DNA of 32,000 nt from Candidatus Odinarchaeia archaeon (GTDB taxonomy: Archaea; Asgardarchaeota; Odinarchaeia; Odinarchaeales; Odinarchaeaceae), in contig JAHQXC010000003.1 of the NCBI GenBank assembly GCA_029856525.1, positions 6,370 through 38,369 on the forward strand, read 5' to 3'. Made by a program: the position numbers and the translations under genes. This document shows positions 1 to 32,000 of the stretch, piece after piece (position 1 is the stretch's first letter; each line of letters starts with the position of its first letter). The notes under the pieces are model-generated. The model made no database searches and was not told where the DNA came from. It saw only the letters and a list, made by a program, of their open reading frames with translations.

Positions 1-1
1 C

Positions 2-823
2 GGTAAGACTACTGTGGGACGCTGCACGCTTCGGTTAATAGAGCCTACGTCAGGTGAAATATACTATAACGGTGAGAATATTCTGAAATTTAAAGGAGCG
101 CAGCTTAATAAATTCCGCTGCAAGGCTCAAATAGTTTTCCAGAACCCGCATGCTTCACTGAATCCGAGGATGAAAATAAAAGATATTCTATCCGAACCTA
201 TTAGAATTCATAAACTTCTACCTAAAAATGAGATTGAAAACCGTGTACTCCAGTTGATAAGCGAGGTTGCTTTAGAGCCTAGTCATCTTGTCCGCTATCC
301 TCATGAGTTTAGTGGAGGCCAAAAACAGCGGATAGTTATCGCTAGAGCTCTTGCATTAAACCCTGAGTTTATAGTTTTAGATGAGCCTACATCCGCGTTA
401 GATGTCTCCGTTCAAGCACAGATATTAAATTTACTGATGGATTTGCAGAGGAAGTTTAAATTAACATACCTGTTTATAACACATAACCTTAATATCTGCA
501 GGCATATAAGCGATGAAATAGCTGTCATGTATGTGGGTAAAATTGTTGAACGCGCCGGCGCTGATGAACTTTTCGAGGAGCCTCTTCACCCTTACACTCA
601 AGCGCTTTTATCAGCTAACCCTATACCAGACCCTGAGGCTAAGAGAAGTAAGATAATTTTAACAGGAGAGGTTCCAAGCCCGATTAATCCGCCTAGTGGT
701 TGTAGATTCCACCCCAGGTGTCCTAAAAGAATGGATGTTTGCGATAAATCTGAGCCTTCTTATATTCAAGTTAAACCAGGTCATTACGTGGCTTGCTATC
801 TTTATTCAAATAATAAGAGTTGA
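2..823 (+). CDS. Oligopeptide/dipeptide ABC transporter ATP-binding subunit (OppF/AppF/DppF type), 5'-truncated by the window edge
   Basis: Frame opens with the end of Walker A (GKTTVGR); Q-loop VFQNP, signature FSGGQKQR, Walker B IVLDEPTSALD, H-loop FITHN, C-terminal oligo_HPY region (HPYTQALL...GCRFHPRCP). Confidence 0.95.
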   Translation, partial: GKTTVGRCTLRLIEPTSGEIYYNGENILKFKGAQLNKFRCKAQIVFQNPHASLNPRMKIKDILSEPIRIHKLLPKNEIENRVLQLISEVALEPSHLVRYPHEFSGGQKQRIVIARALALNPEFIVLDEPTSALDVSVQAQILNLLMDLQRKFKLTYLFITHNLNICRHISDEIAVMYVGKIVERAGADELFEEPLHPYTQALLSANPIPDPEAKRSKIILTGEVPSPINPPSGCRFHPRCPKRMDVCDKSEPSYIQVKPGHYVACYLYSNNKS

Positions 824-1434
824 TGAAAATGGAGCGTCTTTCAAAAACAGAGCTTTACAGGAAGCGAAAACTCTCAGGGCTTCTAGGATTTATACATATA
901 ATGTTATCTCTTCTATCCGCGTTCATGCTAGGATATCCTTATAGTGCTTTCCTAATGGAGGCTGGTGGAAGCTTCTCTATATCAGAATATAATATGCTTT
1001 TTATATTCGGTGGATTAATTCTCTATTTCACAGGGTTAGCATTCGCGTTATTAGCTTTTTACGTGGATAGGAAACCGTTTAACATAGAGCATCCTGTTAG
1101 AAGACGCCACCGTTCTCTGCCAATGTTTCTCACCTGGCTTTTAGCATGGAATCTCATCGATATATTTATAGTCGGCAACTTCGCTCGAACAAGTCTCGCT
1201 TTCACATCTTTCTGGATGAATACTATAAACGATTTTGTAATCAGGTATGTTCTCGTTTTAGGCTCCATTATATTATTCATGCTCATACTTATGACGTTTA
1301 CATACAATAAGATTATACCTGACAGGAGAAGCTTAGAGTTAAATGTATTTAAGAGAAGGCTAATTTACGTTGGAGTTATCTGGCTGTTAATTATACTCGC
1401 TTTCAGCATAGGAGTCTTTATAAACATAGTTTGA
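820..1434 (+). CDS. Hypothetical multi-pass membrane protein (204 aa)
   Basis: About five hydrophobic segments; ATGA overlap with the ABC ATPase stop suggests translational coupling. Confidence 0.75.
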   Translation: MMKMERLSKTELYRKRKLSGLLGFIHIMLSLLSAFMLGYPYSAFLMEAGGSFSISEYNMLFIFGGLILYFTGLAFALLAFYVDRKPFNIEHPVRRRHRSLPMFLTWLLAWNLIDIFIVGNFARTSLAFTSFWMNTINDFVIRYVLVLGSIILFMLILMTFTYNKIIPDRRSLELNVFKRRLIYVGVIWLLIILAFSIGVFINIV

Positions 1435-1446
1435 ATCGTGGTGTAA

Positions 1447-2283
1447 ATGGGTTTTTTTAAAAAATATGTTTATACGATTCACGGTAATGATGCGGCTCCA
1501 ATGCTTCCTTTAATCGATGCGACGAAAACATACGGTTTCGCTTTCACATGTATCCCTGTCCCTCTGAGAGTGGATAAAGTGATTAACGGAGAGTTAACCA
1601 CTTTTATCACACCTGATAAAAATATACGTGTAGAATTATCCGGTAAACTCTATTCACTTAACATTATAAAACTCATAGAAGAAGTGGTCTATCTTTTAAT
1701 TCACTGGAGTAAAAACATTGTCAAATCTAAATTTAACAGGGATCTGCCGAGGGAACGCTTAGCCTCATGGCTTTCTAAAACTTTACACGCTAAGATTATA
1801 GCTCCCACGCTATCCGAGGACGCGGGGGATTTCATAAAAAATTATTTCGAAACAGTTTTAATCTCCTATTTTAAAAACAGCAGTTTAAATGAAGCCTTGA
1901 AATCCTATTTAAATTATATAGTTGAGAGGTGTATGAAGCGTATTTCCAGTAATCGAATAAAGGTTTCAGTCGAACAGGTTTATGTAGACTACCCTATGTT
2001 AGAAGAGGAGATCCCTGAAGAGGATTATCTTAACCCTGAGGTGAAAGGTAACACTATACCAGTAGACGTCTACTTAAATAATAAATTGAAGACGATGAGT
2101 TTCCGACCTTTTCTAGTATACCAGGATTTACTTGAAACAGCCGAATACACATTGAAGAGAATAGAGGAATCAGAGTTAATAACCCCAATGGATTTAATAG
2201 AGAAACATATTATAATTTTTGACGATGGAAAACTTCAGGGAGAAGTTGAGTTATCCGAGCTTATAGATAAGATCATATTCTGA
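1447..2283 (+). CDS. Hypothetical soluble protein (278 aa)
   Basis: Long ORF in operon position with upstream GGTG SD; no motif recognised. Confidence 0.75.
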   Translation: MGFFKKYVYTIHGNDAAPMLPLIDATKTYGFAFTCIPVPLRVDKVINGELTTFITPDKNIRVELSGKLYSLNIIKLIEEVVYLLIHWSKNIVKSKFNRDLPRERLASWLSKTLHAKIIAPTLSEDAGDFIKNYFETVLISYFKNSSLNEALKSYLNYIVERCMKRISSNRIKVSVEQVYVDYPMLEEEIPEEDYLNPEVKGNTIPVDVYLNNKLKTMSFRPFLVYQDLLETAEYTLKRIEESELITPMDLIEKHIIIFDDGKLQGEVELSELIDKIIF

Positions 2284-2313
2284 CTTCGCTTTAATTAACA
2301 TCAGGTGTCGAGA

Positions 2314-3144
2314 ATGGTGCAGATAGCTTTTCAAGGTGAAAGAGGCGCTTATAGTGAGGAAGCTGCTTTAGAGTATTTCGGCGGCGCAATCTCCTTTAAA
2401 CCATGTTATAGCTTCCAAGAAGTTTTTGAACAGGTGGCGGGGAAACAAGTTGATTACGGTGTTGTACCGGTGGAAAACTCGTATACAGGTAGCATCGTGG
2501 ATACATTTGATCTTTTATTAAATTTTAATGTGAACATAGTCGGTGAGAAAATTCTGAGAATAAAACATAATTTAATAGTGAATAAAGGTGTCTCATTAGC
2601 TGATATCCGTGAGATTTACGCTCACCCTCAGGCTATAGCGCAATGCGATGTTTTCCTTAAAAAAATAGGTAAGCGCGTTATTCCATTCTATGACACCGCT
2701 GGTAGCGTTAAATATATTAAAGAGAATAATCTTATGAACGCTGCTGCTATAGCAAGCCGTTACGCCGCTGAAATATATGATATGCATATTATAGCTGAAT
2801 CGATTGAGAGCGTTTCTAATAATTATACGCGATTCTATATAATCTCTCTTAAGGAGTCTGTGAAAGGCTTAAAGAATAAGACTACCATCGTTTTCTCTAT
2901 TAAAAATATCCCTGGATCTCTTTATAATTGTTTAAAGCCTTTAGCTGAAGCAGGTTTAAACTTAACTAAAATAGAGTCGAGGCCTGATAGAAAGAAACCG
3001 TGGGAGTATATTTTCTACCTTGATTTTGAGGGTGTTAAAGATGATCCGATTGTAAGAAAGGCTTTAATAGAGCTTGAAGCTAAAACCTCGTTTCTAAAGA
3101 TTCTAGGATCATACCCGGCTGATACTTCAACAGTGATAGGGTGA
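2314..3144 (+). CDS. pheA: Prephenate dehydratase (PDT + ACT domain)
   Basis: IAFQGERGAYSEEA, GVVPVENS, HPQAIAQC, NYTRF, TKIESRP, YIFYLDF, ILGSY motifs; ATG 2314 preferred because of AGGTG SD at 2303-2307. Confidence 0.95.
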   Translation: MVQIAFQGERGAYSEEAALEYFGGAISFKPCYSFQEVFEQVAGKQVDYGVVPVENSYTGSIVDTFDLLLNFNVNIVGEKILRIKHNLIVNKGVSLADIREIYAHPQAIAQCDVFLKKIGKRVIPFYDTAGSVKYIKENNLMNAAAIASRYAAEIYDMHIIAESIESVSNNYTRFYIISLKESVKGLKNKTTIVFSIKNIPGSLYNCLKPLAEAGLNLTKIESRPDRKKPWEYIFYLDFEGVKDDPIVRKALIELEAKTSFLKILGSYPADTSTVIG

Positions 3145-3169
3145 ATGGTATACGCATTCTGTTAAATGT

Positions 3170-3994
3170 TTGATAACGGGAGGGACAAGCGGTTTAGGTA
3201 AGGCTACAGCGCTCAGCTTAGCTAAACTCCCTTCATCTCATATTATAATTTTAGGTCGTGATAGAAACCGTTGTGAAGCAGCTGTATCAGATATTATTCA
3301 AGCTACCGGTAACAAGTTAGTTGAATATAGATTAGCGGATTTATCTTCTCAGGCAAGTATTAGAAGCTTTGCTTCAAAATTTAGAGACGAGTTAACTCCT
3401 ATTAATATACTTATAAACAACGCGGGGGTTATGTGTCAGAAAAGAATTTTAACAGTAGACGGATACGAGTTAACGTTCGCCGTTAATTATCTGGCTCCTT
3501 TTCTTTTAACGAATCTCTTAATAGACTCTTTAAAAAATAACACACCCGCCCGTATAATAAACGTTGCCTCGGATTTTCACAGTGATCGAATAGACTTTGA
3601 TAATCTTAACGGTGAAAAAAGCTTCTCTCCTTTCAAAGCTTATAAGCTCTCTAAGCTTGCTTTAATTATCTTCTCATTTCATCTTTCTAAAAAACTTTTA
3701 AATACCGAGATTACAGTTAACTGTTTCCATCCAGGTTTTCTTAAAACAAATATCAGCCGAGGCTTAAGCGGCGTTTACAAATTCGGATTTAAAACAGCTT
3801 CTTTCTTATTCGGCAAAAACCCTGAAAAAGCTGCATCTGATCTAGTGTATTTAGCAACCTCCCCTGAGTTAAGTAACGTGACTGGTAAATATTTTAAAGG
3901 ACGTGTTGAAGCTAAACCGGCTGCGGTAGCATATGATATTCAAATAGGCGAGAGACTATGGGATTTAAGCTTAAAGCTCACCGGGTTATCTTAA
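3170..3994 (+). CDS. Short-chain dehydrogenase/reductase (retinol DH/WWOX-like subgroup); start uncertain
   Basis: TGGTSGLG Rossmann motif, DLSS, NNAG, AVNYLAPFLLT, catalytic YKLSK (YxxxK), HPG. Confidence 0.9.
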   Translation: MITGGTSGLGKATALSLAKLPSSHIIILGRDRNRCEAAVSDIIQATGNKLVEYRLADLSSQASIRSFASKFRDELTPINILINNAGVMCQKRILTVDGYELTFAVNYLAPFLLTNLLIDSLKNNTPARIINVASDFHSDRIDFDNLNGEKSFSPFKAYKLSKLALIIFSFHLSKKLLNTEITVNCFHPGFLKTNISRGLSGVYKFGFKTASFLFGKNPEKAASDLVYLATSPELSNVTGKYFKGRVEAKPAAVAYDIQIGERLWDLSLKLTGLS

Positions 3995-4052
3995 AAATAT
4001 TAGCAAGCTTAATATAATCTTCTTTTTCAAAAATTATAGTTATTAAAGGCTG

Positions 4053-4805
4053 ATGAGTATGATATCTAACCGATTCTATATTAATAAAATCTTAAGTAAT
4101 ATTATAGACGAGGATGTTCACCGGCATCTTATAAAGTATAGTAGAGGCGAATTCCCAGGCCCGGATTTGCTTATAAAAATTAAAGGCGGAAAGATCACGG
4201 TGAACGCTGATTACGAGTACACTAATTTCATAGAGTTTTTATTCATCTCAGAAGTAGATTCAAAGACTTTTAATGTTAAAGGTAAAATCTATGCTTTAAA
4301 AGATGTAGCATCTTATCTTAAAGATTTAGGCGTCTCTTCGATGAAGAAAACGCCGCCGCTTTACTTTACTGATATAAACGGTTTATTTAACAGGGAGATT
4401 TTACTTAAAATATTCGATAACGAGTTTATAACAGCAGCTTTGTTTAATATTAATCCGGGAGTCGATTTTTACTCTAATATAAAAACAGGGATGCGCATAC
4501 CTAAACCTAAAATAGAGCGGTCTGAAACACCCCCATCTTTTATAACTATGAGAGTGGATGTAAACGAGCTTATAGATAAGCCTGCTAATTTTTTAAAACT
4601 TTTAATTCCCGATTTACCTGAAGATAAAATAGACTGTGAGACGATAAAAGTTGAAAACGATTTCACCGTGAATGAACTAATATTCCCTGAAAATAAGGAG
4701 AAGATCCCCCCTTCACAGTTAAGATATATGGTTAAAAAGAAAGGTTACTTGACACGTAGAATCACCGTAGATGATTCTATTATAGAGGGGACATATTATT
4801 TTTAG
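4053..4805 (+). CDS. Hypothetical archaeal protein (250 aa)
   Basis: Long ORF with normal composition; N-terminal DEDVHRHLIKYSRGEF resembles uncharacterised archaeal proteins (recall only). Confidence 0.7.
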   Translation: MSMISNRFYINKILSNIIDEDVHRHLIKYSRGEFPGPDLLIKIKGGKITVNADYEYTNFIEFLFISEVDSKTFNVKGKIYALKDVASYLKDLGVSSMKKTPPLYFTDINGLFNREILLKIFDNEFITAALFNINPGVDFYSNIKTGMRIPKPKIERSETPPSFITMRVDVNELIDKPANFLKLLIPDLPEDKIDCETIKVENDFTVNELIFPENKEKIPPSQLRYMVKKKGYLTRRITVDDSIIEGTYYF

Positions 4806-4993
4806 TAAAACTATAGTCCGGGTTATATATCCTCCTATTTAAGTTGAGTGTTTAAACGCATCTCACATGAGACTTGTTGAGAGTATATCACAACGCTTAT
4901 ATTCTAAATTAATCTTCGATAAATAATATAGGCGCTTATAGTGGATTCCACCAATTTACAGATCGTTCACAATCTTATTTGAGCTGAGATAGT

Positions 4994-5647
4994 ATGATAA
5001 ACGATAATAAATTTAAAACACCCGGTTTCCAAACCGGGACAACCACTCTCGGATTAATTTATAATGAAGGTGTTATTTTAGCCAGTGAAAGCCGCGTCTC
5101 TGAAGGATATTACGTGGCTAGTAAGACAGGTAAGAAAGTTTTAATGATAGACGACCATATAGGTATGACTATCGCCGGTTCAGTTGCAGACGCTCAATCG
5201 ATGGTTGATCAGGCTAGAGCGTTAGCGAAACTTTATTTTTATGATAAAGGCAGGAAGATGCCTGTTAAAGCAGCGGCTAAGCTTATATCGAATATTCTAT
5301 TCGGCCAGCGACCGTTGTATTTAATGACAGCGCTTCTAATAGGCGGCGTGGACGATGAGGGTCCACATCTTTTCAGTTTAGACTCCGCGGGGTCACTTAT
5401 ACCGGATAAATACACTTCCACAGGATCAGGCTCAGTGATAGCTTACGGTGTTTTAGAGGACTCTTATAAGGATGGTATGAGTGAACGTGAAGCTGTTGAA
5501 CTCTCTATAAGAGCTATCTCCGCAGCTAAGAAGCGTGATGTTTTTTCAGGTAACAAGATAAGCGTGGCTGTAATAGATAAGAAGGGGTTCAGACTGCTTT
5601 CAGATGAGGAGATAGAAGCGGTTGAGCGTAAGCTTTCAAGCCAGTGA
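4994..5647 (+). CDS. psmB: Proteasome beta subunit
   Basis: Propeptide ending QTG then catalytic TTTLGL; ASESRVS, KV, GMTIAGSVADAQ, STGSGS, RDVFSG. Confidence 0.96.
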   Translation: MINDNKFKTPGFQTGTTTLGLIYNEGVILASESRVSEGYYVASKTGKKVLMIDDHIGMTIAGSVADAQSMVDQARALAKLYFYDKGRKMPVKAAAKLISNILFGQRPLYLMTALLIGGVDDEGPHLFSLDSAGSLIPDKYTSTGSGSVIAYGVLEDSYKDGMSEREAVELSIRAISAAKKRDVFSGNKISVAVIDKKGFRLLSDEEIEAVERKLSSQ

Positions 5648-5649
5648 TT

Positions 5650-6435
5650 TTATTTTCCAATAATATTAATAATGATCTTTCCGTCAAGGTTTTCATCAAC
5701 TTGTTTAAGCGTAGATATTAAAGCTATAACCGTGTTTCTTATTATTTTAGCCGGGAATTGTTTCAAAGGCAGTTTAGCACCGTTAACAACTATCTCTATT
5801 CTAGAATCTTCTGTGATCACTGGACAGTCGCTTAGACTTCTCTCCCCTTTATATATTCTTTCAGCCATCTCAAAGCAGCTAAAACCGCATTTTAAACAAT
5901 CTAATTTAGGGAGCTCTCTGTAAAACTTGTAAACTGAGTTAAACTCTTCTATATACCGTTCAACTCTCTTAATTAACTCTTCGAATTCTAAGCTCTCCTC
6001 CCCGCTCTTATACGAGTAGTATCCTAGTATAGGCGGTTTTATATCGCTGAAATAATCTTTCAATTGTTCACTGTTAGTGTAACAGATGATTTTAGCTATT
6101 CGACTATCTTTTCGAGCGATTTCTGAAAAACCCTCTAATATTATAACATCTACGGGTGTGATAATGTTTTTTTCAATATCTTCAATTGAAGCCGGTTCAA
6201 CCACACTATCCGCGTATATCGTAATCTTCCCGGCGGAGAATAATATAACAGGACTCGCTCCAGCTTGATGGAATCTATAACTATCGGTTCCTTTATCATC
6301 TAATTCAAGTTTATGAGTAGTATGCTTCACAGCAGCCACTTTTATTTTACGATTAATTAAAGCAGCTATTATTCTCTCAGCTAACCCGGTTTTACCTGTA
6401 TCTTTTTTCCCTAATATGCATATGACCGGATGCAA
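5650..6435 (-). CDS. mobB: Molybdopterin-guanine dinucleotide biosynthesis protein MobB with C-terminal Cys-rich (Fe-S) domain
   Basis: Reads on the minus strand (CAT at 6433-6435). P-loop GKKDTGKT, VAAVKH, DDKGTDSYRF, IILEGF; C-terminal LPKLDCLKCGFSC...DCP. Confidence 0.9.
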   Translation of the reverse strand: MHPVICILGKKDTGKTGLAERIIAALINRKIKVAAVKHTTHKLELDDKGTDSYRFHQAGASPVILFSAGKITIYADSVVEPASIEDIEKNIITPVDVIILEGFSEIARKDSRIAKIICYTNSEQLKDYFSDIKPPILGYYSYKSGEESLEFEELIKRVERYIEEFNSVYKFYRELPKLDCLKCGFSCFEMAERIYKGERSLSDCPVITEDSRIEIVVNGAKLPLKQFPAKIIRNTVIALISTLKQVDENLDGKIIINIIGK

Positions 6436-6588
6436 TTATCTCCCCTTCCATTTTATAATTATTTTATGTTAATCTAAGTTTCATATAAGTTTTAAAATAA
6501 GCGGATTCAAATTATATAAATGTTAAAAATCAAGCTGTAAACTATTAATATATTAGGTTTGAATACGTGAATTGGATGTGGAATTCTC

Positions 6589-7329
6589 ATGTCTATGTTA
6601 ACTGCAGCTGACGCTTTAAATACGGCTATTAGTGAAAACGATCCTGTGAAACGTTCTCAAAAATTTTTTGAAGCCTGCCTTCTTTTATTTAAAGCCGGCC
6701 GTTTTGATGAAGCGCTGAAATATATATTTAATGTAACAGATGCTGAACAATTTATTAATCTCGTCACAGACGAATATTTTAACACGAAGCTTTTTGAAAT
6801 GAGCATGGTTAAAACGCTTAAAGACCTGCTTGTAAAAGCTGAAGAGAAAATATCCTCTTTAAATAGTATAAGCGATCAGATTCGCATGAGTTTAAAAATT
6901 TCTCTTTCATATTTTCGAATCGGGTTAATCCCCGAGTCTCATAGGATAGTTGAATTCGTGTTAGAATCTATTAGAAAATATACAGGCGAGGACCGTGATA
7001 GCTTACTTTGCATGTTAGTTGATGTGCAATCTAGAATTAGTGATTTAAAAGAGGCGCGTAAAACTGCAAGTGAAATAAAAAACCGGGTTTTCAAATCTCT
7101 AGCGTTATTATATATTGTGAAAGCGTTCTCGTTTAAAGATCAAACAGATGAAGCTATTCTAGTCGCTAACGAAATAGATGATCCTATTCAAAGATCTAAT
7201 GCTTTTACATATATAGCGGCTTCCTTGATCAGGAAGAGGAATATTCATGAAGCTGAGCTTATCGCAGCGCTTATAACTGTTCCAGTTTGGAGGGAGAAAA
7301 TAAAGCATTGGATTCACGTTTACAGATGA
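6589..7329 (+). CDS. TPR-like/alpha-helical repeat protein
   Basis: Repeating helix pairs, e.g. A..I.NRVFKSLALLYIV and A.EIDDPIQRSNAFTYIA. Confidence 0.65.
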   Translation: MSMLTAADALNTAISENDPVKRSQKFFEACLLLFKAGRFDEALKYIFNVTDAEQFINLVTDEYFNTKLFEMSMVKTLKDLLVKAEEKISSLNSISDQIRMSLKISLSYFRIGLIPESHRIVEFVLESIRKYTGEDRDSLLCMLVDVQSRISDLKEARKTASEIKNRVFKSLALLYIVKAFSFKDQTDEAILVANEIDDPIQRSNAFTYIAASLIRKRNIHEAELIAALITVPVWREKIKHWIHVYR

Positions 7330-7438
7330 GCAGGCTTAATTCATCTAATTTTGAAACTCAATCATCTCATATTCGGAGATTTTATAAAAGCTGTTTTTAA
7401 GTAAAACTTATTAGATTATAGGATGATAAATATTTTAG

Positions 7439-7870
7439 GTGGTTGTTTTGCCTCAAAGCATGCGTATCCTCCAAAAAAATCTTAAAAACGCTAGAGCTAA
7501 GCTAGAAGAGGCTTTTAAAAACATTGTAGAAAAAGAGAAGATGGCTAATTTTTATAAATACTATGCGAATTATTACTGGGTTAAATCATCTGATATTCAG
7601 ATCCAACTCTGGTTGAAGGAATTTAATGAGCTTTTAAACCAGAAATCTTTAGTTAACGATAAAAATACTCTGGCTGATAGAATTAAAAGAGTTGAAAATG
7701 ATATCGTTCACATACTCTCTAATTTAAAGAAATGTGATGAAGAGGCTGTTCAAAAGAACTGGAAGGTTAGATCAAAGTATAAGACTATCCACGATTATAT
7801 TCGTGAGGTATACGGTAAAGCTGCAGAGCTGCGGCGTTTACTTAAAAAAGTTAGTGCTAATTTTTTATAG
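7439..7870 (+). CDS. Hypothetical alpha-helical/coiled-coil protein (143 aa)
   Basis: GTG start after AGGTG; heptad-like charged helices. Confidence 0.65.
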   Translation: MVVLPQSMRILQKNLKNARAKLEEAFKNIVEKEKMANFYKYYANYYWVKSSDIQIQLWLKEFNELLNQKSLVNDKNTLADRIKRVENDIVHILSNLKKCDEEAVQKNWKVRSKYKTIHDYIREVYGKAAELRRLLKKVSANFL

Positions 7871-8201
7871 GGATTAGGCATAGGAATACTAAGTCTGTTG
7901 CTCCTATATTCTTATAATAGTGAGGCTCATTCGGTGGAATGTAAATAGCTGTATTCTCCTCAACCTGGTAGCTTTCATCACCGTTTTTAACAACACCTCT
8001 CCCTTTTAATATGAAGATTTCATGCTCCCAGTTATGACTATGTAACCCTATCTCCCCTCCAGGTTTGACTGTGAAAAGTCTCATAGCGAAGTTCTCAGCT
8101 CCGCAGATCTCCTTGTTTATTAAAACCTTTATATAAGTGTCTTTGACACCTTCTTGATTAACTAATTCAGCTTTCACATCTTTAACTTTTTTAATATACA
8201 A
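7857..8201 (-). CDS. Cupin_2 domain protein
   Basis: Metal-binding cupin motifs GLHSHNWEHEIFILKG and IYIPPNEPHYY. Confidence 0.9.
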   Translation of the reverse strand: MYIKKVKDVKAELVNQEGVKDTYIKVLINKEICGAENFAMRLFTVKPGGEIGLHSHNWEHEIFILKGRGVVKNGDESYQVEENTAIYIPPNEPHYYKNIGATDLVFLCLIPIKN

Positions 8202-8282
8202 TTTATTTACCTCCTATTGAAATAAATTTTTATATTATCTCTTTATGTATTATACGCTTAAAAACTAATGCGGGGTTGTTTT

Positions 8283-8807
8283 TTGCCGTTTACACTCTTA
8301 CATTACCCGGTTGCATTCATATTTTACCATATTACTAAGAAGCGTCTTAACCTACCTGTTTTAGTCATATCTTCAATGATACCTGACTTGGAGATACCTT
8401 TCATGTTTTTATTAACAGGCGGTTTAATCGACCGCTTAGTTTTTCATAGTTTAATAGGAGGCCTAGTTTTAGGTATCCCTTTAACTATACTAGTCTTTTA
8501 CCCTCTTTACAAAATATTTTTCAATAAGATAGCCGCCGTCTCATTTAAAAAGGAGTCGTATAAGATTTTAGTTTTATCAGCTGCCATAGGTGTTTTATCT
8601 CATATAATTTTGGATTCAACCCAGCACCCTTATAACCCATTGTTTTGGCCTATCTTATCAGAGTCTTTTAACGATCTCATTTTATTCGGTAATCTGATTA
8701 TCGCGTCTAATCTTCTATATATGGTTTTCACGACCGCCATGTTGCTAATTATCTTATATGCTTTATTGAATAGGAAGGGGTTTTTAACACAAATCTTCAT
8801 AGAATAA
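8283..8807 (+). CDS. Membrane metal-dependent hydrolase-like protein (DUF4184/YdjM-like)
   Basis: PFTLLH, SMIPDL, FHSL, SHIILD, PLFWP; TTG 8283 preferred over ATG 8268. Confidence 0.8.
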   Translation: MPFTLLHYPVAFIFYHITKKRLNLPVLVISSMIPDLEIPFMFLLTGGLIDRLVFHSLIGGLVLGIPLTILVFYPLYKIFFNKIAAVSFKKESYKILVLSAAIGVLSHIILDSTQHPYNPLFWPILSESFNDLILFGNLIIASNLLYMVFTTAMLLIILYALLNRKGFLTQIFIE

Positions 8808-9353
8808 TTTTAAAATAAGATATTTTTTGTTTTCTTCAGATTATCAAGTTCATCTATTGTAAGAAAAACACTGTTTCTTAAAAATCCTGTTACAGGTTTA
8901 AACTCTTTTTCATTTCCAGGTTAAACTTGTATTCACGCTCTTCAATCTAATCGAATTATTCTTTTAACTTTATCAGCAGGGGGCTTTTTATGAAAACGGG
9001 GAGGTCCCTCTCTTTAATAGTAGCCGTATTTTTTACAATGCTTGTTCGCATTTCATTATACTCAAATTTATTGAAGAGATTAATAGAGATTATATTGTGA
9101 AAAACCTTATCTCTAAAAAGTATTTTTAAAAATCAGCGTTTACATCTTCTACACTTTAAAAACACTGGATTTGAAGACTCTGAGAAGCCTGTTAAGAGAG
9201 AGCCTCTAATCCGCGCTGAGACTGGATCGTAGACTACATCTCTAATGAAATTTAAAGCTCTCTCCGAAAGGAATAGTGGTTGACTTATAGAAAAAGATTT
9301 AAATAATATTTATGTGATTATAGCTACGGTTTTATTTAAACTCTGGTTTAGAA

Positions 9354-9968
9354 GTGGTTGAAGTGAGCGATATAAAACTTTTTAATAAATGGGATTATGA
9401 TAACCTCCAGGTTAGTGATATAGGCCTTCAAAGATATATCTCGCTTAAACCTGTTGTGCTTCCGCACACCGGGGGTAGGCATGAGCATAAACGTTTCGGT
9501 AAATCTGAGGTTCCTATAGTGGAGAGATTCGTTAACAGGCTTATAGCGGTTGGTTTAGCTAAAGGTAAAGGCGGTAAGCATATTAAGATGTGTATCGCTA
9601 CAGGTAAGAAGCAGACTGCTATTAATATTGTTAAAAACGCTTTTGAAATAATTAATTTAAGAACAGGTAAGAATCCTATTCAAGTTTTAATAGACGCTAT
9701 TGTTAACTCAGCTCCACGTGAGGATACTACTAGAATAAGTTATGGTGGTATAGTTTACCATCAATCTGTTGACATGTCTCCTCAGAGGAGAGTGGACATG
9801 GCTTTAAGATTTCTCGCTCAAGGTGCTTTAAAAGCTAGTAAGAAAAATTCTAGTACTATCGAGGAGTGTGTAGCTGAGGAGCTGATAGCTGCTTCCGAGA
9901 ATAATCCTAAAAGCTATGCTATTAGTAGGAAGGAGGAGCGTGAGCGGATCGCTGCAGCGGCTAGATAA
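9354..9968 (+). CDS. rps7: 30S ribosomal protein uS7
   Basis: KLFNKWD, PHTGGRH, PIVERFVN, NPIQVL, PREDTTRI, VDMSPQRR, CVAEEL, KEERERIA. Confidence 0.97.
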   Translation: MVEVSDIKLFNKWDYDNLQVSDIGLQRYISLKPVVLPHTGGRHEHKRFGKSEVPIVERFVNRLIAVGLAKGKGGKHIKMCIATGKKQTAINIVKNAFEIINLRTGKNPIQVLIDAIVNSAPREDTTRISYGGIVYHQSVDMSPQRRVDMALRFLAQGALKASKKNSSTIEECVAEELIAASENNPKSYAISRKEERERIAAAAR

Positions 9969-9990
9969 AATTTTATATAACTTACATTTT

Positions 9991-10287
9991 TCAACTTATA
10001 TTTTGAGATAACTCGATAAGATCCGCGGCTATTCCTTCTCTTTCAATATAAAGTTTTAAATTCTCGAATTTTATCATTTTAGCTTTATAAGCGTCTACTA
10101 TTATAGCTAGTTTGGTTACCACTCTGCATATTTTATTTAACACTATATCGTTTATCACCCGTTTTTTACTATTTACTATCTGCCATATTTTATCGATACG
10201 GTTTTGTATTTCATCGGCTTTAAATTTGCCCTCATCTGTTATAGCTAGTATAGAGCTTATACGCTCAAGCTCTATATTGACGCTCAC
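9991..10287 (-). CDS. Small helical hypothetical protein, paralog of 10578-10889
   Basis: GTG 10287 follows AGGTG SD; 13/43 ungapped identities over the C-terminus with the 103-aa ORF. Confidence 0.75.
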   Translation of the reverse strand: MSVNIELERISSILAITDEGKFKADEIQNRIDKIWQIVNSKKRVINDIVLNKICRVVTKLAIIVDAYKAKMIKFENLKLYIEREGIAADLIELSQNIS

Positions 10288-10327
10288 ATCAAACACCTAT
10301 ATTTCACGGTTATATTCGATAATAATT

Positions 10328-10564
10328 CTAAAGATGTATATAAAGCTCGTATTCTTTGCTGTCACTCACCTTCATAAACGCTTTTATCTGATCCTCTGTA
10401 ATTTTATCTAATAGGGTTAAAAATGTTTTAATATATTCTTTATTATAATTTGATTCTTTGAATACTAGTTTGAATCTTTCACTCCCGTATTTATCGACTA
10501 ATATGTCACCGTTTTGAACATCCTTAAGTAACTCGAATATATTATTAAGCTGCTTCTCCCCCAT
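10328..10564 (-). CDS. Small hypothetical protein (78 aa)
   Basis: Tightly packed between two paralogs; GAGGGG/GGAG SD upstream. Confidence 0.7.
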   Translation of the reverse strand: MGEKQLNNIFELLKDVQNGDILVDKYGSERFKLVFKESNYNKEYIKTFLTLLDKITEDQIKAFMKVSDSKEYELYIHL

Positions 10565-10577
10565 CTCCGAAACCCCT

Positions 10578-10889
10578 CTAATTTATATTATAAGAATAAT
10601 CTATTAGTTCGCTGACCGCCTTAATTTTTAAGATGTTTACGATAAGCTCCTCTTTTGTTATTGCACCTGCCAGATAGGCTTCTATAGCGATTGACATGTT
10701 GACTATGATCTCTGTTATCTGCTTTGTTTCAAATGACTGAAGCTGGTTTAAATATTTCCATATATTGTTTAATTCTTCGTATACTCTTCTGGTTTCATCG
10801 TGTGATTGTTTTATTATAAGCTCCTTTGTCTTATACGCGATGTTCATGATTTTTTCTTTTACATCTTCTGCTGCTGTTAACTGGTTCAT
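10578..10889 (-). CDS. Small helical hypothetical protein (103 aa), first gene of a three-gene minus-strand unit
   Basis: AGGAGG SD; paralogy with 9991-10287. Confidence 0.8.
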   Translation of the reverse strand: MNQLTAAEDVKEKIMNIAYKTKELIIKQSHDETRRVYEELNNIWKYLNQLQSFETKQITEIIVNMSIAIEAYLAGAITKEELIVNILKIKAVSELIDYSYNIN

Positions 10890-11171
10890 TCTTCTTCTCC
10901 TCCTATCAGTGTAAATAGGCTTTTTTTATTCCTTTTTAAACACTTCTGTTCGTTTAAAGAATTATTATAAAATAAGCTTAAACTTGTTCATAAATTTTTT
11001 TATACATTTTTAAATGCTTTTTTTATTTTTAAACTGTTTTTTATCGTTTTATTTTATGGGAATATGCTTTAATTCTCTTATTTTATGTTTATTTTAAATA
11101 TTATCGGAATCTTTATATCGAACAATTGCACAATTTTTATTAGAATTATTATATTTTTTTTCGGTGCCGTT

Positions 11172-12746
11172 ATGCTGAAAACCGAATTCCAGTCAATCAT
11201 CGAGACAACAATTAAAGATTATCTTGATAAGAAGACCGTGTGGAGTGAATTTTTAGAATCACCTATAATATTTAACGACGATCATATTCAAATAGCTCGT
11301 AGAATATTTCAAAAATATGTTTCGAAGATAATCCCTGAAACTATACTAGAAGACCTCGAATACCTGCTATTATATAAGCTATCTGACGCTTCGATACGCC
11401 AAAGATTACTGGAAGAGTGGAGTAATAAAAGGAATTCAAATATAGAAGACGCTACTAAAATCACATATGAATTCGAAGACGGATCGTGTTATAGAGCTGT
11501 CTACGATCTTATTCTTTATGATAAAATGACCAGCGGCTTATTCCTTCCAACGATTTTAGAAAACATGAAGAAATTAGAGAAATATAATTATACTCTCGAT
11601 TTAAAAGACGCATGCCATTATATACGTCTTCACTCTCTTTTAACCTATACAGTTGAGTTGGATACAACGGATATCAAAATCATAGAATTGCTGAGCAAAG
11701 ACCCTCTTATCTCAAATAACGAGGCTGCTAGCCGGCTCAGATTATCGAGAAATACTTTTTCAAACCGTCTGCTAAGACTTCAGAAAAGAGGCTGCTTATT
11801 TTTCAATGGCAGAATAAACCTTGAAAGACTAGGTTTAAAAATTTTAACGATCATGACAGATCAGATTATTCCAAAGCTACCATATATGAGAATTGTTCAA
11901 GAGCTTAGAGGAGGGTCAACCGTCTACCTTTATTCGTTTAACATTCCTGAAGAGTTTCTAACCTCTTTTATTGAACTGGTTAAACCTTATATAAGAAACG
12001 CTGAATACTGGATTGATGAAGGACCTGGACGGCACTCTCTCTCACTAAGAAATTCCTATGATACTGTGAATAAGAAATGGGCGTTCAACTGGGAGAACTG
12101 GGCGTTATGGGTGAGAAAGGTTTTAGATGAATCATGGCATACGCTTTACGTTTCAGGTGATGTAGAGGAATCAACTCCAGGGGGAGAGCATAATCTCAGA
12201 ATATTAGATTATGATATACTAGACTTAGAATTATTAAATCAGCTAAGCTATGACTTCAAGCAGCCTATACGGGATATTTCACTTAAACTAGGGGTTTCAC
12301 CTACCACTGTTTATGAGCGTAAAATTCGTTTAATATCTAACGGTGTTGTTAAACCAACTTTATTCGTTGAAAATATAGGGTTAGATGAACATGTATTTAT
12401 TAAAATTAAAGGATCGGAGAAAATCATAAATTCTGTGGAATCAGGCTTACTAGATCTGCCGAGTGTGTACATTTTTCGGGTTAGAAATTTGCAAGGGGAG
12501 AAAGCACTTAACGCATATCTTTTTCTTCCTAAAGGGAGTCTTGTAATGGTTGATTACACTCTTAAAAACTATTTGGAAGATATGAGTGAGGAGGTTGATT
12601 TCAAGCTTTTCTACAGGCTTAAGCAAAACTATCTCTCTCAGGGTTTACCGTTCACCTTCGAAAACACGTATTTATATAAGGAAGAGTTTAGAAAATGGAT
12701 TTTCCCGCAAAAAACTATTATTAAAATATTAAAAGAAGGTAGCTGA
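11172..12746 (+). CDS. Large transcription regulator with two Lrp/AsnC-type winged HTH modules and an N-terminal extra domain
   Basis: wHTH1 TDIKIIELLSKDPLISNNEAASRLRLSRNTFSNRLLRL; wHTH2 LDLELLNQLSYDFKQPIRDISLKLGVSPTTVYERKIRLISNGVV; ATG 11172 with GGTG SD preferred over the hydrophobic low-complexity extension from 11085. Confidence 0.8.
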   Translation: MLKTEFQSIIETTIKDYLDKKTVWSEFLESPIIFNDDHIQIARRIFQKYVSKIIPETILEDLEYLLLYKLSDASIRQRLLEEWSNKRNSNIEDATKITYEFEDGSCYRAVYDLILYDKMTSGLFLPTILENMKKLEKYNYTLDLKDACHYIRLHSLLTYTVELDTTDIKIIELLSKDPLISNNEAASRLRLSRNTFSNRLLRLQKRGCLFFNGRINLERLGLKILTIMTDQIIPKLPYMRIVQELRGGSTVYLYSFNIPEEFLTSFIELVKPYIRNAEYWIDEGPGRHSLSLRNSYDTVNKKWAFNWENWALWVRKVLDESWHTLYVSGDVEESTPGGEHNLRILDYDILDLELLNQLSYDFKQPIRDISLKLGVSPTTVYERKIRLISNGVVKPTLFVENIGLDEHVFIKIKGSEKIINSVESGLLDLPSVYIFRVRNLQGEKALNAYLFLPKGSLVMVDYTLKNYLEDMSEEVDFKLFYRLKQNYLSQGLPFTFENTYLYKEEFRKWIFPQKTIIKILKEGS

Positions 12747-12753
12747 CTCCGTT

Positions 12754-12975
12754 TCAGCGGAGTCTAATCATGCATTTATTTTGGCTGACGTATACGTGGA
12801 CTGGTCGACTGTATTTCTCCTCTAAATATCTCGCTATTTTTTTAAGCTGCTCTGATTGTTTAAATCTTCTAAAATCAGGGATATACGCTTCAATCCAGTC
12901 GTTAGCGTATTCCTTTACGACTATCCGGCTTGAAATAAGCTCTTTTAACTCGTTGAAATCACTGTACAGGCTCAT
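12754..12975 (-). CDS. Small hypothetical protein (73 aa)
   Basis: AGGAGGT SD upstream; convergent with the Lrp-like gene (7-nt gap). Confidence 0.75.
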   Translation of the reverse strand: MSLYSDFNELKELISSRIVVKEYANDWIEAYIPDFRRFKQSEQLKKIARYLEEKYSRPVHVYVSQNKCMIRLR

Positions 12976-12991
12976 CTTTTAACCTCCTTTT

Positions 12992-13018
12992 TTATCTCGG
13001 CCATCCAATAGGCACCAT
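12992..13018 (-). CDS. Putative leader micro-ORF MVPIGWPR (8 aa)
   Basis: GAGGGAGGG SD 9 nt before ATG, in-frame TAA directly before the ATG, stop lies just ahead of the SD of the 73-aa gene. Confidence 0.4.
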   Translation of the reverse strand: MVPIGWPR

Positions 13019-13101
13019 TTAATTTTTCCCTCCCTCTTTTTAAATTGGAATATTTTTGAATTAAAAAGTATAGATTTTTATTTAAAAATTTAACTATATA
13101 A

Positions 13102-13109
13102 TATAATAA
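13102..13109 (-). promoter_or_regulatory. Putative TATA box (TTTATATA on minus) for the micro-ORF/73-aa unit
   Basis: Archaeal TATA consensus in an AT-rich intergenic; orientation ambiguous, no good BRE. Confidence 0.4.
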
Positions 13110-13118
13110 ATAGGAAAA

Positions 13119-13166
13119 TAGTTAACTAATACTTGAAAAGTTAACTTAACAATTAAAAGTTAACTT
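13119..13166. repeat. Three palindromic WWGTTAACWW boxes at 19-bp period (putative operator array)
   Basis: TAGTTAACTA 13119-13128, AAGTTAACTT 13138-13147, AAGTTAACTT 13157-13166; each is a perfect 10-bp palindrome. Confidence 0.8.
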
Positions 13167-13168
13167 AG

Positions 13169-13186
13169 AAAAGAAAAAGAAAAAAA
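13169..13186 (-). terminator. Oligo-U terminator of the AbrB-like gene
   Basis: Minus-strand T-tract broken only by single Cs, immediately after the stop at 13189. Confidence 0.6.
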
Positions 13187-13188
13187 TA

Positions 13189-13695
13189 TTATAAGACGCG
13201 GTCTAAAGACTTCACTGCATAATCTAGTTCATCGCTTAAACGGGTTAAATGGTATAATTTACTTGTTAAATGAGTGCTGTTCAAGAAAAGTTCTAAATGT
13301 TTTTTAATAGTAGCGGCTATATTTCCGAATAATTCACGGGCAGCGTCGGAATCGCTTGTTTCTTCAGGGGAAGCCATAGATCTCTGCTCTAAGGCTTCGA
13401 TAGCTATAAGTATTCTCTTTATATGCGTGTCTTTAACACCGTCTACGCTTATAATCTTCCCGTTACTATCTTTAAGAACCCCTGTAATCTGTTTTTTAAC
13501 AAAGTTTATGAAAGCTGGAAGCTCATGGCCTACGAATATAACTTCTAATTTATTTTTATCTTCTACTAGAACCACCGGCCCCTTTGGAAAATTCAGGGAA
13601 TTAGGTATTAAAAGCCCTTTACTCCCACCCCAGTCTCTGATACGGCTTTTAAAACACTGGTTCAATAACCTGCTCTTATTCGAATTAAAACCCAT
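13189..13695 (-). CDS. AbrB/MazE-type DNA-binding protein with C-terminal helical (PhoU-like?) region
   Basis: N-terminal SRIRDWGGSKGLLIP matches the AbrB/SpoVT swapped-hairpin motif (xxWGxSxGxxIP); GGGAGGGAG SD. Confidence 0.65.
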   Translation of the reverse strand: MGFNSNKSRLLNQCFKSRIRDWGGSKGLLIPNSLNFPKGPVVLVEDKNKLEVIFVGHELPAFINFVKKQITGVLKDSNGKIISVDGVKDTHIKRILIAIEALEQRSMASPEETSDSDAARELFGNIAATIKKHLELFLNSTHLTSKLYHLTRLSDELDYAVKSLDRVL

Positions 13696-13799
13696 CTACT
13701 CCCTCCCTTCATCAGTAAACCCCTCACCCCCATTTTTTTTAATTAAAAATATAAAAATAGTTTCTTAATAATTTTATGGTTAAGATTTAAATTTTTAAA

Positions 13800-14645
13800 T
13801 CATTTTTCAGTTTGAATTAAATCCTTTCCAGCAGACTCGAGAAATTCAAGCACTCTATTATAGTCTTTAAAGCGTATCCGCCCGTCTACACTTAAATATA
13901 AATCTTTTGTTTGTATCTCCGTCCAGCTTCCAAGCCGGCTTAAATCAATCTCTTGCCTTCTGTTAAGCTCTATTAAACCTTTCCCGACATCGCTGCCATG
14001 GAAAACAATTTTTTCAATGCCATCAGTGCCGCTTATCTCTCTGGAACAGGATAAGCTGGCTGTTAAAACATCTTTACAGTTTGAAACAAAATCTTTTATA
14101 ACGTAAGCTGGGAAACTGATTTTATATAATTTTAAATTATAATTTTTTATTTCAGCTAAGATTTTATCGCTTTCTTTAAGACTGTTCCTGATAATTGCAA
14201 CCGCTTTCTTCACGTCGAGAAATCCGATCATGTTTTTATAAGCTTCCCGGATAGTGGATTTAACGCTTAATTTTTCAACGTTAAATAAATAATATGACTC
14301 TGATTTCAAAGGTTTTTCAATCCATAGATAAGTTTTATCAGGGTTATTTAACTTTTCTAAATCAAGTTTTAAACTATAGGCTGAAGAGATCTGTTCGATT
14401 TTATATAGTGTCCAATCATTCTCCCAGAAAACGTTTTCAGAATTTAAAGTCTTTTGTAATGCTAAATATAAGCTGATTAACCTTGGCATCTTCTTGTAAT
14501 CTAAACCTGCTGCTAACAATTCTTTAAGTTTAACACCTGTAAACCCCAGATACTTATAGAACTCCTTCAACTCGCTTTGACTGTATTGTTTTAATAATTT
14601 AGAAAGGGGGATTGTATCCACTGTTGGAATGTTTATTCTACTCAT
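13800..14645 (-). CDS. Hypothetical protein (281 aa), candidate CENP-N/Chl4-like
   Basis: ORF is solid; the family call rests on recalled motif similarity (FHGSDVGKGLIEL...IDLSRLGSW) and is unverified. Confidence 0.6.
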   Translation of the reverse strand: MSRINIPTVDTIPLSKLLKQYSQSELKEFYKYLGFTGVKLKELLAAGLDYKKMPRLISLYLALQKTLNSENVFWENDWTLYKIEQISSAYSLKLDLEKLNNPDKTYLWIEKPLKSESYYLFNVEKLSVKSTIREAYKNMIGFLDVKKAVAIIRNSLKESDKILAEIKNYNLKLYKISFPAYVIKDFVSNCKDVLTASLSCSREISGTDGIEKIVFHGSDVGKGLIELNRRQEIDLSRLGSWTEIQTKDLYLSVDGRIRFKDYNRVLEFLESAGKDLIQTEK

Positions 14646-14977
14646 ATATTCTGCTTCCAGTCTATAATAATTAAAAATATTTAATATTATCTCAAAGTAT
14701 ATAAGCTATAACCTGAATTAAAAGTTTAGACTAATACACACCTTTAGTTTTAAGATAGGAGAGGCATCGATTAAAAATTGTTTTATTATAGCGGTGTGTA
14801 AAAACGTTTAAATCATGGATGCCACGGTTAAATAATTATATTGTTAACGAGATAAAAACAGGTTTTTAGAAATATTTTATCAAAGCCATCATAGAAATCC
14901 ATGGGTTTAAAGATATGAATGCTTCCGCTTTAACTTCACAGCAGACTATCTGATGTAGATAGGTGAGAGTTGATATT

Positions 14978-14995
14978 CTTATAAAGCTATATAAA
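14978..14995 (+). promoter_or_regulatory. Putative TATA elements upstream of the E2F-like gene
   Basis: CTTATAAA 14978-14985 and TATATAAA 14988-14995. Confidence 0.45.
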
Positions 14996-15141
14996 TTATA
15001 ATTATAAATAAGGATGAGTGGTGGAAGCGGCCCTGAAACCTGTGAAGAGAAGAACTCTTCTCAATGAACAGGACTCATCTGTGAAAAACAAGTTGTAGAT
15101 CACCCGCTAATATTTGTTTAAAAATAATCGAGGCGTCTGTT

Positions 15142-15588
15142 TTGAAACTTATAGAGCTGACTAAGAAAGTAGTACACTGTCTCAGGAATTCGCCTAAACC
15201 TTTATCTGCAGTTGAAATAAGCAAGCAAATAAATCTCCCTATTGAAAAGAAGCGGAGAATCTATGATGTTTTAGACGTATTAGAGGTTTTAGATGTTATA
15301 AAAATATCTCGGCGTGGTAATGAGAAATTAGCTCAATGGATTTCTTCAACAGAGAAACCTGTTGTAAAAGAGTCTTTAGCTGTTGAGAGAAAAATAGAGG
15401 ATAAGCCTCACTGCGTTGTTAACGTTGACTTAGTTTTCCCTTCATCCGATTATAAGAATTTAAGTAATCCAACCTGGCAGGAAATGATGATTAGAGATGT
15501 TAAAAGAAACATTAAGGGTTTACTGGATATAATCGTTAACGATATTAAATTAACGGAGGCTAAGAGGATTCTAGCAGCCAGTCAGTAA
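15142..15588 (+). CDS. E2F/DP-family winged-helix DNA-binding protein (148 aa)
   Basis: LIELTKKVVHCLRNS...KKRRIYDVLDVLEVLDVI...AQWI aligns with the E2F DBD pattern (L..TKRF..LL...KRRIYDITNVLEGI.LI...IQW); TTG start with GAGG SD. Confidence 0.8.
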   Translation: MKLIELTKKVVHCLRNSPKPLSAVEISKQINLPIEKKRRIYDVLDVLEVLDVIKISRRGNEKLAQWISSTEKPVVKESLAVERKIEDKPHCVVNVDLVFPSSDYKNLSNPTWQEMMIRDVKRNIKGLLDIIVNDIKLTEAKRILAASQ

Positions 15589-15590
15589 CC

Positions 15591-15962
15591 TTAGCTTTTA
15601 TCGCTGCCTAGTATTTCAGATATATCCGCTTCTTCCTTCCCCCTTCTCTTAATTTTAATTTCAGGTCCGCGTCCCTCTATTCTTCTCTCTAAAAGCATTA
15701 TATCAGTCTTAGATATTTTAGATTGAAGGCCATACTGGTTGACTATCATTATGATTATATTCTCTATTTCCGCTGCTACAGAGGGTTTTAACTTATAAAG
15801 TTCGTTAAGATATTTTAACGCGTCTTCTTCGCAGACTAATCCGAAAAATTTAGCTTTCTCCTGTTTCACCTTCTCCTGGTATTCTTTTAATTTAGCCTGC
15901 TCGTTGATTCTCTGAATCATCTCCTTCATTTTCTTAAGTCTTATCCGCTCTAATTCATCCAT
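15591..15962 (-). CDS. PDCD5-family DNA-binding protein (divergent)
   Basis: MDELERIRLKKM N-terminus, ...KPSVAAEIENIII..., KISKTDI..L, EIKIKRRG C-terminal motif. Confidence 0.75.
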   Translation of the reverse strand: MDELERIRLKKMKEMIQRINEQAKLKEYQEKVKQEKAKFFGLVCEEDALKYLNELYKLKPSVAAEIENIIIMIVNQYGLQSKISKTDIMLLERRIEGRGPEIKIKRRGKEEADISEILGSDKS

Positions 15963-16146
15963 TACTGTTCACCTAGTTTAACCATAAGTGACTGCTATGG
16001 ATATAAATATTCGCTTTACCTAAGGTTAATAAAGTTGATTTTGCTGTTTAAAAATTTGTATTTTAATATTCTCTTATAGTTAAATAGTTTACCTGTAATT
16101 CACGCTGCCGGGTTTACCCTGCTTAAAGCGGCGGTCTTCTCGCGGC

Positions 16147-16179
16147 GAAATTTATAATATTACTAATATCTTAAATTTC
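16147..16179. repeat. 33-bp near-perfect inverted repeat
   Basis: GAAATTTA-TA-ATATTA-C-TAATAT-CT-TAAATTTC; 14 of 16 positions pair. Confidence 0.8.
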
Positions 16180-16249
16180 AGCGTGCGGTTTATACTAATG
16201 GTATGCGCAATCCCCTCTTGTTTAATTGCCGGCCGGATGCTTGTGTAAT

Positions 16250-16477
16250 TTATTGTGAGGGTAGACTCTGTATTTTATATACTAGGCCGTTAACTCTTTT
16301 TAATTCTGCTGCGAGTCTAGCTGTGATGAATTTTTCTCTTACAGGCGCGTTATCTGGTATAGCTGTGTATATTACTTTATTTTCTTGATCTACTATTATT
16401 ATACATGAGTTTTTATCCGGTTCAGCTACCGGTTTTAGCTCCCCCTCCTCTGTTACACAGTAGATTTGTCTCCCCAT
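16250..16477 (-). CDS. Single-domain gelsolin-like protein (Asgard 1DGel/ProGel-like), 75 aa
   Basis: IYCVTEEGEL, CIIIVDQENKVIY, PVREKFITARLAAEL...GLVYKI resemble Asgard gelsolin-domain proteins (recall); ATG 16477 preferred. Confidence 0.65.
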   Translation of the reverse strand: MGRQIYCVTEEGELKPVAEPDKNSCIIIVDQENKVIYTAIPDNAPVREKFITARLAAELKRVNGLVYKIQSLPSQ

Positions 16478-16597
16478 ATGAATCCCATTTTGTAGTTTAA
16501 CTACATATAGCATAAATTAATATTTATACTTTTCCATCATTCTAAAAATATAAAAGTATATAAATACACTTTTCAAAAAATAAAGCTGGTAATCGTT

Positions 16598-17194
16598 ATG
16601 AAGTTTATTTTAACCGGGGTTCCAGGCGCTGGAAAATCAACTGTTTGCAACAGGCTTCTAGAGAGAACCAGCGATGTCAGCGTGGTGAACTACGGGGACA
16701 TGATCTTCGAGGATGCTAAAAAACTCTATCCAAGTCTTATCCAAGTAAGAGAGGATGTGCGTAAGCTCCCCAGAGACGAATATAAAAATATACAGGTTGA
16801 AGCCGCTAGAAAAATAAGTCTAATAAAGGGAAACGTGGTAATCGACACTCACATGTCTGTTAAAACACCTTACGGTTTCTATCCTGGTTTAATCCCTGAA
16901 ACACTTCATATAATACAGCCTGATGGAATAATTCTTTTAGAGTTTAATCCGAGGGATGTTATCGCTAGACGGGAGAAAGACAGGTTAGCTGGGAAGCGTG
17001 TTACACGTGACAGTGAGAGTGAAGAAGAGATACTTTTACATCAACAGGTGAATCGAATGTACGCTATCAGTTACTCGGCTATAAACCAGTGTTATGTTAA
17101 GATAATAGATTTAACGTGGCCTCAACAATATGATTTTCAACACACAGACTACGCTGTAGGGAAGATAATAGAAATGTTAAATTTTAAACTGTGA
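16598..17194 (+). CDS. adkA: Archaeal (trimeric-type) adenylate kinase
   Basis: GVPGAGKST P-loop, VVNYGD, VIDTH, GFYPGL, RREKD...RD LID, HQQVNR. Confidence 0.93.
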   Translation: MKFILTGVPGAGKSTVCNRLLERTSDVSVVNYGDMIFEDAKKLYPSLIQVREDVRKLPRDEYKNIQVEAARKISLIKGNVVIDTHMSVKTPYGFYPGLIPETLHIIQPDGIILLEFNPRDVIARREKDRLAGKRVTRDSESEEEILLHQQVNRMYAISYSAINQCYVKIIDLTWPQQYDFQHTDYAVGKIIEMLNFKL

Positions 17195-17201
17195 TCACGT
17201 T

Positions 17202-18770
17202 TTAACTAGTCACCTTTTTGAGAAGAATATCTGGACCGGCGAATTCTTTCACATATCCGCTTTGAAGAATGCTTTTCAGTTTATCCCAAGCCTCCTCATT
17301 TCTTATGCATCCAGGGTCAGGTGCTCTAAGATCTTTGAAGTAATTGAATGAGCGTGCTCTGCAACCGCCACAGTAATATCTAAACTCGCAGCTACCGCAA
17401 TTATCCTCTAATATATCTTTATCCCTGCATTCTTTTAGAACCTGGTTATTCACCCATAAATCCTCGAAGTCATCTCTATAAATGTTTCCTACTAAAACCT
17501 CTTTTTCATGCGGGAAGAAGACACATGGATAAAGGTCTCCGTTCGGTTCTATAGCCATATAGAAGCGACCGGCTCCGCATCCTCCTATAAATGAAGCGAG
17601 GTTTTTCAGTTTACCTGAAAAAGACGGGTTATAAAAATGAGTTGGGACAACAACTTGATTACACTCTCCTTCGCTTAGAGATACACCCATAGCTCTCTCA
17701 GTTTGCTGGATTGCAACTCTTGCGAACTGGGGTGCGGTTGAAAGACAGTTAACTTTAACCTTTTTCTCAGATAAAGTATTCCATAAAATTGTTAAAAGCT
17801 CCTCTCTTTCCTGGGGTGTGAGATCCTGATCTATGATGTCGACGCCTCTTCCAGTAGGCACGAAATTATAGACCATAAACCAGTCGGCTCCAAGACTGTC
17901 AACGAATTTTATTAACTCCGGTATTTCTTTATAGTTATAGTGGGTTACCGTCGTAGCAACCTCTACGAAAAGCCCTTCCGCCACACAGTTTTTAATACCT
18001 TCAACTGTTTTATTAAACGCTCCTTTAACACCTCTGAATTCATCGTGTGTTTTAGGATCTAAGCCGTCTAAACTTATCTGGGCGAATTCTAATCCAGCGT
18101 TTTTAAATCTTTTAACAACCTCGCGATCAGCGAAAGTTAAAGCATTCGTAGCGCAGGCTACATACATACCCCGGTTGTGAGCGTGTCTTATCAATTTTAA
18201 TATGTCTTTTCTTATAGTCGGTTCACCGCCTGAAAAAGCCAGTATTATCACACCAGCGTCTGCTAGTTTATCTATAACTTTCAACGCTTGCTCAGTTGTT
18301 AATTCATCCGGGTCAGCTACACCAGCATTCTCATAGCAGTGTTTACATTTAAGATTACATTTCCTGGTTACATTCCAGACGACTTGGAAGGGGGCTCCTG
18401 GAACAAAAGGCTTCCGCACACCGAATTGAGCGATTCCTTTTATAACGTTAGCTAATCCCCTCCGCCAGTATACGTCTGAGAACCTCTCCTTTAAATCTTT
18501 AACAGATACTCCGAAAGACGAGCCTCCTAATTTAAGTATAGGAGCTAAAATTTTAGCTGCAATCTTACACCAAGGGCAGGCTTTATCCCTCTGCCCTGTA
18601 TAAATCTGTAAAGCTACATCCAGCCTGTTGTCTTTGTCAAATTTACAGTACTTAGAGATGCCTTTGAGAACTCTTCTAACTAAAACATTCTCTGTGACGC
18701 CTTTGAACACTTCTATCATTGAACCTGTGTCAACTGTGGTTTTAACTCTTTGACCCTCTTCTTCAACCAT
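17202..18770 (-). CDS. Radical SAM protein with SPASM domain and N-terminal extension
   Basis: CNLKCKHC, FSGGEP, QISLDG, GCGAGRFY...DLYPC, CGSCEFRYYCGGCRAR, DPGC. Confidence 0.92.
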   Translation of the reverse strand: MVEEEGQRVKTTVDTGSMIEVFKGVTENVLVRRVLKGISKYCKFDKDNRLDVALQIYTGQRDKACPWCKIAAKILAPILKLGGSSFGVSVKDLKERFSDVYWRRGLANVIKGIAQFGVRKPFVPGAPFQVVWNVTRKCNLKCKHCYENAGVADPDELTTEQALKVIDKLADAGVIILAFSGGEPTIRKDILKLIRHAHNRGMYVACATNALTFADREVVKRFKNAGLEFAQISLDGLDPKTHDEFRGVKGAFNKTVEGIKNCVAEGLFVEVATTVTHYNYKEIPELIKFVDSLGADWFMVYNFVPTGRGVDIIDQDLTPQEREELLTILWNTLSEKKVKVNCLSTAPQFARVAIQQTERAMGVSLSEGECNQVVVPTHFYNPSFSGKLKNLASFIGGCGAGRFYMAIEPNGDLYPCVFFPHEKEVLVGNIYRDDFEDLWVNNQVLKECRDKDILEDNCGSCEFRYYCGGCRARSFNYFKDLRAPDPGCIRNEEAWDKLKSILQSGYVKEFAGPDILLKKVTS

Positions 18771-18956
18771 TCTATAACACCGTTACTGAAATTTAAGATT
18801 TTAAAGCTTGATTATTCCCTTATAAGTTTTCTTATAAAAAGATTATCTTATCTTTCAACATATAAAATGTGTGAAATTTTAGCTTTAAATTAACTGAAAT
18901 AATTCACGCAGTTAAATATTTAAACATATATTAACCTTTTAGAATAGGGTGGAAGC

Positions 18957-20054
18957 ATGGTTAAAGTTACACTAATACCAGGAGATGGAATAGGCCCTGA
19001 AATAACAGAGGCCATGTTGAAATGTGTGGAAGCTACAGGAGCGGATATTCAATGGGAGAAGGTTTTAGCCGGGTCAGCGGCTATGGAAAAATACGGGGTT
19101 CCCCTACCGGAGGAGACTATCACATCTTTTAAGAAAACACGGGTTCTACTTAAAGGACCGATAACTACTAGTTTCGGCACAGGTTTCAGGTCTGTTACAG
19201 TCGCTCTAAGGCAAACATTTGATTTATACGCTAATGTTAGACCGGCTAAATCTATTGAGGGAGTTGAATCCAAGTTTAAAAACGTCGACCTCGTGATTAT
19301 TAGAGAGAATACTGAAGGCTCCTATTCAGGTATAGAATTTCAGAAAGCTTCACCTGAATTAAAAGAATTAATACAGCTCCTTAAACGCACACATAACGTG
19401 ATAATCGACGAGGACACAGCTATATCTCTTAAGAAAATATCTGTAAAAGCCTCTCAGAGAATAGTGAAGTTCGCCTTCGATTACGCTGTTCAACATAATA
19501 GAAGAAAGGTTACATGCGTTCATAAAGCTAATATACACAAGTTCAGCGACGGGCTGTTCCTCGAAGAAGCTAGGAGAATAGCTCAGCTTTACCCGGATAT
19601 AGTATACGAGGAAAAGGTTGTAGATAATATGGCTATGCAGCTTGTTATGAAACCGGAGGAGTATGATGTATTAGTGACACCTAACCTTTATGGGGATATA
19701 CTCTCAGATCTAGCTGCCGGTTTAGTAGGCGGACTAGGTCTTCTAGCCGGAGCTAACATTGGCTCAGAATACGCTATGTTCGAGCCTGTTCACGGATCAG
19801 CGCCTAAATACGCTGGTTTGAATAAAGTTAATCCGACAGCTATGATCAACAGCGCTGTTATGATGCTTAGACATCTTAAAATGTTTCGTGAAGCTGAATT
19901 ACTGGAGAAAGCCACCTTAAAAGTTATTAAGGACGGTGTTAAAGTAACATATGACTTATATAATAAGCCGGAGGGTTCACCGGCCGGTACAATGGAGATG
20001 GCTGATGAAATAACCCGGCAGATAGAATTACTATTACAGAAAGGTGACGTATAA
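18957..20054 (+). CDS. Isocitrate/isopropylmalate dehydrogenase family (NAD-IDH-like)
   Basis: IPGDGIGPE, LKGPITT, RSVTVALRQ, YANVRP, IRENTEG, VHKANI, NLYGDILSDLAAGLVGG, FEPVHGSAP, NPTAMI. Confidence 0.93.
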   Translation: MVKVTLIPGDGIGPEITEAMLKCVEATGADIQWEKVLAGSAAMEKYGVPLPEETITSFKKTRVLLKGPITTSFGTGFRSVTVALRQTFDLYANVRPAKSIEGVESKFKNVDLVIIRENTEGSYSGIEFQKASPELKELIQLLKRTHNVIIDEDTAISLKKISVKASQRIVKFAFDYAVQHNRRKVTCVHKANIHKFSDGLFLEEARRIAQLYPDIVYEEKVVDNMAMQLVMKPEEYDVLVTPNLYGDILSDLAAGLVGGLGLLAGANIGSEYAMFEPVHGSAPKYAGLNKVNPTAMINSAVMMLRHLKMFREAELLEKATLKVIKDGVKVTYDLYNKPEGSPAGTMEMADEITRQIELLLQKGDV

Positions 20055-21302
20055 TTGGAGATTAAAATACCGTACGGTTCATCTTATCAGAAACTTGTCA
20101 TCGACGACGAAAATATTTTGAAAATAGTATATCCTAATAACGTGGAGAAACGTGATGAAATACGCGTTCTCGAAGAGGCTTTTAACAATCCTGTGGAAAG
20201 CCCGAGGTTAGCCGAGTTCTTAGATAATGTGAAACGTTTTATAATAGTGGTTAACGACGCTCAGAGGTCAACGCCTACATCTAAAATATTAAACTATATT
20301 GAACCTCAACTAGAGGGACGGGACTTTATTTTCCTAGTGGCTACAGGAGATCATAGAGCCCCAACGGAATCTGAGATTAAACAAATTTTAGGTGATAAGC
20401 TTTACAATAAATACCGTGATAGAGTAACATACCATGACAGTAAGAAATCTGAGCTATACTATTTCGGTAAAAGCAGTCGGGGAACTGAAATCTATTTAAA
20501 TAAGCTGGTCGCCGATTACGGTGCTATAATCGCGGTTAACTCGCTTGAACCGCATTATTTCGCAGGATACACAGGCGGTAGGAAGAGCCTTGTACCTGGG
20601 GTCGCAGGGTATAAGACTATCACCCAGAATCACTCACTCTCCTTGTATAGAGAAGCCCAGTTAACGAGGCTTGAAGGCAACCCTGTTCACGAGGACTTCG
20701 AGGATATCGCTCGAATCGTCCTTGAAAAGATTAGAATATTCGCAGTTAACGTTGTCACCGACGGGGACGGTGATATTTACGCCTGCGCTACAGGCGATAT
20801 ATTAAAATCTTTTTACACGCTTATAGAAGCAGCTGAAGAAGTCTACTGTGCTAGAATACCTTGTAAAGCTGAAATAGTGGTTACAATCGCCCGCCCGCCT
20901 CTCGACATCAACCTTTACCAGGCTCAAAAAGCTATAGAATCAGCTAAAATCGCGGTTAAAGATAAAGGAGTAATAATACTGGTAGCTGAATGCCGTGAAG
21001 GAATAGGTCCTCCTGATTTTTACAATCTTATGAAAGAGTCCAGTAACCCTGATGAAATATTCGCTAAAATAAAAAGCAACTATAAGTTAGGTTACCATAA
21101 AACAGCTAAGCTCATAGAGACAGCGATGTTCTCTAATATATTTATAGTTTCAAGTATGAAGCCTGAGATTTTTGAGGGAACATTTATAAAGCCTTTCTCA
21201 AACATAGATAGCGCTCTTCAAGAAGCGCTTAAAATAACAGGGCGAGCTTCTAAAATACTTTTTCTAATGGATGGTGGAACAGTCGCCCCGATAATCAAAT
21301 AA
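20055..21302 (+). CDS. Lactate racemase LarA-family (nickel-pincer-dependent) isomerase
   Basis: NDAQRSTP, ATGDHR, EPHYFAGYTGGRKS, NH, DINLYQAQKA, AECREG, YKLGYHK; TTG start with AGGTGA SD inside the upstream gene. Confidence 0.88.
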   Translation: MEIKIPYGSSYQKLVIDDENILKIVYPNNVEKRDEIRVLEEAFNNPVESPRLAEFLDNVKRFIIVVNDAQRSTPTSKILNYIEPQLEGRDFIFLVATGDHRAPTESEIKQILGDKLYNKYRDRVTYHDSKKSELYYFGKSSRGTEIYLNKLVADYGAIIAVNSLEPHYFAGYTGGRKSLVPGVAGYKTITQNHSLSLYREAQLTRLEGNPVHEDFEDIARIVLEKIRIFAVNVVTDGDGDIYACATGDILKSFYTLIEAAEEVYCARIPCKAEIVVTIARPPLDINLYQAQKAIESAKIAVKDKGVIILVAECREGIGPPDFYNLMKESSNPDEIFAKIKSNYKLGYHKTAKLIETAMFSNIFIVSSMKPEIFEGTFIKPFSNIDSALQEALKITGRASKILFLMDGGTVAPIIK

Positions 21303-21328
21303 TATTATGATTTTCAAGGGAGTTCTAA

Positions 21329-22459
21329 ATGAATCCGTTTTTAGATGGTAAACGCGCTCTCATCTGTTTTCTTAAAAAGAATCCTCACGATCATAAAATT
21401 TACAAACTTAAATTAGATGAATTGAAGAATCTCGTTAAATCCTTGAATATTATAATAGTGGATACAGTGGTTCAAACACGCCTTAAACCAACCTCTAACT
21501 ATTACCTCGGGAAAGGAAGAGTGATGGCTGTTAAAGAGCAGATTAAAGAAAATAAAATCGATCTTATAATATTCTATAATAGATTGAGTAGTAAGCAGAG
21601 ATTGAATTTAAACAGGTTTTTAGAAGTCCCAGTCCTGGATAGAAACGATATTATCTTCGAGTTATTCAGGCGGGGTGCATCCGATAAACTATCTCTACTA
21701 CAGATAGAATACGCTGAAATCTCTAGAATGCTACCATACTATAAATTGATTGTGAAAGAAAAATTTATGAGTGATAGAGCTTTTCTCGGCTCAAGCGGCG
21801 AATACGGATATCATAACACTCTTAAAGCCTATACTCGTAGACTCTGTAAGATTAAAGGGGAGATGGATGACTATTTCCAAGATAAATTATCCCAGATTGA
21901 AAAACGAAAAGCATTAAATAAGCCCTCTGTATGTATTTCAGGCTATTACAATGCAGGTAAAACCACGCTTTTCAATTTTCTAACAGGAGAAAGCAAGGAG
22001 GCTAGCAGTAAACCTTTCACCACTCTGGTGAGCAAGTATCAGACATGTAAATTAGATAAAGATATACTCTTTATAGATACTATAGGGTTTGTAGCGGACA
22101 TGGATTTAAACGTGTTAAAATCTTTCACTCTTAACATGCTAGATATTATGAACGCTGATCTTATCCTTTTCACAGTGGGTTTAGACGATGATCTTGAAGC
22201 TATTAAATTTAAAATACAACAGGGATTTGAAATATACCGTGAGCTTCGAATCGACTTTAATAAAATACTTCTCGTTTTTACAAAAACAGATTTACTTGGT
22301 ATAGAAGCATTCAAAAATTATAAATCAGCTTTAACGGAGCTGTATCCTCCTGATAAAACAATTTTTATATCTGTTTTAAACAGGTTTGGTTTACCGGATT
22401 TAATGGATAAGATTAAGTGTAATCTTAGAACACACGGCAATTGCATTGAAATCATTTAA
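21329..22459 (+). CDS. hflX: HflX-family GTPase (divergent)
   Basis: YLGKG, LSSKQRLNL, DRNDIIFELF, LQIEYA N-domain; G1 GYYNAGKT, G2 FTT, G3 DTIG, G4 TKTD. Confidence 0.82.
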   Translation: MNPFLDGKRALICFLKKNPHDHKIYKLKLDELKNLVKSLNIIIVDTVVQTRLKPTSNYYLGKGRVMAVKEQIKENKIDLIIFYNRLSSKQRLNLNRFLEVPVLDRNDIIFELFRRGASDKLSLLQIEYAEISRMLPYYKLIVKEKFMSDRAFLGSSGEYGYHNTLKAYTRRLCKIKGEMDDYFQDKLSQIEKRKALNKPSVCISGYYNAGKTTLFNFLTGESKEASSKPFTTLVSKYQTCKLDKDILFIDTIGFVADMDLNVLKSFTLNMLDIMNADLILFTVGLDDDLEAIKFKIQQGFEIYRELRIDFNKILLVFTKTDLLGIEAFKNYKSALTELYPPDKTIFISVLNRFGLPDLMDKIKCNLRTHGNCIEII

Positions 22460-22641
22460 AAGTATTTTCAACTAAACCGGATATACTTTTGCACTCTGAG
22501 ATCTATAGATTAACATGTTCATAGAATATAAGTTAAATAGACTGGGATAAAAGTTAAGTTTAAATAAAGTATTTTAAAACCGTTTCAAATTGCATAAAAG
22601 CGGGTTTATCGTTAACCGTGCCATTCATGGAAGCCTATGAC

Positions 22642-23235
22642 TTAAATCATAGATAGCTCAGTATTCCAAGGAGCGTTTTTGAAAATTATTCTTAAATTCT
22701 CACCTGTTTTAACGAGTTGAATATACCCGTCTCTTCTAAGATTTTTCAGTAGATTTATTAATTTTTCATTCGCCATCCTACTTTTAGCTTTCATGTTTTT
22801 CAAATCGGTTTCAGAATACTCTTCAGCTAATGCTAATATTTTAAACTTAGGCTCTTTAATCAATAATTTCTTTATTAAAGCGTTTTTCTCAGCTAAAACT
22901 TTCTTAAACAAATTTTTTTCCTCTTCCAATCTATTTTTGAAATCGTCTACAATTAACTCCAAGCTCTTGTTTAAAGATTCAACATGTCTTGTAACGATTT
23001 TAATACTCTCTTTTAACAGTGTACTAGTCAGATCTTCTAGGATGTTTTCTGAAGTTTTTTTAATGAATGTAATTTTCTCCTCTAACTCTGGGATTTTATT
23101 AAACAGGTTAAAGAGGGTTGTATCCGATTCATTTTTAAAAGCTGAGGTTAGCTTTCTCGCGAATTCTTCTTTAATCTCGTAGAAAACACCGCTTAACTGT
23201 AGAAACAGTTTACGGATTCTTTCATCATTATTCAT
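22642..23235 (-). CDS. Coiled-coil protein with C-terminal winged-helix-like domain
   Basis: Long heptad region, then KEPKFKILAL...LLKNLRRDGYIQLV; start ATG 23235 or TTG 23244, overlapping the upstream stop. Confidence 0.65.
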   Translation of the reverse strand: MNNDERIRKLFLQLSGVFYEIKEEFARKLTSAFKNESDTTLFNLFNKIPELEEKITFIKKTSENILEDLTSTLLKESIKIVTRHVESLNKSLELIVDDFKNRLEEEKNLFKKVLAEKNALIKKLLIKEPKFKILALAEEYSETDLKNMKAKSRMANEKLINLLKNLRRDGYIQLVKTGENLRIIFKNAPWNTELSMI

Positions 23236-23920
23236 TTTCAACAACTCTATTTAAAGAATAAATTTTCAAATCATACATTTCGATGTTGTTTAAAAAATTA
23301 TTGAGCTTATAAACCGGTACTATAGGCACCATGTTATGGAATTGTATTCGTTCATCATACCAGGTTATTATTAACGGAGTGATTTGTTTAACTGGAAGAT
23401 TAGTGTAATCTTCTCTAAATTTTTTAGATTGCACGAGCATCTTTATTCTAGCATCCTGTTTTTCAGCGTATTTTACTAGTAGGCTTCTCTTACCTTGCCT
23501 AGCAGACCAGTGTTTAACATCCGCTGCGAGAATTAAACCGTTTCTATAAGCTAAAATATCTATTTCGAAACGTTTACCAGCTTCTTTGAAACGATAGTGT
23601 AATTTACAATCGAATTCGTTAAATTCTAATATTTTAGCGCAGAGATACTCGAATTGAACCCAATTTAAAACTTCGCTTAAATCTTCTATTGAAAGATGTT
23701 CTTCAATAAGCTTTATTATAATATGGGTTAGCGAATCTTTATCTTTAAGGTCAATCCACCCCTCCTGGTCTTCATCTCTCCCCAGAGATTGATTTATAAA
23801 TCTTATAATATTCTCATCCACAACCGTTTTACTCAAGAAAACTCTCCCAGAATTATCTTTCCCCAGGCTATTCTTAGAGATAAACTCTAAGACCTGTAAA
23901 GGTAGATCGCTTTCCCCCAT
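23228..23920 (-). CDS. PD-(D/E)xK restriction endonuclease-like protein (Mrr_cat/NERD-like)
   Basis: QFEYLCAKILEFNEF, RFEIDILAY, AADVKHWS motif order. Confidence 0.75.
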   Translation of the reverse strand: MGESDLPLQVLEFISKNSLGKDNSGRVFLSKTVVDENIIRFINQSLGRDEDQEGWIDLKDKDSLTHIIIKLIEEHLSIEDLSEVLNWVQFEYLCAKILEFNEFDCKLHYRFKEAGKRFEIDILAYRNGLILAADVKHWSARQGKRSLLVKYAEKQDARIKMLVQSKKFREDYTNLPVKQITPLIITWYDERIQFHNMVPIVPVYKLNNFLNNIEMYDLKIYSLNRVVENE

Positions 23921-24196
23921 TTCAATCTAACCTAAAACTCTTAGTAAAATGATTTTCTCAACTCGAACTTTTAGCATTATAATTTTTAAATCAAATTTAA
24001 TAGTATTTTAACTTTACCAAAAAATTATTTACTTTAAACACCTGAAAGATACTAAAAATCCTGTTAGATTTAGAGGATCAGCTAACATGAATAATTCACT
24101 GTTTTTACTAGAACACTGCATGTTAATGGTTATACTGGTTTACCGCCTATTTAAACTGCCTTAAAGATTTTTCAGAGAATATAATTTAATTTTTTA

Positions 24197-26179
24197 TTAA
24201 TTAGTTTTTGAAGCTTTTTCGTCAACCGCGACAGCTTCACGATCTTCTTTATGTATGTTTAATCTTTTCTCCGCTGCTTCTAATATTTCTTTTAGCATCA
24301 TTGAATATGATAGGCCTGCGAACTTAGCCATTTTAGCTAGATGCCCGTCCCAGCACCAGCCGGGGTTAGGGTTAACTTCTAGAAGCTTCGGGACACCGTT
24401 TTCATCTAATCTCCAATCGAATCTAGCGTAATCCCTGCACTCTAATCTATTGAAGAGTTTAACACACCATTCAACTATAATATTATATGTTTCTGCGGGT
24501 AGATCCGCTACAACGGTTTTAATATTCCAGTAAGGTGAATCTGGAAGCCATTTAGCTTCATAACCGCATATTTTAGGTAACCCCTCCGGTATAGTGCTAT
24601 AATCTTCCTCTGTTATAGGTAGAACTATGTAGTCAGGCGGGTTCCCGATTATCCCTACGCTTAAATCTTTTCCTGTTAGAAACTCTTCTACAAGAATATG
24701 CTTATCGTATCCGAATTTATCTCTTATCTCTGAAATAGCGGCTATGAACTCTTCTCTATTGTAAGCTACACTTTTCTGAGTTATTCCGAAACTGGAGTCA
24801 CCGAAATTAGGTTTAACAATAACAGGGAAGTCGAAGTTGATTTCAAATGTTTTATCCTCTGGTTTAATGAACACAGCTTCCGGAACCGGTATACCCATTT
24901 CTCTTGCAACTCCTCTTACAAGAGATTTATCATAGCAGATTGCTAGACATTGAGGGCCGGCTCCCGTGTAAGGTATACCAAGTACATCTAGTAAAGCTGG
25001 CACGTGAAGTTCTTTACGCGGATCGTTGAAGTAACCTTCATCACAAAGGTTTAAGACTAAATCTATTTTATCTTTTAACTTTATAAGATCGCTGATAAGT
25101 GTATCATGGTCGTTAAGATAAGTGAATTTATAGCCTTCTAGTTCTCTTAAAGCATCTTTCATCTGGTCTATAGTGTAGATGTCGTCGTCGTCGAATACTG
25201 TTGAAGGTTTCACAGGGTCTCTTTTAGTCGGGTCTCCTAGAATTACAACTACGTTTTTAACTTCAGCTTTAGTTCTTCTTTTAACAGGGGACCATTCCTT
25301 TTTAACTAAAGCTGTTAGAACCAGCCGCTGCTCCATCATTCCAAGATCCTGTTTCCTCTTAGAATCTGTCGCTATCTCCCCCTGGAAAACTAGATCTGTG
25401 AAACCTGCGGCTGTTAGAAACTTTATTAGAGTATCTTTAGTGTAAAGTCTTTCAGCGTAGAATTGATCAGCTAAAACACCTTTATTAACGTGAGCTACCA
25501 CTTCTCTGCAAATTAAACGCTGCTCATCTACTGAAAGCGTTCTCTCCCTGCACACGTAATGTTTTTTATCAATCCACTCCCAGGATCGCGGTTGAAAATT
25601 CTTTTTCACATATTCCCCGTCAGCTACGTCGATAAGCAGCTTACCCCACGGTTTCAAGACTCTGAAAACCTCTCTTAAAACCTTCATATCATCTTCAACA
25701 GTTTCAAAGTATCCGAAGCTGTTACCTAGAATCATAACCGCGTCGAATGTGTCAGCTGGATAAGGAAGTTTTCTAGCATCCCCCTCCCTGAATTTCACTA
25801 TTAAATTCTCTTTTTTAGCTGTGTTTCTAGCTTTCTGGATAAGGTATGATGAGCGGTCTAACCCCTCCACGTTTTTAAATCCGCGTCTAGCCAACTCTAG
25901 TGAATGCCGGCCGTGCCCGCAGCATAAGTCTAGTATCCGATCATCCGGCTGAAGTTTTAACATGTCAATGAATAGATCAACTTCTTTAGAAGTGATCTCC
26001 TCGTCGTCGACGACATCCGCGTCTGTTTTAAGATAAAGGGGGGTGAAAAGATTCCTCCACCAGTCAGGTCTAACATACTTTGCTAAATCATCTATCGGAC
26101 CTAGAACTTTCACAGGTTTTTTACCGTTTTTTAAAGGCTTAACAGGTTTAACCTCTAATTCTTTTTTCATAGCCTCCAC
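24197..26179 (-). CDS. Class I SAM methyltransferase fused to D-Ala-D-Ala ligase-like ATP-grasp domain
   Basis: N-half ILDLCCGHGRH, GLDRS, GDARKLP, LGNSFGYF; C-half GIPYTG, DKSL, FPVIVKP, LVEEF, YEAKW, ARFDWR, LEVNPNPG. Confidence 0.88.
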   Translation of the reverse strand: MEAMKKELEVKPVKPLKNGKKPVKVLGPIDDLAKYVRPDWWRNLFTPLYLKTDADVVDDEEITSKEVDLFIDMLKLQPDDRILDLCCGHGRHSLELARRGFKNVEGLDRSSYLIQKARNTAKKENLIVKFREGDARKLPYPADTFDAVMILGNSFGYFETVEDDMKVLREVFRVLKPWGKLLIDVADGEYVKKNFQPRSWEWIDKKHYVCRERTLSVDEQRLICREVVAHVNKGVLADQFYAERLYTKDTLIKFLTAAGFTDLVFQGEIATDSKRKQDLGMMEQRLVLTALVKKEWSPVKRRTKAEVKNVVVILGDPTKRDPVKPSTVFDDDDIYTIDQMKDALRELEGYKFTYLNDHDTLISDLIKLKDKIDLVLNLCDEGYFNDPRKELHVPALLDVLGIPYTGAGPQCLAICYDKSLVRGVAREMGIPVPEAVFIKPEDKTFEINFDFPVIVKPNFGDSSFGITQKSVAYNREEFIAAISEIRDKFGYDKHILVEEFLTGKDLSVGIIGNPPDYIVLPITEEDYSTIPEGLPKICGYEAKWLPDSPYWNIKTVVADLPAETYNIIVEWCVKLFNRLECRDYARFDWRLDENGVPKLLEVNPNPGWCWDGHLAKMAKFAGLSYSMMLKEILEAAEKRLNIHKEDREAVAVDEKASKTN

Positions 26180-26271
26180 TTCTCATTTTTAATCTCAAAT
26201 TTTCTATAAATAACCGTGTAATAGTTGTAAAACAAGTAGAATAAGTTATTAAATAAATCGTTAAATATTGT

Positions 26272-26376
26272 TTTAATCATTGATGATTTAAAATAAGCTT
26301 TTATTTTAGAACCGGTTTTTACAACTCCATTTCGGAATGAACTCACTTTAAATAAGCTCCATGTTTAATCATTGAT
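26272..26376. repeat. Two direct copies of TTTAATCATTGAT (palindromic core AATCA-N-TGAT) plus two AAATAAGCT copies in a divergent promoter region
   Basis: 13-mer at 26272-26284 and 26364-26376; 9-mer at 26291-26299 and 26350-26358. Confidence 0.55.
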
Positions 26377-26513
26377 TTTAACATTCATCCAGTTTAAGCT
26401 TAACTAACATAGCTATTAATAAATATATCGGTTAATTTCCATTGGAGAAGACAAACATTATATATTATGATAAAACTGTCTAAACCGTGTAAAAACATGT
26501 GCTCTGTGTCGAT

Positions 26514-27347
26514 ATGTTTAACTTTAAACCTGTTCACCTGTTTAAGTCTTGGAGTGAACTCGAAGAGCGAATAAGAGAAGCGGATAGAATAATTCTATTC
26601 TTAGACTATGATGGAACACTCCTCCCTATAGTTGAACGGCCTGAGCTCGCTGTAGCCGACGAAGAGTTGAAGACTCTTTTAAATAATCTAGCAGCCGACT
26701 CTAAGATTAAAGTCATCATTGCTAGCGGTAGAGCTATTCAAACATTAAAACAATTAATTCCATTAAGAAACGTGGTTTACGCCGGTGATCATGGAATAAA
26801 TATTGAATTCCCTACAGGGGAAGAATTTAAATGGCGTAAAGCTAGACAAGTCAACCCTCTTATAGATAAAATCTATAATGAACTATCCGAGTGTTTTAGA
26901 AGCGAACCGGATGTAATCATTGAGAAAAAGAACTCTAATCTAAGCGTGCACTACAAGCTTTTAAAAGACGCTAATAAGATTAACGGAGTGATTCAAAAAA
27001 CTTATAGAATAGTTGAAAACCATGATAAAACAGGCTTACTTCAAGTATTCGAAGGATTTAAAATCATTGAAATACGCGCTAAAGGATGGGATAAAGGCAA
27101 AGTTGTTGAAATAGTATGTGAAAAACTAAAAACCACCAGCCGCGACCTAATATTCTTCATAGGAGATGATATAACAGACGAGGACGGCTTCAAAAAGATT
27201 AAACCTACAGGTATATCTATACTCGTTAAAAATGAAAATAACCGTGAAACCTCCGCTGATTATTTTCTACACAATCCGTTAGAGGTAAGACAGTTTCTCC
27301 GCTATTTTCTATCCGCTCACAATATATTGGATTCCGCCTCCACTTAA
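26514..27347 (+). CDS. otsB: Trehalose-6-phosphate phosphatase (HAD IIB)
   Basis: LFLDYDGTL, IASGR, YAGDHG, SVHY, IEIR..GWDKG, IGDDITDEDGF. Confidence 0.88.
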   Translation: MFNFKPVHLFKSWSELEERIREADRIILFLDYDGTLLPIVERPELAVADEELKTLLNNLAADSKIKVIIASGRAIQTLKQLIPLRNVVYAGDHGINIEFPTGEEFKWRKARQVNPLIDKIYNELSECFRSEPDVIIEKKNSNLSVHYKLLKDANKINGVIQKTYRIVENHDKTGLLQVFEGFKIIEIRAKGWDKGKVVEIVCEKLKTTSRDLIFFIGDDITDEDGFKKIKPTGISILVKNENNRETSADYFLHNPLEVRQFLRYFLSAHNILDSAST

Positions 27348-27409
27348 CCTAAGCTGTCAAAGCCGCTGAAATTTGAAAGATAACAGGCCCCTCATTTACA
27401 CGGCTTAAA

Positions 27410-29131
27410 TCAGAACCGGTAAACTCTAATATTTGAAACAGTGTAAACTAGAATAAAAGAGGAGTCTCCTTCTAATAACATCGTTAAATTAGGGTAACTG
27501 TCCACGTTCACTAGTAGATAATGGTATTCACTGTTTAAAAGTTCTGAGATAATAGTATCGTTCACAGCTGTTTCATTAAAAACATATGTAGCGTTTGTGC
27601 CGACGAATCTAGGGTTTAACAGCGCCCTTGACGGTAATATGATAGAAGGATAAACCATCACTCGCTCAGAGTAATCAGCATGGTTATTCAGCCATGTTAA
27701 CGCTTGGTACTCAGATCTGTTAATAGCGAAATCCCAGTATCCTTCACCTATAAGAGCGGTTAACCCGATAGTGGACTGAAATATGATGGTTCCAATTATA
27801 AAGAGGGGGATCGTATATTTAGAGGTATTACCTCTGCCAGATTCTTTAATTAGTTTCACAGTTTTCTCCATTCCAAAACACGCGGTTATACTGCTAGCGA
27901 TACTCATATACATGAGGTATCTTATCGGAGGCCATGGAACACCTAGGAACCCGGATGGTAGAAATGTGAAAAAAGTTGATACAATTAATAATATGAAAAA
28001 TATTTTTAGTAAAGGTGCACCGTTTCTTAGAGAATATAATCCTCCAATAAATGCTAGAGTATATGTTATCAATCCAGCCGAGTAAAACAAATAATGGATG
28101 AATTGAGGTCTATTACTAGACGTGTATGAAAATTCTAGGAAATATTTTATTATAAATGGGAAGAATAATTCAACTACAGCTATAATAACAGAGGATAGTA
28201 ATATTAAAAATACAAGTATTATCTTCGTCTCCTTATAGTGGATTACATACCTATGAGTTGCCAGATAATATAATCCATATATTAAAAGAGTGATTAAGAT
28301 AATCATCGCAGTCGGACTGTGAATAATATAAACCCCTATTATTAGAAAAATTCCTGGAATCCGTTTTAATCCTCTCTGCGATGTGAAATATAAGCACGCT
28401 GGTAAAATAGCGAAAGCCACGTTTTGAGGTAAACCTAGCATACCGTAGCTGGCTAGAAAATAGGATGCTGAAAAAACTAAACCAGCGAATAAAGAGTATA
28501 CTTTATTTTCTCCTAGTATCCTGTTAGCTACACATATAACAGCGACGACACCTATTGAAAAATATAAGCTGACAGATAGAAGCTGGATGAATAAGTATGT
28601 GAGATCCAAGTTTATCAGAGAGGATATCCCTGCTATATAAGCGTAACCGCTTGGATATAAAGGTTTAAAAGATATAAGCGAATGTCCGTGGTAAACAATA
28701 TTCTTAGATATATTCAACCAATACCATGGATCCCAGGCCATTAAAATCTCGTTTACTAATGGGACACTGACTCTTATAACCAATCCGAAAGCTAAAACAA
28801 GTAATATAAGTATGAGGCTTTTATCTTTAGATAGTTTAAGTTTAAACTGCTCTATTATATGTTTTCTCCGTGAAATCAAAGCTGTGAAGATAATAATGAG
28901 TGTCGGAATTATAACATTGATAAAATTCACTCCTACAGTGTAATCTAAGATAAAACCTAAAACAGATAAGTAAGCTGACCCGAAACAAAATGAATAAGCG
29001 AATATTTCTATATCGTTAAATTCGCTTTTCAAATTCTTATAGAATATAAGAAGTATAGACCAACCTGAAATTAAATTAATAAATATAATCCAGCACAACC
29101 ATGCGAATATTATAGTCACGGTTAAAACCAT
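27410..29131 (-). CDS. Polytopic membrane protein, GT-C-like glycosyltransferase candidate
   Basis: Many TM segments; WDPWYW in the first external loop, YPSGY; soluble C-terminal domain ending V.VY. Confidence 0.65.
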   Translation of the reverse strand: MVLTVTIIFAWLCWIIFINLISGWSILLIFYKNLKSEFNDIEIFAYSFCFGSAYLSVLGFILDYTVGVNFINVIIPTLIIIFTALISRRKHIIEQFKLKLSKDKSLILILLVLAFGLVIRVSVPLVNEILMAWDPWYWLNISKNIVYHGHSLISFKPLYPSGYAYIAGISSLINLDLTYLFIQLLSVSLYFSIGVVAVICVANRILGENKVYSLFAGLVFSASYFLASYGMLGLPQNVAFAILPACLYFTSQRGLKRIPGIFLIIGVYIIHSPTAMIILITLLIYGLYYLATHRYVIHYKETKIILVFLILLSSVIIAVVELFFPFIIKYFLEFSYTSSNRPQFIHYLFYSAGLITYTLAFIGGLYSLRNGAPLLKIFFILLIVSTFFTFLPSGFLGVPWPPIRYLMYMSIASSITACFGMEKTVKLIKESGRGNTSKYTIPLFIIGTIIFQSTIGLTALIGEGYWDFAINRSEYQALTWLNNHADYSERVMVYPSIILPSRALLNPRFVGTNATYVFNETAVNDTIISELLNSEYHYLLVNVDSYPNLTMLLEGDSSFILVYTVSNIRVYRF

Positions 29132-29148
29132 TTGAAAACCCTCATAAT

Positions 29149-29562
29149 TTATTTAGACAAACTGTTATAGCAGGTGAATAACTTTTCACAATATGAACCG
29201 AATAATGTTGAAGAGACTATAATCAAGGTCACGGCAAGTCTTGCGGTTAATGGAAATTGAAAAGACTGGTCGATTATAAAACTACAACTGTTAATTACTA
29301 ATATTATAATAATAGACGCTATAATAGATGTTTTAATATTTTTTAATAAATAACTGACCGCGCCGGCTGAAAACGCGGATAAAGCAGCGTAAGCGAGAAA
29401 CGTGTAGATGTTAAAGAACCCGACCATAAAAATAGTGTTCAATGTGATCATTATATTATTTAAACCGTAGGCGGCTATCATCGGAATCAGGTTAGCTGGT
29501 ATGAGGATTAAAAAATACAGTGTTATGAAAACGGGGATATTCTTTAAATCTTTCATTACCAT
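29149..29562 (-). CDS. Small membrane protein (about 4 TM)
   Basis: 137 aa, almost entirely hydrophobic; co-oriented with the GT-C-like gene. Confidence 0.65.
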   Translation of the reverse strand: MVMKDLKNIPVFITLYFLILIPANLIPMIAAYGLNNIMITLNTIFMVGFFNIYTFLAYAALSAFSAGAVSYLLKNIKTSIIASIIIILVINSCSFIIDQSFQFPLTARLAVTLIIVSSTLFGSYCEKLFTCYNSLSK

Positions 29563-29634
29563 CCCTTTAAAATAAAATTTTAGTTATCGTAAACAATTAA
29601 TATTATAATATTACATTAATATTTATTTCAAACG

Positions 29635-30807
29635 GTGAAAGTATTGGATTTACTTATGATCGCTAATATCTCTTTACCCCCATCTACAGGGGATGCTGTT
29701 CACTTTCTAGAATTAGCCCGCTACTTTAGTAAACATAAAGTGAACGTATTAACGGTTATCCCTAAACCTTTGAAAGAATTTAAAAATAATCTCGGAGTTA
29801 AATACTATTTCTACCATCGTTTTAATGTGAGACTGCTTGGCGGCTTCCTCAGCTTGCTAGCTATGGCTTTAACTGTTCTACGTATCTGCGCTGCTAGGCG
29901 AGTTGACGCAATCTACCTGCGTCAACCAACATTTTTTTTCATAATTAATTTTATCGCTAGATTGTTTAAAGTGCCTGTTTTTTTTGAAGTAAACGGATTA
30001 TACTCTTATGAAGAGAAGGCTAGAGGTGGAGCGGCTTTTAAAATATGGTTTTACAGGTTTTTAGATAATCTTGCAATACGTAAAGCTAAAGGGGTTATAT
30101 CTGTAAGCTCAGGGTTATATGATTACGCTGTTAGTATAAGGGAATGCGGTGAAAATATTTTAGCCTCATCTAATGCGGTTAGCCTTGAATTATTCAATAA
30201 AACTTTTGATAAAGTGGAAATCAGAAAAAAATATAAGCTTGGCGATAACCTATTTCTGATTTTTATCGGTAATTTAACTCCATGGTATGATTTCACCACT
30301 CTGTTGGAGGCTATGAGCATTATTCAAGGATATCGTTCTGATATTAAATTACTTATAGTAGGAGGGGGGATACTTGAAAAAGAGATTAAAAATTCTATCA
30401 GAAGAATGGGTTTAAATAACGTGATTATGCTCGGCGCCGTCCCCCACTCTGAAATACCTGAACTTTTAAGTATAGCGGAAATAGGTTTGCTTCCTTTAAA
30501 AAAAATACCGCATAATCTATTCGTGGATATTCCGGTAAAAGTATTAGAGTATTTCGCCGCCGGTAAACCGGTTATTTCCTATAATATAGGCGGGGTTTCA
30601 AAACTTGTTATCGACGATTACACAGGCTTCCTTGTTTCAAATAACACGCCCCATGATCTAGCTGAGAAAATATTATATCTTTTAAATCACCCTGAGAAAG
30701 CAGAAATTCTAGGTTTAAACGCTAGGAGAATCTGCAGTGAAAAATATTCTTGGGATACTGTTTCAAAGCAAATCATAGATTTTATTAGTTTAATTATACA
30801 AAAATAA
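29635..30807 (+). CDS. Glycosyltransferase family 4
   Basis: GDAVH, FEVNG, FIGNL, IVGGG, VPHSEIP, PVKVLEYFAAGKPVI, YSWD. Confidence 0.92.
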   Translation: MKVLDLLMIANISLPPSTGDAVHFLELARYFSKHKVNVLTVIPKPLKEFKNNLGVKYYFYHRFNVRLLGGFLSLLAMALTVLRICAARRVDAIYLRQPTFFFIINFIARLFKVPVFFEVNGLYSYEEKARGGAAFKIWFYRFLDNLAIRKAKGVISVSSGLYDYAVSIRECGENILASSNAVSLELFNKTFDKVEIRKKYKLGDNLFLIFIGNLTPWYDFTTLLEAMSIIQGYRSDIKLLIVGGGILEKEIKNSIRRMGLNNVIMLGAVPHSEIPELLSIAEIGLLPLKKIPHNLFVDIPVKVLEYFAAGKPVISYNIGGVSKLVIDDYTGFLVSNNTPHDLAEKILYLLNHPEKAEILGLNARRICSEKYSWDTVSKQIIDFISLIIQK

Positions 30808-30864
30808 TTTTAAGTAAATTCTTCAAAATCTATAGAATGTAAATCTATCATCAGGTGCTTACGG

Positions 30865-31983
30865 GTGAGAATCCTACAAGTATCAGCTTATCCACCAGGC
30901 CGCTACGGCGGCTCAGAGAGGTTTGCGATACAGTTATCTGAGAGATTAGCTGAAAGAGGCCATGAAGTCACGCTCCTCACATCTAATTTTGATAAACAAG
31001 TATTCTACGAAGAAGTGAATAGAGTTAAAATCTACCGTTATAAGTGTATAAATAATCTTTGGAATGTAAACCCTTTAACGATAATTCTACCTAAACTTCT
31101 TAGAGAGGGAGGCAATTACGATGTAGTTCACGCCCATGGGCATATATTTTTCACTTCTAATCAGGTTGCTTTAGCTAAAATATTTAAAAAATACAAGTAT
31201 GTTCTTCACCTTCACGGTGGAATCATACCTGAATCGAATAGTTCCGGGGAGAAACGTTTCTTGGTTAAAAAATGGTTTTACGATCCTACAATAGGCTATT
31301 TCACTGTGAAAACAGCGGATATAATCGCCTCGGTTTCAAAACGTGATATAGAGAGCGCGGTTAAAATTTTTAGATGTGAACGTGAAAAGTTTGTTTGGAT
31401 ACCTCCAGCGGTTGACACTAAGAAATTCTGTAATAATCATAACTCTAATAATGGATTCAATAATATAACCTTCATCGGGCGGCTTGAACCCTGGAAGGGA
31501 GCTGACTTATTTATTGAGATAGCTAAAAAAATATCTAGAATTAACTCTGACACCCGCTTCACAGTCGTCGGCGACGGGTCTTTAAAATATGAGTTGATTA
31601 AATCAGCTGCAGGTTATCCTATCAGATTTTTAGGAGCGGTTAACCATGATAACATCCCTAATATATTATCTGAGAGCACTGTTCTAATACTTCCTTCGAG
31701 ACTGGAGGGTTTGCCTACAGTGTGTATTGAAGCATTAGCCTGCGGTGTACCGGTTATCGCCTCTAACGTCGGAGGGACCTGTGAGATAGTTCAACACGGC
31801 CGAACAGGGTTTATTTTCAACCTTCACGAATTAGATAAAGCTGTAGAGTACGCGTTGAATATAATCAATAACCCTGATTTAAAGTTGAAAATGGGATTAA
31901 CCGGTAGTAGAATTGTTGAAAAATTATTTTCATGGGATGAAATTACTAGGAGAGTTGAAGAACTCTATAGTAAAATAGTTTAA
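30865..31983 (+). CDS. Glycosyltransferase family 4
   Basis: YPPGRYGGSE, GHEVTLLT, DVVHAH, FIGRLEPWKG, LPSRLEGLPTVCIEALACGVPVI, FSWD. Confidence 0.93.
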   Translation: MRILQVSAYPPGRYGGSERFAIQLSERLAERGHEVTLLTSNFDKQVFYEEVNRVKIYRYKCINNLWNVNPLTIILPKLLREGGNYDVVHAHGHIFFTSNQVALAKIFKKYKYVLHLHGGIIPESNSSGEKRFLVKKWFYDPTIGYFTVKTADIIASVSKRDIESAVKIFRCEREKFVWIPPAVDTKKFCNNHNSNNGFNNITFIGRLEPWKGADLFIEIAKKISRINSDTRFTVVGDGSLKYELIKSAAGYPIRFLGAVNHDNIPNILSESTVLILPSRLEGLPTVCIEALACGVPVIASNVGGTCEIVQHGRTGFIFNLHELDKAVEYALNIINNPDLKLKMGLTGSRIVEKLFSWDEITRRVEELYSKIV

Positions 31984-32000
31984 TTTAAATCCTGTTTTTT

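Follow-up and report, generated by a model that had tools for sequence, protein, structure and literature searches.

The window analysed here, a 32,000-nt stretch of an Odinarchaeum genome, contains two divergent genes whose products resemble eukaryotic proteins, one of E2F type and the other described in the first-pass annotation as CENP-N-like, and it raises the question of whether the long spacer between them serves as a shared control region. The first-pass annotation had read the pair, next to PDCD5-like and gelsolin-like genes, as a possible proto cell-cycle locus. Our analysis favours another answer: the locus is quite probably a block of separately transcribed genes with an order conserved in Odinarchaeales, and not a regulatory module.

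Gene layout of the locus

The reading frames, coordinates and distances previously given for the locus were all reproduced in the ORF listing. A 281-aa ORF occupies positions 13800–14645 on the minus strand and is assigned, based on the ORF and its AF2 model, to a CENP-L/CENP-N/RdgC-type fold with a predicted homodimeric state. From it diverges, on the plus strand, a 148-aa ORF with a TTG start (15142–15588), the product of which is an E2F/DP-type winged-helix protein of subfamily B by its Pfam match and RRIYD motif. Two minus-strand genes follow, one encoding a 123-aa PDCD5-like (dsDNA_bind) protein that was identified by Pfam and represents a second, divergent paralog (15591–15962), and the other encoding an 87-aa gelsolin/cofilin-like protein assigned on weak matches (16250–16513); the 75-aa version of the latter reported earlier starts at the second in-frame ATG, at 16477. 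The stop codons of the E2F-like and PDCD5-like genes are separated by 2 nt (15589–15590), and 287 bp lie between the gelsolin-like stop and the PDCD5-like start. The gap between the divergent genes (14646–15141) measures 496 bp and is the longest when compared with the neighbouring spacers of 104, 2, 287, 84, 7 and 186 bp.

Structure of the 281-aa protein

The AF2 model of the 281-aa protein (pLDDT 83, pTM 0.79) consists of an N-terminal helical domain (residues ~10–66) and an alpha/beta body (67–280). Its structural matches were CENP-L (Z 9.1–9.6), RdgC (8.2–8.6), Iml3 (7.6–7.9) and CENP-N (5.5–6.7); out of 48,161 chains, the seven best were all members of the CENP-L/N family or RdgC, and the next, unrelated chain reached Z 3.0. 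A fungal CENP-L cluster was likewise the top structural match in the Atlas (TM 0.55/0.62). At the sequence level, Pfam returned nothing significant for the protein and all 21 family members, RdgC (PF04381) included, and with the CENP-L and CENP-N profiles (PF13092 and PF05238) one of the 21 members touched CENP-N at E 0.19, while the PDB sequence search with the 281-aa protein gave no match at E up to 10. The earlier label of CENP-N-like is sound at the fold level only, and CENP-L and RdgC match the protein at least as well.

Prediction of a homodimer scored 0.57 against 0.00 for the best control, with the runs agreeing in at least 92% of contacts and a partner pLDDT of at least 79; among proteins of solved structure, 20 of 30 known as pairs and 1 of 23 known as single chains reached the mark for this call. 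The pass may in part reflect model memory of RdgC and CENP-L/N complexes. The predicted interface, residues 205–238, shows the strongest conservation of any block in the family, 18 of the 21 members have a pI of 8.8–9.9, and all 85 Asgard genomes with a match, about a third of those sampled, carry exactly one. From the modelled structure, we infer that the 281-aa protein, with its RdgC/CENP-L/CENP-N fold, forms a homodimeric clamp that binds DNA.

Bacterial RdgC is a DNA-binding homodimeric ring. Its structures (PDB 2OWL and 2OWY) share the fold of the 281-aa protein over 187–188 residues (Z 8.2–8.6), and both families are prokaryotic, homodimeric (by prediction for the 281-aa family) and mostly basic. 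Unlike RdgC, the 281-aa protein has an extra N-terminal helical domain and no Pfam RdgC match, and no histone gene adjoins its gene as in the RdgC–histone operons. In the comparison with kinetochore proteins (CENP-L/Iml3/Fta1 and CENP-N/Chl4; PDB 7PKN_L, 7XHN_L, 4IT3 and 6EQT), the body (67–276) superposed on CENP-L with Z 9.1–9.6 over 188–192 residues at an rmsd of 3.6–3.9, and the N-terminal helices together with the body superposed on the N-terminal region of CENP-N (Z 6.7). The predicted dimer, like that of CENP-L/N, is formed via a C-terminal strand and helix. In contrast to CENP-L/N, the family is single-copy and a predicted homodimer, rather than a heterodimeric paralog pair; it also has no sequence-profile similarity to them, and no other kinetochore component is implied. 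RdgC-like proteins are known in Bacillus and Halobacteria (PMC11390915), and descent of CENP-L/N from a homodimeric singleton of such a type has already been proposed (PMC9235857). The searched literature yielded no description of an Asgard CENP-N, CENP-L or RdgC homolog, and the available part of the supplements of Eme et al. 2023 (PMC10307638) does not mention CENP, kinetochore or RdgC.

The E2F-like protein and its PDCD5-like neighbour

The E2F/DP assignment was borne out by Pfam E2F_TDP (PF02319), which matched residues 4–66 to profile positions 6–63 of 65 with 36.3 bits against a cut-off of 25.7 (37.4 bits in the whole-genome profile scan). E2F8 and E2F4 were the PDB sequence matches, and the RRIYD at residues 38–42 aligned with the motifs of these chains and was invariant in alignment A3. 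The AF2 model shows a winged-helix fold with helices at 3–16, 23–29 and 34–49 and strands at 53–58 and 61–66; because Foldseek matched it to generic winged-helix proteins only, the fold cannot tell E2F apart from other families. Outside the DNA-binding domain, Pfam matched no coiled-coil or marked-box heterodimerisation region.

E2F/DP homologs in Asgard archaea have already been catalogued (Eme et al. 2023, Nature, Supplementary 4.1.5; PMC10307638), and the Ca. Odinarchaeum yellowstonii ortholog already bears the name 'E2F family transcription factor'. With the homologs described in the available part of that catalogue, the protein shares PF02319, the RRxYD motif and a short length that covers the DNA-binding domain alone, the dimerisation and pocket-protein-binding regions of the eukaryotic proteins being absent. 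In our Asgard E2F tree, two clades, A and B, were separated with a branch support of 100/99, a subdivision that is not found in the same part of Eme et al. 2023. Unlike the catalogued proteins as a set, the source-genome copy falls in a separate clade B (families f1, f2 and f12), which is distinguished by a two-residue insertion before the KRR.YD motif and by its own C-terminal block (residues 97–140, modelled as two short helices), conserved only within this clade in alignment A3. The neighbours differ as well, being a convergent PDCD5-like gene in clade B and a cyclophilin-like gene in clade A. The E2F-like protein would be a sequence-specific winged-helix DNA binder of an Asgard subfamily B.

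The PDCD5 call was also confirmed, with dsDNA_bind (PF01984) matching residues 7–106 to profile positions 1–105 of 106 at 34.8 bits (cut-off 26). The PDCD5/TFAR19 family is near-universal in archaea, and the 123-aa protein shares its full-length domain above the Pfam cut-off; relative to the canonical copy on another contig (C77, 90.3 bits), it is a second, divergent copy and, unlike the family in general, it lies specifically tail-to-tail with clade-B E2F-like genes. This arrangement was found in all four f1 genomes, in all six f12 genomes examined, and in f2 with one intervening gene, which points to the convergent PDCD5-like paralog as the evolutionarily stable partner of the clade-B E2F-like gene.

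For the remaining neighbour, the gelsolin-like call is plausible but weak. All six PDB sequence matches, each of them weak, were to cofilin, ADF or actophorin, at E values of 0.28–1.1, and the nearest Atlas clusters (score 0.94) consist of Asgard proteins of ~100 aa, 13–28% of which carry Pfam Gelsolin. The 87-aa protein resembles the Asgard single-domain gelsolin/cofilin-like proteins in its size, weak cofilin/ADF matches and Gelsolin-bearing Atlas neighbours, but differs from them in reaching no Pfam threshold, that of PF00626 included.

A further possibility, which we hold only tentatively and consider on balance unlikely, is that the 281-aa protein is an unduplicated archaeal counterpart of CENP-L/CENP-N and that, separately, the clade-B E2F-like protein cooperates with its dedicated PDCD5-like paralog. 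If so, the 281-aa protein would be the 'DNA-binding homodimeric singleton', the CENP-L/N ancestor inferred from human kinetochore structures.

Origin of the 496-bp spacer

The gap is gene-free in the source genome, as had been claimed, but not in its relatives: the six further genomes of the order that were searched, three of the same genus (G001–G003) and three of the sister family (G004–G006), all have it filled by a Ras/Rab-family GTPase gene of 175–192 aa with Pfam Ras (PF00071) scores of 178–187 bits, broken into two ORFs in G002. An intact GTPase frame with G1–G5 motifs is absent from the spacer, where the longest wholly contained ORF has at most 33 aa, and the whole window contains neither a tRNA (ARAGORN) nor any Rfam family at the gathering score.

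Adjacent to the 281-aa gene, positions 14646–14730 form an AT-rich candidate promoter block, lying between that gene and the former GTPase gene, which is nearly invariant in four Odinarchaeum genomes (alignment A1). Directly after it, at the expected position, 14731–14757 on the plus strand retains nine codons from the start of the lost Rab-like GTPase gene, with seven of nine residues equal to the N-terminus of the G001 protein. The following 338 nt (14758–15095, plus strand) probably represent a decayed and shortened relic of the coding region, which spans ~500–530 nt in the relatives. Collinear semi-global alignment of the spacer to the GTPase genes exceeded that of dinucleotide shuffles with z-scores of 5.0, 3.6 and 3.1, and 0–1 of 300 shuffles equalled it. 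Similarity in the middle of the spacer is significant only by this collinear comparison, since, apart from the nine N-terminal codons, no significant match came from tblastn with the GTPase proteins, from blastn or from nhmmer. No ortholog of the GTPase was found elsewhere in the source genome, since the best match there shares only 47% identity with the G001 copy. Judging from these sequence comparisons, the spacer is most readily taken as what is left of a small GTPase gene after decay, non-coding in the source genome. The failure of standard nhmmer and blastn to detect GTPase similarity in its middle leaves some small chance that unrelated DNA replaced the gene, instead of decay in place.

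The last part of the spacer, 15096–15141 on the plus strand, holds a TATA-like box and a GAGG ribosome-binding site within ~45 bp upstream of the TTG start. Both elements are conserved in the four Odinarchaeum genomes, so that the E2F-like gene has what appears to be its own promoter and control region.

It is very unlikely that the spacer now codes a new functional small structured RNA which has replaced the GTPase gene and is driven by a promoter-like block at ~14975–15005. The candidate, a hairpin-forming and genome-specific stretch at 15012–15080 on the plus strand, was predicted to fold with a minimum free energy of −24.5 kcal/mol, and a promoter-like block at 14962–15022 shares 78% identity (E 4e-7) with a block on another contig of the same genome (C93), where it sits upstream of another GC-rich non-coding stretch. 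Against this, the z-score of −2.5 is modest, with 3 of 200 shuffles folding equally well; five related genomes yielded no match to the sequence; and it has no Rfam family, its C/D-box matches in a permissive scan reaching 11–19 bits against gathering scores of 36–41. The sequence after the block on C93 is unrelated and also belongs to no Rfam family.

With the spacer read as a GTPase relic, the ancestral order would have comprised, on one strand, the 281-aa clamp-like gene, a 168-aa gene and a 73-aa gene (the latter two adjoin the 281-aa gene only inside the order), and onward the divergent Rab-like GTPase and E2F-like genes, followed by the convergent PDCD5-like paralog. Decay of the GTPase gene would then have brought the E2F-like and 281-aa genes head-to-head secondarily, each gene of the locus retaining its own short promoter.

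Linkage of the E2F-like and 281-aa genes

The module proposed earlier, a proto form of cell-cycle or chromosome-cycle control, would have the E2F-like protein bind the common spacer and regulate its own gene together with the divergent CENP-N-like one. We consider this highly improbable. The two genes do lie in the same neighbourhood in all seven genomes of the order and are separated by 4–6 kb in three members of family f16, and this closeness, throughout the order and in a second lineage, could reflect some functional coupling; in addition, both products are plausibly DNA-binding, as judged from sequence and model, and GGCGGG(A/T), which resembles an E2F half-site, occurs in three of the six f12 upstream regions inspected. 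Nevertheless, the GTPase gene separates the pair in all six relatives, and footprinting of the spacer across the four Odinarchaeum genomes revealed separate, AT-rich conserved blocks and no shared GC-rich element. Neither TTTSSCGC nor GGCGGGW occurs in the spacer, and both are at chance level in the window (a single TTTSSCGC site in its whole length). The missing TTTSSCGC is weak evidence, because archaeal E2F-like proteins may recognise a site other than the eukaryotic consensus.

Synteny across Asgard archaea also spoke against the module. Among the 28 genomes with both genes, the pair is unlinked in 18 and within 10 kb in 10, the latter representing three (f1, f2 and f16) of the seven families that have both, with adjacency confined to Odinarchaeales (f1 and f2). 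In f16, exosome, proteasome and ribosomal genes lie between the two, and one complete genome has 1.5 Mb between them. Many Asgard lineages carry only one gene of the pair: f12 has the same E2F subfamily, yet none of its 19 genomes has the 281-aa family, and f4 and f21 have the 281-aa family without E2F. As the gap corresponds to a decayed GTPase gene that the relatives still carry, and the putative promoter blocks are short, each belonging to one gene only, the locus offers no evidence of cell-cycle control by such a module.

The kinetochore network of CENP-L/N also includes CENP-M, a protein folded like a small GTPase (PMC4080450). In six genomes of the order the clamp-like gene has the GTPase gene as its divergent neighbour, and in a distant genome (G028, family f18) a Ras-family gene overlaps the homolog start on the same strand. 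It is nonetheless scarcely credible that the clamp-like protein and the small GTPase were the meaningful ancestral pair, echoing CENP-L/N with the pseudo-GTPase CENP-M and leaving the E2F-like gene a bystander, given that the GTPase gene is decayed in the source genome and split in G002 while the clamp-like gene is intact, that the other 22 loci inspected have no GTPase within 1.5 kb of the homolog, and that CENP-M, once purified, showed no binding to CENP-L/N in vitro (PMC4080450, Table 1). Adjacency in two lineages is about chance level, because Asgard genomes carry many such GTPases; the 1.3-Mb source genome has 14 matches.

Implications

An E2F-driven chromosome-cycle module, if real, would be a striking precursor of eukaryotic cell-cycle control, but the evidence does not support it. 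For Asgard genomes in general, the locus is a caution that what looks like a long 'regulatory' spacer may turn out to be a dead gene and that head-to-head arrangements of eukaryote-like genes can arise secondarily. The two E2F clades with their different conserved neighbours offer a firmer basis for function than the pairing of E2F with a CENP-N-like gene, and the CENP-L/N/RdgC-fold family, on the strength of its predicted structure, would be a specific candidate for the prokaryotic counterpart of the DNA clamp in the inner kinetochore.

Gene organization and homology of the eukaryote-like proteins

The window corresponds to positions 6370-38369 of contig C33 in a 1.32 Mb, 93% complete genome of the genus Odinarchaeum. 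ORF calling bore out the genes and spacings described in the first-pass annotation: a clamp-like gene of 281 aa (13800-14645, minus strand; termed CENP-N-like in that annotation), a 496-bp gap (14646-15141), an E2F-like gene of 148 aa with a TTG start (15142-15588, plus strand), a PDCD5-like gene of 123 aa (15591-15962, minus strand) whose stop codon lies 2 nt from that of the E2F-like gene, and, 287 bp further, a gelsolin-like gene of 87 aa (16250-16513, minus strand). The gap is indeed gene-free in this genome: it contains no complete ORF of >33 aa, and scans for tRNAs and for Rfam families at threshold were empty. The gelsolin-like start is ambiguous (16477-16560): with a TATA-like AAGTATAAATA only ~5-10 nt ahead of the initial ATG (16513), the second in-frame ATG (16477; 75 aa) is favoured, barring use of a TATA-like stretch lying further upstream.

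The homology assignments made earlier largely hold. The 148-aa protein scored 36.3 bits against Pfam E2F_TDP (curated cut-off 25.7), bears RRIYD in its recognition helix and had E2F8 and E2F4 as best matches in a PDB sequence search; its ortholog in Ca. Odinarchaeum yellowstonii is already annotated as E2F, and Asgard E2F/DP homologs are reported in Eme 2023 (Supplementary 4.1.5) and in a review (PMC7617429). The 123-aa protein matched dsDNA_bind/PDCD5 at 34.8 bits (cut-off 26). Two copies are present in this genome, and this one scores well below the canonical copy on contig C77 (90 bits). For the 87-aa protein, the Pfam search gave no match, the six weak PDB sequence matches were all cofilin, ADF or actophorin, and the nearest Atlas clusters were small Asgard proteins, part of them with Pfam Gelsolin, which makes a gelsolin-like identity plausible.

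The spacer as the probable remnant of a GTPase gene

The 496-bp spacer had been proposed as a shared control region through which the E2F-like protein controls itself and the divergent clamp-like gene. In six relatives, three other Odinarchaeum genomes and three of the sister family, this gap is occupied by a Ras/Rab-family GTPase gene of 175-192 aa, which is co-oriented with the E2F-like gene and stops ~50-160 bp before it. By aligning the four Odinarchaeum regions, three recognisable pieces were found retained in the window: an AT-rich promoter block adjoining the 281-aa gene (14646-14730), the nine initial GTPase codons (14731-14757; 7/9 residues identical), and, in the last ~45 bp of the spacer, a TATA-like box and GAGG site preceding the E2F-like gene's TTG start. 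The middle 338 nt gave nothing significant by blastn or nhmmer, and aligned collinearly with three GTPase genes better than dinucleotide shuffles did (z 5.0, 3.6 and 3.1). The best GTPase elsewhere in this genome has only 47% identity to the copy in G001, one of the three Odinarchaeum relatives. Judged from these alignments, the spacer is most probably a dead GTPase gene. Because the gene is present in relatives and its remnants persist in the window, the head-to-head arrangement is secondary, and the spacer is no ancestral control region common to the two genes.

In G002, a complete Odinarchaeum genome, a frameshift or else a sequencing error has broken the Rab-like GTPase gene (L003:856-1394) into ORFs of 83 and 94 aa; a genuine split would be a second independent decay of this gene within the genus. 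Outside the order Odinarchaeales, the sole GTPase/clamp-like overlap was found in the distant Asgard genome G028 (L013:561-2019; L044:903-1475), in which the beginning of the clamp-like homolog is overlapped by a co-oriented gene for a Ras-family GTPase.

Within the spacer, a hairpin fold was obtained for positions 15012-15080 (z -2.5), preceded by a promoter-like block with 78% identity to one elsewhere in the genome. The hairpin segment was not found in five related genomes, so a genome-specific small RNA is a possible but unproven candidate. The matching block, 78% identical to window 14962-15022, lies on contig C93, where it is followed by a ~140-nt GC-rich non-coding stretch (region ~3530-3740; L022:1495-1700) flanked by endonuclease-IV-like and Sm-like genes. 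This stretch has no Rfam family, shares no more than its final 25 nt with other Odinarchaeum genomes, and may represent either a structured RNA so far unannotated or an extended leader of the Sm-like gene.

Linkage of the clamp-like and E2F-like genes and search for shared sites

Among 251 sampled Asgard genomes, E2F_TDP was found in 108 and the clamp-like family in 85, the latter in a lineage-consistent pattern and single-copy wherever matched. Both occur together in 28 genomes of seven families. Adjacency, with the GTPase gene between, is confined to seven genomes of the Odinarchaeales; in three genomes of family f16, probably Sifarchaeia as judged from a near-identical sequence in the Eme 2023 supplement, the pair lies 4-6 kb apart with Rrp4, SBDS, proteasome-alpha and S25e genes between; and in the remaining 18 the two are on separate contigs or, in one complete genome, 1.5 Mb apart. 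The clamp-like gene occurs without E2F in families f4 and f21, and E2F without the clamp-like gene in f6 and f12, the clamp-like family being absent altogether from f12. Linkage of the pair is lineage-restricted.

The spacer contains neither TTTSSCGC nor GGCGGGW, and across the window the frequency of each motif matches chance expectation. Throughout the order, the conserved promoter blocks proved AT-rich and without a common element. With a GTPase relic in the spacer, a mostly unlinked pair and neither motif in the spacer, the regulatory-module reading is not supported.

Upstream of the E2F-like genes of f12, GGCGGG(A/T), resembling the eukaryotic E2F half-site, was observed in 3/6 regions (L067, L069, L081-L084) at 10-60 nt before the start codon, with a GGGCGAGGA variant in two more; for the sixth (G036), the start codon from which the region was taken had been misplaced. 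The element may be an autoregulatory site, a candidate lead for that lineage only.

Two E2F-like clades with distinct neighbours

A tree of 31 Asgard E2F-like proteins resolved two clades (support 100/99). Clade A is represented in most lineages and includes a second copy in the sister family f2. At clade A loci (L059-L077, L056), a convergent 125-135-aa cyclophilin-like gene (PF04126) is almost always the neighbour, often with a CxxCxxCC protein (PF03692) upstream; no mention of this trio was found in the portions of the literature consulted. Clade B, to which the window's gene belongs, comprises the window's family f1, the GTPase-linked copy of f2, and f12, and bears its own conserved C-terminal block. 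A PDCD5-like paralog is convergent with the clade B gene in each of the four f1 genomes (2-5 nt between the stops wherever both were available), in 6/6 f12 genomes examined (gaps of 30-79 nt), and in f2 with one gene inserted between. This pairing is far better conserved than the E2F/clamp-like pairing proposed previously.

Fold and predicted dimerization of the clamp-like protein

Sequence searches with the 281-aa protein matched nothing in Pfam or the PDB; it is 70% identical to a hypothetical protein of Ca. O. yellowstonii. An AlphaFold2 model from 21 homologs was confident (pLDDT 83, pTM 0.79), and Foldseek placed human CENP-L on top (E 7e-6), ahead of Iml3, E. coli RdgC and CENP-N. In an exhaustive structural search of 48,161 chains, the top seven were solely CENP-L (Z 9.1), RdgC (Z 8.2), Iml3 (Z 7.6) and CENP-N (Z 6.7 to 5.5), below which Z falls to 3.0; an ESM Atlas structural search gave a fungal CENP-L cluster on top, with archaeal, Bacillota and RdgC clusters close behind. 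Given these matches, "CENP-N-like" is right at the fold level, while in the predicted structure the protein resembles CENP-N no more closely than it does CENP-L or RdgC, with which it shares the fold. CENP-L/N are already viewed in the literature as distant relatives of RdgC, with a homodimeric DNA-binding ancestor inferred (PMC9235857), and a kinetochore-origins study found no significant sequence similarity of CENP-L and CENP-N to other proteins (PMC6601020). Our literature search found no paper describing an Asgard CENP-L/N/RdgC-like family.

A homodimer of the 281-aa protein was predicted with a score of 0.57 (best control 0.00), contact agreement between runs of at least 92% and partner pLDDT of at least 79, a mark attained by 20/30 proteins solved as pairs and 1/23 solved as single chains; this pass may be partly due to likeness to solved RdgC and CENP-L/N complexes. 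Conservation within the family is highest at the predicted interface (residues 205-238), and family members are mostly basic.

In every genome of the order, the 281-aa gene is succeeded by co-oriented genes of 168 and 73 aa (12754-13695, minus strand, in the window); neither has a Pfam family, and neither was found beside the clamp-like gene outside the order among 30 loci inspected. The three genes may form an order-specific operon.

What remains most valuable at this locus is the clamp-like family, together with the pairing of clade B E2F with a PDCD5 paralog.

Follow-up and report, generated by a model that had tools for sequence, protein, structure and literature searches.

The window analysed here, a 32,000-nucleotide stretch of contig JAHQXC010000003.1, belongs to an Asgard archaeon of the class Odinarchaeia, in agreement with the Asgard host proposed in an initial annotation that had been made from the letters alone. 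The genome (Odinarchaeia_RPA3) comprises 1,320,653 bases on 127 contigs and is 93.4% complete. E2F/DP proteins drive the G1/S transition in eukaryotes, and an Asgard member of this family bears on the origin of cell-cycle transcription. The initial annotation described such a gene, a forward-strand open reading frame of 148 codons with a TTG start, and the reading frame is as described. The gene and its parts are as follows:

15110..15133, + strand, likely promoter and ribosome-binding region, kept upstream of the gene in 4/4 Odinarchaeota genomes (putative function)
15142..15588, + strand, E2F/DP-type coding sequence, 148 aa plus stop, TTG start (ORF list, translation)
15142..15345, + strand, E2F_TDP winged-helix domain, residues 1-68 (Pfam, AlphaFold2 model, dN/dS)
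15253..15267, + strand, codons of R38-R39-I40-Y41-D42, the RRxYD signature of the recognition helix (read from the sequence)
15346..15408, + strand, variable linker, residues 69-89 (low pLDDT, fastest evolution, length varying in the alignment)
15409..15561, + strand, Odin-type C-terminal module of no known family, residues 90-140 (conservation, model, dN/dS)

The frame is open from a stop at 15082, and it has no earlier start codon. Orthologues in three other Odinarchaeota genomes share 73-84% identity with the protein, and the TTG start is common to all four genes, which place it behind an AT-rich TATA-like box and a GAGG box (15110-15125 and 15130-15133 in the window, the GAGG ending 8 nt before the TTG). 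The gene calls of Eme et al. 2023 list orthologues with a GGAG/GAGG ribosome-binding site and a 5-10 bp spacer. Beyond the promoter block, the DNA upstream of the gene is not conserved among the four genomes and is unrelated in RPA3. Nei-Gojobori comparisons among the four orthologues, with dS near saturation, gave dN/dS values of 0.09-0.15 for the winged helix (residues 2-68), 0.07-0.44 for the linker, which is the fastest-evolving part, and 0.03-0.12 for residues 90-140, indicating strong constraint on the last of these. On this pattern the entire frame is a genuine gene under constraint, in which two parts are conserved. A look-up of sequencing runs listed no RNA run that contains it, and the one run listed is probably the source metagenome.

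The flanks of the gene differ in their conservation. Two nucleotides past the stop lies a convergent gene (15591-15962, - strand) for a PDCD5-like double-stranded DNA-binding protein (Pfam dsDNA_bind), and a gene of this kind is convergent beside the Odin-type E2F gene in three lineages, Odin, the sister family f2 and Hermod (L015, L020). In the genomes LCB_4, J65 and HHBFW (L041, L042, L043), the gene directly upstream ends with the small-GTPase motifs GNKxDL and ETSAKTG; in the window its place is taken by an uncharacterised ORF of 281 aa (13800-14645, - strand) and by unrelated DNA. The intergenic stretch that follows (14646-15141) contains a GC-richer hairpin at 15010-15092 (+ strand) with the closing stem GATGAGT...ACTCATC and a folding energy of -24.5 kcal/mol (z -3.4 against shuffles). 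The hairpin has no Rfam match, and scans of the window with Rfam and tRNA models likewise returned none. The stretch that holds it lies upstream of the E2F gene in RPA3 and not in the three other Odinarchaeota, and the segment 14962-15022 resembles a copy on contig C93 (78% over 64 nt).

The initial annotation assigned residues 1-68 to the E2F/DP DNA-binding domain almost end to end, and the Pfam search that it proposed bears this out. E2F_TDP (PF02319) scored 36.3 bits (E 4.8e-9), above its gathering cut-off of 25.7, with residues 4-66 aligned onto profile positions 6-63 of 65, and the second-best Pfam family reached E 0.009, under its own cut-off. A six-frame search of the genome returned a single E2F_TDP match, at 37.4 bits. 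The KRRIYD motif occupies residues 37-42, in the recognition helix where it had been placed from the letters; R38, R39, Y41 and D42 are invariant across 26 Asgard sequences and 29 further representatives, and W66 of the terminal QW is invariant in the 26 Asgard relatives. In the alignment to E2F4 (1cf7_A), KRRIYDVLDVLE is paired with KRRIYDITNVLE, and Asp45 stands where E2F4 has Asn, so that the substitution noted after RRIYDxx is real. The RRIYD of the Odin protein aligns to the RRIYD of both E2F4 and E2F8.

Searches with single sequences and with family profiles pointed in the same direction. The Odin protein by itself gave weak PDB matches to E2F8 and E2F4 alone. A profile of the 26 Asgard relatives, searched against all PDB sequences, matched E2F8 (2.7e-12), E2F4 (2.2e-9) and DP2 (8.4e-4) over nearly the whole domain, with no other chain or winged-helix family below E 0.25. 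An Odin-type profile built from 8 proteins gave 55 matches among 1.84 billion representative proteins, and every one of the 55 carries E2F_TDP, some of them together with the eukaryotic E2F_CC-MB domain.

The AlphaFold2 model of the domain (pLDDT ~85) has helices at residues 3-16, 23-30 and 34-49, the last being the recognition helix, and strands at 53-58 and 61-66. Comparison of the model with the PDB by Foldseek and VIA-align ranked PerR, ArsR, MarR, Z-alpha and similar domains first, with Z values of 10-11 for hundreds of chains; no E2F/DP chain was among the top 50, and the C-terminal module was barely covered. The initial annotation had named two outcomes that would speak against its reading, the lack of a significant E2F_TDP match and a best structural and phylogenetic placement among generic archaeal winged helices with a convergent RRIYD. 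A significant match is present, and on that part the reading stood; the structural ranking does place generic winged helices first. A fold match over ~65 residues is not discriminating, however, and the structure therefore neither supports nor contradicts the E2F/DP assignment. Because the structural matches are generic, the identity of the protein is settled by sequence and not by fold. One could take these rankings, together with a sub-threshold match to TrmB (E 0.086) and the relatives that reach the TrmB cut-off, to mean that the protein is a generic archaeal winged-helix regulator of the TrmB, MarR or ArsR kind, in which RRIYD is convergent and the likeness to E2F has no evolutionary meaning. 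E2F_TDP nevertheless exceeds TrmB by 23 bits and passes a curated cut-off, and the specificity of the family profile within the PDB and the uniform E2F_TDP content of its remote matches make convergence from a generic winged helix very unlikely, to the point that we find it hardly credible. These comparisons instead support the protein as a genuine E2F/DP-type winged-helix protein of an Asgard archaeon.

In eukaryotic E2F-DP, RRxYD contacts the GC core of TTTSSCGC (E2F4-DP2-DNA structure 1CF7). Compared with these typical E2F1-6/DP proteins, the Odin protein has a winged helix that is alike almost end to end, with KRRIYD and the terminal Trp in common, but it differs in nearly everything around it. 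It carries Asp45 for the Asn of RRIYDxxN, lacks an N-terminal arm before helix 1 (the domain begins at residue 1), and has neither a coiled-coil/marked-box domain (PF16421 E2F_CC-MB, or the DP domain) nor a transactivation or pocket-protein-binding tail. As had been proposed, residues 69-148 contain no coiled-coil/marked-box or pocket-binding region that Pfam can match at E <= 1, and in their place the protein has a C-terminal module of its own. The description of the protein as stand-alone also holds, since the genome, 93.4% complete, gives a single E2F_TDP match and has no DP partner gene, and where the eukaryotic proteins form an E2F-DP heterodimer, the Odin protein would need a homo-oligomer. 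In the atypical E2F7 and E2F8, E2F_TDP occurs twice in tandem (structure 4YO2). No PDB sequence scores better with the Asgard profile than E2F8, and E2F7/E2F8 share with the Odin protein the absence of DP; they provide both DNA-contacting domains from one chain, whereas the Odin protein has a single domain.

Whether the protein had been reported before was a question left by the initial annotation, and it has. The E2F/DP table of Eme et al. 2023 (Nature 618:992) lists an identical sequence as 'E2F/DP PF02319 Odinarchaeia_RPA3..RPA3_01140', so that both the protein and the family were already known, and the Odin protein is one member of that published set, with no difference in identity. According to Supplement 4.1.5 of that study, Asgard E2F/DP homologues (arCOG02749) span most Asgard groups, are absent from other archaea and keep the base-contact residues. 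The same authors describe the homology as confined to the DNA-binding domain, with regulator-binding and dimerisation domains missing, and consider the Asgard homologues the probable source of eukaryotic E2F/DP. Asgard E2F is also cited in the 2024 review 'The Archaeal Cell Cycle', and the NCBI entry of the LCB_4 orthologue, which shares 82% identity, bears the name 'E2F family transcription factor [Candidatus Odinarchaeum yellowstonii]'. The protein is thus a confirmed, already known family member, and its presence in Asgard archaea adds no new fact. New here are a defined C-terminal module of the Odin type and a lead to a candidate target upstream of orc1/cdc6-1; neither the Odin/Hermod module nor the GGCGC word upstream of orc1/cdc6-1 is mentioned in the Eme et al. 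sequence table or in Supplement 4.1.5.

Across Asgard archaea, E2F_TDP exceeds its cut-off in 122 of 301 sampled genomes, and in 0 of 14 control genomes. The distribution follows families, some being rich in the domain (f6 68/76, f12 17/19, f14 9/11) and others giving no match at all (f9 0/68, f4 0/29, f21 0/21), and each of the three other Odin genomes has one match. Alignment of the Asgard relatives separates two forms that share E2F_TDP with its invariant RRxYD and Trp, both of them small proteins made of a single domain plus a tail. The Thor-type form is ~183 aa long (the relatives retrieved with the f6 query bear Thorarchaeota names at NCBI), and its tail begins with a 42-residue helix, continues with a four-stranded beta module and ends in a further helix, in place of the short extended-helix-extended module of the Odin type. 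Foldseek on the Thor-type model gave BusR (winged helix, coiled coil and RCK_C) as top match with a poor TM-score, and listed no E2F/DP CC-MB chain. Full-length Odin-type proteins form just four 50%-identity clusters among the 1.84 billion proteins, from MAGs labelled Odinarchaeota, Hermodarchaeota, 'Hodarchaeota' and 'Promethearchaeota', and three genomes of f2 carry one copy of each form. We also note a 113-aa KRRVYD protein (L040:2986-3327, + strand) on a MAG labelled 'Candidatus Bathyarchaeota' (HyVt-197), which is a near-copy of P0010, itself scoring 48 bits on E2F_TDP. Unless this MAG is mislabelled, the family extends beyond Asgard archaea, against the published statement.

The Odin-type tail is a module of ~55 residues, separated from the winged helix by a linker whose pLDDT falls below 50 over residues 70-85. 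In the AlphaFold2 model it comprises an extended segment, a helix at residues 101-123 and a second extended segment (pLDDT 81-87). Nine sequences share the invariant residues F99, L107, M115, R118, D119, K121, R122 and L137, and the helix bears the charged R118, D119, K121 and R122. A profile of this region had no match among PDB sequences, and an ESM Atlas look-up of residues 80-148 gave no usable match. Comparison of the Odin-type and Thor-type tails by hhalign gave a probability of 0.1%, that is, no detectable relation, and on this comparison the two tails appear to be unrelated.

Given the conserved RRxYD helix, we consider it quite probable that the gene product is a small regulator of the E2F/DP type that binds double-stranded DNA sequence-specifically. 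A different function might be read from the tail, which is under tighter constraint than the winged helix and carries the conserved R-D-x-K-R patch; with Z-alpha and Hop2 domains among the top structural matches, the winged helix could mainly bind protein, RNA or non-B-DNA in the manner of Z-alpha, Hop2 or cullin-type domains, leaving the C-terminal module with the real function. The residues that the family holds invariant are, however, exactly the base-contacting RRxYD of E2F/DP, and the structural matches on which this reading draws are non-specific, and we regard it as very improbable.

For the E2F/DP-type regulator, DNA specificity, oligomeric state and targets are what we infer from here on. 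By analogy with E2F-DP, the conserved RRxYD helix points to recognition of a GC core, and the winged helix would be expected to recognise, through the major groove, a core of the GCGC type. With one copy and no DP in Odinarchaeota, a homo-oligomer is the simplest model, probably a dimer, which might pair through winged-helix contacts, through its own C-terminal module, or through both. If one part is to be named for pairing or regulation, the strongly constrained module is the natural candidate. In a two-copy complex prediction the score was 0.40, below the mark of 0.42, and one unrelated control reached 0.52, which speaks neither for nor against a dimer. The protein is a convenient test object for these predictions, being 148 aa long, from a thermophile and single-copy.

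The candidate target is a GGCGC-core word ~150 nt upstream of orc1/cdc6-1, the gene of the replication initiator. All 9 genomes taken from three Odin-type lineages (4 Odin, 3 f2, 2 Hermod) have an E2F-like word with this core at -147 to -157; the lineages are few and related, so that the comparison of sites is weak. All four Odin genomes have the GGCGC core at -153 to -157, reading ATGGCGCTT on the reverse strand, without a T-run. The three f2 genomes carry the word TTTTTGGCGCG at -147 and also TGGCGCC at -220, flanked by TTCACA and TGTGAA, and the two Hermod genomes carry TTTGGCGCG on the reverse strand at about -150 together with the palindrome TTGGCGCCAA; the palindromes of the sister lineages at this gene are TGGCGCCA or TTGGCGCCAA. 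TTGGCGCS is infrequent (14-33 occurrences per f2 genome, 76-124 per Hermod genome), and a match at the same distance in separate lineages is therefore not expected by chance. None of five genomes from families without E2F (f4, f9) has the GGCGC pentamer within 300 nt upstream of orc1/cdc6-1, in upstream DNA that is AT-richer at 18-33% GC, and among Thor-type lineages one of five has a site, TTTGGCGC at -291. The intergenic region between rfcL and tfb, which are divergent, contains a second site in the Odin genomes (CTGGCGCTTAG), and its sequence varies from species to species.

The orc1/cdc6-1 word is an E2F lead that may also be an origin element, bound by Orc1 or by another factor. Canonical ORB boxes lie near the site in Hermod, and for this reason the region is probably oriC. 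The protein could accordingly bind DNA at the origin or as part of chromatin, acting at oriC beside orc1/cdc6-1, for example by modulating origin firing, instead of being a promoter-level factor. In keeping with this, the sole site conserved across three lineages adjoins orc1/cdc6-1, no wider regulon is visible (the 51 upstream regions with GGCGC precede genes of unrelated functions), and the conserved convergent neighbour of the E2F gene is itself predicted to bind double-stranded DNA. Binding at the site is itself a prediction, however; promoter control would explain at least equally well why the word keeps a fixed distance from the orc1 start codon, and the rfcL/tfb site is away from any known origin. 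We therefore consider an origin role of this kind improbable.

Returning to a promoter-level E2F/DP-type regulator, the sequence comparisons give binding of this protein to the orc1/cdc6-1 upstream site a real but minority chance; such binding would make the eukaryotic link from E2F to ORC1/CDC6 ancestral. A fuller model, in which the Odin/Hermod form is a homodimer held by the C-terminal module and binds GGCGC words of the TGGCGCCA type ~150 nt upstream of orc1/cdc6-1, and in Odinarchaeota also at rfcL/tfb, is offered tentatively, as we think it unlikely to hold in every part. If true, it would place E2F control of ORC1/CDC6 and replication genes before the eukaryotes. The orc1/cdc6-1 word and the rfcL/tfb intergenic site now provide concrete probes. 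Separately, at ~4925-4945 of the window, 63 nt upstream of a proteasome beta subunit ORF (4994-5647, + strand), lies the word TATAGGCGCTTATAG, which resembles both the orc1/cdc6-1 word and a site on contig C61 upstream of an AAA-type gene (TATAGGCGCTCATAG).

Searches for further targets were mostly negative. TTTSSCGC occurs 71 times in the genome against ~84 expected, and 6 of the 71 occurrences are intergenic, with no enrichment in either case. Upstream of the E2F gene itself, the four Odin genomes share no conserved GC-rich or E2F-like word that would suggest autoregulation, and the promoters of ftsZ1, ftsZ2, cdc6-2 and cdc6-3 contain no conserved E2F-like word. Most intergenic matches to E2F words are RNA genes or a repeat specific to the RPA3 genome, and an intergenic excess of CGCGCG is accounted for by tRNA/rRNA genes and repeats. 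Four of the six intergenic TTTSSCGC matches, in which GCGGGAAA stands just behind a TTTAACTTTATC box, were considered as operators and rejected because they belong to a 16-copy repeat that other Odin species with the same protein lack.

This repeat starts with AACTTTATCGGCGGGAAG; behind its TATA-like box comes a GC-rich hairpin whose stem shows compensatory changes. Copies lie at C3:4621, C10:5046, C29:13198, C35:181, C43:652, C93:3503 and ten further positions; the family is almost confined to RPA3, and the three other Odin genomes have no more than one copy each. It matched neither Rfam nor tRNA models and may represent a strain-specific family of small RNAs or mobile elements.

Two further upstream regions contain conserved elements of other kinds. 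About 110-190 nt upstream of cdc6-2 (L048/L049/L050) lies a conserved GC-rich block with the stem GGGCGTTCA...TGAACGCCC and with CTGA and GATGA-like boxes, which looks like a C/D-box-type small RNA gene. The promoters of both ftsZ paralogues share CGACTTAAA in 4/4 Odinarchaeota genomes (ftsZ1, L057/L056/L059/L058; ftsZ2, L060/L063/L062/L061), and at ftsZ1 it forms part of a perfectly conserved palindrome, CGACTTAAA-N21-TTTAAGTCG, a candidate cell-division operator that is not E2F-like.
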